Shown here: positions 1-64,000 of the stretch, in pieces
Position numbering within the stretch: the stretch's first letter is position 1
How the letters are laid out: each line of letters opens with the position of its first letter
Virus record (IMG/VR): IMGVR_UViG_3300030339_000006
Reading direction: 5' to 3' (one strand)
DNA: 64,000 nucleotides
From: a virus
Notes under the pieces: generated by a model
Seen by the model: the letters and a program-made list of their open reading frames with translations, nothing else
Database searches by the model: none
What the model was told of the DNA's origin: nothing
Program-made: the position numbers and the translations under genes

Positions 1-1874
1 GTGTCGGTAACGTTGTGCGTATCAATGCCGACGGCTCGTTGACCAGCATCTGGGATCTGAAGAGTCTGAACTATCCGTACAACGAAGTCGCTGCCAAGCT
101 GGCGGAAATCGTTAAGGCCGGCGTAGTGGTTTCACCGTTCCGTATCGACGAGAAGAAGCTGGGCTACGTGGCCACGGTAGAAACCTCGAAGATTGATGGC
201 TCTACGATTACCTGGAACCACTTCAATGCGGTTATCGCCGATCGTCACTTTACTAAGAGTGAAGGCCAGGTGGTGGGTGATCTGACGACGACCGTTGCGG
301 TCTTCCGTCGTGGTCTGGAGAGCATTACCCGTGACGCTATCGTGACGATGCTCGACTTGATCGACAACGATAACCTGTACCGTGGTGCGGAATACCGTAA
401 AGCAGTAGCCGCCTTCGTGGAAGCTCAAGCAGCGTTCGCCAAGTTGCCGGATGAACAGGCTCGTAGCGTTTACCTGTGGAATAACGTGAATGAACCGTTC
501 GCTCGTTTCCGTAACACTGCAATCGGTACGCTGGCCGTTGACCTGTCTGAGGGTAAAGACCTCGACGCGTCGGTCCGTGCTTTCGAGAAGAAAGTGGCAC
601 CGGAAAACTACAAGCGTCCTACCGCGGTCATCACGCAGGGTATGGTGAAGGAAGCCATGAAGACTATCCAGGATCTGGGCCTCGAGCCGGCACTGGAACG
701 TCGTCACGCGAAGTTCTCTGACGTGTCGGTCAATAACGTCCTGTGGGTCAATAACGCAGCGGCGGCGAAGATGAAGGGCGGAATCGAAAGCTTACTGGCT
801 GCCGAAGTGACCCGTCGTCCGAGCACTGACAAAGCGGAAGACATTTCGATCGAAGACTTCATGTCCCAGATCGTGCCGAAAGCCCGCACCATTGAGGCTT
901 TAGTGAAGAATGCTCTGCAGAAGAACTTCATGAGCCTGACCGCACCGGTCCATGATGACGTGGCTCCACTGTTCAAGTGGGACAACAACTTCGCGTGGTC
1001 CTACAACGGTAACATCGCTGACTCATCAATGCGTGCTGCCGTTCAGGCACGTGGTGGTTCCGTTACCGGCGTCTTCCGCTTCACCCACCAGTGGAACCAC
1101 GCAGAGCGTAATGCGTCATTGATGGACCTGCACGTGTTCTTCCCGAACCACAATGGCCACGAAGACGGTATCCATAACACCTACGGTAATAGCAACCGTG
1201 TGGGCTGGAATAACCGCACCGACAGTGCAACCGGTGGTGTGCAGGACGTCGATTACACTACTGCGGCTCCAGTGGGTTACGTGCCAGTTGAGAACATCAC
1301 GTTCCCAAGCCTGTCCCGTATGCCTGACGGGGATTACACCTGTAAGATCCACAACTGGAACCTGCGTTCACCGACCGAAGGTGGCTTCCGTGCCGAGATT
1401 GAGTTCTCCGGTCAGATCTTCGAGTACGAACTCACCCGTCCTCTGAAGAACCACGAGTGGGTTACCGTTGCCGTCGTGACCAAGCGTGGCTCGGAGTTCT
1501 CTATCCGTCACGTACTGCCATGCGGCTCGGCTCAGCAGGATGTCTACGGCGTTAAGACCGAGACCTTCGTGCCGGTCGAAACGGTGATTCAATCGCCGAA
1601 CTTCTGGGACGATAAAGCGATCGGTAACAAACACTGGTTCTTCATCCTGGAAGGCTGTCGCACTGAAGAGAACGTCCGTGGAATTTATAACGAATTCCTG
1701 CGTGGCGATCTGACCAAGCACGGCAAAGTGTTCGAACTCCTGGGTAACAAAACGAAGTGCGAGCCGGCAGCAGAACAGATGTCTGGCCTGGGCTTCAGTT
1801 CTACCCAACGCGAAACCCTTACCGTCCGTGTCGTCGGTGAGAAAATCAACAAAACCTATAACGTTAAATTCTAA
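1..1874 (+). CDS. Large conserved phage protein (5'-truncated) with YfaP/DUF2135-like C-terminal motifs
   Basis: Frame is open to the window edge; motifs MDLHV...DVDY...VENITF; phage-like codon usage. Confidence 0.7.
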   Translation, partial: VGNVVRINADGSLTSIWDLKSLNYPYNEVAAKLAEIVKAGVVVSPFRIDEKKLGYVATVETSKIDGSTITWNHFNAVIADRHFTKSEGQVVGDLTTTVAVFRRGLESITRDAIVTMLDLIDNDNLYRGAEYRKAVAAFVEAQAAFAKLPDEQARSVYLWNNVNEPFARFRNTAIGTLAVDLSEGKDLDASVRAFEKKVAPENYKRPTAVITQGMVKEAMKTIQDLGLEPALERRHAKFSDVSVNNVLWVNNAAAAKMKGGIESLLAAEVTRRPSTDKAEDISIEDFMSQIVPKARTIEALVKNALQKNFMSLTAPVHDDVAPLFKWDNNFAWSYNGNIADSSMRAAVQARGGSVTGVFRFTHQWNHAERNASLMDLHVFFPNHNGHEDGIHNTYGNSNRVGWNNRTDSATGGVQDVDYTTAAPVGYVPVENITFPSLSRMPDGDYTCKIHNWNLRSPTEGGFRAEIEFSGQIFEYELTRPLKNHEWVTVAVVTKRGSEFSIRHVLPCGSAQQDVYGVKTETFVPVETVIQSPNFWDDKAIGNKHWFFILEGCRTEENVRGIYNEFLRGDLTKHGKVFELLGNKTKCEPAAEQMSGLGFSSTQRETLTVRVVGEKINKTYNVKF

Positions 1875-1883
1875 GGAACTGTC

Positions 1884-2285
1884 ATGAACTTATTCGAAAT
1901 CGCAACACGCAACAAATTCCGCTTCGCCTCTGTAAAGGGTGAACTGAACGTAGAACAGCTGTGGGAACTGAAGCTGACCGAACGTAATTCCTTCGATCTG
2001 GACAACGTGGCCCGTGCCGTTGCGGATGAGCTGAAGGCGATCACCGAAACCAGCTTCGTGAAAACCAACCAGAACCCTAAACAGGCGATTCTGGAAGCCA
2101 AGCTGGAATTGGTCAAGTATATCATCCAGGTGAAACAGGAAGAGATTGCCGCGGCAACTCAACGTGCACATCGTACGGAAGAAGCCCGTAAGCTGCGTGA
2201 ACTGCTGGCCAATAAGAAAGACGCAGCTCTGCAGGAATTGACCACTGAAGAGATCCAAGCCCGCCTGAAAGAACTGGGCGAGTAA
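1884..2285 (+). CDS. Conserved phage coiled-coil protein
   Basis: AAGGA RBS; MNLFEIATRNKFRF start; followed by UUCG hairpin. Confidence 0.8.
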   Translation: MNLFEIATRNKFRFASVKGELNVEQLWELKLTERNSFDLDNVARAVADELKAITETSFVKTNQNPKQAILEAKLELVKYIIQVKQEEIAAATQRAHRTEEARKLRELLANKKDAALQELTTEEIQARLKELGE

Positions 2286-2292
2286 TCCTACC

Positions 2293-2314
2293 GGCCGTAC
2301 CTTCGGGTGCGGCC
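2293..2314 (+). terminator. Rho-independent terminator (UUCG hairpin)
   Basis: ggccgtacc-ttcg-ggtgcggcc followed by pyrimidine-rich tract. Confidence 0.7.
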
Positions 2315-2344
2315 CTTTCCCCCTGCTTTATTTTTGGTGAAGAC

Positions 2345-2677
2345 ATGAAAATTCAAATCACACACGTGGGCGGCTGGAACAACGGTGGCTTCCAATACAA
2401 CGGCCAGTACTACAACGATTTCATCAAGGCACACGGCCGTAGCCCTACTCCCGTGATGGGAACCCTCTTGATGATCACTCTGGACGGCGTCGAAGATACT
2501 GCTGTCGTAACCGGCGAGCGTACGATCCACGGGTCTGACAGCGATCACGGCCATGAATACTCGTGGACGTTCACCGATTACGAATTCTTCCTCGACGGTG
2601 ACCGCCTGAAGCGTAAAGAGAAGATCCAGCGTCTCTTAGATCTCGGTGCAGAAATCACTTACGTGGTACGCGGATGA
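2345..2677 (+). CDS. Hypothetical protein
   Basis: 110-aa ORF in the + strand gene chain. Confidence 0.7.
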   Translation: MKIQITHVGGWNNGGFQYNGQYYNDFIKAHGRSPTPVMGTLLMITLDGVEDTAVVTGERTIHGSDSDHGHEYSWTFTDYEFFLDGDRLKRKEKIQRLLDLGAEITYVVRG

Positions 2678-2808
2678 AAATCAAACAGCTTATGGCCTGG
2701 GATGACGGTATAATTAACTGCTCCCGCTGCCGATCACCAAATGACGTCACGTGGACCCGCTGCTGCCAGTGCGGGGCAGAACCTCTCGAGGATATCCTAA
2801 ACCCATGA
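2674..2808 (+). CDS. Small Cys-rich (zinc-ribbon-like) protein
   Basis: Manually translated MKIKQLMAWDDGIINCSRCRSPNDVTWTRCCQCG...; ATGA overlaps on both sides. Confidence 0.55.
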   Translation: MKIKQLMAWDDGIINCSRCRSPNDVTWTRCCQCGAEPLEDILNP

Positions 2809-3074
2809 CACTACAGGAACTGCTGGACCCCACAGGTCCGGCCCTTCAGCAATATCTGTCGGTACAAACGGCCGAGCACTTCATCGCTCTCATCGTGGGT
2901 ATTCTCATGGTCGTTCCATTCTTCTTCGTCAAGAAGGACTGGCCGGAGTTGGCAATTGGGCTGGCCCTTGCAGGGCTTGGCCTCGGTATACTTCTCATCG
3001 GCATCAGTGCCTTTAACCTCTTTCAAATCCACTATAACCCACTCGGCTGGGCCATCTCGGAGCTTACCTCATGA
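2805..3074 (+). CDS. Two-TM membrane protein (paralogue family 1)
   Basis: Two hydrophobic segments, C-terminal P-x-x-W motif. Confidence 0.7.
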   Translation: MTLQELLDPTGPALQQYLSVQTAEHFIALIVGILMVVPFFFVKKDWPELAIGLALAGLGLGILLIGISAFNLFQIHYNPLGWAISELTS

Positions 3075-3445
3075 ATGAACAACTGCAACAGGCATTGCTA
3101 GAATTTATCCAGAAAGCCAACCACGGAGTTAACTTCGCCGTGGACCAACTCCCTGATGCCCTACGGGATACGATGTCATACGTGGCCACAGCCTCCCTGA
3201 TCTACGCGGTGGTGCTAACACTGCTCGCTATCACTCTGAGCATACTCTCCAAAAAGGTGTATCGGTTCGTTATAAAAAGGGACAACGATATGTTTGACGA
3301 TCTCGGCCTTTGGATAGTCTTCGGGGTATTGATGTCGGCTTCCATACTCTTGTCCCTCCCGATTGTCGGTCAGATAGTAGATTGGATCCACGTGGTTTTC
3401 TATCCTAAAGCCTGGATCCTCGAGTACGTCAGGAGTTTCCGATGA
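3071..3445 (+). CDS. Two-TM membrane protein (paralogue family 1)
   Basis: MNEQLQQAL start, two TM segments, PKAW motif. Confidence 0.75.
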   Translation: MNEQLQQALLEFIQKANHGVNFAVDQLPDALRDTMSYVATASLIYAVVLTLLAITLSILSKKVYRFVIKRDNDMFDDLGLWIVFGVLMSASILLSLPIVGQIVDWIHVVFYPKAWILEYVRSFR

Positions 3446-3828
3446 ACGAACAGCTACAGAAGGCCTTGACAGAGCTGCTCAATAAGGTCACAACCAGTTT
3501 GGAGGATCTCTCGGGTAAGCTGCCGGAGCTCGTTAACCAGCTGATCGGCTACCACATCGTGAAGGAGTGGATCTACACAGGCCTGCTCTTGGCACTGTTC
3601 TCGGTGTTTGTGTTCCTGTCGGTTTGGTCGTTCAGAGTGCTTCAGAGATTTGAGCGAAGCGTAAAAACCCGGGATGATGAGGAAGCCCCCGGGTTCGTCC
3701 TCTTCGTTATGATATTCTTCTCTGTCGTAATCTTCATCATCATGGCATTCCAGATCGTCGAACTCGTCAAACTGTATTGCTTCCCGATGGTCTGGGTTCT
3801 TGATTACTTAAAAGAGGCTGTAAAATGA
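3442..3828 (+). CDS. Two-TM membrane protein (paralogue family 1)
   Basis: MNEQLQKAL start, two TM segments, PMVW motif. Confidence 0.75.
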   Translation: MNEQLQKALTELLNKVTTSLEDLSGKLPELVNQLIGYHIVKEWIYTGLLLALFSVFVFLSVWSFRVLQRFERSVKTRDDEEAPGFVLFVMIFFSVVIFIIMAFQIVELVKLYCFPMVWVLDYLKEAVK

Positions 3829-4295
3829 TTCTCCTCCATGAAACGGACGACAAGAATGTCCTGGCTGCTGCAGCCGACCTGTCTACCCGTTCCGCAACAG
3901 AACGCCTGCGGGCGTCTCTGTCCGTCATTACCTGTCCGACCGGCCGCGTGGTGGTCACCCACCGTGCCAAAGATGGCCAACTCGGACTGCCCTGTGGTAA
4001 GCACGACGCCGGCGAAGACTCGCTGGAAACGGCCTACCGTGAACTGGAAGAAGAGACCGGGATTGGTAAAGGCTCTCTGCTCAACGGTCTGACCTTCGTT
4101 CAAGATATCAACTTCGAAGGCTGCATCATCTCCGTCTTCTTTGGGGAGACTGAAAAGGAAATTCCCGTCGGGCCGAGCAAAGGCTTCGAAGTGGAAGGTC
4201 CTGCCGCCTGGATGACGCCGAAGGAAATCATCTCGACTACTTCTCGCTTCCAGAACTTCAACATCGTCAGCTTATTCAACACGGGAGTACTATGA
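3825..4295 (+). CDS. NUDIX hydrolase
   Basis: Nudix box GKHDAGEDSLETAYRELEEETG. Confidence 0.9.
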   Translation: MILLHETDDKNVLAAAADLSTRSATERLRASLSVITCPTGRVVVTHRAKDGQLGLPCGKHDAGEDSLETAYRELEEETGIGKGSLLNGLTFVQDINFEGCIISVFFGETEKEIPVGPSKGFEVEGPAAWMTPKEIISTTSRFQNFNIVSLFNTGVL

Positions 4296-4687
4296 AGGTT
4301 AATATTCTGGATCCGATCACCAGCGATCGCTATAAGGATTGCTTCGTGGCATCTTGTCAGTTTCACTGGCAGGATGTTTTACCTGAATACCGCACGATCA
4401 GGATAGAATCAGAGGCAGACGTCCTGGACTTCATGAAACTCTGGAATGCCTGTGAAAACAAGCCGGCACCAGTCGGTGGGTACCTCTCCCTGAAAGAGTG
4501 CACGGATATGATCCAGACGGGGTACTGGAGTGATTTGGAAGACCTCTTCCCGTTCACTACTACTCCGAAATCCGGAGGTTGGGCTACACCGACCAGCGTG
4601 GAATTCGTCTACTATAACGAGCTCGGTCAAGCCTTCAAAGTGGAGATCGAACGTGATCAAGACACCGATACCAACAAAGTACTCTGA
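4292..4687 (+). CDS. Hypothetical protein (paralogue family 2)
   Basis: C-terminal YYNELGQAFKVEIE motif shared with neighbours. Confidence 0.7.
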   Translation: MKVNILDPITSDRYKDCFVASCQFHWQDVLPEYRTIRIESEADVLDFMKLWNACENKPAPVGGYLSLKECTDMIQTGYWSDLEDLFPFTTTPKSGGWATPTSVEFVYYNELGQAFKVEIERDQDTDTNKVL

Positions 4688-4970
4688 TTGCTACACCCTG
4701 TCCGGCGCTTCCTTTGACACGATCAGGATCTCGGAGGAAGAAGCCCGCGGTATCATCGCGATGAAGGAGGCGGTGAAGCCTCTCATGAAGGGTACTATCG
4801 CCATCCACGCCCCGCAGATTTACTTCAAGCGGGCGTTCCTCTATCTCTCGGACATCACCGTTCACTGGTATAACGACCTCGGAGTCAAACATGACGTTTC
4901 ATACAAAGATGAAGTCGGAAGCCGTCTTCGCGATGAAAAGGCAACTCGCGGAAGCGGAACGGACTCTTAA
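4653..4970 (+). CDS. Hypothetical protein (paralogue family 2)
   Basis: GTG start after GGAG; WYNDLGVKHDV motif. Confidence 0.6.
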   Translation: MIKTPIPTKYSDCYTLSGASFDTIRISEEEARGIIAMKEAVKPLMKGTIAIHAPQIYFKRAFLYLSDITVHWYNDLGVKHDVSYKDEVGSRLRDEKATRGSGTDS

Positions 4971-5082
4971 CCTTATCACGTCCACCGCCAGAGCCCGTGG
5001 ATATACCCTTGATCTCAGCATTTCAGACAACGGCGAGGTTAAGGTCGCCGCCTCTGTCCCTTTGAATCTCCTGGAGGAGTAA
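4891..5082 (+). CDS. Hypothetical protein
   Basis: GGAG RBS; TAATG coupling to next gene. Confidence 0.55.
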   Translation: MTFHTKMKSEAVFAMKRQLAEAERTLNLITSTARARGYTLDLSISDNGEVKVAASVPLNLLEE

Positions 5083-6017
5083 TGGTCCAACTTAATCGCT
5101 GGAAAGAGTACGAAGTGATTACCGGGGAGAACCCGGACGTCTTCAAGTTCATCTTCAAGAATGACGACGCGATCGCCGAAACGGTACTCTATAAATACCC
5201 GACCTTCGAGAAGCGTACAGTGATGTGCATCTCGACACAGACCGGCTGCCCGATGGGCTGTTCTTTCTGTGGCACCGGTAAGTTCTTCGGTCGCAACCTG
5301 CACCACGAAGAGATTGTCGAGCAGGTTGACGTCATGATCGATCACTTCGGCCTGGACCTGAATGCCTCCGAGCGGACGCAGATCATGTTCATGTCAATGG
5401 GTGAACCGCTGCTGAATTTCTACGAGCTGGAGATCGCAATCCGAATCTTCCATCGTGACTTTCCGAAGACCGCTCTGCTGGTCTCTTCCTCCGGCCCATA
5501 CACCAAGGCCTGGGAAGATTTCATGACGCTGGCCAGCGAGGTCCCGACGATCGGCCTGCAGTTCTCCGTCCACGAGAGCACGAACGGTGCCCGCGACCGC
5601 TTGATCCCGATGAAGGCGAAGATGTGCCTCCAGCAGATTGCCTTCACCGGCTGGGAGTTCATGCAGACGACCCGTCGTAAACCGTTCTTCAATTACTGCG
5701 TCCACGCGGAGAACGCCACGGACGAGGATGTTGAGCGTCTGTTCGAGCTCTTCCACCCGAATGTTTGGGAAGCCACTCTCTCGGTCATCTGTACGCCGGA
5801 CGAGTCGGCCGAAGCCGTTAAGCACAACCTGGACTTGATCAACGAGTTCTCCGGCAAGTTAGTGGCGAAGGGTTACAACACCCGCGTCTTTAACCCAGCC
5901 GGCCAGGACGATATCGGCGGCGGTTGTGGTCAACTCTGGCAGGTCCAAGCCTTCGCGGCGGAGCATCCTGAAATGCTGCGTCAATCTCCGGGTGACAAAA
6001 TGAGGGAGCGAGCATGA
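5082..6017 (+). CDS. rlmN: RlmN/Cfr-family radical SAM RNA methyltransferase
   Basis: CISTQTGCPMGCSFC (CxxxCxxC plus resolving Cys), MSMGEP, SVH, C-terminal GGCGQL. Confidence 0.85.
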   Translation: MVQLNRWKEYEVITGENPDVFKFIFKNDDAIAETVLYKYPTFEKRTVMCISTQTGCPMGCSFCGTGKFFGRNLHHEEIVEQVDVMIDHFGLDLNASERTQIMFMSMGEPLLNFYELEIAIRIFHRDFPKTALLVSSSGPYTKAWEDFMTLASEVPTIGLQFSVHESTNGARDRLIPMKAKMCLQQIAFTGWEFMQTTRRKPFFNYCVHAENATDEDVERLFELFHPNVWEATLSVICTPDESAEAVKHNLDLINEFSGKLVAKGYNTRVFNPAGQDDIGGGCGQLWQVQAFAAEHPEMLRQSPGDKMRERA

Positions 6018-6454
6018 TCGTTCAAGATCCCTACGGTAACGCTTTGATCTGCATCATCGTTATCCCTTTCGCATTCTTCGTCGGTTCCGCTTTGCTCCTG
6101 TTTGTGTCATTACTCCTGAGAAGTCTTTGGGCATGGATGGACGACAGTGAGCCTTGCAAATGCCCTCTCCTCCGGGCGTGTGCAGCGGCTTGCGGCTGGA
6201 AGTACATCTGGGATGATTATTTCGAGGAACGCCGCTGGAAGAAAGGTTCGAGAACGGTGAATCAGGAGGAGTTCATCGGCAGTTACTTCGGTGTTTGTAC
6301 GCTGCTGGGGCTGCTAATCGGTATTTACCTGCTGTCTGCCGGTGTGGCTCTGGGAGTTATCCTGGCGATCGCACTGGCCCACCTGACTCGCTTCACCCGC
6401 CGTCTGTCCAAAGCGTACAACAAACACGTAGAGGATAAGAATGCTCATCGATGA
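6014..6454 (+). CDS. Membrane protein
   Basis: Hydrophobic segments; ATGA overlap. Confidence 0.7.
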   Translation: MIVQDPYGNALICIIVIPFAFFVGSALLLFVSLLLRSLWAWMDDSEPCKCPLLRACAAACGWKYIWDDYFEERRWKKGSRTVNQEEFIGSYFGVCTLLGLLIGIYLLSAGVALGVILAIALAHLTRFTRRLSKAYNKHVEDKNAHR

Positions 6455-6821
6455 ACTGTTGGCAAAATGGCTCGAACCCTGCCAGACTATCCTCGATGCA
6501 ATCGACCCTGATAAGCCGGAGACCACTCGGGAGGAGTTCGCCGAGGTTAGGCGTCACTGGAGAGAGTTGGGTGACCCACGAACTATCTTCGGTATCCTGG
6601 CCGCCGCCGCGGACTCTTCCCGGGTTCGTCGTAATCTGGAGGATGAACTCCGTGTTCTCGAGACCCGACTGAAGAACTCCGAGGAAGCCCGTGAGCGTCT
6701 GGAGGACGTGCGAGATGGGAACGTTTGGTACTGGCAGGGAGCAGAAAATCACTTGGAGAGCTTGTCCCTTGACGTCGTCATCAAGCCTTCTGAACTTTTG
6801 GAACTTTTGAGGAAATCATGA
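6441..6821 (+). CDS. Hypothetical protein
   Basis: GAGG RBS; in gene chain. Confidence 0.7.
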   Translation: MLIDELLAKWLEPCQTILDAIDPDKPETTREEFAEVRRHWRELGDPRTIFGILAAAADSSRVRRNLEDELRVLETRLKNSEEARERLEDVRDGNVWYWQGAENHLESLSLDVVIKPSELLELLRKS

Positions 6822-7150
6822 ATAAAGTCTACCCCACTAATGCCGGCGTCTGCCCGGTAAGTACCTTCAGCATTGACCGCTCCGCACTGAAACTGGGCTA
6901 CCGTGAAGTCTTCATCGGTACCGTGCTCTACGAGAATGGCCGGAAGGCTGAAGTCCTCATTCAGGAAGAGGACCTGCTGCTCGCCTTCAATTACTTCCTG
7001 GCTTGTTCGCAGGTTACCTGTAACCTCTACCGCACTCTGGATGGCGGGGATAAGTATATCTCCTTCGTGGATCGCGGTCAGCAGTTCGAAGGGTTCTATA
7101 TCCGTTACTATGATGAGAATGGCATGCCGTTCCGGGTGGATTTCGAATGA
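6818..7150 (+). CDS. Hypothetical protein (paralogue family 2)
   Basis: YYDENGMPFRVDFE C-terminus. Confidence 0.7.
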   Translation: MNKVYPTNAGVCPVSTFSIDRSALKLGYREVFIGTVLYENGRKAEVLIQEEDLLLAFNYFLACSQVTCNLYRTLDGGDKYISFVDRGQQFEGFYIRYYDENGMPFRVDFE

Positions 7151-7479
7151 CCTACACCAGAGCGGTAGTCGGTGAGTACGTTAAGCCGAAACACGTCAAC
7201 TGTTTCGTCGCAGACGTCTCTTGGACGGAGAACGACGGGGACCACGAGCAGAAGCACACGTACCCGTGGGACGAAGCAGATATCGTTCCTTTCGCCAACT
7301 TCTGGGAACTGGCCGGGGATACCGATGGGCCTGACGATATCCTGAAGTTGGAGGAGTGGGAACGTTGGGCTGACCTGTGGCCGAATCAGTACGAAAGTTC
7401 CACTCCCTGCTCTCCGGAATCTCTGCAGTTCTTCTGGTGTGATCACGTAGGTAATCGCAAAGAGGTGCTGCTAGGATGA
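7147..7479 (+). CDS. Hypothetical protein (paralogue family 2)
   Basis: WCDHVGNRKEV C-terminus. Confidence 0.65.
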   Translation: MTYTRAVVGEYVKPKHVNCFVADVSWTENDGDHEQKHTYPWDEADIVPFANFWELAGDTDGPDDILKLEEWERWADLWPNQYESSTPCSPESLQFFWCDHVGNRKEVLLG

Positions 7480-7802
7480 TTCGCCGGGCAACGATATCGC
7501 GGTCACCGAAGTATCCTGCCCGCTACACCTCTCGCTATGTCCTTCGGGTACATATCGGGATGGTTGAAGTCTTGGAGTTTGAAACAGAGGTAACAGCAAG
7601 GCTTTTTGAGATCGCTGAAACAATCGACCAGATGGTGGACCTTACCCCAGAAGAATATTCTGAGGTTTTCGGGTTCGCTTCCCTAAAATGGCCGATCAGC
7701 GACTGGACCGGACTGCCGGAGATGATCTGGAAGACTCAGAATTGCTGGTCAGCTTCGTGGTTTGACGCAAGTGGCGTAGAATATGAGGTAAACTTTGAAT
7801 GA
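7476..7802 (+). CDS. Hypothetical protein (paralogue family 2)
   Basis: WFDASGVEYEVNFE C-terminus. Confidence 0.7.
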   Translation: MIRRATISRSPKYPARYTSRYVLRVHIGMVEVLEFETEVTARLFEIAETIDQMVDLTPEEYSEVFGFASLKWPISDWTGLPEMIWKTQNCWSASWFDASGVEYEVNFE

Positions 7803-8143
7803 GTGATTTTAATGACATTTTCGTAGACGATCTGATCGGTGCCATCAGTAAGGCCTTGATTTCAGAATCATCTGACGCTTCCGCGGTGTATTTAATACCT
7901 AAAACATTAAAGACATCTGTGACAATGGAACTTCAGTTGTGTGGATTTCAGACCACCGAAGGCTATCACGCCGTTCTGAGTAACTACCTGGGGATTTCCT
8001 TCGCGGAAATCACTGCGTGTTACCAGGAATGGTACATCGCCCACGTGGCCGCCCGGCCGTTTGACTTCGGGGTTCAGTTAGCACTGAGTAACGGACGACC
8101 GACCGGAGATATCCGTTTGGACTTCTGCATTAAGGATCACTAA
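7799..8143 (+). CDS. Hypothetical protein
   Basis: ATGA overlap; followed by UUCG hairpin. Confidence 0.7.
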   Translation: MSDFNDIFVDDLIGAISKALISESSDASAVYLIPKTLKTSVTMELQLCGFQTTEGYHAVLSNYLGISFAEITACYQEWYIAHVAARPFDFGVQLALSNGRPTGDIRLDFCIKDH

Positions 8144-8200
8144 ATAGGTGCCACCTTCGGGTGGCCCTGCTATAATACCTCAAACTATAGGAGATACGCC

Positions 8201-8803
8201 ATGTATGCTAGCAACATTACCAGGGCGGCACGCCGCTTGGAAACGTTCGGGCTTACGTCAAAACGCTTTTCGCTCTACTTTTTAGCCACGTCAGTGATTA
8301 TGCTGATTATGGTCACGGTTCTCGTCCCCGGTTTTTCCCTGTTTCAGGTTCTGACCGGTTCATGCATGCTGATTCTCCCCGCAGCGGCGTACTTCTCGTC
8401 TACCGTCCTCGTGACGACCATGACCGGAGTCCGTTGGTGTAAGCTCAACCAGCCGCAGTTCGCAAAACGCTTTAACTTCAGCCTGAATGGCCCCTTCAAT
8501 GGAGTCCGATGGTTTGACCTCTTCTTGGCATTTCTCACCGGTTCTGCGGTGATGCTCGTTGACGTCTTTACGTTTGCCCACTTCGGGTACTACCCCCTAC
8601 TCTTGGTCGCTGCGATCATTCTCTGGCTCGTCGTTCTGTTCCGTCTGTACCGACGCTTTAAAGAATCCATCCAGGCACTCGAAGCCTTCTCGAAACGAGT
8701 GGCCTCACCGACTGATGAAATCATGTTGTCGTACGTCATGGAGGCTCGAAAGGGTAACGTGGAGATTTTGATCGATAAAAGGGACGCAATCGACTCCTTA
8801 TAA
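8201..8803 (+). CDS. Four-TM membrane protein
   Basis: TGcTATAAT extended -10 and AGGAG RBS upstream; four hydrophobic segments. Confidence 0.75.
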   Translation: MYASNITRAARRLETFGLTSKRFSLYFLATSVIMLIMVTVLVPGFSLFQVLTGSCMLILPAAAYFSSTVLVTTMTGVRWCKLNQPQFAKRFNFSLNGPFNGVRWFDLFLAFLTGSAVMLVDVFTFAHFGYYPLLLVAAIILWLVVLFRLYRRFKESIQALEAFSKRVASPTDEIMLSYVMEARKGNVEILIDKRDAIDSL

Positions 8804-8847
8804 CTTGCGATTTATTGGTATAAGTAACATGTAGAATAGGAGCACTT

Positions 8848-9501
8848 ATGCAAATCTCATGTTATTTAGGCAAGTTCGACGTGGTGGAGTATCGCCATCA
8901 CACCTCACAGATCAGGGAGAAAGCCGTCACGGTGGACTCCCTGGCCTCCTCTCTTAAGATCGCACTCAAGGATTTACCGCGTGGTGTTCAGTACGTTGAC
9001 GTTGGTACCGTGGGGATTTCTGTCCCTCTTTCCCAGCTGAATAACTTCCTGTACGCCTGTGACGCTCCCGAAGAAGCCCGTAGTCAACTCCTGCTGCTGT
9101 TGCACTCCCGTGCCAGCGAGCCGGGCTTCATGTCGTACGCTCACCTGCACATCCAAGATGCTCTGACGGCCCTCGATCTGTATTACTCCGAAACGGGGTA
9201 CGATCAAGAGTATCCGGTCGGCGAGGTCGAGGAAACACTCTACCTGATCTACGCAGAGTTCCTGAAGGTAGGTTCCTATGACCCTCTGCTGATGCGAGTA
9301 GATAAATCACCGATGACAGCAGCGGAAGCCTGGATGTTAACGATGCTCGAGACCACGACAGCAGACGTGATCTTCGACTTCATCCGCCAGGGTGCTGAAC
9401 CGTCATCAATCCTGACTTACATCACGGCCACGCTCAAAGAACGGCTCATGCACATCTCCCGGGCTATTCTTGACATGACCTCTGACTTCACCGCGATATG
9501 A
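8848..9501 (+). CDS. Hypothetical protein
   Basis: GGTATAAG motif and AGGAG RBS upstream. Confidence 0.75.
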   Translation: MQISCYLGKFDVVEYRHHTSQIREKAVTVDSLASSLKIALKDLPRGVQYVDVGTVGISVPLSQLNNFLYACDAPEEARSQLLLLLHSRASEPGFMSYAHLHIQDALTALDLYYSETGYDQEYPVGEVEETLYLIYAEFLKVGSYDPLLMRVDKSPMTAAEAWMLTMLETTTADVIFDFIRQGAEPSSILTYITATLKERLMHISRAILDMTSDFTAI

Positions 9502-10139
9502 AACCCATAATCCGACTCCCACACTCCCTTCTTGATTCGACCGGGGAGAAGTGGGTCTATGCTCAACACTTCCAAGTCCCGGACGATCCGAAGTTCTACT
9601 GGGTCGGCGGGGTACCTCTTCTGCGGGTTGAAGATCTTCCAGAGTTCATCATCAGACATGGCCTGGAAACGGCCTGTGCGGGCCTCTACGAGACGATCGT
9701 AGGGGACTGGTATGATTGGTTCGATTCCACTTCCAAAACGCCTGAGGGGCCTGCCAGGCGTTCTAACAGAGAGTCAACCAAAGTCGTTGATTCAGCAATG
9801 GCTCGCTTCGAGTCAATTTACCGTCAGCGGAAGGGCACGGAGTATGCCACTACCGTCGATTATCTTTACACACACTTCATGCAGATCATGGGTTTGGAAC
9901 GCAACGTGGAATGGGATGACCTCTCACAGTGGGAGCTCAGCCTATTGACAACAGTACAGATGGCCTTTGCAGGCATCATGCTGGCTTATCTCGACGGTCC
10001 CATGGAGATGGAGCTGGATGAAGTAATCCCAGTCACGATGTCGAAGTTGCACGCGGTCTTCAGTGGCGTGGCACTCTCAATGTCGTATGCAGTTGACAAC
10101 TTAACAGAAAACCTCAATGAATTTACGGAGAAATACTAA
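9498..10139 (+). CDS. Hypothetical protein
   Basis: 213-aa coupled ORF. Confidence 0.7.
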   Translation: MKPIIRLPHSLLDSTGEKWVYAQHFQVPDDPKFYWVGGVPLLRVEDLPEFIIRHGLETACAGLYETIVGDWYDWFDSTSKTPEGPARRSNRESTKVVDSAMARFESIYRQRKGTEYATTVDYLYTHFMQIMGLERNVEWDDLSQWELSLLTTVQMAFAGIMLAYLDGPMEMELDEVIPVTMSKLHAVFSGVALSMSYAVDNLTENLNEFTEKY

Positions 10140-10723
10140 TGTACGATATCTACTTGCAAGCCCTGGCGGTCTTGGAGGTCCTTGAGTGGGCCGAACGCCG
10201 TATCAAAAAGGGGCGACCGGTTCGGGTCGTCAGTCGTCTAGTTCGTAACGGTCTCTTCAAAGAGAAGGCCGTCGTGTACCTCCTGGATGCTCTGCGTCCG
10301 AATGAAGCTCTGCGGTTTCGTAATGCGGTGGCTACAATCGAGGGTCACTACGCTCGGTTGAACCTGGCAGACAAGGAATGGATTCGTCGGGAAGGACCGG
10401 TCGCTACTGGGTTTTACCTGTCCTATCTTAACGATCACACTCAGGTCATCGACACGGCATACCAGTTCCTCTTGGGTATGCCGATAACGACGGAAAACGA
10501 TCAGGTAGCCTCTGTGGCCGGTGTTCTGGTTATGTCGCCATCTTGGGTCGTCAAGGTCCTGATGGATGAAATCTCTCCGGAGAAAGTCCCGCTCGCCGGG
10601 GCTCAGGTGATGAATCTGTTCGCAGTAACTCTCAACTCGACCGTGAAGATGCGAATCCCGGATTCTCTCATCGAACGGTTTAATGAACTCACTGAAATGG
10701 TAAGGATAAGACTTAATGCTTGA
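10139..10723 (+). CDS. Hypothetical protein
   Basis: GGAG RBS, TAATG coupling. Confidence 0.7.
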   Translation: MYDIYLQALAVLEVLEWAERRIKKGRPVRVVSRLVRNGLFKEKAVVYLLDALRPNEALRFRNAVATIEGHYARLNLADKEWIRREGPVATGFYLSYLNDHTQVIDTAYQFLLGMPITTENDQVASVAGVLVMSPSWVVKVLMDEISPEKVPLAGAQVMNLFAVTLNSTVKMRIPDSLIERFNELTEMVRIRLNA

Positions 10724-11132
10724 TGATATCAAAGAAGGGCATCCGGTAGAGACGACCGAGGGCTACCCGATCGAAGTCCTAAAGATCTTCGACGGTTCGC
10801 ATGGGACTTTAATTGCCGGGATATACCGTGTAGGCCAGGGGGAGTACGTGTCGGGGTTGTGGGATGACGTGGGGTCTGCCCTACAGGATCACCCTGACTT
10901 GGAACTTCGGGAAATGGCCATGGACCTCCATTGGGATCTGATCCATGAAGATATTACGCATGTGGTAATGGACCAGGATGGTGATTTGGTGCTCTTTAAG
11001 GAGGAACCTGAATTGGGTCGTCATCACTGGCTATCCGACGAGGATAACTGGGAGGTCACCGGTCTCGTCAAGCTCCTTAAAACCCCGTATGACCCAGTGA
11101 ACTGGAAGTTCTCCCTCACGGAGCGTCCATGA
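10716..11132 (+). CDS. Hypothetical protein (paralogue of 11410..11856)
   Basis: PVETTEGYPIEVL...SLTERP vs PLYTSDGFRVRVL...SLQERP. Confidence 0.7.
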   Translation: MLDDIKEGHPVETTEGYPIEVLKIFDGSHGTLIAGIYRVGQGEYVSGLWDDVGSALQDHPDLELREMAMDLHWDLIHEDITHVVMDQDGDLVLFKEEPELGRHHWLSDEDNWEVTGLVKLLKTPYDPVNWKFSLTERP

Positions 11133-11413
11133 ACCTGCAACTGTCGGTGAAGGGAGAGTATTTTGACGCGATGGTGGCCGGCGAGAAGGTCTTTGAGTTT
11201 CGCGATCGAAATGAGTACTGGAAGAAACGCATCGAAGGCCGGGAGTACGACCGACTGATCATCACCAAGGGTTATCCCAAACGTGATGATCAGTCTCGTC
11301 GCCTGGACCTTCCCTACCTAGGCTATGAAGAACAGACGATCACGCACCCGCACTTCGGTGACGATCCGATTGACGTCTATGCCCTTCACATTGATATATC
11401 GAGGCGCCAATGA
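11129..11413 (+). CDS. ASCH/PUA-like (DUF3850-type) protein
   Basis: YFDAMVAGEKVFEFR...YW (GxKxxExR motif). Confidence 0.8.
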   Translation: MNLQLSVKGEYFDAMVAGEKVFEFRDRNEYWKKRIEGREYDRLIITKGYPKRDDQSRRLDLPYLGYEEQTITHPHFGDDPIDVYALHIDISRRQ

Positions 11414-11856
11414 GACTGATTAACTTTGACCCCGCCATTCATAACCCAAAACGAGTACCGCTGTACACCAGTGATGGTTTTCGCGTTCGTGTCCTGCGAA
11501 CGGCCCGCTGGATTGACCGCAATTACTACGCCTGCTTGATCACCGTCAAGGACGGCTCGGAGATGGAGGGCTTCTACGTGGACAACGGAGTGTCGCTGTC
11601 GGGACGCCGTATCCTCATGGTAGACATCTCCGTCGCCCGGCCGGTGATTGATTGGTCTAAGATCCCGCAGCAGTTCAACCGGATCTCCGTAGACCACGAG
11701 AAAATCGTGATGCACAATCTCGATGAAGTCCCTACCCAATGGACGCCTATTCAAGAGGGAGTTTATGAGTACGCCCCGATCGAGGCTTATCCAAAGGGTT
11801 TCCGCAAGACCCACGCGAATCGACTTAAAGAACACTCACTTCAGGAACGCCCATGA
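11410..11856 (+). CDS. Hypothetical protein (paralogue of 10716..11132)
   Basis: Shared N- and C-terminal motifs. Confidence 0.7.
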   Translation: MRLINFDPAIHNPKRVPLYTSDGFRVRVLRTARWIDRNYYACLITVKDGSEMEGFYVDNGVSLSGRRILMVDISVARPVIDWSKIPQQFNRISVDHEKIVMHNLDEVPTQWTPIQEGVYEYAPIEAYPKGFRKTHANRLKEHSLQERP

Positions 11857-12356
11857 ACTTCCAAACAGCACTGTCCTTCTACAAAGATCTCAACGAAGGT
11901 GTTACCGCCGTCATGTCTAGCGGTGAACTGTCCGCAGCCTTGAAGTTTCTCTCTCCGTCTCAACAGTTCGCCATGATGGCTGATATCCGGGCAAGGCAGC
12001 TGGAGGCCGTTGTCCTTCGGAGTTCCTACGACGTAGAGCTGAAACTTGGCATGGACGTGGTGGAGAAACACTCTGAATTCTTGGAAGACCACTACGCCAT
12101 TGCCATAATGAACCTCTCTTCGTTTCTCGAGGAGATCAAAGGTCTCGAGGTTAAGGGCCTGGAGCACGCTCAAATAACCATGGAGGTCCTTACCCGTTGC
12201 AATAACCGCCGACATGTCGGGATTGATTTGATCCATTGGTTAAACGACCCACAGTGGATCACCACCGTGTTCCTGCCGTTGATCAAGCTCGAAGACCGTG
12301 ATGCACTCTTCACTTCGTATAGCCAACACGTACTCCCGTACGTGACCAATAACTAA
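11853..12356 (+). CDS. Hypothetical protein
   Basis: 167-aa coupled ORF. Confidence 0.7.
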   Translation: MNFQTALSFYKDLNEGVTAVMSSGELSAALKFLSPSQQFAMMADIRARQLEAVVLRSSYDVELKLGMDVVEKHSEFLEDHYAIAIMNLSSFLEEIKGLEVKGLEHAQITMEVLTRCNNRRHVGIDLIHWLNDPQWITTVFLPLIKLEDRDALFTSYSQHVLPYVTNN

Positions 12357-12383
12357 GGGGACCTCCCCTTTTAGGAGACAAAA

Positions 12384-13223
12384 ATGAAAATATGGTATGG
12401 TTCAGATCTGCACTGCGACTTCTGGGAAGGCAAGACGATCACCGACTTCCTTGACTTGGCGAAGTACGACAATTATATCCTGGCCGGCGACACCGGTGAG
12501 TGGAAGATGGGTAAAGGCCCTTGCCGCCCGGCCGTCCTGGATCCTCTGCGGGAAGCCGGAAAGTCAGTCATTGAGATTGCCGGCAACCACACCTACTACC
12601 GTGGCGAATTGGCCCTCACGCTAGAAGATCTCTGGGATATGGATGACCGCCATCGGGATTACACCTTCTTGGAAAATCAATGCCGGGATTTCCCCGAGCA
12701 GCGTCTGCGTATCTGGGGTTCAACGCTCTGGACGAACTTCCTGAACAGTGAAGACTGCCGAGAGGCGGCAGGGATGTACATGAATGATTACCGTCAGATC
12801 CTGATGAATCGCCCTCGTGGTGACATCTATCTGCGTCCAGAGGATACTGAAGCGATGTTCTATAAGGCCCGGGCGTCCCTGAAGGAAGCCAGTGATGGCC
12901 TGCCGGCGGGCTGGCGACTCGTCGTCGTCACCCATCATGCCCCAACCCTACTGTCCGTCGGCCGGAAATTCCAAGATCCCCGCTACGCCAGGCTGAACGG
13001 CGCCTACGCGAACAACATGTATGATTGGCTCTGTGAGAATAACATCCAGCCCGACGTGTGGATCCACGGCCACATTCACGAGCGGGCGAACTACGAGTTG
13101 GACATCAACGGTCGAATCTGTCGTGTCGTGTCGAACACCTTCGGTTATCCGGAAGAGATCGACCGCTCGAAGTTCGCCGACCGCTACATCGAGATTCTTG
13201 AGGATCGAATTATCGTGGTATAA
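12384..13223 (+). CDS. Calcineurin-like metallophosphoesterase
   Basis: SDLH, AGD, GNH, THHAP, HGHIH motifs. Confidence 0.9.
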   Translation: MKIWYGSDLHCDFWEGKTITDFLDLAKYDNYILAGDTGEWKMGKGPCRPAVLDPLREAGKSVIEIAGNHTYYRGELALTLEDLWDMDDRHRDYTFLENQCRDFPEQRLRIWGSTLWTNFLNSEDCREAAGMYMNDYRQILMNRPRGDIYLRPEDTEAMFYKARASLKEASDGLPAGWRLVVVTHHAPTLLSVGRKFQDPRYARLNGAYANNMYDWLCENNIQPDVWIHGHIHERANYELDINGRICRVVSNTFGYPEEIDRSKFADRYIEILEDRIIVV

Positions 13224-13251
13224 GAAAGGTGTAACCCACTGGAGACTTATC

Positions 13252-13629
13252 ATGATAACCACTTTGATTCTTACCGTAGTACTGGGCGGCCAGGACGTCG
13301 CGAAATTCGGCTACGTGTATCCTGACCAGGCTCAGTGTGTGAGTGCCACTCATCGTGCCGGCTACGCGACGACCGGTCGATACACCGTAGAGCTCGAATG
13401 CCGCCCGGAACCTACTCCTTCGCCAGCAGTCTACCAAGCGCCGACCGATTGGCAGGCCTTGGTAATGTCCATGGTGCTCGACACGAAAGTCGTCGTCATG
13501 GACCCGACTGAGGTCAGTACCCTCCCTGATTCCGCATCCTGTGATGCTTATATTGCTCAGGCAACTAAGCGGTTCAAGATGTTGGGCGGGAGGGATTTTG
13601 TCAGCTTCTGCTTACCTAAGGCACCGTAA
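13252..13629 (+). CDS. Hypothetical protein with two small Cys-pair repeats
   Basis: YPDQAQC...C and LPDSASC...C; GGAG RBS. Confidence 0.65.
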   Translation: MITTLILTVVLGGQDVAKFGYVYPDQAQCVSATHRAGYATTGRYTVELECRPEPTPSPAVYQAPTDWQALVMSMVLDTKVVVMDPTEVSTLPDSASCDAYIAQATKRFKMLGGRDFVSFCLPKAP

Positions 13630-14318
13630 TGAAATCCCTGACCTTCCGCCGAGCGGAGTTCATCAGTATCGACGGAGGACCCGGCGTTTCAACCTTCTTG
13701 GATGAGACCGGGGATATCGTCTTCGTGGACGTCCGCTCGCTGATCGAACAGATTGGCCTGCCACTCTTGGCCGAAAGCGATCGCTTGACGAGCGACCCAC
13801 GGCTGGTTACTCAGTTACAGCTCTGTTCAGATTACAGCTATAACGAGGGATTCAAACAGAATTCCCTCTTCATTCCGCTCGATAACATCAACGATTACCT
13901 GTACTCCATACCGGAGCAGGATGGTGCACTGCAGGGTAACCTCCAGCACTATCGTGTGCGTTTCGCCATCGAAGCCGATCGTCACTGGTCTCGCTTGGAG
14001 AAAACACACGCAGCAGAAAACGCACTGGACTGGCGACGATTGCTCGTCATCCAGGGGCGTCAACAACTTACCCAGGCTGTCCGTGCGTTGGACGGGGAAG
14101 CGGTAGACATTATCCAGGCAGGTGTTCGACAGGTGGCTTTCGGGGCGTTGGTCCCTATCGACAACCTGGATTCTCGACAACTGGATCTTCTAAATCTCGC
14201 GTACAGCCTGGCCCTCGACGTGATTGTCTTCTGTGTGGAGAACGGGTATGACTTCGGTTATGCCTCGTCCGCCATCCAGCAAGGCTTCGATGAACACATC
14301 CGACCGTGGAATTTCTAA
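13629..14318 (+). CDS. P22 antirepressor N-terminal-domain paralogue (divergent)
   Basis: VRSLIEQIGL...IPLDNINDYLYSI...LQHYR...HW. Confidence 0.65.
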   Translation: MKSLTFRRAEFISIDGGPGVSTFLDETGDIVFVDVRSLIEQIGLPLLAESDRLTSDPRLVTQLQLCSDYSYNEGFKQNSLFIPLDNINDYLYSIPEQDGALQGNLQHYRVRFAIEADRHWSRLEKTHAAENALDWRRLLVIQGRQQLTQAVRALDGEAVDIIQAGVRQVAFGALVPIDNLDSRQLDLLNLAYSLALDVIVFCVENGYDFGYASSAIQQGFDEHIRPWNF

Positions 14319-14360
14319 TGGTCACCCGGGAGGATCCTCTCCCGGTTTTTAGGAGCCAGC

Positions 14361-14588
14361 ATGCTCATAGATTACTCGCTAAATGGGAACACCATCTTGA
14401 TGGTCCCGCTGTCCTCCCTGTCAAAAGGGGAGTTCTTCATGCACCACAATCAGCTCTACAAGCTTCTGTCCAAGCAGGAGCACTGTAGCGTACTGCATAT
14501 GGAGTTCTTGGAGCTCCACATCTTTGCGTCTTCCGGCCTGGTCCTCCCTACTATCATCCACGGTATCAATCTGGAGATTACCCTGTGA
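14361..14588 (+). CDS. Small protein (paralogue family 3)
   Basis: LSSLSKGEFF...LYKL motif. Confidence 0.7.
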   Translation: MLIDYSLNGNTILMVPLSSLSKGEFFMHHNQLYKLLSKQEHCSVLHMEFLELHIFASSGLVLPTIIHGINLEITL

Positions 14589-14815
14589 CAAAATACGCTT
14601 ACGAAGAGGACTGGCGGTCTACCTCTGTCAAAGCCTCCTCGATTCCCCAGGGACGTTTCTTCCGTATAGAAGGCGACCTGTATAAAGTCCTGTCTCATCG
14701 GAAAGATGACTTGCTCGCCCTGCTGATGGAGACTCTTGAACTCCGCTTCATTACTGATACTCAGTGCGTCACCCCAGTTTCTGTTAGTTCAGTAGAAACG
14801 AAGGTGATACTATGA
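14585..14815 (+). CDS. Small protein (paralogue family 3)
   Basis: ASSIPQGRFFRIEGDLYKV. Confidence 0.7.
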   Translation: MTKYAYEEDWRSTSVKASSIPQGRFFRIEGDLYKVLSHRKDDLLALLMETLELRFITDTQCVTPVSVSSVETKVIL

Positions 14816-15057
14816 CGGTAGATTTCATCGAAACTAACCGTGCCATGCTGCAGATTAAGCTGGATAGTGTCCAACAATGTGCCTTCTTCTTCCATGAGGG
14901 TACGCTCTTTCGCCGGATAACCGATACTGGATCGTCTACGACAGCGGGGATAGAGTGCCTGGATATGGAACTGCTAGACGTATGCTACCTCGATAGCGGG
15001 TCCATTATTGACCCCGTTGAAGTTGATAAAGTCATCGTTAAGGTAACTTACAAATGA
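14812..15057 (+). CDS. Small protein (paralogue family 3)
   Basis: LDSVQQCAFFFHEGTLFRR. Confidence 0.7.
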   Translation: MTVDFIETNRAMLQIKLDSVQQCAFFFHEGTLFRRITDTGSSTTAGIECLDMELLDVCYLDSGSIIDPVEVDKVIVKVTYK

Positions 15058-15293
15058 TTAACCTAAAGGAAACCCGTGTTGAACTCCGAGACCTCCGCCT
15101 GGAGGACCTCATAACCGGCAGCTACTTCCGTTTCGAAGAGGACGGCGTCCTGCTGCGTTGTGACGTGTATGATGGCATGGGGAATGTCCTCTGCGTCGCT
15201 CTGGATGACCTGGCGATCTCCCAGGAAAACCCCGGCCGTCGCGTTATCCCGGTGGATATCCATCGCATCAGCATTGAAGTGGAGTACCTATGA
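15054..15293 (+). CDS. Small protein (paralogue family 3)
   Basis: LEDLITGSYFRFEEDG. Confidence 0.7.
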   Translation: MINLKETRVELRDLRLEDLITGSYFRFEEDGVLLRCDVYDGMGNVLCVALDDLAISQENPGRRVIPVDIHRISIEVEYL

Positions 15294-15697
15294 AATTATC
15301 CAGCCTGAAAGACGGGCAACGTTTTATCCTGGACGGCCTCTTCTATCGCAAACTGGACCGTGATACGGACAATTACGATTACGTCAAGTGCTTCGATGAG
15401 TCGTCCCAGGAGATCGTGGATATTCAGGCATGCATCCCTATCTCCCCCGTTGCCCAGAATCCAGAAGTGGACATCCTGCTGACGGAGCCCGAGGATACTA
15501 TCACCCTTGGTAGCCTACCGTTCGGTTCCTTGTTTACTCTCGATCGGGATTCTTTGGATATGGTGCTTAAAGTTGCAGCCTGCGGGGTGAACTTCCACGT
15601 GGTCCGTCTTCAGGATATGTCCCCGCGTATATACGCAGAGTGTCAGGTCTTTTGGCCGAACGTGACAGCAATCAATATTGAGGTCAAGGTGGAATGA
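15290..15697 (+). CDS. Two-domain member of paralogue family 3
   Basis: LSSLKDGQRF... and LGSLPFGSLF... repeats. Confidence 0.7.
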   Translation: MKLSSLKDGQRFILDGLFYRKLDRDTDNYDYVKCFDESSQEIVDIQACIPISPVAQNPEVDILLTEPEDTITLGSLPFGSLFTLDRDSLDMVLKVAACGVNFHVVRLQDMSPRIYAECQVFWPNVTAINIEVKVE

Positions 15698-15897
15698 GCC
15701 CGGCTTACATGGTCTACCTTCGGCTCCGTCAGCTGGAGCTCGCCCTGGCCCTACCCGGCGCCCTGGAGAACCTCCGAGATGTGAATGGTAATGCCCTGCA
15801 GTTTGCGATCGATGTGAGGGACGCGATTGATAACTATGAAAGAATGTACCCAGAAGTTAAAGACATCGATGTTTGTGGCGTCGCTGTGCAATCGTAA
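15694..15897 (+). CDS. Hypothetical protein
   Basis: Coupled ORF. Confidence 0.6.
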   Translation: MSPAYMVYLRLRQLELALALPGALENLRDVNGNALQFAIDVRDAIDNYERMYPEVKDIDVCGVAVQS

Positions 15898-16096
15898 CGA
15901 TACTCGAGAAGCCGTCATTCTGCTTGATGCTAAGGGGAGCGAGGCGGCGATAGAGGAGACCTACCGATTGATGGATGAGCGGAGCTTCTCTCACGCCGGA
16001 CTCTTTGAGATCGGCAGGGGCTATACCGTCCTCTTACTCATTATCGATGATCAATCTCGCTCCGTTACGCGGGTATAAGTAAGTTGGAGGATACCC

Positions 16097-16927
16097 ATGA
16101 AAAATTACAGCCCTGATGATATAAAGATGGTCGAGTTCTATGGCCGTTTGATACCGACCGTGAAGTACCCTGATTCCAACGACCTGGCCGTCGTGATCGA
16201 TGACATCATCGTTCAGCTCGGTCTGCAGGATTGGAAGGACGAGTTGATGCAACGTGCTCTGTATGACACGAAGTTTCTGGCTCAGTTAATCAACATCGAA
16301 GACGGTCCTGGCCAGCAGTTGGTGGTCATTCCGTTGCACAAACTGAACGCGTACCTGTACTCTATCCGTATTCGCAAAGATGATGACCTGTGGTTCAAAC
16401 AGGAAGTGATCGACGCGATGACCGGTGAAGTGAAAGAAGAGACCGTCAACCTGCGTGAAAACCTGATTCGCTATCAGGACGAATGCTCGATGGCATTGCA
16501 CTCTTACTGGACCAACGGTATTGCGATTAACCCTAATGCCAACTCCCCCTTCGCGGCGCTCGGCTCGCTCTGGCGTACTGCCCGAATGAACCTGACCACT
16601 GTGATTGCTCGCTTCTCGGAGTTCGCAGAAACGACCGGTGAGGACTTCCCCGAAAAGACTGTTCAGCGTGGCATCAACATCCTGCTGAAGGAATTTCTGC
16701 CGGCCCAGCTGGTGGATGAACCGGAACTGTCAAACAACGGGTATGACCTGTACCGTCTGGCTCTGGCTGAAGACTACATCGCCCGCTACCTGAATAACTG
16801 TATCGTAACCAAAGATTCACCGACGCATTGCTTCACCCAGTTGGATGCCGACATGGTCGTCGCGTTCCACTCGATTGCCTCGGGCTTGCTCGAAGCGGTA
16901 AACAACTGGAACATCCCCACTCGATAA
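16097..16927 (+). CDS. P22 antirepressor N-terminal-domain protein
   Basis: VEFYG...IPLHKLNAYLYSI...LIRYQDEC...YWTNGIAINP. Confidence 0.85.
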   Translation: MKNYSPDDIKMVEFYGRLIPTVKYPDSNDLAVVIDDIIVQLGLQDWKDELMQRALYDTKFLAQLINIEDGPGQQLVVIPLHKLNAYLYSIRIRKDDDLWFKQEVIDAMTGEVKEETVNLRENLIRYQDECSMALHSYWTNGIAINPNANSPFAALGSLWRTARMNLTTVIARFSEFAETTGEDFPEKTVQRGINILLKEFLPAQLVDEPELSNNGYDLYRLALAEDYIARYLNNCIVTKDSPTHCFTQLDADMVVAFHSIASGLLEAVNNWNIPTR

Positions 16928-16992
16928 TCTGCGGATTACCGGTATAAGAGACCTGAGGGACAGTTCCGTCCCTCTTATTCTTAGGAGTTATT

Positions 16993-17766
16993 ATGTCTAC
17001 CCATTTCCTGTTAAAAGAGATCCACCGTGTAACCGTCCTCGGCACCGTAATTGAAATCCTCGGTGATGATAAAGGTCAACCAATGGTGCCGATTCGTTCA
17101 CTCTGTGACGCGATCGGTACGGTATACGGTGATGAATTCGCTCGTCTGCGTAGCGACCGCCGCCTGGGCGCCTATAGCATTCGTCTGCGTGCTGAAACGG
17201 ATCCAGTGGACATCGTCTGCGTGCCGTTAACCAAACTGCATGCGTTCCTGTACACCATGAATCCGGACGCTCTGGACAGCGTGGCCCGTGCCAAACTGGA
17301 AATGTTCCAGGACGAGTGCGTTGACGTTCTGAACGATTACTGGAACAAAGGCATTGCGATTAACGATCGTGAAGAACGTGGTAGCACTGAAGGCAGCAAA
17401 TTCCGTGATGCTCGTAAGCTGTCCCGCCCAGCGTTGGTCGAAGCGGTTAAGCGTCTGACGGCGTACGCAGCGACTACCGGTGTCGAACTGGATCCGGACG
17501 ACGTGTATCACCACTTGATCACTTTCTGCTGGGATCGTCTGGGCCGCAACCCGATGAAGTCCGAGTATGAAGAGATCGACACCAATACTCACGGTGCAGA
17601 CTCCTACTTCCTGGCTCTGATGGAACGTACGGCCGTCAAGTTGATCGATGTGGTTATCCAGGAAGGTTACCAGGTCAGTGATGTCATCAACTACCTCGGT
17701 GAAAACATCGACGTGGAACTGGCCAAACTGACTGAACGTGGATTCGAGCTGCTGGAAGCGAAGTAA
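16993..17766 (+). CDS. P22 antirepressor N-terminal-domain protein
   Basis: VPIRSLCDAIG...VPLTKLHAFL...FQDECVDVLNDYWNKGIAIN. Confidence 0.85.
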   Translation: MSTHFLLKEIHRVTVLGTVIEILGDDKGQPMVPIRSLCDAIGTVYGDEFARLRSDRRLGAYSIRLRAETDPVDIVCVPLTKLHAFLYTMNPDALDSVARAKLEMFQDECVDVLNDYWNKGIAINDREERGSTEGSKFRDARKLSRPALVEAVKRLTAYAATTGVELDPDDVYHHLITFCWDRLGRNPMKSEYEEIDTNTHGADSYFLALMERTAVKLIDVVIQEGYQVSDVINYLGENIDVELAKLTERGFELLEAK

Positions 17767-17772
17767 CAAAAC

Positions 17773-17790
17773 GGGACCCTTCGGGGTCCC
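17773..17790 (+). terminator. UUCG hairpin terminator
   Basis: gggaccc-ttcg-gggtccc. Confidence 0.65.
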
Positions 17791-17822
17791 TATCCTAACT
17801 GAATTTCTCTATTTGAGGTTGT

Positions 17823-18611
17823 ATGAAACTGATTGATTTTTATGGCGATACTCTTGAAGTCGTCGAAATGGAAGGTGGTCCCGGTGTTACTGCTCGTCGT
17901 CTGGTCGAGAACCTGGGGTTAGAATGGTCTGGTCAGTTAAAGAAACTGGAAGATCCTATCTACGCTTGTGTACATATGTACACAACTGGATCTGACGACA
18001 AGAAGTATGAAATGATGGTCATGCCTGTGAAGTCTCTGCCGGCTTTCCTCTTCTCGATTAACCCGAAGAAAGTCCGTGAAGACCTGCGTGAGAAACTGGC
18101 CCACTATCGTCTGGAGTGTGTGGACGTGCTATACCAGTACTGGGCAAAAGGCTACGCGATTAACCCTCGGCCGACGGTAGAATCCTCCCTGGAAGACTAT
18201 CTGAGCGGTACCGGTAAGGCCCACTACGCGTTCCTGGACAGCATGCTGGAGTCCGAGTGCAACGGTCCAGAGCATCGTTCCGCGATGGCGAAGGTCATTG
18301 AGCGTATTCTGAGTGAAGCACTCGAAGTTGAAGAAGTTGATATCGAGCGTAACTTCGTGCACCGCAAGCAGGGTTGGGTCTGCATGAGTCCTGTGGAAAT
18401 CACTGTGGTTCAAGCAGTCGAATCAGAGATTGGCCTGTACTTCGCCAAGAACGGCGTGCCGGCTAATGCAGAAGGTGTCATGGAAATGGGTCAGCAGGTT
18501 GGCCGTAAAGTGACAAGCCGTCTGCGTAAAGCGATGTTCATCTCTGAGACATTCTCTGAGAAGTTTGAGACGTCTTTGTTCGAGTTGCTGGGCATGAAAG
18601 AAACGGCTTGA
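17823..18611 (+). CDS. P22 antirepressor N-terminal-domain protein
   Basis: IDFYGD...LVENLGLEWSGQLKKL...FLFSINPKKVR...YRLEC...YWAKGYAINPR. Confidence 0.9.
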   Translation: MKLIDFYGDTLEVVEMEGGPGVTARRLVENLGLEWSGQLKKLEDPIYACVHMYTTGSDDKKYEMMVMPVKSLPAFLFSINPKKVREDLREKLAHYRLECVDVLYQYWAKGYAINPRPTVESSLEDYLSGTGKAHYAFLDSMLESECNGPEHRSAMAKVIERILSEALEVEEVDIERNFVHRKQGWVCMSPVEITVVQAVESEIGLYFAKNGVPANAEGVMEMGQQVGRKVTSRLRKAMFISETFSEKFETSLFELLGMKETA

Positions 18612-18614
18612 TGC

Positions 18615-18700
18615 GTTCTGGTACCAGAACACGTGGTTTGAAGTAAGCATTCGTACACATATGTGTACACGTGGTCAGTCGTTCTGGTATCGGAACGACT
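18615..18700. repeat. Array of three TA-centred palindromes
   Basis: gttctggt|accagaac, gtacacat|atgtgtac, agtcgttctggt|atcggaacgact. Confidence 0.85.
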
Positions 18701-18707
18701 GAAAACA

Positions 18708-18733
18708 AAGAGGGCTCCCGAAGGAGCCCTCTT
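18708..18733. terminator. Hairpin between convergent genes (UUCG loop on - strand)
   Basis: aagagggctcc-cgaa-ggagccctctt. Confidence 0.75.
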
Positions 18734-18746
18734 AAAGCCGAATCAA

Positions 18747-19022
18747 TTACGCGTTTACAGCGTCTTTGAAGCTACGGCCAGAGCGGAAGTGTGGAGCTTT
18801 GCGAGCTTCGATGGTCAGAGCTTCGCCGGTCTGTGGGTTACGACCATTACGCTCAGCACGATCGCGGCTTGAGAAAGTACCGAAGCCAGTAATACCAACA
18901 GTTTCGCCTGCAGAGACTTTTTCAACTACCAGATCCAGTGCAGCATTCAGTACTGCAGCAACGCGAGTTTTTGGTACTTCCAGAGTTTCAGCTACTTGTG
19001 CGATCAATTCAGATTTGTTCAT
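18747..19022 (-). CDS. hup: HU-family DNA-binding protein
   Basis: MNKSELIAQVA...GFGTF...RAERNGRNPQTG... Confidence 0.95.
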   Translation of the reverse strand: MNKSELIAQVAETLEVPKTRVAAVLNAALDLVVEKVSAGETVGITGFGTFSSRDRAERNGRNPQTGEALTIEARKAPHFRSGRSFKDAVNA

Positions 19023-19099
19023 GGGTGGTTCCTCTTTGTTTGGGTTGAACAGATAGTATATCAAGATAAAGCCAGGCGCAAGCCTTTTTGGAGAATTTT

Positions 19100-19777
19100 A
19101 TGGAAATTACTAAAATTTATGCTGCAGTGAAAGATCTTGGGGTGGAACCGATCGTTGTTATCCCCTTGGGCGAATGCTACGGAGAGTCCTTCGGGTTCGG
19201 CCGAGTGAAGTACTCCGTCGTCTACCTGGAGTCACCAATGAAGGTGCTCTACGGTGGCGGACTGCCGAAGGCCCACTTCACGGTGGACGGGGTGGACATC
19301 AAGTTGATTCGCTACGCCGCTTTCATTCAGCATTGCCTCAGTGGCACTCAGGGTTACGCCCAGCAGTTGTTTATGAAGACCGATCACTTCAACGAGTACT
19401 GGGAGAACATCCAGGATCACCGCGATACCTTTATGAGCTCCCGCCAGACGATCCAGGAGTCGATCAACCACATCGACCACGGCCTCATGAGCCAGACCCT
19501 CCTGCTCTCCCGCCACATCCTCCGCAAGACTGAAGCCCTCCTGCAGTTCTGGGAGACGGGCGACATCGACTTCCTCTCCCTGAAAGACTGTTTAGTCCCA
19601 CCCGAAGAGATCGACGGCATGCTGAATCTGCACCGCGGTAAGCTTCGAGAGCTGCTGCACCTGTCCGAAGAGCTCGACGTGACACGTTTCGGAACTTTGG
19701 TACTTGGGCCGTATCGCGATATGTTCCAAGATAAGTGCAGGCAAACCAGTGACTTACGCGATTTTGTGACATTGTGA
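19100..19777 (+). CDS. Hypothetical protein, possibly a degenerate nucleotidyltransferase
   Basis: GGAG RBS; weak resemblance only (GESFGFG...VVYL...FIQHCLSG). Confidence 0.55.
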   Translation: MEITKIYAAVKDLGVEPIVVIPLGECYGESFGFGRVKYSVVYLESPMKVLYGGGLPKAHFTVDGVDIKLIRYAAFIQHCLSGTQGYAQQLFMKTDHFNEYWENIQDHRDTFMSSRQTIQESINHIDHGLMSQTLLLSRHILRKTEALLQFWETGDIDFLSLKDCLVPPEEIDGMLNLHRGKLRELLHLSEELDVTRFGTLVLGPYRDMFQDKCRQTSDLRDFVTL

Positions 19778-19932
19778 CATCGGAACATGGAAAAGTCACC
19801 CCTTTTAAGAACATCTTACCCCTATACATACATTACTATGGATTCAAAATAAGGTATATATAGGATACTACCTACTCGATAGGGATAAAGGGGGTGTGTG
19901 TTTAGAGACGTAGTTCCTGTCACAATGTCACA
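19765..19932. repeat. 168-bp imperfect palindromic element, copy 1
   Basis: Terminal inverted tgtgacattgtgaca / tgtcacaatgtcaca; same length as and highly similar to 59235..59402. Confidence 0.9.
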
Positions 19933-20113
19933 AGCTTGACAGATCAGCCATTTGGGCGTAACCTGTGTGACAGGACGCTCTCATGGCAAGTTGACTGTCT
20001 TTCTCATTCTCAATGTAAAATAGAATAGTCAATCATGAGTGTTGTTCTCCTTGTTAAAAACCCGAGAGGGTTCTACCGGCCTTCGGGCCGGTCAGTTTTT
20101 ACTGGAGACTCTC

Positions 20114-20470
20114 ATGCTACTGATCCTGCTGCTCATCAAACACTTTCTTTTAGATTTCCCTTTCCAAACCCCTTACATGCTCCGTAAGTCACAGCCGACT
20201 GGATGGTTCTTCCCGCTCTTCCTCCATGCTGCCGCTCACGGTGCCGCCACCTTTATACTCCTGCTGTTCTTCGCACCGACCCTGGCCATTCCTCTGGCTC
20301 TGGCGGAAGGCGTCGTACACTTCGGGATCGACTACTGGAAAGCCCAGAAAGCGAAGGCCGAGTTTGCCTCTGCGAAGTTCTGGACGTACCTGGGTCTGGA
20401 CCAATTGTTCCACAATCTGACCTACGTCGCGATTATTTTCATCGTTTCCCTTTACATGACGGGACTTTAA
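20114..20470 (+). CDS. DUF3307-family membrane protein
   Basis: HFLLDFPFQ...HAAAHG...HFGIDYWK...DQLFH. Confidence 0.85.
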   Translation: MLLILLLIKHFLLDFPFQTPYMLRKSQPTGWFFPLFLHAAAHGAATFILLLFFAPTLAIPLALAEGVVHFGIDYWKAQKAKAEFASAKFWTYLGLDQLFHNLTYVAIIFIVSLYMTGL

Positions 20471-20504
20471 GCATATGCTACTCCTAACTAAACAGGAGAA
20501 GTCT

Positions 20505-21149
20505 ATGTCAACCTTTAAATTACCTAACCGTCGTGCCGACTACGTGGATCTACGCACCCTCTTCGAAGAGTATGATCTGCCAGGACGCTTTCGAGATTGG
20601 ATTCGCCGCCAGGTAAAACCCCTGCTGGGCACTGCAATCGTAGAGTACACCAAATCGGGTGCTCCGAGAGGCCAACAGGATTACGCTCTGGCTGAACAGA
20701 ATGCTGCGGCATTGATCGCCACTCTGCCGGCCGACAAGCGGGCTCTGAAGACCGAGCCTGCGGCTGCCGCTCCAGCGAACCCGTTCCCGAACCACTTCCG
20801 CTTCCGTATCCCGGTCCACGCGATTTCCCATAACGCGATGTACGTGCCGACGAGCTTCGGTGCTCGCAAGCAGCTGCGTCGTTCTCCGGAATACAACGAG
20901 TGGGCTGAAGTAGTATCGAGCCTGGTCCCCGCTAAGCCTCGCTGGCTGAAGAAAGGCAAAGCGTGCCACGTGGCGATTAAGTTCGGTCACACCGCACCGT
21001 TTGACACCGAGAACCTGATGAAGGGCACGATCGACACGGTCTTCACGACCTGGCGTCTGAACGACAACAACATCCGTTCCGGTTCGTTCTCCTCCGAGAT
21101 CGTTCGCAGCAAAGATGATGGCTACATTGTCATTGATGTGTACCAATAA
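20505..21149 (+). CDS. AntA-like N-terminal domain fused to RusA-like resolvase domain
   Basis: LRTLFE...FRDWIRR...RGQQDYAL (AntA-like); N-x-MY...Y-x-x-W...DTENLMKGTID...ND (RusA-like). Confidence 0.65.
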   Translation: MSTFKLPNRRADYVDLRTLFEEYDLPGRFRDWIRRQVKPLLGTAIVEYTKSGAPRGQQDYALAEQNAAALIATLPADKRALKTEPAAAAPANPFPNHFRFRIPVHAISHNAMYVPTSFGARKQLRRSPEYNEWAEVVSSLVPAKPRWLKKGKACHVAIKFGHTAPFDTENLMKGTIDTVFTTWRLNDNNIRSGSFSSEIVRSKDDGYIVIDVYQ

Positions 21150-21217
21150 CGGTATAAGCAATGTGTAAACAAAAGGCTCACTTCGGTGGGCCTTTATCAT
21201 TTCTTAAGGAGAACAAA

Positions 21218-21667
21218 ATGAAATTGGCACAAGAACTGAACTTAATGGCGAACGAGACCGACCGCGTTGTTCGTAAGATCTGCACGACCCTCACCACTCG
21301 TATGTACAATAATGCACATAATGGTGGACAAGAAACACTGTACGCCTTCGCGGCCAAGACTAAAAAGGACATTAAGGACGGTGTCAAATCCTGGCTTACC
21401 GAACAAGGGTTCTCTGTCGTGATTGATGAAGATGGGGATCTGACCATCTCTTGGGATGTCCTGCGTATCCTGCTACCCGTAACCCTACTGGATCGCGTTC
21501 GTGAGCGTATCTTGGCAGCGTCGCGTTATGAGAAGAAATCGGTAACCATGAGCTTCAGCGTAGTGGAGTTCGAGGAACTTGAAGCGGCGAAGGAAGGGCT
21601 CCTCTATGATGGCTACACCGTGGATGTAGACGATGTCTTCCAGGAGATTTCCGTGTCATGGGAATAA
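21218..21667 (+). CDS. Two-domain protein (paralogue family 4)
   Basis: Two L-xxx-G[FY]-x-V...[IV]SW repeats. Confidence 0.7.
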   Translation: MKLAQELNLMANETDRVVRKICTTLTTRMYNNAHNGGQETLYAFAAKTKKDIKDGVKSWLTEQGFSVVIDEDGDLTISWDVLRILLPVTLLDRVRERILAASRYEKKSVTMSFSVVEFEELEAAKEGLLYDGYTVDVDDVFQEISVSWE

Positions 21668-21912
21668 CAGCAGAAGATCACATGATGTTCCAGTTGGCCA
21701 GCTTCGGGTTGGCCTATTGTGAACCGAAACCTCAGAAGTACCTGCCAATCAGCGATTGGCCGTACATGAAGGAGGGGCTTCGGGAGCTGACCACCCGATA
21801 CTTGGAGTCCAAGGGTTTCCAAGTAATTCCCGAAGGTTCTTCAGCGAAGGTGTTCAATCCGGAGAAAACCCGGTGGATGAAGATTAAGGAGTGGTATGAA
21901 GCTTGCCGATAA
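21658..21912 (+). CDS. Small protein (paralogue family 4)
   Basis: YLESKGFQV. Confidence 0.65.
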   Translation: MGITAEDHMMFQLASFGLAYCEPKPQKYLPISDWPYMKEGLRELTTRYLESKGFQVIPEGSSAKVFNPEKTRWMKIKEWYEACR

Positions 21913-22144
21913 AGTCCGTGCGATAGCCAACTCGACTTGTCACCTGCCGATGTATAAAGCCTGGGGTAAGATTTGCCGCAGCATAGAAGATCGGGCCCAC
22001 GACGGCCATTATGACCACCAGTATCTTATTGAGAGCACGAGTCCTTACTTTGATGCCCTCAATAAGCGCCTGGTGGATCAAGGCTTCGACGTGCGTTATG
22101 AAGGTAAAACCTTACACATTTCCTGGAGGAAGAATGAAGAATGA
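21896..22144 (+). CDS. Small protein (paralogue family 4)
   Basis: LVDQGFDV...LHISW. Confidence 0.7.
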   Translation: MKLADKVRAIANSTCHLPMYKAWGKICRSIEDRAHDGHYDHQYLIESTSPYFDALNKRLVDQGFDVRYEGKTLHISWRKNEE

Positions 22145-22430
22145 TCTGGAACAAGCCGTGCATGATGGATTCGCTATTCTTACGGCCGCTATTGCTAAAG
22201 AGCGTAGCCAAGCAGTTGTTCAACGAGAGACTGACCAGCTCATGGTCAAGGTCATGACAGAGATCGACAAGGCCACCACTAAGGGCGCCTTCCGGATTGC
22301 CATGGAGATGGCTGCTGTTCCTGCGAATGTCTGTCGGCAGGCCGTTAAGGTACTGAAGGAAAAGGGTTTTGTTACTGACGTCAACGGGGCGGTACTCCGG
22401 GTCTCTTGGGGTGGAATGGATGATGCATAA
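22134..22430 (+). CDS. Small protein (paralogue family 4)
   Basis: LKEKGFVT...LRVSW. Confidence 0.7.
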   Translation: MKNDLEQAVHDGFAILTAAIAKERSQAVVQRETDQLMVKVMTEIDKATTKGAFRIAMEMAAVPANVCRQAVKVLKEKGFVTDVNGAVLRVSWGGMDDA

Positions 22431-22809
22431 GGATCTGCATCAGTACGAAAGCCCAGAGGCCTTCTTGGTGGAGTTCATTCCATACTTGGAGGCAACGCGG
22501 GAAGAAGACTGGGTGCAGGATGTCGTGCGGCGAGGTGGGCAGAACTGTTTGATGGGGCATTTCATCAACTTCTGTGAACACGACCTGGATGATAACGTTG
22601 CACCCTCTTGGGATTGGTTCGAGCAGATGGTCGCTACACCCTACATGGTGTACCCGGTCAATGACGGTACTGACCCCGATTATCCTCAGGGCTCCGCCCG
22701 TGAACGTTGTATTGCGTTCATGAAGGATATCCTCTCTGGTACCAAACCAAATACCCTCCGGGCAATGCAAGAAGATTACGAGGAGTGGAAATGCAGAAAT
22801 CACATGTAG
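22420..22809 (+). CDS. Hypothetical protein
   Basis: CLMGH...VNDG...YPQ motifs typical of phage hypotheticals. Confidence 0.7.
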   Translation: MMHKDLHQYESPEAFLVEFIPYLEATREEDWVQDVVRRGGQNCLMGHFINFCEHDLDDNVAPSWDWFEQMVATPYMVYPVNDGTDPDYPQGSARERCIAFMKDILSGTKPNTLRAMQEDYEEWKCRNHM

Positions 22810-23057
22810 CCCTGTGCGTTAATATGGCCGTGGGCTGCCGGCCTACCGAACCGAAAGCCGAGTGGCCGCTGACCATCGGTAACCTCGACCCGTGGCTCTC
22901 AGACTACTTCATCCAGGGTAAGGACATCGGGAAGACACGGCCCTCACTGAGCGACTTAGAGTTCCGCGTGCTGCTCAACGAATCTCAGAGTCTACGCGAG
23001 AACGAAGGGCTTCGTCAGGCAATGAAAGCTCGCTTACTGTCTTATAACTATAAATAG
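22791..23057 (+). CDS. Hypothetical protein
   Basis: GGAG RBS. Confidence 0.6.
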   Translation: MQKSHVALCVNMAVGCRPTEPKAEWPLTIGNLDPWLSDYFIQGKDIGKTRPSLSDLEFRVLLNESQSLRENEGLRQAMKARLLSYNYK

Positions 23058-23060
23058 TAC

Positions 23061-23090
23061 TTGACGAGCCCTTCGGGGCTCTGATAGTAT
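23061..23090 (+). promoter_or_regulatory. Sigma70-like promoter overlapping UUCG hairpin
   Basis: TTGACG-18-TAGTAT. Confidence 0.6.
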
Positions 23091-23120
23091 CACTCTTACC
23101 TTTTTAGCTGGAGAAACACT

Positions 23121-23405
23121 ATGTTGATTACCAACCAGTATAACGCCCGAGCAAAGAAGAATTTGACCCGCAGTCAGATTGAGACGCTCCTGGGACTGTC
23201 TAAGTACACCCGAGATCGTGCCCTGAGAGCCTTTGAAGCTCTGACGGATATCTCTCTGAGTACTGCGGATTACGACCTCCTGTTGCTCGTGAAGAGTATC
23301 GTGACGGAAGTCAAGAAAGATCCTGATCCCTTTAAGATGTTCGGGAAAGATGGCAGCCGCGGTCCGTGGGTCGTAACAGATATCCCACTGCAGGCAACGT
23401 TTTAA
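23121..23405 (+). CDS. Hypothetical protein
   Basis: GGAG RBS; ends 1 nt before tRNA-Pro. Confidence 0.65.
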   Translation: MLITNQYNARAKKNLTRSQIETLLGLSKYTRDRALRAFEALTDISLSTADYDLLLLVKSIVTEVKKDPDPFKMFGKDGSRGPWVVTDIPLQATF

Positions 23406-23406
23406 T

Positions 23407-23483
23407 CTCGGTTTAGCTCAGTCTGGTAGAGCACTTGCTTTGGGAGCATGGGGTCGAAGGTTCGAGTCCTTCAGTCGAGACCA
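23407..23483 (+). tRNA. tRNA-Pro(TGG)
   Basis: Cloverleaf, GGTTCGA T-loop, encoded CCA. Confidence 0.9.
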
Positions 23484-23488
23484 AATTT

Positions 23489-23577
<89 letters not shown>

Positions 23578-23652
23578 GGGGATGTAGTTTAATTGGTAGA
23601 ACGTCTGCCTTGCACGCAGAAAACGAGGGTTCAAATCCCTACTTCTCCACCA
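23578..23652 (+). tRNA. tRNA-Ala(TGC)
   Basis: GGGG acceptor with G3-U70, CCA. Confidence 0.85.
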
Positions 23653-23692
23653 CTTCGATAGAGTCCTGGCTCTCTAAAACCGGGAGAATTTT

Positions 23693-23769
23693 GGGGCTAT
23701 AGTTTCAAACGGATAAAATACCCGCCTGTCACGCGGGAGATCCGGGTTCGATCCCCGGTAGCCTCGCCA
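23693..23769 (+). tRNA. tRNA-Asp(GTC)
   Basis: cccgc-ct-GTC-ac-gcggg arm, CCA. Confidence 0.9.
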
Positions 23770-23775
23770 TACAAT

Positions 23776-23863
23776 GGACCGATAGTTTAACGAGCCAGAG
23801 CTCGAAGGGAAACGCCCAGGCGCCAAATCTGGGAGGTGAGGTGAAAGTCCTCAGAGTCCGCCA
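23776..23863 (+). ncRNA. tRNA-like RNA (expanded D arm, CG-CCA-AA loop, TGAAAGT T-loop)
   Basis: ggac/gtcc acceptor pairs, cccagg/tctggg stem, tgagg/cctca stem, GCCA end. Confidence 0.55.
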
Positions 23864-23866
23864 AAC

Positions 23867-23947
23867 ATACCTATCGTCTAACTAGGACGCTGCTGTAGCC
23901 GCATGTGCTTCAGGGAAATGCAGGTTAGACTCCTGCTGGGTATACCA
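23867..23947 (+). ncRNA. tRNA-like RNA with elongated anticodon arm
   Basis: ataccta/tgggtat acceptor, gcagg/cctgc T stem, ACCA end. Confidence 0.6.
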
Positions 23948-23949
23948 CT

Positions 23950-24038
23950 GGAAGATTGGCTGAGCCGGTCGAAAGCAGCAGATTGCTAATCTGTAGATCC
24001 CCTGGGGTCCGTGGGTTCGAATCCCACATCTTCCTCCA
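23950..24038 (+). tRNA. tRNA-Ser(GCT)
   Basis: Long variable arm, CCA. Confidence 0.9.
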
Positions 24039-24100
24039 CACTAAGTTACTTTCTGAAATACCCCTTCCTCGTAAAATTCATTCAAGTAATGGAGGTTTCC

Positions 24101-24403
24101 ATGCGTGAATGGCTTATAAAACTCTTAGGAGGAATTGTGGACGAAAAACCTGTAAGTGAACTGACCCCGATCGTTGACTCAGCCCCGGCTGACGTACCTG
24201 CACCGGTAACGGACTTCGATAAAGTGAAGTCAGTCCTGGTACTGATCGACGCCGGTATCGACGAAGCCTATGATGACGCTCTGGCAATCGCCCAGAAAGT
24301 CGGTGGCGACGTGCAAGGCAAGCTCAAGGTGTTCCTGAACGTAGCCGGTTATGCCGTCCCTGCGTTTGACGACATCGTGGCTTTCATCAAGAAGCACGGT
24401 TAA
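24101..24403 (+). CDS. Hypothetical protein with internal duplication
   Basis: GGAGG RBS, TAAAAT upstream; DKVKSVL..AG..AYDD / GKLKVFL..AG..AFDD repeats. Confidence 0.7.
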   Translation: MREWLIKLLGGIVDEKPVSELTPIVDSAPADVPAPVTDFDKVKSVLVLIDAGIDEAYDDALAIAQKVGGDVQGKLKVFLNVAGYAVPAFDDIVAFIKKHG

Positions 24404-24463
24404 GAAAAGGCTCCTCACGGGGCCTTTTTCATGTTATCCTCCTGATTCACACAGGAGATCACC

Positions 24464-24886
24464 ATGTTAATCATTTCTGCATTCCCGGGAACGGGTAAAT
24501 CCTACTTCCACGAGAAGTTCCCTCACGTCGCCGACTCAGATTCGAGCCAGTTCGACAAACGTTACTTCCCAAGCAACTATCTCACCCACATTCAGAATCG
24601 CTACGAACGCGGTCTGTGCACCTTCGTGTCCAGTCATGAAGCTGTCCGTAAGTCGATCATTTCGTCAGGCCTTCCTTTCATGCTGGTGTACCCGGCCAAG
24701 GAATGCAAAGCGGAATACCTGGAACGTTACCGTCTTCGTGGTTCCCCACAGGCCTTCATCGATCTGATCGACGCCAACTGGGACGCGTGGCTGGATGGCT
24801 GTGCCGCTGAACAGGCAGAACACGTTGTGCTTAAGCCTGGCCAGTACCTCAGCGACGTCATCCAGTGGGGCTTCAGTTTGAAATAA
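24464..24886 (+). CDS. P-loop NTPase/kinase-like protein
   Basis: AFPGTGKS Walker A, DSDSS. Confidence 0.8.
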   Translation: MLIISAFPGTGKSYFHEKFPHVADSDSSQFDKRYFPSNYLTHIQNRYERGLCTFVSSHEAVRKSIISSGLPFMLVYPAKECKAEYLERYRLRGSPQAFIDLIDANWDAWLDGCAAEQAEHVVLKPGQYLSDVIQWGFSLK

Positions 24887-24932
24887 AAGAGTGTCTCCTG
24901 GTATAAGTAAGGTACACAACCAGGAGATCTTC

Positions 24933-25199
24933 ATGAAACTCACTCTGAAACAAAAAGGCCTTCGCCAATTCACCGTCCTGTTCCACCGTAAGAACGTCCA
25001 CTCTTTCTATCTGCCGGAAGACGAATCGCTGGCCTACGACCGTATCTACCAGATTCTCGATGAGACCGCCCCAACGCAGGACCCGGTAGACTTCTTCGAT
25101 GGCATGCATGACGCCGGCAACTCCCTGTTCCGGGCCTTCCGGGATAGACATCCGACGTCGTTCTACTGCGGGGCGGTGTGTCTCACTCTGGAGAAGTAG
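24933..25199 (+). CDS. Hypothetical protein
   Basis: GGTATAAG motif plus AGGAG RBS. Confidence 0.7.
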   Translation: MKLTLKQKGLRQFTVLFHRKNVHSFYLPEDESLAYDRIYQILDETAPTQDPVDFFDGMHDAGNSLFRAFRDRHPTSFYCGAVCLTLEK

Positions 25200-25200
25200 T

Positions 25201-25707
25201 ATGCTCGAACACCTGCTTAGTCGTCACTATGACCCCGCTCGTTACCCGACGCAGTGGATCACCGACAACCAACTCGTCGTTCCGCTCTTTGATTTCATCG
25301 GGCGGCTTCGTGGCTGCCTGACCTACACCCGAGATGCCCCGAAGGAGCACGAGAATCCCCGCTTGAAGCGGTATCTTCCTCGAGCACCGGCAGGGTATCA
25401 ACCCCTCTGGGGTACTGAACTCCCGGTGAAAACCGGAGTCGTTTTCCTGACGGAATCCATCTTCAAGTCCGCTTCGCTGCACGCCCTGGGGTATGACTCG
25501 TGGGCGGTCTGTTCGTCGGCCCTGTCGGATCCTCTCTACCAGCAGCTCATGACCCTGCCCTACCAGTTCGTCTGTCTGGGCGACGATGATAAAGCCGGTC
25601 GGGAGCTTGCCCGCTCGTTAAAGTACGGCGCCACCTCAAGGGACTTGGATGAGTTGACCGTCCCGGAGCGTCTGGCGGTGATAAAACAATTTGACTTCCT
25701 TTTTTGA
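25201..25707 (+). CDS. Small TOPRIM-domain protein
   Basis: VFLTESIFK and GDDDKAG TOPRIM motifs. Confidence 0.8.
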   Translation: MLEHLLSRHYDPARYPTQWITDNQLVVPLFDFIGRLRGCLTYTRDAPKEHENPRLKRYLPRAPAGYQPLWGTELPVKTGVVFLTESIFKSASLHALGYDSWAVCSSALSDPLYQQLMTLPYQFVCLGDDDKAGRELARSLKYGATSRDLDELTVPERLAVIKQFDFLF

Positions 25708-25719
25708 TTCCCTTAAACT
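25691..25719 (+). promoter_or_regulatory. Sigma70-like promoter for tRNA cluster
   Basis: TTGACT-17-TAAACT. Confidence 0.7.
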
Positions 25720-25728
25720 TCAGTCACT

Positions 25729-25810
25729 GGGGGATTGGCAGAGCGGTCGAATGCGCCTGACTGTAAATCAGGTATCCCACACGGTGGTTCAAATCCATCA
25801 TCCCCCACCA
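25729..25810 (+). tRNA. tRNA-Tyr(GTA)
   Basis: cctga-ct-GTA-aa-tcagg, CCA; variable region about 10 nt, unpaired. Confidence 0.85.
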
Positions 25811-25811
25811 T

Positions 25812-25886
25812 TGGAGTGTAGCCAAGCGGAAAGGCACTGGTCTCTGAAGCCGGTATGCGGTGGTTCGATCCCACCCACTCCAGCCA
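25812..25886 (+). tRNA. tRNA-Gln(CTG)
   Basis: tggagtg/cactcca acceptor, G73, CCA. Confidence 0.9.
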
Positions 25887-25888
25887 TC

Positions 25889-25974
25889 GCAGGAATGATG
25901 GAAAGTAGACATAGGCATCGTCGGATGTCTTGCCGGTTGGCATTGGGAGGTTAGAGTCCTCTCTTCCTGCACCA
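25889..25974 (+). ncRNA. tRNA-Leu-like body with non-canonical anticodon loop
   Basis: gcaggaa/ttcctgc, A73, long variable arm; anticodon arm aggcatc-gtcg-gatgtct. Confidence 0.65.
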
Positions 25975-25978
25975 CTTT

Positions 25979-26059
25979 TGAAGAAGATAGTCGGACTGGT
26001 TGCACCAGGCGGAAAATTAGCAGACATTGGGTTCGAGTCCCTACTTGCTATCTTCTTCA
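25979..26059 (+). ncRNA. Structured RNA with 12-bp terminal stem and tRNA T-arm
   Basis: tgaagaagatag/ctatcttcttca; ggg-ttcgagt-ccc. Confidence 0.5.
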
Positions 26060-26068
26060 CCTAACGAT

Positions 26069-26143
26069 TGGGGTTTAGTTTAGTTGGTAAAACACCGGGC
26101 TTTGATCCCGGTATCGGGGGTTCGATCCCCTCAACCCCTGCCA
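26069..26143 (+). tRNA. tRNA-Gln(TTG)
   Basis: ccggg-ct-TTG-at-cccgg, CCA. Confidence 0.9.
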
Positions 26144-26152
26144 CGAGGATTT

Positions 26153-26347
26153 ATGATAATCTCCCTAACCATCTTCATTTTATCGTTCATCGCTATACTT
26201 GCGGCTATCTCTGCAGGTACTTACTTTGGTATGAAGCACCAAGGATGTACTCCTCAGCAGGCTCATGTTGCGACCAAGATCGTACTGTATTCTGTGGCGA
26301 TTACTTTCATGCTCATCAACCAGTTAGGCCCTATCCACATACTGTGA
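26153..26347 (+). CDS. Small membrane protein
   Basis: GAGG RBS, two TM segments. Confidence 0.6.
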   Translation: MIISLTIFILSFIAILAAISAGTYFGMKHQGCTPQQAHVATKIVLYSVAITFMLINQLGPIHIL

Positions 26348-26354
26348 GGTTCTT

Positions 26355-26552
26355 ATGGCTATCGTCGGTTTCATCATCTGCTTTATCTTCAGTTTGATCA
26401 TCACTCTCGTCCTCCCTTTCTTCTGCGTCATCGGTGCTGCCTTCAGTGGTAAATCCGGAGAAGGCTGGTGGGCCCTTGTACCATTCGCCATCGGGTGCGG
26501 TTTACTCTACCTGACTATCGCTAATTCTCCGTTCCATATCGCCATCTCGTAA
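26355..26552 (+). CDS. Small membrane protein
   Basis: GAGG RBS, two TM segments. Confidence 0.65.
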   Translation: MAIVGFIICFIFSLIITLVLPFFCVIGAAFSGKSGEGWWALVPFAIGCGLLYLTIANSPFHIAIS

Positions 26553-26571
26553 TGGTATAAGTAATGTGAGA

Positions 26572-26647
26572 AAGACAAGTAGCTCAACTGGTTAGAGCAT
26601 AATCATACCCGATTAGTGTTGGGGGTTCGAGTCCCCCCTGTCTTAGC
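26572..26647 (+). pseudogene. Degenerate tRNA (6-nt anticodon loop, no CCA)
   Basis: Intact D arm (tagctcaactggttagagc) and T arm; taatc-ataccc-gatta. Confidence 0.55.
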
Positions 26648-26675
26648 TTTAAAATCTCCCTATTAGGAGAACTTC

Positions 26676-27452
26676 ATGGAAAAAGAATCTGGCTTCATCA
26701 TGACCGCCCTCGGTGGCCACGCCCTGCAGAACATCGCCGGGGCGAAACTCGTTAAATCAAAAAGCTTTATCACGGATACCGCCAAGCATTTGACTGCTGG
26801 AGCACTGGGGCGTAATGGCCGTAATGGTACTCTGAAGGAAGGCTTGAAGACGGCAGTGACCAGTGTCGGTGTGCCGGAAGCGGTAATGGCTCACAACCGT
26901 GCGTATGCTGCAGGACAGGGATTACACCATCGAGCCAAAGCTCTCGGGGTTAACCTGGAGAATCTTGGTCGTCGTGACGTCGCGAAAATGCGAATGGCAG
27001 CAGAAGGCCGTCTTCCGGAGAAACACCGCACACCTCTCACGGACCGAGCTCGAGATCTCTTGAAGGGTAATCACCTTCCGAAGAAGACGTTGAAGGCCGG
27101 GCACATTAAGGAGATTATGAAGCGTCCTGCAGGTAACCTTAAGCCCCACAGCACCAAGGCAATCGTCGCTGGGAACGCCGTAGCGTCGGTAGCAGAACCG
27201 GGAATCGGGGTGTTAAACGCCGCTAAGTTTGCGACGGAGCACAAGGGCTTCCAGAAAACCCGAGTGGGTAAATACATCGAGCACAACTTCGTGCACAAAC
27301 CGTTGACCGACGCCTTTAAGAAAGGTGCGACAGGCCAGGCGGTGAATAAGGCGAAGGAGTTGGGCTACAAATATGGCGTCAACGGGGCCGTTGGTGAAGC
27401 AATCTCACAGGCTCATAAGGCCGGGGCTAAAGCAGTCGGGAGAGTAAAATGA
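26676..27452 (+). CDS. Basic Lys/Ala/Gly-rich protein (KEA-type family)
   Basis: Starts MEKES; TAAAAT and AGGAG upstream. Confidence 0.8.
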
Positions 27453-27504
27453 CAGGCATCGGGATTATCGCAGTAGCCATCATCATCGTCTGGTGGTGGA
27501 ATCG

Positions 27505-27651
27505 ATGAGCTACGAACATAAACGTGGTGACATCAAGGAGAGCGCCGTAAAGGCGCTACTCTTCGACCCTCTTTTTAGACAGCGAATTGTGGTGGCTAAG
27601 AAGGGGAAGGGGTCCTATCGCCGTGTCAAAGCGGCAAAGGCTTACCCATAA
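27505..27651 (+). CDS. arfA: Alternative ribosome-rescue factor A
   Basis: Manually translated [48 protein letters not shown]; ArfA signatures DPLFRQR and KKGKGSY. Confidence 0.9.
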
Positions 27652-27802
27652 ACTTCGTGATCTTCGGCGGCTTGAATCCTACGGTCGCCTTAACCTTTTC
27701 AACCAGCTGACTCACTGAGCCCTGGCGGATCGCCTTCGGTCCCGGGATCACCGAGTTCGAAGCGACATTGTAATTCTGCGTGTAACGTGCGGGATTAATC
27801 AT
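27626..27802 (-). CDS. Small basic hypothetical protein (58 aa)
   Basis: GGAGG RBS and TAAAAT upstream on - strand; [11 protein letters not shown]...; convergent overlap with arfA. Confidence 0.6.
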
Positions 27803-27867
27803 AGCGTACCTCCAAATTGATTTTACCCTGCCGTCAGTGTATAGTCGAGTAAAACAGGAGGCCTCCT

Positions 27868-28374
27868 ATGCTGCAACACATGCTCGTCACTGGATTCGAA
27901 TGCTCTAACGTCGCCAATCCAGAAACCGTCACCAAAATCACTGACTTCTCTTCAGCATCCGCCTGCACCGATGCCCTACTCGCTGTCCTGGCTGAAAAGC
28001 CCGGCAACTTCGTGTCTGTCTACATCGAGCTGTACAAAGAGTTAGAAAACGCCCATCCCTGGGACGAAATCATCATTCGCTACGCCTTTACCGGCGACCC
28101 CAATATCCTGATGTGCTCCATCATGGATTACGAGGGGGTGAGCCTCACCCAGGGTTTCTTCATCAGCATCAACCGGGAGACGAGAAAACTCGGTGGATTA
28201 CGCTCAGATGGACGTTCTGACGACGACGCGAAGGACGAAGTGATTAAAATCATCAAGGAATACGGAATGCACATCGACAGCGGAGTCCGCTGGAGTGCCT
28301 TCCTGCTGCATCAGTATCTGAGCGGCAACCTCGATAATTACTTCTCAGAAGAACGCTACATGGAGATCCACTAA
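27868..28374 (+). CDS. Hypothetical protein
   Basis: AGGAGG RBS; TAATG coupling to next gene. Confidence 0.75.
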   Translation: MLQHMLVTGFECSNVANPETVTKITDFSSASACTDALLAVLAEKPGNFVSVYIELYKELENAHPWDEIIIRYAFTGDPNILMCSIMDYEGVSLTQGFFISINRETRKLGGLRSDGRSDDDAKDEVIKIIKEYGMHIDSGVRWSAFLLHQYLSGNLDNYFSEERYMEIH

Positions 28375-30032
28375 TGACTGAGACCACCAAGACTCTTCAC
28401 CAACGTGTGTCGAGCCTGATCAAGAACCCGAAGCGTGTCAAGGGTGTGATCAAAGAAGCCGGCGTGCGTTTCGTACCGCCATCCCATTACCTTAAAGGTA
28501 AGAACGTTGCTGAGGCAGCGGAAAAGATCAAACAACTAAAAGCCCCGAAAGGGCTCAACGGAGAGACGCCAGTGCCTGGAGCATCTAAGTTTTTCAAAGA
28601 AGCAAGCCTGCTTGATACCGCTCGCGGTCTGATCAAAGCGGCCAAAGATGAAGCGGCCAAGGGTGCTGCAGCCGGTGCCGCTATCGGTGCGGCGAGTACG
28701 GCCGGCAAGATTTACAACGGCAAGCGCATTCTTGAACGCGGTGCAACGGCCCGTGGCGGTGTAGCGAATCCTAAGACGATCGCCCGCCTGGCCAAGACTA
28801 AGCTGAAACGCTCCATCCCAGGGATTGCCGGGGCAGCCGCTATCGGTGCCGCCGCCGGAGCTGCGATCAAAGGAATGAAGAAGGAAGCCAGTATCGCATC
28901 CACTGCTAACCGTGCCGGGCGTGCGGTAGAAGCCTTCAAGGCTCGTACTAAGATGAAACCGGTCTTCGAAATGGCTGACGTGAAGGGTAAAGCGAAGGCG
29001 GCCCTGAAGAAAGCTGTCGTTCCTGCTGCTGTCCTGGCCGGTGGCGTTGCTGTCACTAAGAAGAACGAGAGCATGAAGAAGGAAGCTTCTGAACTCGTGA
29101 TGAAAGATGGCAAGAAGTACCGTAAAGGTACCGTTGCATCTGCGGCGAATAAGGTCGGTACTGCCGGTGCCGTTCTCGGTGCCATAAAGGGTAAGGGTAT
29201 CAAGCAGATTGCCAAGGGTGCTCTGAGTGGTTCCGTTCTCGGCGGTGGCTACGGTACTCTGCGTGGGGCCAACCGTATCCGTAAGGGTGAGATCTCTCTG
29301 GATAAGAAGGAAATGTCCCAGCTGACCAAGAAGGCGGCGGAGAAGTTGACCCACAAGGGTGTGACTTACCGTCGTGGTACCGTCGGTTCTGCCGCTAAGA
29401 AAATGGCAGTCGGCGGTGCAGCTCTCGGTGCTGGTGTAGGTATGGCAGGTATGGGCCCTGCCGGTGGCGCCATGGCCGTCCCGGGAGCTGCTCAGGGTGC
29501 CGTTACCGGGGCGCTGTACGGCCTGGCCCGCGGTGTCCTGCGTGCTCAGAAGGGTGAGCGCTCAATGGCTCCGGCCGAGTTTGACCGTTTGAAACACCGT
29601 CTGACCAAGGAGGCGGCGGAGTTGATAATTCGCGACGGGAAAAAGTACCGTAAGGGCAACGATGCTTCTGCAACGGCCTTAATGGGGGGTATCAATGCCA
29701 CCCTTGCAGTTCCTAACGCGGTTAAAACTGTGCAGCAACACCGTACAGCGGGGATTAAGGTCCCTACTAAAGCAATAGCGAAATACCTCGGAGCGGCTAC
29801 TGCTGCTGGGGCTGCAACGGGTTACATCTACTCCAAGGTCCGTGGAATCGGTCGTGATCGTCGAGGCGAAACCTCTGTATCCCACACTCGTTTCCAAGAG
29901 CTGAAGAAGAAAGCGGAACTCTCCGTCGGTGACAAGGGTACCGAAGAGATGAAGAAGGTTGTTAAATCCGGTGGTAAATCAGGCAAGATGGCCCAAATGA
30001 AAGGGTCTGATAAAGGTCCTAAGGGGGCATAA
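28374..30032 (+). CDS. Repetitive Lys/Ala/Gly-rich polyprotein-like protein with glycine-zipper modules
   Basis: Seven K-[EK]-A junctions; three homologous K-x-Y-R-[KR]-G modules. Confidence 0.85.
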   Translation: MTETTKTLHQRVSSLIKNPKRVKGVIKEAGVRFVPPSHYLKGKNVAEAAEKIKQLKAPKGLNGETPVPGASKFFKEASLLDTARGLIKAAKDEAAKGAAAGAAIGAASTAGKIYNGKRILERGATARGGVANPKTIARLAKTKLKRSIPGIAGAAAIGAAAGAAIKGMKKEASIASTANRAGRAVEAFKARTKMKPVFEMADVKGKAKAALKKAVVPAAVLAGGVAVTKKNESMKKEASELVMKDGKKYRKGTVASAANKVGTAGAVLGAIKGKGIKQIAKGALSGSVLGGGYGTLRGANRIRKGEISLDKKEMSQLTKKAAEKLTHKGVTYRRGTVGSAAKKMAVGGAALGAGVGMAGMGPAGGAMAVPGAAQGAVTGALYGLARGVLRAQKGERSMAPAEFDRLKHRLTKEAAELIIRDGKKYRKGNDASATALMGGINATLAVPNAVKTVQQHRTAGIKVPTKAIAKYLGAATAAGAATGYIYSKVRGIGRDRRGETSVSHTRFQELKKKAELSVGDKGTEEMKKVVKSGGKSGKMAQMKGSDKGPKGA

Positions 30033-30670
30033 TGAAAGACAGTGATAAGGCAGTAGCCGGCGGGGCCGCAGCAGTGGTCCTCGGACATAAAGCACCGAAG
30101 AATATCCTGGGTTACGAGAAGGTTCACCACGGCACCAGTACAGAAGCTGCGGCCAGTATTCGTAAGACTGGTCTGCAGAAGAGCAAGTCGGGTACCGGTG
30201 TGTCAGCTAACGATGCAGCGATCGGTCGTGCCAAGATTGAAGAACTGAAGGGTAAAGTCTATACCGCCAAGATCAAGGCGACGGCGGATGCCCACCAGCC
30301 CGGCTTCCTGGGCCACAAGATGGGTGATACGGTCACTGCCCGTGTTCCTTATCGTGCTCCTCACCGCCTGGCGAAGGATAAAGTCTTCTCAGACCTGGTT
30401 GACCAAGCGAAGGGTGCGGAGAAGACCTCTGGGAAACATCAGCTGAAGAATCTGCGTATCTACAAGCACTCTATCCACCAGCGTTTCATCGAAGGGCCGG
30501 AGTATAAGGGTACCAAGCAGTTCGCCACCAAGGGCAACATCCGTCGTTATCTCGGTCAGGCCGGCGGTAAAGCCCGCTTCGCCAAGGGTGTCGCTCAGGC
30601 GGTAGGTGCCGGAGCTTCCGGTCTCTACGCTGCCGCTCACGCTCTGAAGGCGGCTAAGGAGAAAGTGTGA
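30032..30670 (+). CDS. ADP-ribosyltransferase-fold protein flanked by Gly/Ala hydrophobic segments
   Basis: HHGTSTEAAASIRKTGL...GKVYT. Confidence 0.7.
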   Translation: MKDSDKAVAGGAAAVVLGHKAPKNILGYEKVHHGTSTEAAASIRKTGLQKSKSGTGVSANDAAIGRAKIEELKGKVYTAKIKATADAHQPGFLGHKMGDTVTARVPYRAPHRLAKDKVFSDLVDQAKGAEKTSGKHQLKNLRIYKHSIHQRFIEGPEYKGTKQFATKGNIRRYLGQAGGKARFAKGVAQAVGAGASGLYAAAHALKAAKEKV

Positions 30671-30987
30671 GTCTATACGATATTGCCCTAGGTATCCTCA
30701 AAGAGGCCGCCAATATCGAGGAGTTGAAAAAACAGCGGGATAAAGGACGGGGTAAGATTCTCGGCAGTGCCGCTACTATGGGCATTCTCCCCGCAGTAAT
30801 TGGCACTCAGGTGGCAGCGTATGATGTGGGTCTGAAGAAACTACCGAGCCGGGAGGGCATAAAGGCCATTGCCCGTCACGGTAAAGGTTCTGCCAAGATG
30901 ATGGGGAAATACATAGCCCCGATGGCAGGGGCAGCCACCCTTATCAACGAAGCTCGTTATCATATCCGTAAGCGTAAAGCTGATTGA
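30667..30987 (+). CDS. KEA-family small protein
   Basis: MSLYDIALGILKEAA leader followed by basic/Gly-Ala module. Confidence 0.7.
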   Translation: MSLYDIALGILKEAANIEELKKQRDKGRGKILGSAATMGILPAVIGTQVAAYDVGLKKLPSREGIKAIARHGKGSAKMMGKYIAPMAGAATLINEARYHIRKRKAD

Positions 30988-30989
30988 TC

Positions 30990-31018
30990 TTGTAAAAGGT
31001 TAGCCCTTGGTTCATACT
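30990..31018 (+). promoter_or_regulatory. Sigma70-like promoter upstream of acb2
   Basis: TTGTAA-17-CATACT. Confidence 0.5.
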
Positions 31019-31040
31019 GAGGGCTCAACCTGGAGAACCT

Positions 31041-31268
31041 ATGAAAGACCAACACACTCTGATTAAGGGCTACCGCGACCTCACAGCGGACGACATCGAG
31101 CAGATGAACCAGATCAAGTCAGCCGGTAACGCACTGGGTGCCCTGATTGAAGCACTGCAGGAACTGGACGGCTTCGACCAACGCTTCATCGCACTGGGCA
31201 AGAGCGACATTCAGAAAGGCCTGGCGATGGTCATCCGCGGTATCGCACAACCGTCGACCTTCTGCTAA
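31041..31268 (+). CDS. acb2: Anti-CBASS protein Acb2 (cyclic oligonucleotide sponge)
   Basis: QH..IKGYRDL...MN..K...R..A.GK.DIQ.G....R.IAQP..F signature. Confidence 0.9.
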   Translation: MKDQHTLIKGYRDLTADDIEQMNQIKSAGNALGALIEALQELDGFDQRFIALGKSDIQKGLAMVIRGIAQPSTFC

Positions 31269-31587
31269 TGGAGTGGTGGATGGTGTGCAACCTGATTCTC
31301 GCTGTCGGTATTCTCCTTATGATGATCTACAGCGATCTGATGGAGGCCAACATCAAGTATCGCCAGACCGGAGACAGCACTCCGATCAAAGAAGAAGTCG
31401 TTTGGTGGGCATTCCTCATCATACTGTTTAGCTAAGGCCCTCCGGGGCCTTTTTTGGAGCTATCATGACCCTTACCTGGACACTGGCGATCATCGCCTTG
31501 ATAATTATTTTGATCATCATAATCGGCTATCCACAAGTCTTTCTCATCATCGGGGATATCCTTTCCATCTTTTTTGATTAAAACCTG

Positions 31588-31616
31588 TTGACAGTTTTGA
31601 GTGGGTTAGTTAAAGT
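31588..31616 (+). promoter_or_regulatory. Sigma70-like promoter for tRNA cluster
   Basis: TTGACA-17-TAAAGT. Confidence 0.7.
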
Positions 31617-31786
31617 TAACCCATCGCTCCCCGGTAGCTGGGAGCCTAAATGTTGAGGAGCCCAGTACGTGGACCTTCTCTGATAAGCTGCTAGACAGGG
31701 TTTGTAATCGAGGTTTTCTGCTTTTCCCTTGGTTAATTTTTCCCATATCGTCAGTAGCCCCGCTGATGTCGAAAGAGGGGCTTTAT

Positions 31787-31862
31787 GGTTCTGTAGCTCA
31801 GCGGTTAGAGCGCTCGCCTGTTAAGCGAGGGGTCGGTGGTTCGAATCCACCCAGTTCCGCCA
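31787..31862 (+). tRNA. tRNA-Asn(GTT)
   Basis: ctcgc-ct-GTT-aa-gcgag, CCA. Confidence 0.9.
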
Positions 31863-31921
31863 ATTTAGGAGGATCGATGTTAACATCAGAACAGTGTCGA
31901 TCTTACGAGAAGTTTTGTGTA

Positions 31922-32006
31922 GGGGCGGTGGCGAAATTGGTAGACGCACCGGATTTAGGTTCCGACGGGGAAACCCGTGAGAGTTCGAGTCTCTCCCGCC
32001 CCACCA
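31922..32006 (+). tRNA. tRNA-Leu(TAG)
   Basis: Class II, A73, CCA. Confidence 0.9.
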
Positions 32007-32091
32007 GAGTTCATATGGCTACATACCTTTGCGTCCGAACCTCGCCAGAGGTCGAGTCTACTCTGTCGGTGTGGCGCCATATGAATTCTTC

Positions 32092-32167
32092 GCCTTTATA
32101 GCTCAGTTGGTAGAGCAACCGCCTTGTAAGCGGTAGGTCCTGGGTTCGAAGCCTAGTGAGGGCACCA
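32092..32167 (+). tRNA. tRNA-Thr(TGT)
   Basis: accgc-ct-TGT-aa-gcggt, CCA. Confidence 0.9.
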
Positions 32168-32169
32168 AT

Positions 32170-32244
32170 GCATCCCAAGTGTTGATGGTGGCACGACGTC
32201 CTTCCAAGTCGTAGGGACCGGTTCGAGACCGGTGGGTTGCTCCA
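32170..32244 (+). tRNA. tRNA-Gly(TCC)
   Basis: U73, CCA, TCC anticodon. Confidence 0.85.
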
Positions 32245-32255
32245 ATTGAGGACTT

Positions 32256-32429
32256 ATGGATAATATCCGTTCGTTTTGTAAGTTAGTCTTGATCACTCTG
32301 TTCGTGGCCGGATTCATAGCGATGGTCTACGCGGTGATCGGAACCGTCCTACTCGTAGGGGTTCTTGCAGTATGCGTCATAGCTTTTTTAGCTCTCGTTA
32401 AACAGACCTGGAAGGATATGAAGCGGTAG
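32256..32429 (+). CDS. Small membrane protein whose TAG stop lies within the next tRNA
   Basis: GAGGA RBS; manually translated 57 aa, hydrophobic. Confidence 0.55.
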   Translation: MDNIRSFCKLVLITLFVAGFIAMVYAVIGTVLLVGVLAVCVIAFLALVKQTWKDMKR

Positions 32430-32500
32430 TGTAGCTCAGTCGGTAGAGCGGCTCCCTCATAAGGAGTAGGCCGGTGGATCGTGCCCACCCATTACCACCA
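32425..32500 (+). tRNA. tRNA-Met/Ile2(CAT), elongator type
   Basis: gctcc-ct-CAT-aa-ggagt; atypical T-loop GATCGTG. Confidence 0.8.
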
Positions 32501-32602
32501 TTTTGATGCAGTCGGTAGTCCCGGAGGTGATCAAAATCTTGATGGTCATAATTGACAAGCCATTCCGTCACGCCGTGAGGCACCACGAGAATGACGAACT
32601 AT

Positions 32603-32679
32603 AGCGGGGTAGAGCAGTCAGGTAGCTTGCTAGGCTCATAACCTAGAGGTCGGTGGTTCAAATCCATCCCCCGCTTCCA
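32603..32679 (+). tRNA. tRNA-Met(CAT), initiator-like body
   Basis: agcgggg-tagagcagtcaggtagc D region typical of fMet; A1-U72, U73. Confidence 0.8.
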
Positions 32680-32682
32680 ATC

Positions 32683-32843
32683 GGGTAGAAGTTTCCACCG
32701 CGGCCGTGGCGTTCCGGAGCAAAACGGCGGTAGGTTCCTTAGGAGGTTCAGGAAACACTTTCAGGATTAGAGACTGAGTAGGCCGGCCGGCTGGAAGGTT
32801 GATAGACTGAGAGATCGGGGTTCGAATCCCCTTCTACTCGCCA
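32683..32843 (+). ncRNA. 161-nt tRNA-like RNA with large D- and anticodon-arm insertions
   Basis: gggtaga/tctactc acceptor, G-CCA, canonical GGTTCGAATCC T-arm, gtttcc/ggaaac D-stem. Confidence 0.65.
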
Positions 32844-32874
32844 CACCAATGCATCCTTCCGAGGGCTCATTGGT

Positions 32875-32949
32875 GTGGTCGTATCATAATGCTAATGATC
32901 CTCCCTGTGAAGGAGGCCTATGCGAGTTCACGCCTCGTCGACCACCCCA
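32875..32949 (+). tRNA. tRNA-His(GTG)
   Basis: cctcc-ct-GTG-aa-ggagg, C73, CCA; position -1 is T. Confidence 0.85.
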
Positions 32950-33099
32950 AGTATCCCAGGTGATACTTTTCTTAAGGTTTCACCTCTTTTAGTAACCCCG
33001 GAGGCACTATGCGATCAGAGAGTATTGCTAAAATGATGAAGCTCGCGGAACGTATCAATGAGATCGTTGCCGAGATGGAAGTTCGTAAGGCGGCTTACC

Positions 33100-33297
33100 T
33101 TGAAACCTTACGGTCTTAAACCCGGCGGTTCTCCCGGTTGCTCCTGTCGCGGTTGTCGTACCCGCGGGGTTCGGGAAGACCAAGTCATCCTCGTAGCGAA
33201 AGCGTTCGCTCGAAGAGAGGGTAAACGCGAAGCACGAACATGGCGGGCTGGCAGAGTGTCTATGCACTGGATTGCAAATCCAGATTACGAAGGTTAG
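33100..33297 (+). CDS. Small basic protein (MKPYG...CSCRGC) reading into tRNA-Cys
   Basis: TTG start; stop inside tRNA T-arm. Confidence 0.45.
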   Translation: MKPYGLKPGGSPGCSCRGCRTRGVREDQVILVAKAFARREGKREARTWRAGRVSMHWIANPDYEG

Positions 33298-33316
33298 AAT
33301 CCTTCGCCTGTCTCCA
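33242..33316 (+). tRNA. tRNA-Cys(GCA)
   Basis: ctgga-tt-GCA-aa-tccag, U73, CCA. Confidence 0.9.
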
Positions 33317-33323
33317 AATAAGC

Positions 33324-33352
33324 TTGACCCATCAGCACATTTATCGTACTAT
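33324..33352 (+). promoter_or_regulatory. Sigma70-like promoter
   Basis: TTGACC-17-TACTAT. Confidence 0.7.
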
Positions 33353-33361
33353 CTCCTCAAC

Positions 33362-33437
33362 GGGGGCTTGTTCTAGCGGCTACGATGCTGGCCTCCAAAA
33401 CCATGCGACGAAGGTTCGAGTCCTTCAGCCCCTGCCA
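33362..33437 (+). tRNA. tRNA-Trp(CCA)
   Basis: ct-CCA-aa loop, G73, CCA. Confidence 0.85.
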
Positions 33438-33446
33438 GGAGATACG

Positions 33447-33779
33447 ATGAAACTTGTCATTTTAGAATCACCCTTTGCCCCGACGAACGGGAAGACCCTC
33501 GACGAAAACATCGCGTACGCACGTGCCTGTGTCCGTCACTCCCTGTCCCTCGGTGAGGCACCAATCGCCAGTCACTTACTGTACACCCAAGAAGGTATCC
33601 TCGACGACTTCATTCCTGAAGAGCGTGCGTGGGGTATCGAAGCCGGTTTAGCCTGGAAGCAGGTCGCCAACGGTTCCGTCGTGTACGTCGATTTCGGCGT
33701 CTCGAAGGGGATGGAATATGGCATTCAAGCAGCCATTGCAGCCGGCCTTTCTGTAGAATACCGGAGGATTTATGCTTAA
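33447..33779 (+). CDS. DUF4406/nucleoside deoxyribosyltransferase-like protein
   Basis: LESPFA...EAPIASHLLY...ER..GI..G...SKGMEYG. Confidence 0.7.
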   Translation: MKLVILESPFAPTNGKTLDENIAYARACVRHSLSLGEAPIASHLLYTQEGILDDFIPEERAWGIEAGLAWKQVANGSVVYVDFGVSKGMEYGIQAAIAAGLSVEYRRIYA

Positions 33780-33945
33780 GTACGCTGATCTGCTCCACAC
33801 CGCTGGCTTGATCACCGACGCGTTCCACGCTGACCTGCACGCTGCAGTCAAGGATCGCTCCCTGTTTCTTCTGCTGGCACTGAAACTGCTCGACGTAATC
33901 CGTCGTGTTCTTTCCAACCTGCACTCTCAGAAGGTAACCGCATGA
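33772..33945 (+). CDS. Small protein, possible paralogue of 33942..34124
   Basis: GGAGG RBS; LHTAGLI vs LHTRGVI. Confidence 0.55.
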   Translation: MLKYADLLHTAGLITDAFHADLHAAVKDRSLFLLLALKLLDVIRRVLSNLHSQKVTA

Positions 33946-34124
33946 ACATCGAAGACCTCGTTAAATTTAAACAGATCGCCCGCCGCCTGCACACCCGTGG
34001 CGTGATCTCCCAGAACCTGTGCCTACGGATTCTCGGCCTGAAAGAACCGAAGTACCGCGTTCAGTCCTGGCTGATCTCTGCAGGATTTGCCCTGTGCAAA
34101 CTCGCTCTGAAGCACTCGAAATGA
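33942..34124 (+). CDS. Small hypothetical protein
   Basis: ATGA coupling on both sides. Confidence 0.6.
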   Translation: MNIEDLVKFKQIARRLHTRGVISQNLCLRILGLKEPKYRVQSWLISAGFALCKLALKHSK

Positions 34125-34414
34125 AGTATACCCGTAAGCCGTACGCAGTGGATGCTGTCCAGTTCAACGGACAGAATCACCTGAATATCTTCGAAGACTA
34201 CTGGCCGGACTGGATCCACCATGCCATAGCCTGCGGTGATGTACAGCTCTGCGGGGATTACTTTGAACTCTGGCGACCGGACCACACTTCCTGGGATCGC
34301 TTCGGGTTGGGCTGCTGGATCGTTCTGGACGACGGCGCCATTATTGGCGTCACCGCCGAAGAATTCTACCGGAGATACGATCGTGTCTACAATCGAAACG
34401 CCGATAATCGATAG
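34121..34414 (+). CDS. Conserved phage protein (RKP..V.AVQF family)
   Basis: MKYTRKPYAVDAVQFNG...F...Y. Confidence 0.7.
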   Translation: MKYTRKPYAVDAVQFNGQNHLNIFEDYWPDWIHHAIACGDVQLCGDYFELWRPDHTSWDRFGLGCWIVLDDGAIIGVTAEEFYRRYDRVYNRNADNR

Positions 34415-34637
34415 CGTATATACAATCAAAGTGACCCGAATCAAGGACTGGCATGCCCGTCTGTTCTTAAACGGGTTGCTGGTCGATGAAATGTCGTGTA
34501 AACTCCGTAGTGATATCGGATGGATCTGCCGTGAGATGATGCGGTGGGCCGATAAAATGGGAGGTGATAGTCATACCTCCAGTGCTCGCAGACGCCAAGG
34601 CCAAGCTGTGGGTAAAGTGAAATACCTGAGGAAATAA
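34383..34637 (+). CDS. Hypothetical protein
   Basis: GTG start after GGAG; IGWICREMMRW. Confidence 0.6.
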   Translation: MSTIETPIIDSVYTIKVTRIKDWHARLFLNGLLVDEMSCKLRSDIGWICREMMRWADKMGGDSHTSSARRRQGQAVGKVKYLRK

Positions 34638-34639
34638 CC

Positions 34640-34978
34640 ATGTTATAGACCAAACACTGGACCTACACGTTCGTTCGTACTGATCTGCCGCTCGAGCAGA
34701 TTCTCGTTCAATCCAACCACGCTTCCCACGAAGCCGCCCTGAAGTACCCCTACACCTCTGCTGAACCTAACTCGCTGATCGTCATTGGCGTGAAGAACCG
34801 TGCTGCCCTCGAAAAGGCCATGGCCCGCTTCGCTGCGTTCGACCCAACCCCTTTCTACGAGCCCGACTGGGAGTACGGCCTGACCGCCTTCACCACCCGT
34901 CCAGTGACCGAAGAAGAGCGTGCTGAATTCCGTAAGTATCAACTCTTCCGGAGGTCACATGTACGCAACCAATTTTGA
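34640..34978 (+). CDS. Pth2-like peptidyl-tRNA hydrolase with in-frame amber codon at position 3
   Basis: GAGG RBS, ATG TTA TAG then in-frame YTFVRTDL...VQSNHA...LIVIGV...FYEPD...LTAF. Confidence 0.8.
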
Positions 34979-35492
34979 TGACCTTCAGACCCGGATGGCC
35001 GCCACTGAGCAGACCGCCGGCGTCTCCGTTCTGGAACACGGCCACAGCGTCCACCAGCGGTACCAGGAGCTCCTTCGGGAGCTCAACCAAGGCAAGGGCA
35101 ACCCGACACTCCAGAAGGTCTGGGAGAGCGTTAGAGAGCGTCTGATGGACCCCGATCTGATCTGGCGGTATCAGGTGTATCACGACTGTGGCAAACCGGC
35201 CTGTGCCCAGGACGGACACTTCCCAGATCACGCAGAGCACTCAGCGAATCAGTGGGCCCTACTCTTCCCGGAAGACCCGGTCGTCGCTGACTTGATGCGG
35301 ATGGACATGCAGTTCCACTTGACGAACGCCGAGGACGCCCGGTCCTTCTGGGCACACCCGCTGGCCCCGACCCTCTACGTCACAGCCTGGGCGGAGATTC
35401 TGTCAAATGCCAGCATGTTCGGCGGAGAAGACTCCACGTCCTTCAAGATTAAGCGTAAGAAGTTAGAGCGTGCCGGGCGGGCGCTGTGGTAA
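34959..35492 (+). CDS. HD-domain protein
   Basis: EHG...YHDCGKP...HFPDHA; GGAGG RBS; overlaps pth gene end. Confidence 0.8.
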   Translation: MYATNFDDLQTRMAATEQTAGVSVLEHGHSVHQRYQELLRELNQGKGNPTLQKVWESVRERLMDPDLIWRYQVYHDCGKPACAQDGHFPDHAEHSANQWALLFPEDPVVADLMRMDMQFHLTNAEDARSFWAHPLAPTLYVTAWAEILSNASMFGGEDSTSFKIKRKKLERAGRALW

Positions 35493-35519
35493 AATCCTGG
35501 TATTCACAGGAGAATTATC

Positions 35520-36200
35520 ATGGTCGAAAAGAGAGACAATTTTGAAAAAGGCGTAATTGGAGCCGTCGGGGGCACTGCTGCAGCCTCCGGAGTGGCACCT
35601 CGCTTGCTGGGGTATCACGTGGTCCGCCACGGCACGAGCAACGAGAACGCCGCAAAGATCAAGAAGGAAGGGTTTAACCCTAAGATGGGTGGCAAGGGTG
35701 GGGCGGGACAGCACGCGGCGACAGGTGACCGAGCGAAGAGGTTTAAGGAACAATCCCGAGGGAAGATTCACGTAACGAAAAACCCTTTGATCTCCCGTAT
35801 GTTCGCCGGGATAACGGAGAAGCGTAATCCTAATCCCGAATCTCTCGGTGACTTGGCCGGTGGTAAGGTTCTGAAAGCCCGCGTTACTGATCAACATTAC
35901 CGAACCATGCAGAAAGACCCTCACATGGGTGGCGGCAAGGCCACTGCAGCGACGACTCACCACAAGATTCCCTCACATCAGATTATCGGTGGGGCGGGGG
36001 ATAAGGGGGTCAAAGGTGTAGTTAATAAGAAGACGTTGGCGAAATACTACCGCAATAAGACGAATCACGGTCGTATCGGCAGAGGTATAGCTCTCGCGGG
36101 AGTCGCTGCCACCGGTGCTCACCAGGTCTATCAGTCCGTGAAGGAAGGATTGACCAAGAAGTCAGGATTGCAGATCCGGGCAGAAAGTTTGCTCCGGTAA
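35520..36200 (+). CDS. ADP-ribosyltransferase-fold protein, paralogue of 30032..30670
   Basis: RHGTSNENAAKIKKEGF...GKIHVT; colinear motifs with 30032 protein. Confidence 0.7.
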   Translation: MVEKRDNFEKGVIGAVGGTAAASGVAPRLLGYHVVRHGTSNENAAKIKKEGFNPKMGGKGGAGQHAATGDRAKRFKEQSRGKIHVTKNPLISRMFAGITEKRNPNPESLGDLAGGKVLKARVTDQHYRTMQKDPHMGGGKATAATTHHKIPSHQIIGGAGDKGVKGVVNKKTLAKYYRNKTNHGRIGRGIALAGVAATGAHQVYQSVKEGLTKKSGLQIRAESLLR

Positions 36201-36229
36201 TTGACAGGTCAAGGACGACCTGATATCTT
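36201..36229 (+). promoter_or_regulatory. Sigma70-like promoter directly upstream of suppressor tRNA
   Basis: TTGACA-17-TATCTT with TG extension. Confidence 0.65.
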
Positions 36230-36237
36230 ACAGACAT

Positions 36238-36313
36238 GCCTGAGTAGCTGAGCGGTTGTAGCGGGAGCCTCTAAAACTCTGATACGTCGGTTCGAATCCG
36301 ACCTCGGGCACCA
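36238..36313 (+). tRNA. Amber suppressor tRNA (CTA anticodon)
   Basis: gcctgag/ctcgggc acceptor, ct-CTA-aa loop (CTA at 36271-36273), canonical T-arm, A73-CCA. Confidence 0.85.
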
Positions 36314-36314
36314 C

Positions 36315-36408
36315 TGATGTGTAGCTTAACGTAAAAGTGCTACGGAATCGGGGACTACCCCCTTTGACAATGGCGGATGTCCGGCACGTAAACCGGACCA
36401 CATCACCA
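36315..36408 (+). ncRNA. tRNA-like RNA with expanded anticodon region
   Basis: tgatgtg/cacatca acceptor, TAGCT D start, gtccgg/ccggac stem, CCA. Confidence 0.55.
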
Positions 36409-36410
36409 CC

Positions 36411-36486
36411 GGGTGCATAGCTCAGTTGGCAGAGCGGCGGACTCTTAATCCGTAGGTCGTAGGTTCGAACCCTACTGCACCCACCA
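36411..36486 (+). tRNA. tRNA-Lys(CTT)
   Basis: Canonical cloverleaf, CCA. Confidence 0.92.
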
Positions 36487-36546
36487 CTTCCCCTTTTGCG
36501 AATTCCTTGGTATAATAGACATACCGTCCATACCAGGAGTTTTTCC

Positions 36547-36741
36547 ATGAAAGATATTATCGGTAATACCCTCGAAATCGGCGACCGCGTCGTGACCACT
36601 GTCAGTGGCTACGAAGAATTACAGGTCCGCTACGTTCACAGCTTCACCCCTAAGAAAGTCCGTCTGTCCGCCCACCCGAACCTTGAGTTCACTTCCGATC
36701 TTAAATCCCCTCGTCAACTCGTGAAGGTGCCGCATGTTTGA
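36547..36741 (+). CDS. Small SH3/KOW-like protein (paralogue family 5)
   Basis: MKDIIGNTLEIGDRVV. Confidence 0.75.
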   Translation: MKDIIGNTLEIGDRVVTTVSGYEELQVRYVHSFTPKKVRLSAHPNLEFTSDLKSPRQLVKVPHV

Positions 36742-36928
36742 TTTCCGTAAGCAGGAACTGGCGGTTGGGGACACGGTAGCCCTTTTTTGGTGCGACGGCC
36801 AGTTGGCCGAAGGGGTCATCGTGCAGATTCGGGGCAACTGGGCCAAACTCGACGTTACTTATCACGGCTCGGTCTCTCGCAGTAAGTGGAAGGCCGGCTA
36901 CACCATGGTTAAACTGGAGGCAAAATGA
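36734..36928 (+). CDS. Paralogue family 5
   Basis: MFDFRKQELAVGDTVA. Confidence 0.75.
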   Translation: MFDFRKQELAVGDTVALFWCDGQLAEGVIVQIRGNWAKLDVTYHGSVSRSKWKAGYTMVKLEAK

Positions 36929-37122
36929 AAGATCAATTCGGTCGTGAGCTCAAACTCGGCGACATGGTCGTCTTCTGCGGGATTCGTCACCGCTCGGCGT
37001 ACCTCTACCGCGGCATCATTGAGAAAGTCGAAGGCAAGTCCCTGACGATCTTCTGTGGTGACCGCGAGTCTTCCCGTAAACGCTTCAACCGCCACTGTGA
37101 GGACGTTTCCCTTGATCGATAG
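36925..37122 (+). CDS. Paralogue family 5
   Basis: MKDQFGRELKLGDMVV. Confidence 0.75.
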   Translation: MKDQFGRELKLGDMVVFCGIRHRSAYLYRGIIEKVEGKSLTIFCGDRESSRKRFNRHCEDVSLDR

Positions 37123-37312
37123 ATTCGGCAATACTCTGTCCGTCGGTGACACGGTGGTTTACTTCTCAACGGGCTATGCCCCGACTGCCCGCGTTGGCAT
37201 GATCATCGAGTTCGCGAGAGGGTCAGTGAAGATCAAGACCACTTCTCATCGTGAAGTCCTTCGGTCGGCAGGCTCGCTCATCCACTACACAGGAATCGCT
37301 AATGGTCTTTAA
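37112..37312 (+). CDS. Paralogue family 5
   Basis: TTG start; IDRFGNTLSVGDTVV. Confidence 0.7.
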   Translation: MIDRFGNTLSVGDTVVYFSTGYAPTARVGMIIEFARGSVKIKTTSHREVLRSAGSLIHYTGIANGL

Positions 37313-37517
37313 CGGCGTCGACATCCTCGATAAATCCGAGTTGGTCAAAGGCCGGTCCTACAAGGGCGACTGCCGGAACGCCAGTGAGGCCGTCTGGAAC
37401 GGGCGTCTGTTTGTTTACAAGCGGACCAAGTTCGGTGACACCTACGATGAAACCATCGAACACCCGGAAGATGACTGCGGGTATGATCTCTTCCTCCCCC
37501 GGAGGGATTTGAATTGA
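37302..37517 (+). CDS. Conserved phage hypothetical protein
   Basis: YKGDCRNASEAVWNG..F.YKRTKFG. Confidence 0.7.
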   Translation: MVFNGVDILDKSELVKGRSYKGDCRNASEAVWNGRLFVYKRTKFGDTYDETIEHPEDDCGYDLFLPRRDLN

Positions 37518-37711
37518 AAGACTTAACCGGAATGGAGATTCACGTCGGTGATACCGTGGTGGCCAGCCTAGATGGCACCGACTCCCGGATTCGCCTTTGC
37601 ACCGTCATCGGCTTCACCGCCCAGAAAGTTAGAGTTCAATCCCGTTGGAGGGGCAATGAGCGTGGCGAGCTGAAAGACCCTGGTAACCTCATTATCATGA
37701 GGGCAATGTGA
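37514..37711 (+). CDS. Paralogue family 5
   Basis: KDLTGMEIHVGDTVV. Confidence 0.75.
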   Translation: MKDLTGMEIHVGDTVVASLDGTDSRIRLCTVIGFTAQKVRVQSRWRGNERGELKDPGNLIIMRAM

Positions 37712-37775
37712 GTACATTCTTGCTGTGGCTTAGCCTGCAGAAACACCCTAAACCTTTACTCAATAAGGAAACACC

Positions 37776-37961
37776 ATGTTTGATGCTCGAGGAAATCCCC
37801 TGTCGTTGGCCGACTCTGTCGTCTTCGCGAAAAATGACGGGGAGTTAGGCTTCGGCCACATTACCGGTTTTGACGAGTATGGTCACTACGCCTTTATCCA
37901 CACGGAGAAAGACCGCAAGACCAAAAAGAATAACCGTGAGCTACTGAAGGTGCCGAAATGA
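37776..37961 (+). CDS. Paralogue family 5
   Basis: MFDARGNPLSLADSVV. Confidence 0.75.
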   Translation: MFDARGNPLSLADSVVFAKNDGELGFGHITGFDEYGHYAFIHTEKDRKTKKNNRELLKVPK

Positions 37962-38167
37962 AGGACATTAATGGCAATGAAGTCCACGTCGGTTCCGTTG
38001 TCGTGACCGGCAGATCGGGAGGGTCCATCAGCCTGGGTTTCGGTATCGTGACGTCCATCGGTAAAAAGATGGTCACGTTAGACCGACTACCCCCAACAGA
38101 CTCCCGTTACCGCCACTGCGTTTACCCCGGATCTCGCCGTTACGGAGATGATGTAGTCGTTCTATAA
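37958..38167 (+). CDS. Paralogue family 5
   Basis: MKDINGNEVHVGSVVV. Confidence 0.75.
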   Translation: MKDINGNEVHVGSVVVTGRSGGSISLGFGIVTSIGKKMVTLDRLPPTDSRYRHCVYPGSRRYGDDVVVL

Positions 38168-38172
38168 AATAG

Positions 38173-38201
38173 TTGACAGCCAGGGTTCGCCCTGGCATAC
38201 T
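38173..38201 (+). promoter_or_regulatory. Sigma70-like promoter with UUCG hairpin in spacer
   Basis: TTGACA-17-CATACT. Confidence 0.7.
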
Positions 38202-38210
38202 CTAAGGCTC

Positions 38211-38286
38211 GGGGGAATAGCTCAGTTGGTAGAGCATTCGGCTGATAACTGAAAGGTCGCTGGTTCGAGCCCAGCTTCTCCCACCA
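38211..38286 (+). tRNA. tRNA-Ile(GAT)
   Basis: Canonical cloverleaf, CCA. Confidence 0.9.
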
Positions 38287-38288
38287 CT

Positions 38289-38364
38289 GCTCTGTTCGTC
38301 TATCGGTTTAGGACATCGCTCTTTCACAGCGAAAAGAGGAGTTCAATTCTCCTACAGAGTACCA
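38289..38364 (+). tRNA. tRNA-Glu(TTC)
   Basis: tcgct-ct-TTC-ac-agcga, CCA. Confidence 0.9.
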
Positions 38365-38366
38365 CT

Positions 38367-38443
38367 GCATCGCTAATTCAATTGCGTAGAATACCAGGCT
38401 TTTAACTTGGGGGTTGTAGGTTCAAGTCCTACGCGATGCACCA
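38367..38443 (+). tRNA. tRNA-Lys(TTT)
   Basis: ccagg-ct-TTT-aa-cttgg, CCA. Confidence 0.85.
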
Positions 38444-38504
38444 CTTCCTGTCCTCATTTTTACCCACCACGGGTATAAGTACTGTGTAAACCACAGGAGG
38501 CAGC

Positions 38505-38987
38505 ATGTTTTCAGCATATCTCAGCTTCAAGAACCCCTTTAATAGCCTTTTCGGAGAATACCAGAACTTCGCCATTTATGGCGATCTGGATGACTTCGGC
38601 CGTTACCTTCGCACTATCACCTGGACCCGTAAGTACCCCGAACTGGACAACACCCGACGGGTGATCTCCTTGTTCCTGGAAGAACTTCCGAAAGTGAAGA
38701 ACAAACTCTCCATTGATCTCAACGGGGAGTACATCACCCTGTACGAAACCAAGTATATCGAACGCACGAAGGACCGTCTGGAATTCGGCGAGCGGCCACT
38801 CTTCCCGGTTCAAGACCTGGAGGGAGCGATGAAGACTATCGCCCGCGGCATTGACTGGAAGGACGTCAAGAAGGTCCGTGAAGGGCGGATGGCCATGAGT
38901 AAGCTTTTCAACGACCACGAGTATGGCATTCTACAATTGGAGGCACAAAATGTTAGTAACACTGCAGATAGATCACGAGGACGGTGA
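38505..38987 (+). CDS. Hypothetical protein
   Basis: GGTATAAG motif, AGGAGG RBS. Confidence 0.75.
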   Translation: MFSAYLSFKNPFNSLFGEYQNFAIYGDLDDFGRYLRTITWTRKYPELDNTRRVISLFLEELPKVKNKLSIDLNGEYITLYETKYIERTKDRLEFGERPLFPVQDLEGAMKTIARGIDWKDVKKVREGRMAMSKLFNDHEYGILQLEAQNVSNTADRSRGR

Positions 38988-39219
38988 GGAAACTACCGGC
39001 CCTCATGGCTTCGTCTCAGGGCAGCGTCTGGACCTGGACGACCACCCGAACCGCATAACGGAGATCGTCAACGACATCATCGGGGCTCTTGCCATAGAAG
39101 AAGATCCTGACGAACTCGGGGATGTGATCGACGAGCTCAACGACGGGATCGATAACGGTGAGAACGTTCGCACGGAAATCGGCCCATGGGAAATCGAACT
39201 GTTAGTGGTGGACGAATGA
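38950..39219 (+). CDS. Acidic hypothetical protein
   Basis: GGAGG RBS. Confidence 0.7.
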   Translation: MLVTLQIDHEDGEETTGPHGFVSGQRLDLDDHPNRITEIVNDIIGALAIEEDPDELGDVIDELNDGIDNGENVRTEIGPWEIELLVVDE

Positions 39220-39509
39220 AGGTCCTTGGCGGGGACTTCATCATCGAGCTGAAGGGCAACGGGTTAGTCAAATTCAACCTGTTCGGCCAGAGCCTCGACC
39301 ACGTGGTACTTCGTGGTAAATTCCGCGACGTCACCAAGGACCTCGGCAGTGTGACACTCCAAACGATCGGCGACCAGGATTACGCCGCGTTTGATGCACA
39401 GTTAGAAGAGTTCTTGGAGAAGGTCGAAGAGGCCGACGAGTACTCCTTCCAGTTCGGCGGCCAGCCGTCCGAGCAGTGGCCCATCTTGATCTGTCAGTAT
39501 ATTAAGTGA
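39216..39509 (+). CDS. Hypothetical protein
   Basis: ATGA coupling. Confidence 0.65.
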   Translation: MKVLGGDFIIELKGNGLVKFNLFGQSLDHVVLRGKFRDVTKDLGSVTLQTIGDQDYAAFDAQLEEFLEKVEEADEYSFQFGGQPSEQWPILICQYIK

Positions 39510-39697
39510 AATTAATCATAAAGAGCGCCAGGACGGTGCTCTTTACTGCTAATGGAGTTGAAGAAGCCCTTAAGTTATTGGATCAGGATTTCGAGGAGCC
39601 TCTAGCGGTGGCCGCTATGGTCTCGTGGCTCCATCGATATCCCGAATCACCTCACGCCATTTACGGCAAGTTAACCTTCATGTGGACACGACTATGA
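39506..39697 (+). CDS. Hypothetical protein
   Basis: GTGA coupling. Confidence 0.55.
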   Translation: MKLIIKSARTVLFTANGVEEALKLLDQDFEEPLAVAAMVSWLHRYPESPHAIYGKLTFMWTRL

Positions 39698-40098
39698 AAA
39701 TCACTGACGTTACCTACTACGTTGCCCGCGGTATCTTCTACGGGTACTCTCAGGAATCTATCCAAAACTTTATTCTTCGTGGCTACTGCGTAGAAAACCA
39801 ATTGGTGATCGATATTCCTTCACCGACGGGAACTCTCTTTGAAGGTATGGGTTGGATTCCCTCCGAGAAAGAGCTCGGGTTGGACCCGCAGGAAGTCATC
39901 CGCTTGATCAACTTCCGCCGCATCTACAGCGTACCTTTCGGGGAGCACGCGGAGGATCTGGATCCCGAGGATATCGAGTTTGGAAAATACACCATGGTCC
40001 TCATGAAGCCTGGACTGTCCCGGTCTTTGGTCCAGAATATGGCTGCAGCGATCATCCTCCAAATGGCCACCCGCGGCTATGCACTGGAGGACGCGTGA
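39694..40098 (+). CDS. Hypothetical protein
   Basis: GIFYGY...F.GMGWIP...R.YSVPF. Confidence 0.65.
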   Translation: MKITDVTYYVARGIFYGYSQESIQNFILRGYCVENQLVIDIPSPTGTLFEGMGWIPSEKELGLDPQEVIRLINFRRIYSVPFGEHAEDLDPEDIEFGKYTMVLMKPGLSRSLVQNMAAAIILQMATRGYALEDA

Positions 40099-40448
40099 AC
40101 CTCCATCAAGCCGTGCTGAAGTTAAACGGAGACGATGACGTGCAGTGGGAACTGGAAGGTATCCAGCAGACCCGCTTCACGATCATCTTCCGCGGGGCCG
40201 ATCTCGATGCGATGCTCTACCGCGTCAATGACGTCCTCCGTTCATTCACCGTCGTGCCCAACCCTGCCGCTAAACCAGACGTTCAAGCAGGCTACCTGGA
40301 AGCGGCCAAGAAGATGCTCTGGGATATCCGCTGCCTGATTCATCAGCAGGGGAAGGATGGGGATGTCGCCACCGGTGGCAATATCTGTTCGTCCTGGGAG
40401 CTGTACACCATGCCTGACGTCCTTGCAGATAGGATCTACAAAGTATGA
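40095..40448 (+). CDS. Hypothetical protein
   Basis: GGAGG RBS, GTG start. Confidence 0.65.
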   Translation: MNLHQAVLKLNGDDDVQWELEGIQQTRFTIIFRGADLDAMLYRVNDVLRSFTVVPNPAAKPDVQAGYLEAAKKMLWDIRCLIHQQGKDGDVATGGNICSSWELYTMPDVLADRIYKV

Positions 40449-40645
40449 AAAGAGAAATCGTTGAGATATGCCGACCGGGGTGGTGCTGTCCTGGCCACGA
40501 TAAGTATCCTGGAGATACCTACCGGAGCAATCGCTCCAAGCGGGCCCGTGCCCGGGATATCAAGAAAGAACACCGTCACGTCCGTCGAGTTGTCAAAGGG
40601 CGTACCCGTAAAGAAGCATTAGCAGCATTAGGAGAATTGAAATGA
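40445..40645 (+). CDS. Small basic protein (CCPGHD)
   Basis: Arg/Lys-rich, coupled. Confidence 0.65.
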   Translation: MKREIVEICRPGWCCPGHDKYPGDTYRSNRSKRARARDIKKEHRHVRRVVKGRTRKEALAALGELK

Positions 40646-41130
40646 CACACGCAGCGAATTGGCGAGAAGAAGGCAAAGAAGATCCTCACGGTAATCACTA
40701 CAACAAAGAGCGCAGCAGTCTCGCTCTGGGGGATATGACGGACGACGAGTTGGCCAATGCCGTTTTCCTCTACGGTGATACTATGCCGAATATGAATGAC
40801 GTTATTGCCGGCAAGGCTAGGATGCCGATCGCCTACCTGACGGCCGCTAAGGAGCGTATCCGCTGGCTGTCCCGTCGTCTGGAGAGCAAGTTGGGATCCA
40901 AGGCTTCCGACCTTCTGTGGAACAATCGTGATGACGGTCGACTGCCAGGTGGGCAGACGTGGAAGGACTTCGAGTTGGTCCCGCTGTTTGGTGGCCAGAC
41001 CTGTGCACCAGAAGAAGCCGACACGTATCGCCTGTGTGGTGTCACTTCAACGGTTACTTACTGGCTTCATACCTGCTCATCTTACTCAGAGGCTCTGGAA
41101 CGTATGACCGTTCTGGAGAAACTGCGTTGA
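40642..41130 (+). CDS. Conserved phage hypothetical protein
   Basis: DPHG..Y..ER..L..G.MTDDELAN...AKERIRWLSR. Confidence 0.75.
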   Translation: MTHAANWREEGKEDPHGNHYNKERSSLALGDMTDDELANAVFLYGDTMPNMNDVIAGKARMPIAYLTAAKERIRWLSRRLESKLGSKASDLLWNNRDDGRLPGGQTWKDFELVPLFGGQTCAPEEADTYRLCGVTSTVTYWLHTCSSYSEALERMTVLEKLR

Positions 41131-41468
41131 TTCGCGGCAAACTCGTTATCGGGTCCTACGGGACCGGGAGCTTCACTCATGGCACCGTCACCCAAGACCA
41201 ATTCGTCTTCATCATCTATGGAGGAACAGAAGAGGTCGTTACAGCGAGAGCGATTGAAATCCTTAAGGAAATCACAGGGGTCGCTAACCCCTACACTTCC
41301 GAGGCCTATCAAAGGGACTTTTCCGAGCTCCCCGCCGCCGTCCTTCAGAAACTCGACGAGGGTGAGGACTTTGGATTCTCTCTCGACTATGATCCGTATG
41401 AGAATGTTGCGGGAGCCAGCTGGAGAATGAAATCCCTGCATGGCGATCCCACCATTATCCTGGAGTAA
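41127..41468 (+). CDS. Hypothetical protein
   Basis: TTG start after GGAG. Confidence 0.6.
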   Translation: MIRGKLVIGSYGTGSFTHGTVTQDQFVFIIYGGTEEVVTARAIEILKEITGVANPYTSEAYQRDFSELPAAVLQKLDEGEDFGFSLDYDPYENVAGASWRMKSLHGDPTIILE

Positions 41469-41470
41469 TC

Positions 41471-41728
41471 ATGTACGCATTCTTCAGACTGAGTATGCCC
41501 AAGGTAAACTCCTGGGACGGAAAGTGGAGCGGCGAGGGTAAGAACCTTGTCGCAAAGGCCCCGGTCCAGAACGATGACCTGATCGGCCGGTCCTTCCTGC
41601 ATGACTTCGGGGATGGCTGGGTGGCCCAGGTCACCGTTTCCCTTAACGACACCGCCGAAGGTTCCGATGGGTTCTTCGGGTATGAGTGGATGATCACTTC
41701 ATTGATTGAACACGGAGAAATACGATGA
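41471..41728 (+). CDS. Conserved phage hypothetical protein
   Basis: LSMP..NSWDGKWSG...FGDGW.A.V...SDGF.GYEWMI. Confidence 0.75.
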   Translation: MYAFFRLSMPKVNSWDGKWSGEGKNLVAKAPVQNDDLIGRSFLHDFGDGWVAQVTVSLNDTAEGSDGFFGYEWMITSLIEHGEIR

Positions 41729-42069
41729 GACACGTAGGCCTATTGACCTTCATCAGTTTCGACCAAGTGACCTGGCATTACAAGACGATCGAGCGGGACA
41801 TCCGCAAGAGCATACTGAAGATTCAAATTGAAGCACCGACGAAAGACAAGCTGCAGGAAACTGCCCTCGCAGTAATGGGTGCGGTTTCTGTTGAGTATGT
41901 CCACTTCAGTCTTGACCGTTCGGATGTTGACGGGTTGCTCAAAGAGATCACCGAAGACATCCCTCGCTTCGATTCGCGAACGGCGAGCATGGAGGAAGGC
42001 GCCATCAGCGTTAACTGGCGGTATACTGTCGTCGATGATCGCATCTGTGACGTGATCATTATCAAATAA
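41725..42069 (+). CDS. Hypothetical protein
   Basis: GGAG RBS, ATGA coupling. Confidence 0.65.
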   Translation: MRHVGLLTFISFDQVTWHYKTIERDIRKSILKIQIEAPTKDKLQETALAVMGAVSVEYVHFSLDRSDVDGLLKEITEDIPRFDSRTASMEEGAISVNWRYTVVDDRICDVIIIK

Positions 42070-42134
42070 CTACCGGAATCCCGGTATAACTAAGTTGTAG
42101 CAATCGCTATCATTAACTTTAAAAGGAAAATCCC

Positions 42135-42590
42135 ATGGGTCTGTTGTCAATGTTCAAGAAAGCTGTTTCAGGTGCTGCTAACGATGCGTCAACCAAACTG
42201 GCACGTCGCGAGAACAAGGAAGTAGTGGAAGCGGTAGTCTACGGCTGTATCATGATGGCACACGCCGACGGCACTCTGGGTGACGACGAACTGGCAAACA
42301 TCAGCCTGCAGCTGGAAAACAACGAAATCTTCAACGGCTTCCCGCCGGCTGAACTGGGTGCCATGATCGAGAAAGCTTGTAGCCTGTACAAAATGGGCAA
42401 GCTGATGGGTGACACCAAGTGCATGAATCAGATCAAAGACGTTAAGAAAGATCCGAAGAATGCTGAAGAAGTGCTGGTGGCCGTTCTGACCGTTGCCTTC
42501 GCTGACGGCGACTTCTCCGCAACTGAACGTGCCTGTGCTGAGAAGATCTCTCTGGCTCTCGGCCTGCGTCTGAAAGACTATGCTGAATAA
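42135..42590 (+). CDS. TerB-family protein
   Basis: AHADG...E and AFADG.FS..ER motifs. Confidence 0.85.
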   Translation: MGLLSMFKKAVSGAANDASTKLARRENKEVVEAVVYGCIMMAHADGTLGDDELANISLQLENNEIFNGFPPAELGAMIEKACSLYKMGKLMGDTKCMNQIKDVKKDPKNAEEVLVAVLTVAFADGDFSATERACAEKISLALGLRLKDYAE

Positions 42591-42738
42591 GGGCAAGTTG
42601 CTCCTGGCGGCGGCCTTTGCAGTCGCTGCTGTCCTCGTGGACTTCACGAGTAAAATGCTCTCGGTTGTCTCTGACGGACTTTTCATTGGTGTTGCCGCCT
42701 TCTTGGTGTGGCAAGTCTTGAAAAGCCCGCGGAGATAA
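42580..42738 (+). CDS. Small membrane protein coupled to TerB
   Basis: Manually translated ...AVLVDFTSKMLSVVSDG...; followed by terminator. Confidence 0.7.
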   Translation: MLNKGKLLLAAAFAVAAVLVDFTSKMLSVVSDGLFIGVAAFLVWQVLKSPRR

Positions 42739-42740
42739 CG

Positions 42741-42768
42741 AAAGGCCCTTCGGGGCCTTTTCTTTTTA
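42741..42768 (+). terminator. Rho-independent terminator
   Basis: aaaggccc-ttcg-gggccttt plus T-tract. Confidence 0.8.
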
Positions 42769-42804
42769 GGCGAGTAAAATAGGAATCCAACCATAGGAGT
42801 CACA

Positions 42805-43200
42805 ATGAACACTAACCATATGCTGTACGCGGATTTTGCACACGCTGACTACACTGCTCAGGGTATCACTATTCCGTTCGATGAGTGGACTGAAGACAAT
42901 TACTGGGTGAACGCACCGGTTCCTGATAACATCACTTACATTGAGCGTGTATTCTTCATGACCGATGATGAGTGGGGTTTCCCTTGGCAGTTGGCCGGAG
43001 AAGGCCCAACCTACGTTCGCGGTCAGTTCAGTCAGACGGATGGCCAGTGGTCAATCTATCTGGGTGATCAGGACCAAGATCAGTTCAGCCGCGACTTCCC
43101 GGATGAAGCCAGTGCTCGTGCCGTTTGGGATCACATGCTGAACTCCGACACGGTTACCCAAGAATCTATTGATTGGGTGCCGGATGCTGAAACCGAGTGA
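42805..43200 (+). CDS. Hypothetical protein (paralogue family 6)
   Basis: MNTNH start; ARAVWD motif. Confidence 0.75.
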   Translation: MNTNHMLYADFAHADYTAQGITIPFDEWTEDNYWVNAPVPDNITYIERVFFMTDDEWGFPWQLAGEGPTYVRGQFSQTDGQWSIYLGDQDQDQFSRDFPDEASARAVWDHMLNSDTVTQESIDWVPDAETE

Positions 43201-43594
43201 GTTCATAAAGCTCCAGGTGAAGCACGATAAAGTGAGGATCCGGGAGATCATGAAACGTCGGAGCCACAAGATCGGAAAGGGTGACATGGAACGTTACCTT
43301 TCTGACCACGAACACCGTGACTGGGAGCTTCGTGCCGGCTACTTTGAAGTTACCGACGATTGGTACCCTCCCTACTCTATCCCCACTCTCCCCGAACGTT
43401 ACATGCGAGCCAGCCTCCGAGCCAGTTATGAGGGCATGCATGAAGTATACGTTAGCGGGGCCGATGATCACAACCACACTTATCACTTTGCCAGCCTACT
43501 CGAAGCCGAGACTTTCTGGGACCTCCTGGTCGCTGAAGGCCCGCTCGAATCCTTGATGATTGACTTGATCTACGAACCTTTCTACCCGTGGTAA
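43184..43594 (+). CDS. Hypothetical protein (paralogue family 6)
   Basis: TDDW...VYVSGADD...AETFWD. Confidence 0.65.
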   Translation: MLKPSEFIKLQVKHDKVRIREIMKRRSHKIGKGDMERYLSDHEHRDWELRAGYFEVTDDWYPPYSIPTLPERYMRASLRASYEGMHEVYVSGADDHNHTYHFASLLEAETFWDLLVAEGPLESLMIDLIYEPFYPW

Positions 43595-43617
43595 AATACC
43601 TTTAGAGGTATTGAACT

Positions 43618-43974
43618 ATGAAGATAACGTGGAACACAGACAGCATCAAAGAACTGATCCCTGAAATGAACACTTTACTGTCGAACTTCAACTGTGAAGT
43701 GGAAGTGGATCGTTACGGTTTCAGCCGTAACTGTATGGATCGCTCGGGTGCGAGGGTCTCTTGGAATGTACTCGAGGCCAATGGATTGGTATACTTACTG
43801 AATCGGACGATTCTGCATCCCTGTGGCTACTCTCTGTATCTACGGGATGGGGTATCTCCGGGGTTCTTCGTGATGGAGGATGACGAGCTGAAATACTCGC
43901 TCGACACCATTCGTCATTACGAACGGATCCTCTCCTCGGTTCTCGAGGAGGAATACGCTAATCATTCCGATTAG
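43618..43974 (+). CDS. Hypothetical protein
   Basis: W..L...GL.Y.LNR.ILHP.G.SL motif. Confidence 0.7.
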   Translation: MKITWNTDSIKELIPEMNTLLSNFNCEVEVDRYGFSRNCMDRSGARVSWNVLEANGLVYLLNRTILHPCGYSLYLRDGVSPGFFVMEDDELKYSLDTIRHYERILSSVLEEEYANHSD

Positions 43975-44020
43975 GGTATAAGTAAAGGGAGAGCAATTAA
44001 GCTCTCCGGGAGAGGTGTTA

Positions 44021-44464
44021 ATGAAATGTCTTCTGACTATTTCACTCCTGCTCGGGCTGTTCGCGGGTAACGCTGCGGCAGCACCAAGCATCTGTAAGAA
44101 AGAGCCACTAGCATGTAACGTGTATTTCGAATCTCGAGGTGAGAAAGAAAAGGGTCAATACGCAGTCGCGTTTGTCTCGGTGAACAGGCTTAAAAACGGT
44201 AGTTATGGCCAATCCATGCGATCTGTTGTCTTCTCAAAGGGACAGTTCTCATGGACTAACAGCCGAGGGAAGATTAACGATCCCGAAGCATGGGCGAAGG
44301 CACGTGAGATCGCCCGAAACGTACACCACTGGTCAAAGGACGACAAGCTTTACCGGAAGAAAGACCTCACGCGTGGGGCGCTGTACTTCCGTAAAGAGGG
44401 AACCTCCGTCCAGTGGAACAAGAAAGTGGTTGCCCGTATCGGCAAGCACATCTTCTATGCCTAA
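44021..44464 (+). CDS. Cell wall hydrolase (SleB/Hydrolase_2)
   Basis: Signal peptide; YFESRGE...GQ.AVA.V..NR...QFSW...GALYF...IGKHIFY. Confidence 0.9.
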   Translation: MKCLLTISLLLGLFAGNAAAAPSICKKEPLACNVYFESRGEKEKGQYAVAFVSVNRLKNGSYGQSMRSVVFSKGQFSWTNSRGKINDPEAWAKAREIARNVHHWSKDDKLYRKKDLTRGALYFRKEGTSVQWNKKVVARIGKHIFYA

Positions 44465-44496
44465 GCCCTCCGGGGCTTTTTTATTTTGGAGACTCC

Positions 44497-44877
44497 ATGA
44501 ACACTAATCACGTACTCGCTTCTCAGGTTAACACCAAGACCAATGTGGTACGCTCGGCGTCCTCTCCGGCCCTATCCATGACCGTCTCGCTGACCTTCCA
44601 AGCGTCCAAACCAAAGGAAGACGGCCCTATTTACTTCCGTACCGAGAATGCTGACGGCTATGACATCAGCGGCCTGACCGGCTATTACCTGTTGGGGTAC
44701 ATCGGCACGCGTCCGTCTAACCTGAACATCACGACGATCACTCTCGTCGGCCCGAGCGGTGTAGCTCACTCACATGATGAGATCGACACCAACGTCGCTG
44801 CCCGGCTGTGGGATAAGTTGAAGTCCGGCAACGTCGTGGACATCACCGATCTCGGCGCCACTTACGTGGAGGTGTGA
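44497..44877 (+). CDS. Hypothetical protein (paralogue family 6)
   Basis: MNTNH start; AARLWD motif. Confidence 0.7.
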   Translation: MNTNHVLASQVNTKTNVVRSASSPALSMTVSLTFQASKPKEDGPIYFRTENADGYDISGLTGYYLLGYIGTRPSNLNITTITLVGPSGVAHSHDEIDTNVAARLWDKLKSGNVVDITDLGATYVEV

Positions 44878-45062
44878 TGGACTACACCCAGGCCATGAGC
44901 CACCTGTACACCTCGGCGGTCACTCGCCGGGTTTACCCCGACAGTCGAATCATGCTACGTGACGGCGTGGTTCACATTCAATGGCACCGCCAGTTCCCCG
45001 GTACGACGCCCTGGACGCCGACCCGAGAAGATCTGGAAGCAGAGGATTATTGCATCGTATGA
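44874..45062 (+). CDS. Tad2/DUF2829-like protein
   Basis: MDYTQAM..L...V.R...PWTPTREDLEAEDY.IV. Confidence 0.65.
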   Translation: MMDYTQAMSHLYTSAVTRRVYPDSRIMLRDGVVHIQWHRQFPGTTPWTPTREDLEAEDYCIV

Positions 45063-45571
45063 ATCGCGTATGGATTTGGTCAGACTTACACCTGGGACAC
45101 GCTAATATCCCGAAGTTCCGCTCCAAGATTAAGACCGTTGAGGAGAACACAGAGATTCTCGTGGAGAATTGGAAGCGGTTCATCAAGCCCGACGATACCG
45201 CGATCTTGGTCGGCGACGTGGCGATGACCCTTGACGCCCTGCAGATTATCGCTAAGCTCCCCGGTGAGAAGATCCTCGTGATCGGCAACCACGACACACA
45301 ACGGGGTATCACACCGGTTGATTTGGCAGGGGTGTACAAGAAGATCACCGGCTTGATCAACTATCCCGGCGGCTTCTGGATTTCCCACGCTCCGATTCAC
45401 ACCTGTGAGCTCTTCGGCAAGAAGAACATCCATGGTCACATGCACAACGCTGCGATTGCCGACCCTAACTATATCAACGTGAACGTCGATTACACCGACA
45501 TGAAGCCGGTATTGATGGATCACATCCGTTCAGGAGCCTACACCACTCATGAAAGACCGTCGCTTAAATAA
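45059..45571 (+). CDS. Calcineurin-like phosphoesterase
   Basis: SDLHLGH, GD, GNHD, SHAP, HGHMH. Confidence 0.9.
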   Translation: MNRVWIWSDLHLGHANIPKFRSKIKTVEENTEILVENWKRFIKPDDTAILVGDVAMTLDALQIIAKLPGEKILVIGNHDTQRGITPVDLAGVYKKITGLINYPGGFWISHAPIHTCELFGKKNIHGHMHNAAIADPNYINVNVDYTDMKPVLMDHIRSGAYTTHERPSLK

Positions 45572-45712
45572 CCCTCTGCCGCTCTTGATGGTGATGTACA
45601 GCGTTCCCGCCATGATCACCTACGCCTTCACCCGAGATACCCCGTTGTCGATTGACGTCGGCGGCCTGTGCATATTGGTTGGCGGCCTGATTTACTATAA
45701 AGTGAGATACAA

Positions 45713-46069
45713 ATGACGATCATCCCGATCAGCGAAATCAACGTTGAGGACTTCCCCGATCTCCGAGAAGCCCTGGAGAATCTGGCCGGCAAGACCGACC
45801 ACTTTATCGTCCTGCCCGAAGGCGGTAAAGGTTTCATCAGCAATCGCCGAGAGATCCGTAAGTGGTTTCCTCAGGCCTTCCCGTTGGCCTTCCATCAAGC
45901 TCTGGGTCTCATCAGTAAGAACCCTAAGCTGTGTATGCGGAAGGGTGAATTCGAAGTGCACGTTGAGCACCACCACCTGTACATGAAAGAAAACCTGTGG
46001 AATCCACCCGTTGAGATTCTGCTCTCCCCCGACCTCGTTTGGTATTTAGGAACTCGCAATGAAAATTGA
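45713..46069 (+). CDS. Hypothetical protein (paralogue of 46059..46472)
   Basis: IRKWFP...PLAF..A...NPKLCMR vs IRWFP...PHSF..A...DPNLVMR. Confidence 0.7.
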   Translation: MTIIPISEINVEDFPDLREALENLAGKTDHFIVLPEGGKGFISNRREIRKWFPQAFPLAFHQALGLISKNPKLCMRKGEFEVHVEHHHLYMKENLWNPPVEILLSPDLVWYLGTRNEN

Positions 46070-46472
46070 TGTCCGCGTTCAAAAAGTTACTGCAGGCTTT
46101 CGCGTCATCCCAAAGAATGTACAGGAAGCTGTCGATAAGATGTTGGCTAATGGTTCCAAGGATACATACTTGGTGCACGTGGAAGGCCTGAAGGACCCTC
46201 AGGTGACCAATCGTGCAGGCGTTATCCGTTGGTTCCCACTGATCGTTCCGCACTCCTTCCGGGATGCCGTTAAGTTTCTGGAAGACCCGAATCTGGTCAT
46301 GCGTCAATACACCGCTCAAGAGGGAATCTCCTTGGTCGATGGCCGATTGACTCAGGCCGGTCAGTACTTCGTGGCCAGTATTCAAATGATGTTCAGCGAA
46401 GAGGAAGTCTGGTATGTATCGAATAAAGGGGCGGAACCGGATCACATCCCGACAGATCTCCGGCCGTTCTAA
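46059..46472 (+). CDS. Hypothetical protein (paralogue of 45713..46069)
   Basis: Shared motifs. Confidence 0.7.
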   Translation: MKIDVRVQKVTAGFRVIPKNVQEAVDKMLANGSKDTYLVHVEGLKDPQVTNRAGVIRWFPLIVPHSFRDAVKFLEDPNLVMRQYTAQEGISLVDGRLTQAGQYFVASIQMMFSEEEVWYVSNKGAEPDHIPTDLRPF

Positions 46473-46742
46473 AACCTGGTGTGGCAACTGCGACGCCAAC
46501 TTAATGCACGCCGGTGAGCGCTGCAGCCGTTGTGGCTGGCGGTGGATCGGTCCGGCTAAGAAGAGAGACTATCTCTTTAAGGATCAACTTGAACATTCAA
46601 ATTAGCGGTGGCTGGTGGTGGTGTGAACCCTGCCAGAGGAACCACTGTGAAGGGGGTGGCTGCCCGGTCACCTCTCCGCCGATCGACGAGGCCGACCTGG
46701 AACGTCGTATTCGTAAGCTGCAAGATCACTTTAAGGGTAAAA

Positions 46743-47447
46743 ATGAAGATCATCAGCAAGTTCCATGACTACTACGATACTGTCGCCGCCCACGGGGTGA
46801 GCGATGGGTATTACTTCCGCACGCCGTCCATCCATCCTATCAGCGGGGCCAAGTATGAACCCTTCCTGGGGAACGGGATGCGACTGGGCAGCGAGTTTGA
46901 CTACTCCGTGATTCTCTTCTGCGGGCAGGTCTTCCCGTGTATCCAGGTGAAGACCCTTCAGGAGCGTTACACGGTAACCCGTGGAGAGTTCTCGATCTTC
47001 AACATGGAGACCTACGACAAGTACCAGAAGTTGGTGCGGGAAGACCTTGGCTTCAAGGGCTCCCCGCGTTGGCCGGCCTTCCGCTCCAAGGCGGATTGGT
47101 TTGACCAAGTGAAGACCGACCGTGACTCGATGGAGAAATACTTCGAAGGTCTGAACTCCCTGGACTCCGGCTTCATCCACCGGGAGCTGAACGCTCCGAT
47201 CATCCACGTGCGTCACGAACCTTCACGTAACTCCTACGGTCGCCGGGTCTTCGAGGCCAACCCTCAGTTGAAAGGCCTGGGGTTCCAGTCGGTCAAGGAT
47301 CCCTTCACGGCGTACCAGGAGCTGGACTCTTACCTCTCCGGTGTGATGGGCGTCGAGACCCGGCCACCGGTCGAAATCTCCGACGTGCACCGTTTGGAAG
47401 GCCACGGGTTTGACAAGAAGACTTCCTTCCGTAAAGGCAAATCGTAA
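46743..47447 (+). CDS. Conserved phage hypothetical protein
   Basis: MKIISKFHDYYD...DPFTAYQEL...HGFDKKTSFRK. Confidence 0.8.
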   Translation: MKIISKFHDYYDTVAAHGVSDGYYFRTPSIHPISGAKYEPFLGNGMRLGSEFDYSVILFCGQVFPCIQVKTLQERYTVTRGEFSIFNMETYDKYQKLVREDLGFKGSPRWPAFRSKADWFDQVKTDRDSMEKYFEGLNSLDSGFIHRELNAPIIHVRHEPSRNSYGRRVFEANPQLKGLGFQSVKDPFTAYQELDSYLSGVMGVETRPPVEISDVHRLEGHGFDKKTSFRKGKS

Positions 47448-47508
47448 ATCCCGTTTTATCTCTACGTTCTGGTATAAGGATTGTAGAGAATAAACCGGAG
47501 AAACCTCT

Positions 47509-48030
47509 ATGTTCACCTTAACTAATGCTGGTCTGAGTACTGTTATTCGTCTTGAAGATGTCACCGTTATCATTGCTCGCCGTCCCGCTAAGAGAGGGAT
47601 GTTCCGTTATATCCCGATGGCTGATCTTCTGGCCATTGACCAACTCCTTACCGAAGAGCTATCCATTGATAACCTTGATCAATTCAAGCGTCTCTTCTCT
47701 GGGTATTGTCCAAAACGAGAAGCGGCACAGTACGTCCGCTGGTTCAGCACGGACCCTACTGCCCTGCTGAAATTACTGGAGTCAAAGAACATGTTGAAAG
47801 AAAAGGTGAAAGTCGAAGACAACGTCCTGATGGACTATCGTCTGCGTGACGGTTACCGCATCACCCTGCAGAACATCGCCGGGACGCTGTATGTTGTCGA
47901 AGAAGAAAGAGGTTCAGAAATCGGCAAGTCCAAGATGCTGACTCTGCGTGAAGGTCAATCTCACGTGAAGAAAGCAGTGGAAGCGATCGAAGAGCTGGAA
48001 GACGTATCCTTCCAGATTATTAAAGCCTAA
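47509..48030 (+). CDS. Hypothetical protein
   Basis: GGTATAAG motif, GGAG RBS, terminator after. Confidence 0.75.
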   Translation: MFTLTNAGLSTVIRLEDVTVIIARRPAKRGMFRYIPMADLLAIDQLLTEELSIDNLDQFKRLFSGYCPKREAAQYVRWFSTDPTALLKLLESKNMLKEKVKVEDNVLMDYRLRDGYRITLQNIAGTLYVVEEERGSEIGKSKMLTLREGQSHVKKAVEAIEELEDVSFQIIKA

Positions 48031-48058
48031 GCCCTTCGGGGCTTTTTTAGGAGTCACT

Positions 48059-48415
48059 ATGAAATTCGGATGGATTGTTTTCTTCAAAAGAGATCCTGGT
48101 TATCTCAAAATGGCAGGAGAATGTGCTTTTACCGTACCTAATCGTGCGGATGCACAAGTCTTCCCAGAGTACCCCGCACATACTCGTGAGCTTTTCGGAG
48201 GATCCGAGATTCTTGCCGTATCCGTTGAACACAAGGTAGAGATCTGCGAAATGAACCACCACGTTGTTCGGGAAGGTGAATGCCTGCCAATCATCTGCGA
48301 GAACGCAGGGGTGCTCATGAGTGACGTGGTCAAGATTAACAACATCAAAGACCCCAACCTCATCTTCCCGAGTAGAGCCCTCATTCTTCCACCGCGAGGA
48401 TTCCGTCTATGCTGA
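48059..48415 (+). CDS. LysM-domain protein
   Basis: HVVREGECL..I...N.IKDPNLIFP...L.LP. Confidence 0.75.
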   Translation: MKFGWIVFFKRDPGYLKMAGECAFTVPNRADAQVFPEYPAHTRELFGGSEILAVSVEHKVEICEMNHHVVREGECLPIICENAGVLMSDVVKINNIKDPNLIFPSRALILPPRGFRLC

Positions 48416-48870
48416 AGATGATCGTCGCGATGGACCAGGACCAAGGGATTGGCTTCGAGGGTGGGCTGCTTAAACACCTGCACGGCGACCTTCCTAGGTT
48501 CCGCGATATGACTTGGGGTCACCCGATTATCATGGGCCGCTTGACGGCGTCGAGCCTACCGAAAGCTCTTCCTGGTCGTGAGAACTGTGTGGTCTCGCAC
48601 CAACCGTATGACCGTGAAGGTTTCGGCTGGTGGAACACCAAGCAGCTGTCAGACTTCTGCCAGAATCCACCGGTCTGGGACTCGTGGATTATCGGTGGCG
48701 GACAGATCTACGCGTTCTGCCTCCCGTTCATCGATGAGCTCTACGTGGCCCACTTTGAGCAAACTGCTGTTATCCCGGATACGTTCTTCCCAACGTTCCT
48801 TCCGGACTTCCGTGCTGTAGACCGTCAGGACTGCGGCGATCATGAGTTCGTCAAATACGTGAGAAAGTGA
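48409..48870 (+). CDS. folA: Dihydrofolate reductase
   Basis: MIVAMD...IG..G.L...D..RF...T...IMGRLT..S...LPGREN...IIGGGQIY...DTFFP. Confidence 0.92.
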   Translation: MLKMIVAMDQDQGIGFEGGLLKHLHGDLPRFRDMTWGHPIIMGRLTASSLPKALPGRENCVVSHQPYDREGFGWWNTKQLSDFCQNPPVWDSWIIGGGQIYAFCLPFIDELYVAHFEQTAVIPDTFFPTFLPDFRAVDRQDCGDHEFVKYVRK

Positions 48871-50090
48871 TGAATATTCCTGAGTACTACCTGAACCTCC
48901 TGGGCGGCTGGAACGGCGCCGACGATGAGACCCACTACGGGGCCCGCCCTATCCTGGCCGCCATCATGTCCCACTACAAAGTCCGTGCGACGACGAAAAC
49001 CGACCTGGTCCGTGAGATGGGTCTCGGGGCTACTCCGGGCTTCCTGCTCGGTCAGCGTGAGACCACGATGTCGTCCTACTACGTGAAGAACTACGAGCAC
49101 CGCCGCTTCTGTTCTCGCTTGGTGGAATTCAAGAAGGTCGGCCGTACGTTTAACTACCTGCTCAACTGGGACGTGGTCAGCGACACCGACTTCAACATGG
49201 GTTTCTATTCGCCGAACTGGTCGTCAATCGCTCAGGTATATTGGTGGGGCCGCTTGATGTTCGGTCACAACGTGATTCCGGAGAGCGTGATTACCGTTCT
49301 GCGTTCCCGTATGGTCGTCAAGAATGACCGTCGGGACGAGTACCGCAACGCGTACAACCCGTTTGTCGTGCAGTTCCTTCGGGATAATGACCTGATGCCG
49401 ACGGGGAATCATCACCCGGAAGCACGGGCCGGTAACTCGGTGCTGGACCGTGAAATCCCTTACTGGGAAGTCATGCTGTCCTTCGCATGCTCGATTGCCA
49501 CTACGAACAACGTCGCCGGGTACTACTCGTCACTGGCGTCCCTCTCAAGAGTTCTTATCCCGCGTCCCGTCGATCATGATTCAGCTTCCGGTATGAAGAT
49601 TGACTGCGTACAGGATGCCGAACGCAAATTAGATCCGTACTTCAAGTGGTGGGATCCTTCGAGTAGCCGTCCGCTGAACGGTTCGTGGCAGTACGGTATC
49701 GGTCAGCCGTCGATTGAGCGGGCACTGCGTCCTAATGGCTTCCCATCGAATGTCCGTGAGATGATCCCACTGTTTATGGGCCACCTTCACATGACCCCTC
49801 TAGAGGAGCAGCGTAACAACTACAAGACACCGTACGTTGGCTACGACGTTAATATGTCCGGCCGTAATAAGTACGCGTATGCTCTTTCCTGCCTTCTGTA
49901 CGAATTCGGCCTGTTGGTGAACAACACAGCTCTCTTCGACCTGTCCATCCTGAAGCGGATTCGTGAAGAGAAAGAGTGGGATGATGCAGGTATCATTGCC
50001 GCGGCAGAGGGTCTATCCATGCTGGGTATCAAGAACCACACCATCCATCGTATCGTCGGGTTTAATATCGAGCGTCAGAATCAGGTATAA
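48867..50090 (+). CDS. Large hypothetical protein
   Basis: 407-aa ORF coupled to DHFR; no recognised motif. Confidence 0.75.
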   Translation: MMNIPEYYLNLLGGWNGADDETHYGARPILAAIMSHYKVRATTKTDLVREMGLGATPGFLLGQRETTMSSYYVKNYEHRRFCSRLVEFKKVGRTFNYLLNWDVVSDTDFNMGFYSPNWSSIAQVYWWGRLMFGHNVIPESVITVLRSRMVVKNDRRDEYRNAYNPFVVQFLRDNDLMPTGNHHPEARAGNSVLDREIPYWEVMLSFACSIATTNNVAGYYSSLASLSRVLIPRPVDHDSASGMKIDCVQDAERKLDPYFKWWDPSSSRPLNGSWQYGIGQPSIERALRPNGFPSNVREMIPLFMGHLHMTPLEEQRNNYKTPYVGYDVNMSGRNKYAYALSCLLYEFGLLVNNTALFDLSILKRIREEKEWDDAGIIAAAEGLSMLGIKNHTIHRIVGFNIERQNQV

Positions 50091-50118
50091 GTAAGGTGTA
50101 ACCCACTAGGAGAATACC

Positions 50119-50733
50119 ATGAAATTAAGCTTGAAGATTGCAACCCTCCCGACCACCATGGTCGATTACTACCTGGAAAAGACCGAAGTACTGCAGGACA
50201 CACTCTTGGCGGAAGAGGCGAATCTCTCACCGGAAGATCTTCGTCAACTGATCGGTATCGCTAACGCGGCCGTCGTGAAGAAGACCTTAGCCGAGCATCT
50301 GCCGGCCATTACGGAATCAGGCTTCTTCCAGGGTATCACTTCCTGGGAACGCTATGAAGTCGAATGGACCGACGAGCTCCGCTTCCTGTATTTCTATGAA
50401 GTGTTCCACGGTTGTCTGGTCAGAACGCTCGCCGAAGATCAGCTCGCCGGCCGTCGTGACATCAAGGGCACCGTAGAACGCTTCCGCGATATGCATGACC
50501 TTCGGGTGGCGTCAGAAGTATCCCTGTCACTTAAGGACGTTCCAGAGGGTGTTGCCTCTCGCCTGCGAGCAACGGTGGAGGAAGTCAGTCGCGTGAACGT
50601 CGGGACGATGCTCGGGGATACCAACTACAACATCTGGAAGGCGTTGGACTACTCGACTCAGGCCGGCAGTACTCTGGAAGGTCTCGAACCGCTGCTCCGC
50701 AAGTTAAACCCGATGCAGTTCGTTCTGGCATGA
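50119..50733 (+). CDS. Hypothetical protein
   Basis: GGTATAAG motif, AGGAG RBS. Confidence 0.75.
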   Translation: MKLSLKIATLPTTMVDYYLEKTEVLQDTLLAEEANLSPEDLRQLIGIANAAVVKKTLAEHLPAITESGFFQGITSWERYEVEWTDELRFLYFYEVFHGCLVRTLAEDQLAGRRDIKGTVERFRDMHDLRVASEVSLSLKDVPEGVASRLRATVEEVSRVNVGTMLGDTNYNIWKALDYSTQAGSTLEGLEPLLRKLNPMQFVLA

Positions 50734-51077
50734 GCGTAGTATCGTCCAGGGAGAGTACCTTCTTCGGTGACTATCTGGAAGTCATCACCGACCACACCTC
50801 AGGAATGACTTACGTCAAAGCTAAAAGCCTGTGTAAGGTCTTGGGAATAGCCTGGCAAAGCCAGAGCACTAAGTTATCCGAGGATATCTACGGTCGTTAT
50901 CGTAGTTTCTTCGGGAGTGCACTCGGCCCGGGCGGTAAGAAGTATCGCTATGTCATGCTTCCGGTAGATACCCTCAAGCATTTTCTTGAAGACATCAACT
51001 TAAAGAACCTTGATCGAGATACCGCCAAGAAACTGGCAGACATCCGTGAAAGATTCACCGGGCCTAACTGCTTGTAA
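50730..51077 (+). CDS. P22 antirepressor N-terminal-domain protein (stand-alone)
   Basis: FFGD...YVKAKSLCKVLGIAWQSQ..KL...LP...L..FL..IN. Confidence 0.8.
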   Translation: MSVVSSRESTFFGDYLEVITDHTSGMTYVKAKSLCKVLGIAWQSQSTKLSEDIYGRYRSFFGSALGPGGKKYRYVMLPVDTLKHFLEDINLKNLDRDTAKKLADIRERFTGPNCL

Positions 51078-51226
51078 CCAAAAAGATTCAGGTATGGAGA
51101 TCCCTCTAACCCTTCAAGTATGACGATATCGTTACACTTGAATGGCTTGTCATTTGACAATACCTGAATTCCCACCCCATCTGGTATAAGAACAGTGTAA
51201 TCCCACTGTAGCTATAGAGGTTTCTA

Positions 51227-52150
51227 ATGAACAAAGTCAGTAAAGTGAATTTCTTCGGTGAAGACATTATCGTAATCGATTGTGAAGTAAAAGTTGCGGG
51301 TAAGACTGAGCACGTGCTAGGTGTTCCTGCAAAGCGTTTAGTTGAACAGTTGGGATTGGCGTGGCCGTCACAGCATGCAAAATTGATGGATGACGAAGAT
51401 AACCGTTATGGCGTATTTGAAGCTCCACTGATCTCTCCAAATGGCAAGACTTACGATTCCCTGGTGATTCCTTACACGGCACTGAATGCATTCCTGTTCA
51501 GTATCAACCGTAAGAACCTGCCGGAGAAGATGATTCAGACAGAACTGTCCGGCGGCGGGATCCGTGAGGAAACCATCAAGCAGAAAATCATCCGTTATCA
51601 GGATGAATGTCAGTTAGTGCTGCATGATTATTGGACCCACGGTGCTGCGATCAATCTGCGTTCTAACTTCGCTGACGCGGAAGCCCAGAAGAACTATGAC
51701 ATCCTCGAAACGTCTCGTAAGCGTTATGAGAACATGTTCAATGGCCTGGTGCAGAACATCGTTGACTCTCAGGGTAAACGTGGTGAAGACTTCGAGCGTG
51801 GCGTGATTGAGTTTGCGGGCGTACTGGAAGAGCAGGTTCTGGAAGTCATCATGACCTGTATGGGTGCGGCTGAACTGGATACTCAGGCGATGACCATCCG
51901 TAAGCCAGGGGAAGCCGGTAAGCGTTATCTGACCGGTATGGAAGCGATCTATATCAGCATTCTGCAGAACTGTTTCTGTGACTTGATCGGTCTGTTCCGT
52001 CGTAAAGAGATCGGCGACGGTCGTAACTACGAAGCCATCCTCGATGAACTGCCGAAATACTTCGACGACTATCTGAGCAACGTCAATCGAGACGTCCTGA
52101 TGATGCGTAACACGTTCAACCGTGGTCGTGGTCTGTTCGCTCCAAACTAA
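51227..52150 (+). CDS. P22 antirepressor N-terminal-domain protein
   Basis: VNFFGE...LVEQLGLAWPSQ..KL...LNAFLFSIN...YQDEC..VLHDYWTHG. Confidence 0.85.
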   Translation: MNKVSKVNFFGEDIIVIDCEVKVAGKTEHVLGVPAKRLVEQLGLAWPSQHAKLMDDEDNRYGVFEAPLISPNGKTYDSLVIPYTALNAFLFSINRKNLPEKMIQTELSGGGIREETIKQKIIRYQDECQLVLHDYWTHGAAINLRSNFADAEAQKNYDILETSRKRYENMFNGLVQNIVDSQGKRGEDFERGVIEFAGVLEEQVLEVIMTCMGAAELDTQAMTIRKPGEAGKRYLTGMEAIYISILQNCFCDLIGLFRRKEIGDGRNYEAILDELPKYFDDYLSNVNRDVLMMRNTFNRGRGLFAPN

Positions 52151-52204
52151 TAAGTGCCCGGCTTCGGCCGGGCCATCCTTCACTCGCGTTCTTTTAGAGG
52201 CCTT

Positions 52205-52624
52205 ATGGAAATCACCGATATTGCTGTTAACCCCCAGAACCTATCTGAATGGTCCTTCTCGACCGAGCCCGTTGACCTGGGTATCGCCACCTTCAGTGCC
52301 CGCTTGTTAAAGCCTCAGGCGTACAACGACTGCCTGACCGCCCACTTAACCCTCAATAACTTCCTGGATGACCAGCTCGGGGGCACCGAAGACTGGGGCA
52401 GTAAGTACGCCAACTGGTTAAACAGCATGGGCTTTGACCACCAGAGCGACGACGGGTGGTGGAATCTCATTGCCGTGACGCCTGGGAACATCCGGGCGTT
52501 CATCAAGTTCTGGGACGACGATGAGTATCAAGCTGTCGTCCTGGCCGCCACCGAACGCTACAACCGCAAGAAGTTCAAACACGACTTCACCCTCGTGAGT
52601 GACTTCGTTGAGGTGCTCGGGTAA
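52205..52624 (+). CDS. Hypothetical protein
   Basis: GAGG RBS. Confidence 0.7.
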   Translation: MEITDIAVNPQNLSEWSFSTEPVDLGIATFSARLLKPQAYNDCLTAHLTLNNFLDDQLGGTEDWGSKYANWLNSMGFDHQSDDGWWNLIAVTPGNIRAFIKFWDDDEYQAVVLAATERYNRKKFKHDFTLVSDFVEVLG

Positions 52625-53064
52625 TGCAGGTCATGATCGTCGTTCGTTCCGACCTGAAGGTCACCGTTCCCGGTTCAGCCCCCGCTACTCTGTCCGGTAT
52701 TCTCTTTGAAGACGATTTCATTCGCCCGGAGTGGATAGAGCGGATCCTCCGTGACACGACTGTTGAAGGGTTCTCTCGGCCGGCGTGGATAACCCTCGTC
52801 CGGTCCGTAATGAGCTCCGTCAGCAAAGGGACCGCCACTGTGTATAAACGTTCCGGTGCGGTAGAGATTATCGTCATGCACGCCGCCCGTGGCCTGTCCG
52901 ACATGGAACCCCTGAAGTTAAAACCAGTGGACGTCCCCCGTCGATATCGGGTACACTCTACGAGCGGGCGTAGTGTAACGGATGCACAGTGGTCTTCTAA
53001 GCCTTTAGACCGGGTTCGAATCCCGGCGCCTGTACCAAAGGAAATTGTATGCTCCTCAAGTTAA
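52624..53064 (+). CDS. Hypothetical protein whose 3' end reads through tRNA-Arg
   Basis: TAATG coupling; first stop lies downstream of the tRNA. Confidence 0.55.
   Translation: MQVMIVVRSDLKVTVPGSAPATLSGILFEDDFIRPEWIERILRDTTVEGFSRPAWITLVRSVMSSVSKGTATVYKRSGAVEIIVMHAARGLSDMEPLKLKPVDVPRRYRVHSTSGRSVTDAQWSSKPLDRVRIPAPVPKEIVCSSS
52964..53037 (+). tRNA. tRNA-Arg(TCT)
   Basis: gcgggcg/cgcctgt acceptor, ct-TCT-aa loop (weak stem), canonical T-arm, CCA. Confidence 0.75.
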
Positions 53065-53258
53065 AAATCTGGTGGTTTAAACGTCGCCTTCGCCGCATGA
53101 TCATAAGCTTCAACCAAGATTACTCCGATTACAATGGTGGAAATCACATTACGGGTATTATCAGTGGTGGTTTGTACTGTCGTCGAAAGGCGGATATCGA
53201 AACTGTGAAAGACAAACTCCGAGCCATCGACCCTAACTGCCCTAAACGTAAGCCATAA
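53049..53258 (+). CDS. Hypothetical protein
   Basis: AAGG RBS; ...LRAIDPNCP. Confidence 0.6.
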   Translation: MLLKLKIWWFKRRLRRMIISFNQDYSDYNGGNHITGIISGGLYCRRKADIETVKDKLRAIDPNCPKRKP

Positions 53259-53310
53259 TCGCCAATCTCCGTGGTATAAGTAAGGTGTAAACAACCACAG
53301 GAGAACTATT

Positions 53311-53601
53311 ATGTTCGGTAAAGATCCCCGCGAGAAATTCACAGAAGACCTCGATCAGTTTGATTTCAGTGCTGCTTTCGGCAGCTTCCTTAAAGACAAC
53401 ATGCTCCTCTGCTTCATCATCCTGGCCGCTTCACTCGGTGCCGTCGTCTTCAACGGTGCCCGCGGTATCCTCTCCAACAAGAAAGTCGGCACTATCCTGC
53501 TGGCCATTATGGTCTGTCGTGCTTACCATGCAGGCTCCACTCGTACCATCGTAATAACCGAAAAGGAAGTGAAAGATGATAATTCAACAGATACAGTCTG
53601 A
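53311..53601 (+). CDS. Membrane protein
   Basis: GGTATAAG motif, AGGAG RBS, hydrophobic. Confidence 0.7.
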   Translation: MFGKDPREKFTEDLDQFDFSAAFGSFLKDNMLLCFIILAASLGAVVFNGARGILSNKKVGTILLAIMVCRAYHAGSTRTIVITEKEVKDDNSTDTV

Positions 53602-53992
53602 TCTAACCAAGTACCGTCAATACGGTGATTTAGAGCGCTCCAAACTGCTGGCCATTCTGGCGGGTGAAATGGATAACACGGCACGTCGTCTGGGTAAGAC
53701 CGGCGACATGCTGCTGGATGATGGTGCAAATGAAATCATCAAGCGTCACCTGAAACACGCTGGCATTACCCTGACGATGAATCCCACTGACCCTACTGCG
53801 AAGTTGGTCATTGAGCTTTATAGTCACTACCTGGCGTCGGATGTCATGTCCGATGCTGAACTAACCCGTCGTATCCTTGATTGCGAACATCGCGAACCTA
53901 AACAGATCCTCCGCTACCTGAAGTCGAACTACGGTATCGCAGTGGATTCTGAGCGGGCACAGCGTGTCGTTGAAGGGATCTTCGGTAACTGA
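53576..53992 (+). CDS. YqeY/GatB-like protein
   Basis: IQSDL....D.....L....E.......DD....IIK...YL...MS.AEL...I...L...Y...D. Confidence 0.7.
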   Translation: MIIQQIQSDLTKYRQYGDLERSKLLAILAGEMDNTARRLGKTGDMLLDDGANEIIKRHLKHAGITLTMNPTDPTAKLVIELYSHYLASDVMSDAELTRRILDCEHREPKQILRYLKSNYGIAVDSERAQRVVEGIFGN

Positions 53993-54169
53993 CAGGCTTC
54001 GGCCTGTTTTTTTGAGGAGGATGCATGACTCAATGTGTCTACTGCAACCGTGCAGCCAAAGAAGTAATCGATACGGACCAAACTAAGTACTGTCACTGCG
54101 ATAACTGCCACGAAGACTTCGTGACGGCAGATCAACAAGCCTACAACCGGATAATCTGGGAGAATAAGA

Positions 54170-54970
54170 ATGAACTATCATCAGGGTCAAATTGACGCAC
54201 GCGTTGCTCTGCTGGATGTTATCTATAAGGTGGATCCCCTGATCGCTGGGGATATCATCAATAAAGCCGAAATGGCCGTCACCGGGACGCCGGAGTATCT
54301 GCAGGGTTTCAGTGAGTACTGTGACAGCAAGTGGCGTGAACTCAAACTGGATGGGCCGCGGGTAACCCACGACGAACTGGTGAAGGACTTCGGTATCGCC
54401 GGTACGCACCGCCGTCTGTTCAATGCTCGCCGCCTGGCTCAGGATTCCCATGAAGGGCAGTGGCGTAAAGGAGCGGAAGAGCCGTACTTCAATCACGTCT
54501 ATCGCGTGTCCCAGTCGGTGGCAAACTACCTGGCCTTGAAGGGAATGACCTTCGCCTTCGAGCGGCACTCCGTGGACATGATGATTGCGGCGTTGTTGCA
54601 TGACGTGGTCGAGGACTGCGACGTTACGCTGGATGAAGTCCAGAGCCTGTTCGGCCTGCGGGTTCGTACCTGGGTAGATGGCTTGACGCACATCATGGTT
54701 GGTGTCAACCGGGCGGACCGGGAGTATAAGACGCGTCAGAAACTGATGGCGGCGCCGTGGGAGGTGAAGTTGATCAAGTGCTTTGACATCTATGATAACG
54801 CGAAGAGCATGGCGATCGATGATCCCGGCTTCGGCGTTCTGTGGTATCAGGAGAAGTTGGAACTGGTGAGAGAAGGGTTCCTGGCAGAAATGCCCGCGTT
54901 AGTGCGAGATCTCGTCCAGGGAACCCTGACTATGGGTCACGCTCTTAGCTTAGCACTAACTAAGAAATAG
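54170..54970 (+). CDS. SpoT/Mesh1-like HD hydrolase (small alarmone hydrolase-like)
   Basis: HEGQWRK...PY.NH...AALLHDVVED...FG..V...V.GLT...KLIK..D..DN. Confidence 0.85.
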   Translation: MNYHQGQIDARVALLDVIYKVDPLIAGDIINKAEMAVTGTPEYLQGFSEYCDSKWRELKLDGPRVTHDELVKDFGIAGTHRRLFNARRLAQDSHEGQWRKGAEEPYFNHVYRVSQSVANYLALKGMTFAFERHSVDMMIAALLHDVVEDCDVTLDEVQSLFGLRVRTWVDGLTHIMVGVNRADREYKTRQKLMAAPWEVKLIKCFDIYDNAKSMAIDDPGFGVLWYQEKLELVREGFLAEMPALVRDLVQGTLTMGHALSLALTKK

Positions 54971-55480
54971 TGACCGTTCGGCTTGGCGTCTTTTAACCAA
55001 ACCCCCCATGACGACGCCACCGGATTTGGTCCACTGGAGCAAGCCATTAGCAGCTGCCGTAAAGGCACCCGCCCGTAGGTTTCGAAGAATACTTGAAGTA
55101 GCACCACTGCGTAAGGTAATAAGTCCATCTTTAACTCCTTTTGAGCCTGGACCTACATTGTACACAAAGGACACTAACGCATCAAACTGATTCTGATTTA
55201 GTTTGACTGGCGGCGTTCCGGCGATGACCTGTTTGTTAATCACGTCCTCCGCCCACTTCACGTCAGCGGCAAAGAGTGCATCAATCTGAGCCTGCGTCAG
55301 TGTCACGCGATCGTACTGCGTGTCTGTTTTCTTCACCAAGTGACCGATCCCGATCGTTGGGAAACCTACTGCGTCGGCTGCACGAGCAATCGTCTTGCCG
55401 GTTTTGTCATCATAAAGCTGTGCTCGAGACCCTTCGAAGAGGGCCATCTCGGCACGCCCCTTACTACTTAATGTCATCAT
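54956..55480 (-). CDS. Endolysin (GH24 lysozyme)
   Basis: FEG...Y.D...TIGIGH...LNQNQFDALVSFVYNVG...GLVKRRQAE. Confidence 0.92.
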   Translation of the reverse strand: MMTLSSKGRAEMALFEGSRAQLYDDKTGKTIARAADAVGFPTIGIGHLVKKTDTQYDRVTLTQAQIDALFAADVKWAEDVINKQVIAGTPPVKLNQNQFDALVSFVYNVGPGSKGVKDGLITLRSGATSSILRNLRAGAFTAAANGLLQWTKSGGVVMGGLVKRRQAERSLFLS

Positions 55481-55512
55481 AGACACCTCCAATCGTATTT
55501 TAAAGGATCACT

Positions 55513-56139
55513 ATGAAAGTTCTCGGTAAAGAAGTCCCCTTGGTAAACGGGATGTATGATCTCAACTTCATCGCCTTCGTTATGGGGCTGGAAGAAGAGA
55601 AGAGCCCTCAGGTCTGGGCGAGTAAGCTCCCAGGGTTCGCCGCCTGTGCCCTTCGCTTAACCCCTGAGCGTGTCTATGCGGATGAAGAATATACAGAGTT
55701 CTATCTGGACTGGTTGTTACCGGTAGTGCTGGACGCGGATGATCGCCGAGTTCAGCTCCTTAACGGTGGGGTCCTGGAGACGCTCGGCGTTGTACGCGGG
55801 AGCACTACTGAGGCCTTCGAGGTCATATGGATCGGTGACGTGGCATTATTCCCGAAGAATGGCCTGTATCAACTCTCCCGGGTTCAGTACGGGATGCAGC
55901 GTAAGGCTAATCTGTCAGTACATTCCTTTGCAGAACGTCTGCCTGGACAGCACAAGCCTTACGTCAAGGTAGAGCTTCGCAAAGAGTGCTACTGGGGTAA
56001 CAAGGCAGCGGTCTACGAGTATCTGGCTCAAGGATACCCGGAGATGCAGGCGGCCCTGGTTATGACCGGCAGTATCCTCCGCAAGGCAATTCCTAACGAA
56101 CTCACTAACAAACTGGCGACAATCTCACTATGGCAATAA
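55513..56139 (+). CDS. Possible tandem degenerate KilA-N-like protein
   Basis: Two repeats NGMYDLN / NGLYQLS; weak. Confidence 0.5.
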   Translation: MKVLGKEVPLVNGMYDLNFIAFVMGLEEEKSPQVWASKLPGFAACALRLTPERVYADEEYTEFYLDWLLPVVLDADDRRVQLLNGGVLETLGVVRGSTTEAFEVIWIGDVALFPKNGLYQLSRVQYGMQRKANLSVHSFAERLPGQHKPYVKVELRKECYWGNKAAVYEYLAQGYPEMQAALVMTGSILRKAIPNELTNKLATISLWQ

Positions 56140-56555
56140 CACACACGATTCTCTACTTCATGATCGGCATCGTTTTCACGTCGATCTCCCTGGCCAACGC
56201 CTTCAACTCCCCGAAAATCAAGGAGTGGATGGATGACATTTCCGGAATAGCCCTCCTGGTTGTCTTGATCAGTATGGGCGTCGGGTATGTCTCGGCGACC
56301 GGAGCGATGGTACTCATCGAAGGGTGGGCAGTGAATTTGTCGACGCTGGATGGTCCGACACTGGCACTCTTCTGGGTATTCGTTGTCCTAACAGGTGTCG
56401 CTGCGTTCGTGGCTTGCCTGCAGACTGATTGGTACCCCGCGGTATGTGATGGTATGGAAGACTCGTCTTCCGGAGTAGTGGTTATTTTCTCTGCCGCCAC
56501 GTTCTTCGGGATCGGCTTCCTGCAAACCTTTGCTCTCTTCCACTGGATATTGTGA
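56130..56555 (+). CDS. Four-TM membrane protein
   Basis: Hydrophobic segments. Confidence 0.7.
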   Translation: MAITHTILYFMIGIVFTSISLANAFNSPKIKEWMDDISGIALLVVLISMGVGYVSATGAMVLIEGWAVNLSTLDGPTLALFWVFVVLTGVAAFVACLQTDWYPAVCDGMEDSSSGVVVIFSAATFFGIGFLQTFALFHWIL

Positions 56556-56860
56556 TGTGGGCCCGCATTAAGTGCTTCTTCCTGGGCCACTTCTACTTCC
56601 CATCCCACACCGTCCGAAGCTGCAATGTTCAGTACACCTGTGAGTGCTGCGGTCAGAAAACGGAGTGGATGCATAAAAAAGAGCATCGTGAGTTCATCGA
56701 TAAACATTGCCCAACGTGGGGAGATCGCGGAAGCGACTCCCAGGGTTATTCAAGAGGATATCAGCATGAGATCAATCATCATGCCCCCGTCGGAAAGAAG
56801 CATCGAGGCTCCAAACGGCGGGTGGCAAAAAGGCGTGTACCTGGTGGACGTGGCGTTTAA
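56552..56860 (+). CDS. DUF1660-like Cys/His protein
   Basis: KCFFLGH...CECCG. Confidence 0.55.
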   Translation: MMWARIKCFFLGHFYFPSHTVRSCNVQYTCECCGQKTEWMHKKEHREFIDKHCPTWGDRGSDSQGYSRGYQHEINHHAPVGKKHRGSKRRVAKRRVPGGRGV

Positions 56861-57032
56861 CAAGAATAATCCCATTCACGGGGCCATTCTGTGCACACCC
56901 TTCGTGAGGGGCGGTCAGCCGTTCAACGAGACTCTCTTCTGCCATTGCTGGGAAGAGAATCACCAGATCCGTGACATGCATTACCTCAAAGTCATCAGCT
57001 ACTCGAAGACCCTGACGAGGCACCTGGCATGA
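56766..57032 (+). CDS. Hypothetical protein
   Basis: GAGG RBS; YLVDVAF..NNPIH.AI. Confidence 0.6.
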   Translation: MRSIIMPPSERSIEAPNGGWQKGVYLVDVAFNKNNPIHGAILCTPFVRGGQPFNETLFCHCWEENHQIRDMHYLKVISYSKTLTRHLA

Positions 57033-57389
57033 TAATCGTCTGTGCACTCATCTTCGCCCAATTGATGCTCTGGGACTTCCCCGATGAAATCATCCAAAGG
57101 GCGATAAAGAAGAGAGGTAACTGGGCGCTCCTGCTGGGTTGGCTCGTTTGGTTGGGCACCTTCATCATCGGGTTGGTTCTCTCCTATCTCGTCAACGTGT
57201 TCGTGGTGGAGGTACTGTGAGTCTAATGTCGTTCTTCATCTGGCAGTTGGGGATCATCCCTTTCGGTTCCTTCGGCATTTTCGGGTATAAGTTTATTAAG
57301 GGCGCCGATGGTGCTCTCTGCTGGATTGGCGGGACGACCACTATTTTGGTCTGCACGCTGATCTTCAAACTAGTAACAGGACGCTAAGA

Positions 57390-57893
57390 ATGACAAAGCT
57401 ATTTCTGGGCGTTGACCCCGGTTGGAAGAATCTCGGATGGTCAGTGACCGATGAGAAAGGCCGTTACATCAAGTCAGGATCGGTTGACCCCAGCACGCTC
57501 CCGCTGGGTTCGATCGGTCAGTACCTGCTGTCGCAACTCGAAGAAGAAGCACCGTTTCTCGCCGGCATGGCCATGGAGCGCTACGTGGTCTACAAGGGTA
57601 AGTACAACTCGGACTCCGAGCACATCCTCTTGGTCACCGGGGCCCTCCAAGCGCTAGCATGCCAGCTGGGTATCCCACTGGACATGTACAAAGCGATCGA
57701 CTGGAAAACCCGAGCAGCTAAGTTCATCTACAAGACTACCCGTCAGGAGAATCCGTCCGATCGTCTGGACAAAGTGTTCTCCATGTTCGCCGCCTTGGTT
57801 CTCCTGGAAGTTGAGTTCGAATCGGATCACGAGGCAGACGCATCCTGTCTGTCCTGGTTCGCAGGAATGGCCTGGCGAGCTTCAAACAGGTAG
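57390..57893 (+). CDS. RuvC-like Holliday junction resolvase/nuclease
   Basis: LGVDPG...LGW, AMER, WK, HEADA. Confidence 0.85.
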   Translation: MTKLFLGVDPGWKNLGWSVTDEKGRYIKSGSVDPSTLPLGSIGQYLLSQLEEEAPFLAGMAMERYVVYKGKYNSDSEHILLVTGALQALACQLGIPLDMYKAIDWKTRAAKFIYKTTRQENPSDRLDKVFSMFAALVLLEVEFESDHEADASCLSWFAGMAWRASNR

Positions 57894-57994
57894 AGCTATA
57901 CAATCACCCTGCTTCACCTCAAAAGTCCGTAGCGAGCGTCTCAGAGCGTTCTAGAGGACATACTCAAAAACCTTAATCTGTCAGGAGTTACAAA

Positions 57995-58564
57995 ATGTCA
58001 ACTGTTAGCAAAATCATTACCTTCTTCCGCAACGAAGAAATCCAGGCCGCTACTCGTGCTTTCGGTGAATTACACGAAGGCAAGAAAGCGATGGTTGATA
58101 TCCAGTCTATGATCCCGGACTACCTGGCACTGACCACGGTCATGGCCCGCGTTCTGAAAACCAGTGGTCTGATCGAAGAGGAGCAAGCTGGCCTCGAAGA
58201 CATGGACCCGATCTCCGGTGCCTCTCCGTACTGCTTCTTGGCCCTCCCGGGTATGAAACGTGACCTGTCCTTACCGTGGCTGTTGGCCGGTCTGGATGTC
58301 GACGTTGAGAACAGCGTGGAAGGTGTTGCTGCGTTGACGAAATTCCGTGAGACCGAATCGGGTGCCCGTAAGCTCGACAATCTGGCCCTCATCTGGGAGA
58401 CCGGCAAGATCTACGCAGCTATTCAATCGCAGGTGTATTCTACCTGCAACGACGGGGCCGAAGAGATGTTGGCCAAAATGCTGATGGGGATCTTCGATAC
58501 CCTTTCAGAAGACTCTGAAGTCAAAGCGGCAATGGCAGAAGCGAAAGGAGCGACCAAGCAATGA
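57995..58564 (+). CDS. Hypothetical protein
   Basis: AGGAG RBS. Confidence 0.75.
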   Translation: MSTVSKIITFFRNEEIQAATRAFGELHEGKKAMVDIQSMIPDYLALTTVMARVLKTSGLIEEEQAGLEDMDPISGASPYCFLALPGMKRDLSLPWLLAGLDVDVENSVEGVAALTKFRETESGARKLDNLALIWETGKIYAAIQSQVYSTCNDGAEEMLAKMLMGIFDTLSEDSEVKAAMAEAKGATKQ

Positions 58565-59124
58565 TTCAGTCAATGAACTACCAAGCGATCTACCTGGAAC
58601 TCCTGCCGGCTCTTACAGCACCGGTGATCAAATCCACCCTGTCCGAGCTGCAGTCTATCCAGCAGTTGCAGATGCAGTCCGCCCTGCGTAACGATGAGCC
58701 GTCTTTCGAGCTGGCCGCCCGTAACCTGCTGGCGAATCACCGCTTCTGTATCGCGTTGATTGAAGCCGTCCGTGATACGAAGATCGACCTGGAGTTCATC
58801 CAGTTGGCTAACATCAGCAACTTCCTGATCTTCGGTGGAGATCACAACTTCCTCGGTATGCTCGTCTGTGCCATCGAAGGGGATGCGGAATACGACACGG
58901 CCCGGGCGGAAGAGATCGTTAACGCTCACGGTAAGGTCGACGTTAAGAAGATTGCCAATGGCCAATCCGACTACGTGGACACCGTCCTGTGGCTCTACAA
59001 CATGGGTGCGTACAATGCCAAGTATCTGACTGGTACCACTATCGTGGATTTGGCGGTCGAGAAAGGCTGGGATCAAGAAGCTGTTGAGATGGTTGCTCAG
59101 TTGGTTGAGCCCATCCGGCAGTAA
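58561..59124 (+). CDS. Hypothetical protein
   Basis: ATGA coupling; terminator after. Confidence 0.75.
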   Translation: MIQSMNYQAIYLELLPALTAPVIKSTLSELQSIQQLQMQSALRNDEPSFELAARNLLANHRFCIALIEAVRDTKIDLEFIQLANISNFLIFGGDHNFLGMLVCAIEGDAEYDTARAEEIVNAHGKVDVKKIANGQSDYVDTVLWLYNMGAYNAKYLTGTTIVDLAVEKGWDQEAVEMVAQLVEPIRQ

Positions 59125-59234
59125 CCGAAAGGGCCCTCCGGGGTCCTTTTTAGCCGCTGTGACATCGAAAGTCAGGGTCCTGTTCCCAAAATGTTCCAAA
59201 GAAAACCCAGGTAGGACAAGGGCTTAGACGATTC

Positions 59235-59402
59235 TGTGACATTGTTACATCGGAACGTCTCCAACCCACCCTTATTAGAGACATCTTACCCCTATACATA
59301 CATTACTATGGATCTTAAATAAGGTATATATAGGATGCTACTACCCTCTAGGGGATAAAGGGGGTGTGTGTTTGGAGACGTAGTTCCTGTCACAATGTCA
59401 CA
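59235..59402. repeat. 168-bp imperfect palindromic element, copy 2
   Basis: Same architecture as 19765..19932. Confidence 0.9.
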
Positions 59403-59459
59403 GGGCTCAATTTTGGCTGATAGGCAGGTATAACTAACTTGTAACCACAGGAGCTCCTC

Positions 59460-60038
59460 ATGAACAACTACATTGAAACTTACACAGGTCTGCATTTTGC
59501 TTTAGATTCCGACTCTACTGAAGGAATTCACCTGTTCGACATCGCACGGGCCCTTTCGGGGGTAAACCGTTTCAACCACCACACGATCATGTCCTACAGT
59601 GTAGCAGAACACTGCGTTCACGTAGCGGCTCTTTTACCTCCCGAATACCAACTACTGGGTCTCATCCACGATGGCTCTGAAGCTTACCTCCAGGACATTC
59701 CCTCCCCATTCAAGGCTCTTCTCCCGGACTACAAGTTCTACGAGAAGAAGACGGAAGACCGTATCTACGCGGCCTTTGGTCTTGATCCAGAATGGGCACA
59801 TAGCGTCTACCACCATGTTAAAGCAGCTGATACAATGATGCTCCACGTAGAAGCCCGCATCCTGACCCACTCCCGTGGACAGGGTTGGGCCGAAGCGGTG
59901 GACCATCCAGGTATCGTCTGTCTCCCGGCACTGGCTGCCGAGCAGGCGTTCTTGAACGCTTACAATCGCATTGCTGCAGGCGATTTCTTTACCGGGCCTT
60001 TAACCGCCCGTGAACTACTCGAACTAACGGAGAAGTAA
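59460..60038 (+). CDS. HD-domain 5'-deoxynucleotidase (YfbR/YfdR-like)
   Basis: DIA.ALS...RF...YSVAEH...L.HD.SEAY..DIPSP.K. Confidence 0.85.
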   Translation: MNNYIETYTGLHFALDSDSTEGIHLFDIARALSGVNRFNHHTIMSYSVAEHCVHVAALLPPEYQLLGLIHDGSEAYLQDIPSPFKALLPDYKFYEKKTEDRIYAAFGLDPEWAHSVYHHVKAADTMMLHVEARILTHSRGQGWAEAVDHPGIVCLPALAAEQAFLNAYNRIAAGDFFTGPLTARELLELTEK

Positions 60039-62327
60039 ATGCAAGATATCTACGTCACTAAACGTAATGGCCGTCGCGAACTTTCTGATTTCGCCAAGAT
60101 CGCCAAGGTCATCAACTGGGCTGCTGAGTGCCTCAACGTATCCACCTCTCAAGTAGAGATGGGCGTCCGCATCCAGATGGAAGACGGTATTCCTACCCGC
60201 CAGATTCACCGTGCTGTTATCAAAGCAGCGGCTGACTTGATCTCCGCCGACGAGCCAGACTACCAGTACATGGCAGCCCGCCTGTCCATCTTCGGCATCC
60301 GTAAAGAAGCCTTCGGCCAGTTCAATCCCCCTCCGTTCCCTCTGTTTGTTTCCAGTATGGTAGAACGCGGTAAATACGACAAAGCCATCCTCGACGATTA
60401 CACCTTCGAAGAGCTGGAAGAACTCGACGAAGAGATCGACCACGATCGCGACATGCTGTACGCGTACGCGGCCACCAAACAGTTGGAAGGCAAGTATCTG
60501 GTCCAGGACCGCACGACTCACCGTATCTTCGAGTCTCCGCAGATGGCCAACATGATGATCTCAGCGTGCATGTTCTCCCGCTACGCTAAAGACATCCGCT
60601 TGGACTACGTGAAGCGTTTCTACCACGCGATGTCCACCTTCAAGATCTCTCTGCCGACCCCGATCATGTCCGGCATGCGTACTCCGACCCGTCAGTTCTC
60701 CTCCTGTGTGGTGATCAAAGCCGGGGACTCCCTGAAGAGCATCAACGCTGCGTCTTCTGCGATCGTTGAGTACGTCTCTCAGCGTGCCGGCATTGGCCTG
60801 GATGTCTCTCATATTCGCGGCGTCGGTGCACCGATCCGTGGAGGTGAAGCTGAACACACCGGTGTTATCCCCTTCATCCGCCACTTCCAGACGGCGGTGA
60901 AATCCTGTTCCCAGGGTGGTGTCCGTGGGGGTGCGGCAACGGTGTTCTACCCAATGTGGCACTACGAGTACAAAGACCTGGTCGTCCTGAAGAATAACCG
61001 TGGTACAGAATCTTCCCGTGCTCGTCACCTGGATTACGGTGTGCAGATCAACGGGTTCCTCTACAAACGCTTGCTCGCCAAGGGTAAGATCTCCTGTTTC
61101 TCCCCAGATCAGGTCCCCGGGCTCCTCGAAGCGTTCTATGCTGACCAGGGTGAGTTCGCCCGTCTGTATGAAATCTACGAAGCCGACCCGAATATCCGCC
61201 GCAATACCTACTCCGCCATAGAAGCTTTCGGTTGGTTAGTGGCCGAGCGTGCGAGCACCGGCCGTATCTACATCCAGAACGTGGACCACTGCAACACACA
61301 CTCCGCTTTCGATCCGAATCTGGCACCGATAAGCCAGTCAAATCTTTGCCTGGAAATCTGTCTGCCAACCAAAGAGTTGCGTAACGTGGACTCGCCGGAA
61401 GGGGAAATCGCTCTGTGTACTCTGGCCGCCTTCAACCTCGGTGTGATGACTCCGGACGAAATTCCTGAGATGGCAGAACTGCTGGTCCGCGGCCTGGACG
61501 AACTGCTGGATTACCAGGATTACCCGGTACCGGCGGCCAAGAAGGCCTCCATGCGTCGTCGTACGCTGGGTATCGGTGTGATTAACTATGCGTACTGGCT
61601 GGCCAATCAAGGCATGAAGTACTCCGATGGTTCTGCGAATGAAGCGACGCACCGTCTGTTCGAACGTCTTCAACACGCCCTGATCTCAGCGTCCGTTACC
61701 CTGGCCGAAGAGAAAGGCGCCTGCCCAGCGTTCCACGACACGTCCTACGCCCGCGGTCTGCTCCCGATTGACACGTACAAGAAGGATCTGGACACGATCG
61801 TGTCACCTAAACTGCACCTGGACTGGGAAGCGCTTCGTGCTCGCATCAAGGCTCACGGCATGCGTAACTCTACCCTGATGGCTCTGATGCCGTCCGAGAC
61901 CTCTTCGCAGATCTCCAACTCGACCAACGGTATTGAGCCGGCGAAAGGTTTGGTGACGGTGAAGGTGTCGAAAGACGGGGTGATGCGTCAGGTCGTTCCG
62001 GAAGTGACCCGCCTGCGGGATGCCTACGAGACGCAGTGGGACATGCCGAACAACTCCGGTTACATTCAGCTGGTAGGGATTATGCAGAAGTTCGTCGACC
62101 AGGCGATCTCTGCGAACACCAACTATGACCCGGCACGCTTCCCCGGTGGCAAAGTCTCAACCGAAGTCTTGCTGCGTGATCTGATCATCGCGTACAAGTT
62201 TGGCTGGAAGACTCTGTACTACCACAACACCCGTGACGGTTCGGACGACAAGACGTTCGAAGAGAAAGTTGAAGTAGTCCTCCCGACACCGGGTGATGAC
62301 GACTGTTCGGATGGCTGCAAGATCTAA
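60039..62327 (+). CDS. nrdA: Ribonucleotide reductase class Ia alpha subunit
   Basis: ATP cone (VTKRNG), SSC, QSNLCLEI, MPSETSS, KTLYY, C-terminal CSDGCKI. Confidence 0.97.
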   Translation: MQDIYVTKRNGRRELSDFAKIAKVINWAAECLNVSTSQVEMGVRIQMEDGIPTRQIHRAVIKAAADLISADEPDYQYMAARLSIFGIRKEAFGQFNPPPFPLFVSSMVERGKYDKAILDDYTFEELEELDEEIDHDRDMLYAYAATKQLEGKYLVQDRTTHRIFESPQMANMMISACMFSRYAKDIRLDYVKRFYHAMSTFKISLPTPIMSGMRTPTRQFSSCVVIKAGDSLKSINAASSAIVEYVSQRAGIGLDVSHIRGVGAPIRGGEAEHTGVIPFIRHFQTAVKSCSQGGVRGGAATVFYPMWHYEYKDLVVLKNNRGTESSRARHLDYGVQINGFLYKRLLAKGKISCFSPDQVPGLLEAFYADQGEFARLYEIYEADPNIRRNTYSAIEAFGWLVAERASTGRIYIQNVDHCNTHSAFDPNLAPISQSNLCLEICLPTKELRNVDSPEGEIALCTLAAFNLGVMTPDEIPEMAELLVRGLDELLDYQDYPVPAAKKASMRRRTLGIGVINYAYWLANQGMKYSDGSANEATHRLFERLQHALISASVTLAEEKGACPAFHDTSYARGLLPIDTYKKDLDTIVSPKLHLDWEALRARIKAHGMRNSTLMALMPSETSSQISNSTNGIEPAKGLVTVKVSKDGVMRQVVPEVTRLRDAYETQWDMPNNSGYIQLVGIMQKFVDQAISANTNYDPARFPGGKVSTEVLLRDLIIAYKFGWKTLYYHNTRDGSDDKTFEEKVEVVLPTPGDDDCSDGCKI

Positions 62328-62356
62328 TGGAGAGGGCCCTTCGGGGCCCTGTAATT

Positions 62357-62635
62357 ATGAACGTAGAAGATTGTATCCAACACGATAGACTGTCATATCG
62401 TAAAGGCGGCGAAGTCCTTCGTCGAATAAACCAGCGTGAGGCTGCCATCGTGGCCCAGGATGATAACTCGGTCACCCTACGCCTTAATGGACATCTCGGA
62501 GTGGTAGTCACGGAGTCCGGAGATGGTGTATCATATCGCTTCATTAATCTGAAGACCAAACAACTGAGCCATGTTTTCCACAACCAGGCTCTACTAGCAT
62601 TGAACTACAAACGAGGAACCTACAATGCCCTTTAA
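62357..62635 (+). CDS. Hypothetical protein
   Basis: ORF between nrdA hairpin and next gene. Confidence 0.5.
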   Translation: MNVEDCIQHDRLSYRKGGEVLRRINQREAAIVAQDDNSVTLRLNGHLGVVVTESGDGVSYRFINLKTKQLSHVFHNQALLALNYKRGTYNAL

Positions 62636-63254
62636 TAAATACCACCAGATCGTCGACGACGCGTTCAGCTATCCGTACATGAACGATGCCCACGTTACCC
62701 GTGCCGGCTTGCTCCTGGGGACGATCGATAAGTCTAAGCCGGTACCGCTGAGCAAAGCGTTCGTGGACCGTCTGCTTCGTGTCGAGCCGAAGAGCGAAGG
62801 CGTGGACATGGTGAAACTCCGTGAGCTCGGCCCGGTAGTGCTGCAGCTCGATGGCGTCAGCGATGAAGGCCCGCGTTTCATCATCAGTATCCTCGTGGTT
62901 CCAATGGACGAGAAGGAGCAGATTCACTGCTACCCTTACTCCAACAACAACCCGGAAGAGAAGATGTGGCCGTATGATAAGCACTTCGTCATCTCTAACC
63001 TGACCCCGCTGGCAGACATCCAGGTTTCCGCCCGTGAGACACACCCACTGGCCGGCGCCGAAGGCCTGGACCCTATCGGTGTTGATCACATGACTGCCAT
63101 GACCACGATCGTGCTGAAGTTCGTCATCGGTCTGCAGCAGGGTGACATCGAGTTAGTCCCGGACACCACGGACTACTCCAAGCTGAACGCCAAGCGTGCA
63201 AAGAGCAAAAAGGCCCCGATCAAGGGTGATTATCTTCCAGTATTCGTAGGTTAA
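62625..63254 (+). CDS. Hypothetical protein
   Basis: GAGG RBS; C-terminal KLNAKRAKSKKAPI. Confidence 0.75.
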   Translation: MPFNKYHQIVDDAFSYPYMNDAHVTRAGLLLGTIDKSKPVPLSKAFVDRLLRVEPKSEGVDMVKLRELGPVVLQLDGVSDEGPRFIISILVVPMDEKEQIHCYPYSNNNPEEKMWPYDKHFVISNLTPLADIQVSARETHPLAGAEGLDPIGVDHMTAMTTIVLKFVIGLQQGDIELVPDTTDYSKLNAKRAKSKKAPIKGDYLPVFVG

Positions 63255-63256
63255 CC

Positions 63257-64000
63257 ATGAGCTTCTCTATCTTCTCTCAAGACCAAACCGACTACCTGGA
63301 ACAGAGCATGTTCTTCGGTAAAGGGCTGAACGTCTCTCGCTTCGATGAACTGAAGTATCCGTTCATTGACAGCAACCTGACGGACCAGCAGCTGGCGTTC
63401 TTCTGGCGTCCGGAGGAGATTGACATCTCCAAGGACCGTATCGATTACAACGAACGTCTGCCACAACATGAAAAGCACATCTTTACCAGTAACCTGAAGT
63501 ACCAGACCCTGCTAGATTCCTGTCAGGGCCGCGGTATCGAACAGGCCTTCGGGAAGATCGTGTCGATACCGGAACTGGAGAACTGGTTCCTGACCTGGGC
63601 GTTCTCTGAAACGATCCACTCGCGTTCATACACGCACATCATCCGTAACCTCTTGGCCAACCCCGGCGAGATCTTCGATGATATCGTGTTGAACCCGGAG
63701 ATCACCGGGCGTGCCATTAACCTGACGGGGAACTACGACCGCTTCATCAAGTCGGTCGATCTGCACTCCCTGTTCGGTGAAGGTCACTTCGAAATCTCTA
63801 AGAAATCCCCGGGCGGTATCCTTCTGCCACAGGGCTTCGAAGACATTCAGCGTGGTCCGGATCAGATGCAACTCGTTGAGAAATTCGACGTGAGCATGCC
63901 ACAGATGATGGAAGACGCGTTCTACCTGCTGGGTGACATCAACTGCCTGGAGGCTCTCCGCTTCTACGTGTCCTTCGCGTGTTCCTTCGCCTTCGCGGAA
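63257..64000 (+). CDS. nrdB: Ribonucleotide reductase class Ia beta subunit (3'-truncated)
   Basis: Manually translated FFWRPEEI, QTLLDS.QGR, ETIHSRSYTHII, EALRFYVSFACSFAFAE. Confidence 0.97.
   Translation, partial: MSFSIFSQDQTDYLEQSMFFGKGLNVSRFDELKYPFIDSNLTDQQLAFFWRPEEIDISKDRIDYNERLPQHEKHIFTSNLKYQTLLDSCQGRGIEQAFGKIVSIPELENWFLTWAFSETIHSRSYTHIIRNLLANPGEIFDDIVLNPEITGRAINLTGNYDRFIKSVDLHSLFGEGHFEISKKSPGGILLPQGFEDIQRGPDQMQLVEKFDVSMPQMMEDAFYLLGDINCLEALRFYVSFACSFAFAE

What the first reader, a model, noticed from the sequence alone, without database searches (positions are those of the whole stretch)
34640..36313. Amber-gated peptidyl-tRNA hydrolase gene next to a phage amber-suppressor tRNA
Seen: after a GAGG RBS the gene reads ATG TTA TAG (34640-34648). 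It then continues in frame, without another stop, as TKHWTYTFVRTDLPLEQILVQSNHASHEAA...LIVIGV...FYEPD...LTAF (112 codons in total). There is no alternative start between the TAG and the VRxDL/QxxHA motifs, so the ORF track only caught a fragment. A tRNA with a CUA anticodon lies 1.6 kb downstream, first behind its own sigma70 promoter. Knowledge: VRxDL...Q..HA...EP...T is the Pth2/PTRHD1 fold signature. Two-codon minigenes such as lambda bar (AUG AUA UAA) cause peptidyl-tRNA drop-off and need Pth. Inference: full-length Pth is made only when UAG is read through, by the suppressor tRNA or when RF1 is limiting. Otherwise the gene is a Met-Leu minigene. This would be a switch coupling termination status or phage tRNA expression to peptidyl-tRNA recycling, with a co-translated HD-domain protein (34959) downstream.
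Basis: partly seen in the sequence, partly recalled or inferred. Interest (0 to 1): 0.92.

Follow-up and report, generated by a model that had tools for sequence, protein, structure and literature searches.

The report
Amber-gated phage tRNA-enzyme operon
A peat-soil phage opens a small tRNA-hydrolase-like gene with ATG-TTA-TAG and carries its own UAG-reading tRNA 1.3 kb downstream; about 25 distantly related large phages keep the same early stop together with such a tRNA, so the gene is most likely made only when that tRNA overrides the stop, which gives these "orphan" phage suppressor tRNAs a natural target.

Summary
Window 34640-34648 reads ATG TTA TAG behind a GAGG ribosome-binding site. 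The frame then stays open for 109 codons, with no ATG/GTG/TTG before codon 47 after the TAG. A tRNA-CUA lies at 36238-36313.

The TAG is not an error. Contigs from four other peat runs are identical there. Nearly every phage homologue has SD-ATG-(0-3 codons)-TAG-purine at the same place, including cultured phages Arash, GAP32, CBB, BF, fHe-Yen9-04, ME3, RsoM2USA and XacN1.

All 21 assessable leader-bearing lineages carry a tRNA-CUA, often within 700 bp. Homologues without the TAG mostly lack one (Fisher p=3e-4).

The overlapping downstream HD-domain gene carries its own in-frame TAGs in several lineages. No other conserved gene within 10 kb does.

The protein has a Pth2 fold. Its partner resembles the HD domain of class-II CCA-adding enzymes.

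Best reading: a tRNA-3'-end enzyme operon whose translation is licensed by the phage's own amber suppressor. This is comparative inference only. I saw no expression, charging or readthrough data.

I found no published description; the XacN1 paper reports finding no target for its suppressor tRNAs. This scan has already reported the same cassette on other DNA (at least 47 genomes).

The parts
34628..34631 (+). Shine-Dalgarno GAGG, 8 nt before the ATG of the leader
   Evidence: Read directly. Comparable GGAG/GAGG/AGGA motifs precede the leader ATG in the homologues.
34640..34648 (+). Leader ATG TTA TAG: start codon, a Leu codon and the in-frame amber codon, followed by A (TAG-A)
   Evidence: ATG-(0-3 codons)-TAG-purine is conserved in about 25 lineages. 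Close relatives have CTG instead of TTA, a synonymous Leu change. Four other metagenome runs are identical here.
34640..34978 (+). Pth2-fold gene: 112 codons including the TAG, with stop TGA at 34976-34978 and a second TGA directly after
   Evidence: Translation. PF01981 PTH2 is hit by 28 of 71 family members. The family profile hits PDB Pth2 chains. The AF2 model has pLDDT 95.4 with strand beta-1 at residues 4-10 after the TAG. Foldseek gives TM 0.65-0.74 to archaeal Pth2 and human Bit1.
34959..35492 (+). HD-domain gene (177 aa) overlapping the Pth2-fold gene by 20 nt, with SD GGAGG at 34950-34954
   Evidence: It matches phrog_14850 at E=5e-55. H27, H75-D76, H91, D116 and H120 are invariant. 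AF2 pLDDT is 95.5. The best fold match is class-II CCA-adding enzyme 3wfo_A residues 250-444, Z 14.0. It is fused to the Pth2-like domain in XacN1. It carries in-frame TAGs in other lineages but none in this window.
35520..36200 (+). 226-aa Gly-rich gene between the operon and the tRNA; not shown to belong to the module
   Evidence: ORF list. No Pfam or PHROG hit. Its positional counterpart in Arash, Gp082, was detected in virion mass spectrometry.
36201..36229 (+). Promoter-like site TTGACA-17-TATCTT with TG, directly before the tRNA-CUA
   Evidence: 10 of 12 matches. This is a consensus match only; 3 sites were found against 1.9 expected.
36238..36313 (+). tRNA with anticodon CUA (amber suppressor), A73, encoded CCA, short variable arm
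   Evidence: ARAGORN. Rfam RF00005 55.3 bits. It is not a close copy of any other window tRNA and has no E. coli match. Counterparts exist in all 21 assessable leader-bearing lineages.

Best explanation
Window 34628-35492 is a two-gene operon for enzymes that probably act on the 3' end of tRNA. The first gene has a Pth2 fold and the second an HD phosphohydrolase fold. Translation starts at ATG 34640 and meets UAG at codon 3. Release factor 1 would normally end translation there after a dipeptide. Full-length protein is made only when the phage's own tRNA-CUA (36238-36313) decodes the UAG. Because the HD gene overlaps the first gene, it may share the gate through translational coupling. The operon is therefore a dedicated natural target of the phage's amber suppressor, in a phage that otherwise uses TAG as a stop. 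Shown here: the conserved leader, its frame, its linkage to tRNA-CUA genes, the module-specific TAGs, and the folds. Inferred: that the tRNA is expressed, charged and reads the TAG, that the proteins act on tRNA, and why the gate exists.
For: 1. The TAG is conserved in frame. SD-ATG-(0-3 codons)-TAG precedes the domain in Arash, fHe-Yen9-04, GAP32, ME3, RsoM2USA and LR756511, in 7 metagenome lineages and in 30 of 35 IMG/VR loci, with protein identity down to 28%. Database 'full-length' proteins translate only with TAG=Q.
2. XacN1 has the same leader (ATG AAG TAG ACC) in front of an HD+Pth2 fusion gene.
3. The HD gene has independent in-frame TAGs at four different positions in other lineages.
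4. Among 274 conserved frames within 10 kb in 25 representative loci, TAGs spanned by alignments from three or more lineages occur only in these two genes.
5. By 80%-identity clusters, leader with tRNA-CUA 21, leader without 0, no leader with 1, no leader without 4; Fisher p=3.3e-4. The tRNA lies 60-700 bp upstream on the same strand in 11 clusters.
6. Every conserved in-frame TAG is followed by a purine. To my knowledge this is the context best suppressed in E. coli (Bossi 1983; Miller and Albertini 1983).
7. Strand beta-1 starts 3 residues after the TAG, so any downstream start would truncate the fold.
8. The L051 phage genome is rated complete, and a pattern search finds no tRNA-CUA in it. 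Its copy of the gene is out of frame behind the TAG.
9. The Leu codon of the leader changes synonymously (TTA to CTG) among close relatives.
Against: Nothing here is experimental. No RNA run holds this phage, and expression, charging identity and readthrough are all unknown. One complete 358-kb genome (L048) keeps the leader, but the anticodon-loop pattern search found no tRNA-CUA in it. L070 has a tRNA-CUA 9.6 kb away but an ordinary start. TAG also ends ordinary genes in this window (34414, 37122, 22809, 54970), so a strong suppressor should be costly. In L036 and L059 an ATG directly follows the TAG, which would allow suppressor-independent initiation there. The co-occurrence count rests on flanks of about 10 kb and on a few whole genomes, not on a full census.
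Confidence: 0.78

Rival explanations
1. Readthrough does not depend on the phage tRNA. The UAG at codon 3 is read by host near-cognate tRNAs when RF1 is limiting or termination is slow. The two-codon leader acts as a minigene whose peptidyl-tRNA drop-off reports the need for a hydrolase. This is the RF1/minigene branch of the first reader's proposal.
For: The leader is always very short, 0-3 codons, which a simple gate does not require. L048 keeps the leader with no detectable tRNA-CUA. The gated protein has the Pth2 fold. Established knowledge, not tested here: minigenes such as lambda bar are toxic when Pth is limiting.
Against: All 21 assessable leader-bearing lineages carry a tRNA-CUA, often directly adjacent; that linkage would be unexplained. 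The HD gene carries TAGs at codons 43-54, where no minigene logic applies. The early position can also be explained because the N-terminal tail is the only unconserved stretch of this compact domain.
Confidence: 0.1
2. The ATG-NNN-TAG is a tiny upstream ORF, and the enzyme is made by re-initiation or non-canonical initiation just after the TAG, without decoding it.
For: The codon after the TAG is ATT, ATC or ATG in many lineages, and ATG in L036 and L059.
Against: In this window and many others the next codons are ACC, AAC, AAT, ACT, ACA, GAA or GCG, none of them a start codon. The TAG is always locked in frame with both the ATG and the domain. The internal TAGs of the HD gene lie inside its conserved fold.
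Confidence: 0.05
3. The phage uses genetic code 15 (TAG = Gln) throughout or in a block, and this gene is simply one recoded gene.
For: A gene caller chose TAG=Q for short contigs carrying homologues. Recoded phages with tRNA-CUA are known (bioRxiv 10.1101/2021.08.26.457843).
Against: TAG ends ordinary genes in the window, one of them two genes upstream at 34414. No other conserved frame within 10 kb in 25 lineages has a supported in-frame TAG. The XacN1 authors found nothing behind that phage's 18 amber stops (PMC5852040).
Confidence: 0.03
4. The gene is a pseudogene, or the TAG is a sequencing or assembly error.
For: Annotators truncated or skipped the gene in every public record examined.
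Against: The same TAG occurs in about 25 lineages and in four other assemblies of this phage. The rest of the frame is intact and highly conserved.
Confidence: 0.01

Closest known systems
Stop-codon-recoded phages with phage suppressor tRNAs (TAG read as Gln, 'code 15'; crAss-like and Lak phages)
   Same: A phage-encoded tRNA-CUA together with in-frame TAGs in phage genes. Regulation of a gene set by the timing of suppressor expression has been proposed for these phages (bioRxiv 10.1101/2021.08.26.457843, listed).
   Different: Here TAG remains an ordinary stop. The supported in-frame TAGs are confined to one two-gene operon. In the first gene the TAG always sits at codons 2-5. The tRNA is physically linked to its target.
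prfB (RF2) autoregulation through an early in-frame UGA
   Same: An early in-frame stop codon in a translation-factor gene makes its synthesis depend on how that stop is handled. This comparison rests on established knowledge and was not tested here.
   Different: prfB uses a +1 frameshift and senses its own product. Here the frame is unchanged across the TAG and the decoder is a dedicated tRNA. No feedback has been shown.
Archaeal/eukaryotic peptidyl-tRNA hydrolase Pth2 (PF01981; 2zv3, 3erj, 1xty, human Bit1 1q7s)
   Same: The fold matches (TM 0.65-0.74), and so do the RxDL and Q..HA motifs.
   Different: The window protein itself scores no Pfam hit. The loop carrying the 'GK' lysine of Pth2 is a gap in the family profile. 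The family has its own invariant EPD and YG-T motifs. It is always paired with an HD protein.
HD domain of class-II CCA-adding enzymes and of bacterial GlyRS beta subunit
   Same: These are the best structural matches of the partner protein: 3wfo_A residues 250-444, Z 14.0, rmsd 3.2 over 158 residues, and 8ie2_H, Z 11.3. The HD metal-binding residues are invariant.
   Different: The partner is a stand-alone 177-aa protein with no nucleotidyltransferase head and a conserved basic MFGG..SFKIKxKK tail. Its activity is unknown.
Synthetic suppressor-tRNA feed-forward gates (PMC7969014)
   Same: An amber codon in the target plus a co-expressed suppressor tRNA forms an AND gate that removes leaky expression (abstract listed).
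   Different: That system is engineered. This would be a natural counterpart, and its regulatory logic is untested.

Membership tests
Pth2 (PF01981) peptidyl-tRNA hydrolase | Pth2 alpha/beta fold | tested here: met
   AF2 model pLDDT 95.4. Foldseek top hits are 2zv3, 3erj, 1q7s, 1wn2 and 1xty, with TM 0.65-0.74 and probability 1.00.
Pth2 (PF01981) peptidyl-tRNA hydrolase | Significant match to the family's sequence model | tested here: inconclusive
   The window protein has no Pfam hit at E<=0.1. Among family members 28 of 71 hit PF01981, best E 1.3e-7. The family profile hits PDB Pth2 chains at 1.9e-6 and 3e-3.
Pth2 (PF01981) peptidyl-tRNA hydrolase | Catalytic residues; from memory K18, D86 and T90 of S. 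solfataricus Pth2 | tested here: inconclusive
   In both printed alignments the profile has a 2-residue gap where the Pth2 chains carry the 'GK' lysine. An acidic EPD motif lies near the Pth2 Asp. No structure-based residue mapping was done.
Pth2 (PF01981) peptidyl-tRNA hydrolase | Hydrolysis of peptidyl-tRNA | not testable with these tools
   Needs an enzyme assay or pth(ts) complementation.
HD-domain metal-dependent phosphohydrolase | H...HD...H...D metal-binding residues and the all-helical HD fold | tested here: met
   H27, H75, D76, H91, D116 and H120 are invariant in 17 sequences. VIA-align gives Z 14.0 to 3wfo_A and Z 8-11 to many HD enzymes. No Pfam hit.
Functional amber-suppressor tRNA | Intact cloverleaf with anticodon CUA | tested here: met
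   ARAGORN and RF00005 at 55.3 bits. Counterparts in other phages score 60-71 bits.
Functional amber-suppressor tRNA | Expressed, aminoacylated and decoding UAG in vivo | not testable with these tools
   No RNA run is listed. Charging identity cannot be inferred: there is no close relative among the window's tRNAs or in E. coli.
Code-15 (TAG=Gln) recoded phage | TAG is not used as a stop and is widespread in frame within genes | tested here: not met
   TAG ends 13 of 104 long ORFs, among them 34118-34414 and 36925-37122. Supported in-frame TAGs occur only in the two module genes.

The most novel reading that the evidence does not exclude
The tRNA-CUA and the TAGs form a self-contained lock and key, and the suppressor's main or only purpose is to license this operon. 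UAG reading has no host competitor tRNA, so it reports purely on whether the phage's own tRNA production, maturation and charging are running. Enzymes that strip or repair tRNA 3' ends would then be made only after that checkpoint. Alternatively, the enzymes act back on the suppressor's own aminoacyl or peptidyl form, giving a feedback governor of suppression.
Probability: 0.2. Interest if true: 0.9.

Novelty: new variant of a known kind. Interest (0 to 1): 0.78.

Why it matters
Many large phages that use the standard code carry an amber-suppressor tRNA with no known purpose. [quoted passage not shown] A conserved and physically linked target makes that question directly testable in cultured systems such as Arash on Salmonella, GAP32, CBB, ME3, RsoM2USA and XacN1.

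It would also be a natural single-operon use of stop-codon suppression as a gene switch, an intermediate between the standard code and full TAG recoding.

There is a practical side too. The gene is truncated or missing in every public annotation examined, and the HD gene is split in the GAP32-type jumbo phages, so annotation pipelines systematically miss this module.

Tried and rejected
- **Complex prediction** of the HD-like with the Pth2-like protein gave no verdict.
- **RNA evidence:** no RNA holder is listed for this phage, so expression could not be examined.
- **Arash virion mass spectrometry** (PMC10585845) lists Gp082 but not Gp083 or Gp084. This is uninformative, because it is a virion preparation and Gp084 is annotated only as a 50-aa fragment.
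- **tRNA identity:** there is no match to E. coli genomes and no close paralogue among the window's 24 tRNAs. The inserted amino acid stays unknown.
- **Leader RNA structure:** folding of 34605-34705 is no better than shuffles (z = -0.25), so I found no sign of a structured readthrough element.
- **First conservation screen** for in-frame TAGs was swamped by off-frame and antisense alignments between close relatives. It was replaced by the best-frame filter.
- **Bacterial genomes:** only one relative was found, in Paraburkholderia, with an ordinary ATG start. That scan used narrow patterns.
- **Megablast** of the region against cultured phages found only a tRNA-Lys match.
- **Not done:** the converse census, asking whether every standard-code phage with a tRNA-CUA has this module, could not be run on whole collections.
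Full report
**1. The observation**

The sequence is as described. GAGG lies at 34628-34631 and ATG TTA TAG at 34640-34648. With TAG read as sense, the frame runs 112 codons to a tandem TGA TGA at 34976-34981. The nearest upstream in-frame stop is TAA at 34613. No ATG, GTG or TTG occurs between the TAG and GTG 34790, codon 47 after it.

ARAGORN finds 24 tRNAs in the window. One has anticodon CUA, at 36238-36313. It scores 55.3 bits against Rfam tRNA and follows a TTGACA-17-TATCTT promoter-like site. A 177-aa gene starts at ATG 34959 behind GGAGG and overlaps the first gene by 20 nt.

No whole genome is held for this window. The DNA occurs in many peat metagenome runs. Contigs of four runs from different studies show no differing base across the leader.

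**2. The TAG is conserved, not private**

A tblastn search of cultured phages found 28 records. The gene is truncated or not annotated in every record examined. The DNA explains why.

| Phage or locus | Leader and first codons after it |
|---|---|
| Window | ATG TTA TAG ACC |
| Arash | ATG CTG TAG AAC |
| fHe-Yen9-04 | ATG TCT CAC TAG ATT |
| GAP32 | ATG GCA CAA TAG AAT |
| ME3 | ATG ACT TAG ATT |
| RsoM2USA | ATG TTG TAG ATT |
| LR756511 (595-kb uncultured phage) | ATG ACT CAC TAG GTT |
| XacN1 (leader before the HD+Pth2 fusion gene) | ATG AAG TAG ACC |

Seven further metagenome lineages show the same leader. The apparently full-length database proteins P0002 to P0004 translate only "with_TAG=Q". 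Thirty of 35 IMG/VR loci also have ATG-(0-3 codons)-TAG, with protein identity down to 28%.

XacN1 first looked like an exception because its domain is fused behind an HD-like part. The fusion gene itself starts with the leader, seven codons before the annotated start.

Within the Arash-like clade the leader's Leu codon differs synonymously, TTA against CTG.

**3. Linkage to tRNA-CUA**

Every leader-bearing phage that could be assessed has a tRNA-CUA. Arash's copy is annotated tRNA-Phe in its record.

Clustering at 80% identity gives 30 clusters. After adding the distant tRNAs of RsoM2USA, LR756511 and XacN1, and setting aside four short contigs, the counts are as follows.

| | tRNA-CUA found | No tRNA-CUA found |
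|---|---|---|
| Leader present | 21 | 0 |
| No leader | 1 | 4 |

Fisher's exact test gives p = 3.3e-4.

- In 11 clusters the tRNA lies 60-700 bp upstream on the same strand.
- In four clusters, this window among them, it lies 0.1-3.3 kb downstream.
- Homologues with ordinary starts (L066, L067, Paraburkholderia L086) have no tRNA-CUA nearby.

Three cases do not fit cleanly:

- **L051.** The genome is rated complete and the pattern search finds no tRNA-CUA in it. The domain is one base out of frame behind the TAG.
- **L048.** The leader is present, but the pattern search found no tRNA-CUA in its 358-kb genome.
- **L070.** It has a tRNA-CUA 9.6 kb away but an ordinary start.

**4. The gate belongs to the operon**

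An HD-like gene homologous to window 34959-35492 follows the Pth2-like gene in most lineages, overlapping its end. It carries its own in-frame TAG at several positions:

- codon 47 in the GAP32/CBB/BF/fHe-Yen9-04 group
- codon 43 in L029
- codons 51-54 in L053, L055, L057 and L059
- codon 4 in L056

These sites fall in variable loops of an otherwise strongly conserved protein. The window's own HD gene has none.

I then applied a best-frame conservation filter to 25 representative loci. It kept 274 conserved frames. TAGs spanned by alignments from three or more lineages occurred only in these two genes, with 4-14 supporting lineages each.

Every conserved in-frame TAG is followed by a purine, mostly A. 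To my knowledge this is the context best suppressed in E. coli (Bossi 1983; Miller and Albertini 1983); I did not check those papers here.

In this window TAG also ends ordinary genes: 34118-34414 (TAG-C), 36925-37122, 22369-22809 and 54170-54970 (TAG TGA). The phage therefore uses the standard code. The 34640 leader is the only site of its kind in the 64 kb.

**5. What the proteins are**

*Pth2-fold protein.*
- The 109-aa protein has no Pfam hit by itself.
- Its family is large, 542 representative clusters. Of 71 members tested, 28 hit PF01981 PTH2, and the family profile finds PDB Pth2 chains.
- The AF2 model (pLDDT 95.4) matches archaeal Pth2 and human Bit1 at TM 0.65-0.74.
- Strand beta-1 begins three residues after the TAG. 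Initiation further downstream would break the fold.
- The loop holding the 'GK' lysine of Pth2 is a gap in this family, so peptidyl-tRNA hydrolase activity is plausible but not assured.

*HD partner.*
- The model has pLDDT 95.5, and the HD metal-binding residues are invariant.
- Its best structural match is residues 250-444 of 3wfo_A, at Z 14.0. This entry belongs to the 3wfo-3wfs series, and 3wfr of that series is called a class-II bacterial CCA-adding enzyme in bioRxiv 10.1101/2021.08.20.456953.
- The next match is the HD domain of GlyRS beta (Z 11.3), followed by generic HD hydrolases.

Both proteins therefore point to the tRNA 3' end. The XacN1 fusion supports a joint function.

**6. Mechanism and rivals**

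The most economical reading is as follows. Ribosomes start at ATG 34640. RF1 ends translation at codon 3 unless the phage's tRNA-CUA decodes the UAG. Operon output then follows suppressor activity. This is inference from comparative data.

Rivals, with my odds:
- **Host-driven readthrough or a minigene drop-off sensor (0.10).** This leaves the tRNA linkage and the internal HD-gene TAGs unexplained.
- **Re-initiation after a tiny upstream ORF (0.05).** It fails where no start-like codon follows the TAG, as in this window.
- **Genome-wide code 15 (0.03).**
- **Pseudogene or error (0.01).** Contradicted by the conservation.

Why the gate exists is open. It could be a timer, a checkpoint on the phage's tRNA supply, or feedback on the suppressor. 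None of these was tested.

**7. Novelty**

I found no published description. The XacN1 paper reports suppressor tRNAs without identifiable targets after reading through the 18 annotated amber stops. The RsoM2USA paper names no target. A jumbo-phage review notes PTH2 genes in these phages but not the TAG.

This scan has already reported the same cassette on other DNA: 58 notes in at least 47 genomes. A later check there rated the observation as standing and the bold "self-contained switch" reading at about 20 in 100.

- the XacN1 fusion leader
- the multiple independent TAG sites in the HD gene
- the module-specificity test
- the purine rule
- the CCA-enzyme-like fold of the partner
- the exceptions L048, L051 and L070

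Noticed in passing
L039, L040, L043 (IMG/VR relatives), about 9935-10000; compare window 34422-34637: In three close relatives the upstream gene runs in the same frame straight into the leader, so ATG CTG TAG are its last codons and the TAG is also its stop. Readthrough there would also make an upstream-protein::Pth2-like fusion. In the window a TAA at 34635 and a frame offset separate the two genes.
   Followed up: partly
L068 9990-10500: The Pth2-like domain follows an in-frame TAG with no nearby ATG, behind a long open upstream frame. A tRNA-UUA (ochre-type anticodon) and a tRNA-CUA sit side by side 20-120 bp downstream. L040 also has a tRNA with anticodon UUA.
   Followed up: no
L051 9950-10010: ATG plus 9 codons, then TAG, then the domain one base out of frame (TAG G TGC ACT...). 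The phage genome is rated complete and a pattern search finds no tRNA-CUA in it. This could be decay after loss of the tRNA, an assembly indel, or a +1 shift at the stop.
   Followed up: partly
L074 (XacN1 record 36047-37200): XacN1 has two tandem tRNA-CUA genes in each terminal repeat. ARAGORN also calls a tmRNA-like gene (tag ANANTFDYALAA) about 1 kb downstream of them.
   Followed up: no
window 26572-26645: ARAGORN reports a tRNA-like gene with an undetermined two-base anticodon 'ac'. Earlier notes of this scan mention several CCA-ended tRNA mimics in this tRNA region.
   Followed up: no
window 36496-38167: A run of at least seven small paralogous genes of about 60-85 aa (MKD..G..L..GD.VV motif) lies just downstream of the tRNA-CUA and tRNA-Lys. 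One of them ends in TAG-A (37122).
   Followed up: no
L001 3810-3884 (Arash record 49176-49247): The GenBank record of phage Arash annotates its CUA-anticodon tRNA as tRNA-Phe, and the Pth2-like gene as a 50-aa fragment.
   Followed up: yes
L002/L003 1818-2384 (fHe-Yen9-04 g408-g409; GAP32_398 to GAP32_399): In the GAP32-type jumbo phages the HD-like gene is split by its codon-47 TAG into a 46-aa ORF plus further small ORFs, one of them labelled a putative membrane protein.
   Followed up: partly

What the first reader, a model, noticed from the sequence alone, without database searches (positions are those of the whole stretch)
36238..36313. Intact amber-suppressor tRNA in a phage that still uses TAG as a stop
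Seen: a 76-nt cloverleaf with CU-CUA-AA loop, G1-C72/C2-G71/C3-G70, A73, short variable loop and a C31-A39 mismatch (shared with this phage's tRNA-Trp). Several ordinary genes end in TAG (22809, 25199, 34414, 37122, 54970, 57893), so this is not wholesale code-15 recoding. Inference: selective readthrough. The charged amino acid cannot be determined by eye; the acceptor is Leu-like but there is no long variable arm.
Basis: partly seen in the sequence, partly recalled or inferred. Interest (0 to 1): 0.7.

Follow-up and report, generated by a model that had tools for sequence, protein, structure and literature searches.

The report
Phage suppressor tRNA unlocks a stop-gated gene
The amber-suppressor tRNA is real, and it appears to act as a private key for a neighbouring phage gene that starts ATG-Leu-TAG, an arrangement that recurs, overlooked, in many unrelated large phages.

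Summary
The 76-nt tRNA(CUA) at 36238-36313 is real (ARAGORN; Rfam 55.3 bits). It is kept at the same spot in all six compared Arash-like genomes. The phage still uses TAG as a stop: 8 of 111 crude gene calls, and TAG swaps with TAA/TGA at orthologous stops.

The new result is a conserved client gene 1.6 kb upstream, at 34640-34978. It starts SD-ATG-TTA-TAG and then runs 109 codons with a Pth2 (peptidyl-tRNA hydrolase 2) fold. All six genomes have this gate.

Among 59 IMG/VR loci holding homologues:
- 41 are TAG-gated within the first codons, and 34 of these have a CTA tRNA within 4-5 kb.
- 3 are TGA-gated, and all 3 have a TCA tRNA.
- 15 are ungated or unclear, and 4 of these have a CTA tRNA nearby.

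The next gene is HD-fold, most like the HD domain of a tRNA nucleotidyltransferase-type enzyme. It is fused to the Pth2-like domain in XacN1 and carries its own in-frame TAG in 7 of 16 lineages examined.

Best reading: a dedicated suppressor gates a cassette of enzymes that probably act on tRNA 3' ends. The gating is well supported. Its purpose, the inserted residue and expression are inferred. No paper found describes this.

The parts
36238..36313 (+). tRNA with anticodon CUA (amber suppressor), CCA encoded
   Evidence: ARAGORN. Rfam RF00005 55.3 bits. An orthologue lies at the syntenic site in Arash, G001, G002, G003 and G004 and in L086. Contigs of two other runs covering this stretch show no differences.
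36201..36229 (+). sigma-70-like promoter TTGACA-17-TATCTT with TG extension, 8 nt before the tRNA
   Evidence: Consensus scan, 10 of 12 matches; 2 sites found in the region against 1.3 expected, so weak alone. The 29-nt block is identical in phage Arash while the flanks diverge.
34628..34631 (+). Shine-Dalgarno-like GAGG, 8 nt before the ATG of the gated gene
   Evidence: Read from the sequence. SD-like motifs stand before the ATG in all six genomes.
34640..34978 (+). stop-gated Pth2-fold gene: ATG 34640, TTA, gate TAG 34646-34648, 109 further codons, stop TGA 34976-34978
   Evidence: Translation. Same start in six genomes, with CTG/TTA synonymous variation at codon 2. It is the only hit type of a gate scan: TAG 6, TAA 0, TGA 0. 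AF2 pLDDT 85.8. Foldseek finds the Pth2 fold. Contigs of four other runs are identical over the gate.
34959..35492 (+). HD-fold gene (177 aa), its own GGAGG SD, overlapping the 3' end of the gated gene by 20 nt; no TAG in this phage
   Evidence: PHROG 14850. Invariant H..HD..H..D columns. AF2 pLDDT 94.3. VIA Z 14.2 to residues 250-444 of 3wfr. Neighbour of the Pth2-like gene in 15 of 43 representative loci. Fused to it in XacN1 ORF364, and TAG-containing in 7 of 16 lineages examined.
34236..34637 (+). upstream ORF (133 aa, PHROG 12201), ends TAA two bases before the gated gene's ATG; in G001, G002 and G004 its homologue runs in frame into the gate
35520..36200 (+). ORF of 226 aa between the cassette and the tRNA, no family match

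Best explanation
The tRNA is a working, phage-encoded amber suppressor. Its conserved client is the gene at 34640-34978. Ribosomes start at the SD-ATG, read Leu, and meet UAG at codon 3. If release factor 1 wins, only a dipeptide is made. If the charged tRNA(CUA) wins, a 112-residue Pth2-fold protein is made. The HD-fold gene that overlaps its end is probably translated with it.

The tRNA and the gated gene form a portable module. The same arrangement, usually with the tRNA right beside the gene, recurs in many unrelated large phages. Where the gate codon is TGA, the neighbouring tRNA has anticodon UCA.

The gate sits in a variable N-terminal tail, so the inserted residue probably does not matter.

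Purpose (inferred, roughly 1 in 3): both products look like enzymes that act on the 3' end of tRNA. Making their synthesis depend on a private, non-essential tRNA would keep a potentially harmful tRNA-deacylating activity low and self-limiting, or tie it to the balance between charged tRNA and release factor.

Shown here: the anatomy, its conservation, the co-occurrence and the codon/anticodon match. Inferred: expression, charging, actual readthrough, enzymatic activity and the reason for gating.
For: 1. The tRNA is conserved. One CTA tRNA lies between tRNA-Trp and tRNA-Lys in all six genomes, which share only about 70% nucleotide identity with the window over about 20 of 64 kb. There are structure-preserving changes: T stem GTCGG/CCGAC versus GTGGG/CCCAC, and pair 4:69 U-G versus U-A. 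The upstream promoter block is identical in Arash.

2. The gate is conserved. All six genomes read SD + ATG + CTG (TTA in the window) + TAG + AAC/ACC AAA CAC TGG. Third-position changes follow the TAG. No ATG, GTG or TTG occurs in frame for 47-57 codons. The upstream context differs between genomes.

3. The gate is specific. The scan asked for ATG, at most 4 codons, a stop, then at least 70 open codons, with SD, coding score above 10 and at least 15 codons before the next start. It gave TAG 6 (this gene once per genome), TAA 0 and TGA 0.

4. The arrangement is widespread. 29 of 35 IMG/VR loci and 12 of 24 further loci are TAG-gated. That is 41 of 59, and 34 of the 41 have a CTA tRNA within 4-5 kb.

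5. Codon and anticodon match. 3 of 59 loci are TGA-gated. All 3 have a TCA tRNA nearby, 2 of them directly upstream, and none has a CTA tRNA. On the protein tree the TGA gates sit at three separate places.

6. Association. Of the 15 ungated or unclear loci, 4 have a CTA tRNA in the flank. Fisher test of 34/41 against 4/15 gives p = 1.5e-4, not corrected for relatedness. At cluster level, 11 of 13 TAG-only clusters have a CTA tRNA against 1 of 8 ungated clusters.

7. A second client exists. The adjacent HD-fold gene carries in-frame TAG in 7 of 16 lineages examined, three of them where homologues have Trp. It is fused to the Pth2-like domain in XacN1.

8. Folds. The gated protein matches Pth2 structures (3erj, 2zv3, 1q7s; TM 0.62-0.67). 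The second matches an HD domain, Z 14.2 to 3wfr residues 250-444, with the next entry at 11.1.

9. Context of the gate. The base after the gate TAG is always a purine, mostly A. From memory, this context favours amber suppression in E. coli.
Against: There is no expression, charging or proteomic evidence. No RNA run holds the stretch.

One complete genome is an exception. G005 (357,873 bp, 30 tRNAs by ARAGORN) keeps the TAG-gated gene but has no CTA tRNA.

Four gated loci of the first scan lacked a CTA tRNA in the flank. Whole-contig checks found one further away in 2 of them. One of the other two, the 14.6-kb fragment G007, was checked only with a motif pattern that would miss an atypical tRNA. 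Three gated loci of the second scan (L215, L218, L220) were not followed up.

Some phages with an ungated or fused copy still carry a CTA tRNA: G012, L226/L227 and XacN1. So the tRNA may have other uses.

In L204 and L231 a GTG lies between the TGA and the conserved domain, so an ordinary start is not excluded there.

The Pth2-like family misses Pfam PF01981 at E 0.1. In the one weak alignment to a solved Pth2 it lacks the short 'GK' insertion that, from memory, carries the catalytic lysine. Hydrolase activity is therefore not assured.

Loci are related to each other, so the counts overstate independent events.
Confidence: 0.75

Rival explanations
1. General leaky readthrough. The tRNA exists to extend ordinary TAG-terminated phage or host proteins, and the gated gene is incidental.
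For: TAG ends 5-9% of called genes, so many targets exist. One window gene ends TAG-TGA in tandem at 54968-54973, which could be a backstop. Some phages with ungated copies keep a CTA tRNA. The RsoM2USA authors assume many targets (passage read).
Against: In-frame open extensions after TAG are no longer than after TAA or TGA: median 14 against 13 and 10 codons; at least 30 codons in 20 of 65, 164 of 675 and 78 of 350 genes. Long extensions are simply the next gene in frame and are not conserved between relatives. Orthologues swap TAG for TAA or TGA. The XacN1 authors found nothing behind 18 amber stops (passage read). This reading does not explain the match between gate codon and anticodon.
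Confidence: 0.1
2. Two-codon leader (minigene) with restart. ATG-Leu-TAG is a tiny upstream ORF that regulates the Pth2-like gene. That gene starts by reinitiation or at an unusual codon, and the tRNA is unrelated.
For: The stop lies 1-8 codons after an SD-ATG, like known minigenes. From memory, phage lambda bar minigenes act through peptidyl-tRNA drop-off, which would link to a Pth-like product. ATT or ATC follows the TAG in about a dozen loci. GTG follows the TGA in L204.
Against: No shared start codon follows the gate. The next codon is AAC, ACC, AAT, ATT, ATC, ACT, ACA, GAA or GCG, and in the window there is none for 47 codons. Conserved, codon-wise evolving sequence begins directly after the TAG. 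The stop type follows the neighbouring tRNA's anticodon. Mid-gene TAGs in the HD-fold gene cannot be leaders.
Confidence: 0.08
3. Leftover or hitch-hiker. The tRNA and the TAG are remnants of an ancestor that read TAG as sense, or the gated gene is a decaying pseudogene. Neither works now.
For: G005 keeps the gate but has no CTA tRNA. Database records leave the gene out or truncate it. Suppressor tRNAs are best known from recoded phages (passages read).
Against: The tRNA, its promoter block and the gated reading frame are all kept across about 70%-identical genomes with structure- and codon-preserving changes. The protein has 12 invariant columns across 19 sequences with 28-55% identity to the window's protein. 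Gating is found on both sides of the tree's midpoint root.
Confidence: 0.05

Closest known systems
Stop-codon recoding in phages (code 15 TAG->Gln, code 4 TGA->Trp) with phage suppressor tRNAs (Borges et al. preprint 10.1101/2021.08.26.457843, passages read; jumbo-phage survey PMC13037316, passages read)
   Same: A phage-encoded tRNA(CUA) or tRNA(UCA) reads an in-frame stop, and the stop is thought to regulate when a gene is translated.
   Different: There, many late, structural and lysis genes are recoded and the stop is largely given up as a terminator. Here TAG remains an ordinary stop. Only one gene per Arash-like genome, or two in some other lineages, holds the codon, within the first codons, next to the tRNA.
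Orphan suppressor tRNAs reported in jumbo phages XacN1 (PMC5852040) and RsoM2USA (PMC8504454)
   Same: The same kind of tRNA(CUA) in phages that use the standard code. Both phages carry a homologue of the Pth2-like gene.
   Different: Those papers name no target (passages read). Here RsoM2USA has the M-L-TAG gate in an unannotated gap. XacN1 has an ungated fusion of the two cassette proteins.
prfB (release factor 2) autoregulation through an in-frame UGA (recalled, not from a call)
   Same: An early in-frame stop makes the yield of a translation-related protein depend on competition at that stop codon.
   Different: prfB escapes by +1 frameshifting and senses its own product. Here escape would be by a dedicated suppressor tRNA, and no feedback has been shown.
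Archaeal/eukaryotic peptidyl-tRNA hydrolase 2 (Pth2; PDB 3erj, 2zv3, 1q7s, 1xty)
   Same: Same fold (TM 0.62-0.67) and shared R-x-D-L...VQ-x-x-HA motif. The nearest ESM Atlas clusters are viral, with PF01981 on 21-29% of members.
   Different: No Pfam hit at E 0.1. The short insertion with the 'GK' lysine is missing in the only sequence alignment obtained (E 0.068).
HD domain of the class-II nucleotidyltransferase in PDB 3wfo-3wfs (entry title 'tRNA processing enzyme', molecule 'Poly A polymerase')
   Same: Best structural match, Z 14.2, rmsd 3.0 over 156 residues, chain residues 250-444. Shared HD(I/C)GKP...H motif.
   Different: The phage protein is a stand-alone 177-aa HD domain without the nucleotidyltransferase head. 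The sequence match is weak (E 0.16). That this enzyme family repairs tRNA CCA ends is recalled, not tested.

Membership tests
tRNA (Rfam RF00005) | Covariance-model score above the gathering threshold; cloverleaf with standard arm lengths | tested here: met
   55.3 bits against 29. ARAGORN cloverleaf 7/4/5/5 with a 5-nt variable loop.
Amber suppressor tRNA | Anticodon CUA in a 7-nt loop with U33 and a purine at 37 | tested here: met
   Loop C-U-C-U-A-A-A.
Amber suppressor tRNA | Is transcribed, charged and inserts a residue at UAG | not testable with these tools
   No RNA run holds the stretch. The indirect support is the conserved in-frame TAG client.
tRNA-Pyl (ARAGORN's label for any CTA anticodon) | Atypical pylT shape (recalled: short D loop, 6-bp anticodon stem, 3-nt variable loop) | tested here: not met
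   Canonical arms and a 5-nt variable loop. The list of pylT features is from memory.
tRNA-Pyl (ARAGORN's label for any CTA anticodon) | pylS/pylBCD genes present | not tested
   No search for them was made. None of the 24 window proteins scanned matched such a family.
Code-15 (TAG = sense) phage | TAG abandoned as a stop and frequent inside genes | tested here: not met
   TAG ends 65 of 1090 called genes. Orthologous stops swap TAG with TAA/TGA. No excess of open frames after TAG. One gated gene per genome.
Pth2 (Pfam PF01981) | Profile match | tested here: not met
   No Pfam or NCBIfam family at E 0.1. PHROG 34073 and 1866 only, both of unknown function.
Pth2 (Pfam PF01981) | Pth2 fold | tested here: met
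   Foldseek probability 1.00, TM 0.62-0.67 to 3erj, 2zv3, 1q7s, 1wn2 and 1xty. Model pLDDT 85.8.
Pth2 (Pfam PF01981) | Catalytic residues (recalled: the Lys of the GK motif and an Asp) | tested here: inconclusive
   The only sequence alignment (24bt_A, E 0.068) places the 'tgKK' segment in an insertion that the phage family lacks. D12, Q17, Q21, H24, E28, E71 and R91 are invariant in 19 sequences.
HD-domain phosphohydrolase superfamily (PF01966) | H...HD...H...D metal-binding motif and HD fold | tested here: met
   Invariant H27, H75-D76, H91, D116 and H120 in 12 sequences. Z 14.2 to 3wfr and 8-10 to many HD enzymes. The Pfam HD profile is reached by only 2 of 12 members, best E 0.015.

The most novel reading that the evidence does not exclude
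A widespread, so far unreported phage cassette. A private suppressor tRNA (CUA, or UCA in some lineages) is the translational key for a pair of tRNA 3'-end enzymes, a Pth2-fold esterase and a CCA-enzyme-type HD phosphohydrolase. Because the key is itself a tRNA, the cassette could sense the state of the tRNA pool or of release-factor competition and limit its own output. Alternatively it could repair tRNA ends damaged by host defences. It would be a natural, portable 'amber-gated' genetic switch working inside standard-code phages.
Probability: 0.4. Interest if true: 0.9.

Novelty: new variant of a known kind. Interest (0 to 1): 0.85.

Why it matters
Suppressor tRNAs in phages that keep the standard code have been a loose end. 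The XacN1 and RsoM2USA papers report them without a target. This analysis gives a concrete, testable target and shows it is general across phages of enterobacteria, Acinetobacter, Ralstonia and many uncultured lineages.

The gated gene is missing or truncated in the deposited annotation of most cultured carriers. Of 28 phage records with a match, 14 have nothing annotated under it. In fHe-Yen9-04 the second gene is split into two 'hypothetical proteins'. Gene callers therefore need to know about this pattern.

If the gate works as read, it is a compact natural switch: one tRNA, one codon. It also points to phage control or repair of tRNA 3' ends, which bears on tRNA-targeting defence systems.

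Tried and rejected
- No whole genome is held for the window.
- Single-sequence MFE folding of the tRNA gave no cloverleaf and z = -0.30. This is uninformative for tRNA.
- BLAST of the tRNA against E. coli genomes found no match at E 10, so no host tRNA could be named as its source.
- Global alignment to the other tRNAs of the window, its five relatives and G005 gave at most 71% identity. The first attempt read only the first 50 bases of each tRNA and is void.
- A six-frame tblastn scan with TAG read as Gln gave 4344 spanning alignments, mostly off-frame echoes of DNA similarity. I dropped it in favour of gene-based tests.
- ORF-length ratios with each stop read as sense did not discriminate, because removing any stop lengthens ORFs. 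They are not used as evidence on the code of the metagenomic loci.
- The split DNA polymerase of Arash (gp154c-TAG-gp153c, gp152c) looked like a readthrough candidate. It is a group I intron in motif B (RF00028, 58.9 bits).
- Other 'gene-TAG-gene in frame' pairs in Arash, G001 and G003 are not conserved as TAG in relatives.
- No RNA holder is listed for the stretch.
- The search of earlier findings returned nothing.
- Seven literature searches (and 15 for Arash) and the passages read gave no description of a stop-gated Pth2-like gene or of a named target. The Arash paper mentions tRNAs once and suppressors never. Supplements were not opened.

Full report
**The observation**

ARAGORN reports 24 tRNA genes in the window. 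One has anticodon CTA, at 36238-36313 on the + strand. Rfam's tRNA model scores it 55.3 bits against a gathering score of 29.

Free-energy folding of the single sequence does not return a cloverleaf (z = -0.30). I treat that as uninformative. A sigma-70-like site, TTGACA-17-TATCTT with a TG extension, ends 8 nt before the tRNA.

**What the window is**

All called genes run on the + strand and G+C is 52.9%. The only nucleotide matches among 50,697 phage records are to tRNAs. A protein search and a sensitive search with the tRNA point to Salmonella phage Arash, a 180.8-kb 'orphan' myovirus.

Arash has a CTA tRNA at the syntenic place. It is about 90% identical, with a compensatory T-stem change and the identical promoter block. 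GenBank labels it tRNA-Phe. The passages I searched in its paper mention tRNAs once and suppressors never.

Through IMG/VR I obtained three complete relatives (G001, G002, G003) and a 40-kb fragment (G004). The window shares about 70% identity with each over roughly 20 of its 64 kb. Every one of the six genomes has one CTA tRNA between tRNA-Trp and tRNA-Lys. The window's phage occurs in peat-metagenome DNA runs. Contigs from four runs other than the likely source carry the same letters over the gate, and two of them also over the tRNA.

**TAG is still a stop**

With a simple codon-usage gene caller, TAG ends the following share of genes:

| Genome | TAG-terminated genes |
|---|---|
| window | 8 of 111 |
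| Arash | 13 of 227 |
| G001 | 14 of 239 |
| G002 | 11 of 235 |
| G003 | 12 of 203 |
| G004 | 7 of 75 |

Orthologues of three window genes that end in TAG end at the same residue with TAA, TGA or TAG.

Open frames following TAG are no longer than those following the other stops:

| Stop | Median open codons after it | Genes with at least 30 open codons |
|---|---|---|
| TAG | 14 | 20 of 65 |
| TAA | 13 | 164 of 675 |
| TGA | 10 | 78 of 350 |

Arash's split DNA polymerase, at first a candidate for readthrough, is interrupted by a group I intron.

**The client gene**

One 'gene-TAG-open frame' recurred in G001, G002 and G004. Its downstream half is strongly conserved in all six genomes. The DNA shows the common feature: a Shine-Dalgarno-like motif, ATG, a Leu codon (CTG in five genomes, TTA in the window), TAG, then AAC/ACC AAA CAC TGG and so on.

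What lies upstream differs. It is an in-frame ORF in three genomes, a TAA stop two bases before the ATG in the window, and unrelated sequence in Arash and G003. After the TAG, third-position changes dominate. No ATG, GTG or TTG follows in frame for 47-57 codons.

I scanned the six genomes for 'ATG, at most four codons, a stop, at least 70 open codons', requiring an SD, a coding score above 10 and at least 15 coding-like codons before the next start. For TAG this returned six hits, this gene once per genome. For TAA and TGA it returned none. In the window the gene is 34640-34978, with the gate at 34646-34648.

**Nature of the products**

The 109-residue product has no Pfam or NCBIfam match. It hits two PHROGs of unknown function. 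Its AlphaFold model has pLDDT 85.8 and matches archaeal and human Pth2 structures with TM 0.62-0.67. The nearest ESM Atlas clusters are viral, with PF01981 on 21-29% of members. The one weak sequence alignment to a solved Pth2 suggests that a short 'GK' insertion is absent, so activity is not assured.

The next gene (34959-35492) has its own GGAGG and overlaps the first gene's end. It has invariant H..HD..H..D columns. Its model has pLDDT 94.3. Its best structural match is the C-terminal HD domain of the nucleotidyltransferase of PDB 3wfo-3wfs: Z 14.2, with the next entry at 11.1 and ordinary HD enzymes at 8-10.

This gene neighbours the Pth2-like gene in 15 of 43 representative loci. In XacN1 the two are one protein, ORF364.

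**Generality**

A profile-guided scan of IMG/VR gave 35 loci with a homologue. In 29 of them the gene begins ATG, 0-3 codons, TAG. The leaders read MLx, MSHx, MAHx, MTx, MKSx, Mx, MIx and so on. A CTA tRNA lies within 4 kb in 25 of the 29, often 130-750 nt upstream on the same strand.

A second scan with a broader alignment gave 51 loci, of which 24 were new contigs. I examined only those 24:
- 12 are TAG-gated, 9 with a CTA tRNA within 5 kb.
- 3 are TGA-gated, all 3 with a TCA tRNA and none with CTA.
- 9 are ungated, 2 with a CTA tRNA.

Counts over all 59 loci:

| Gate type | Loci | Cognate tRNA within 4-5 kb |
|---|---|---|
| TAG-gated | 41 | 34 with a CTA tRNA |
| TGA-gated | 3 | 3 with a TCA tRNA, 0 with CTA |
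| Ungated or unclear | 15 | 4 with a CTA tRNA |

On a maximum-likelihood tree of 55 distinct proteins, TAG gating lies on both sides of the midpoint root. The three TGA gates sit at three separate places. At 60% clustering, 11 of 13 TAG-only clusters have a CTA tRNA in the flank, against 1 of 8 ungated clusters.

Among cultured phages the gene is present in 28 records. These include Eneladusvirus-type jumbo phages, GAP32, CBB, Acinetobacter phage ME3 and RsoM2USA. Fourteen records have no annotated feature under the match, and in others the annotation is truncated.

In 7 of 16 lineages examined the HD-fold gene has its own in-frame TAG. Two have it at codon 3-4, two at a variable site, and three where homologues have a conserved Trp.

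**Exceptions**

- G005 is a complete 357.9-kb genome with 30 tRNAs. It keeps the TAG gate but has no CTA tRNA.
- Of the other three first-scan gated loci without a CTA tRNA in the flank, two have one elsewhere on the contig. The third is a 14.6-kb fragment.
- Three second-scan gated loci (L215, L218, L220) were not followed up.
- G012, L226/L227 and XacN1 carry a CTA tRNA although their copy is ungated or fused.
- In L204 and L231 a GTG between the TGA and the domain leaves an ordinary start possible.

**Which residue is inserted**

This is unknown. Discriminator bases of the linked suppressors vary between A, G, U and C. The gate lies in a variable tail. The window's tRNA has no close paralogue.

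**Mechanism**

The match between gate codon and neighbouring anticodon, the lack of any start after the gate, and the mid-gene TAGs in the second gene together make suppressor-dependent translation the simplest reading.

Why the gate exists is inference. Both products resemble enzymes that act on tRNA 3' ends. Tying their synthesis to a private tRNA would give low, self-limiting or state-dependent expression. This works like the in-frame stop of prfB (recalled), not as a member of that system.

**Literature**

Seven searches and the passages read found no report of this gate. Two papers state that the target of such tRNAs is unknown or unspecified.

Noticed in passing
L036 38256-38527 (- strand; Arash record 88256-88527): The DNA polymerase of phage Arash is annotated as three genes (gp154c, gp153c, gp152c). 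The break falls in motif B and holds a group I intron (RF00028, 58.9 bits, E 2e-14). This lies outside the window's homologous region.
   Followed up: yes
window 26572-26645: A tRNA-like gene whose anticodon ARAGORN cannot read ('ac', 2 nt); Rfam tRNA 38 bits. Counterparts at the same place in relatives are also odd: Arash 'tt', G004 'ac', G003 'caaa', and G002 read as Trp cca at position 36. GenBank calls the Arash copy tRNA-Asn.
   Followed up: partly
G002 75765-75843 (- strand); L112 4322-4405: Two phages carry a tRNA with anticodon TTA (ochre type) as well. In L112 it sits 17 nt from the CTA tRNA, right after the Pth2-like gene.
   Followed up: no
window 25812-25886: Next to tRNA-Tyr the window has tRNA-Gln(CTG) where all five relatives have tRNA-Phe(GAA). 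No tRNA-Phe is present in the 64 kb.
   Followed up: partly
window 54968-54973: The HD phosphohydrolase-like gene 54170-54970 ends TAG followed at once by TGA. Orthologues end TAA (4) or TAG (1) at the same residue.
   Followed up: partly
About half of the suppressor tRNAs linked to gated genes in other phages show a 31/39 mismatch (ARAGORN bracket strings). One Arash-like relative (L086) has U31-A39 instead.
   Followed up: partly
L118 (Yersinia phage fHe-Yen9-04 record 289133-290016): The Pth2-like gene lies in an unannotated gap. The HD-fold gene is annotated as two separate hypothetical proteins (g408, g409) on either side of its in-frame TAG.
   Followed up: yes
window 16097-18611 and 51227-52150: Four paralogous genes match the anti-repressor Ant family (PHROG 524), three of them in a row.
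   Followed up: no
P0005-P0010 (metagenome proteins): Several database homologues begin MLQN, MQQN, MNQT or MMQN, with Q exactly where the gate stands. Others start at the internal 'VQSNHA'. This looks like gene callers either reading TAG as Gln or truncating the gene.
   Followed up: no
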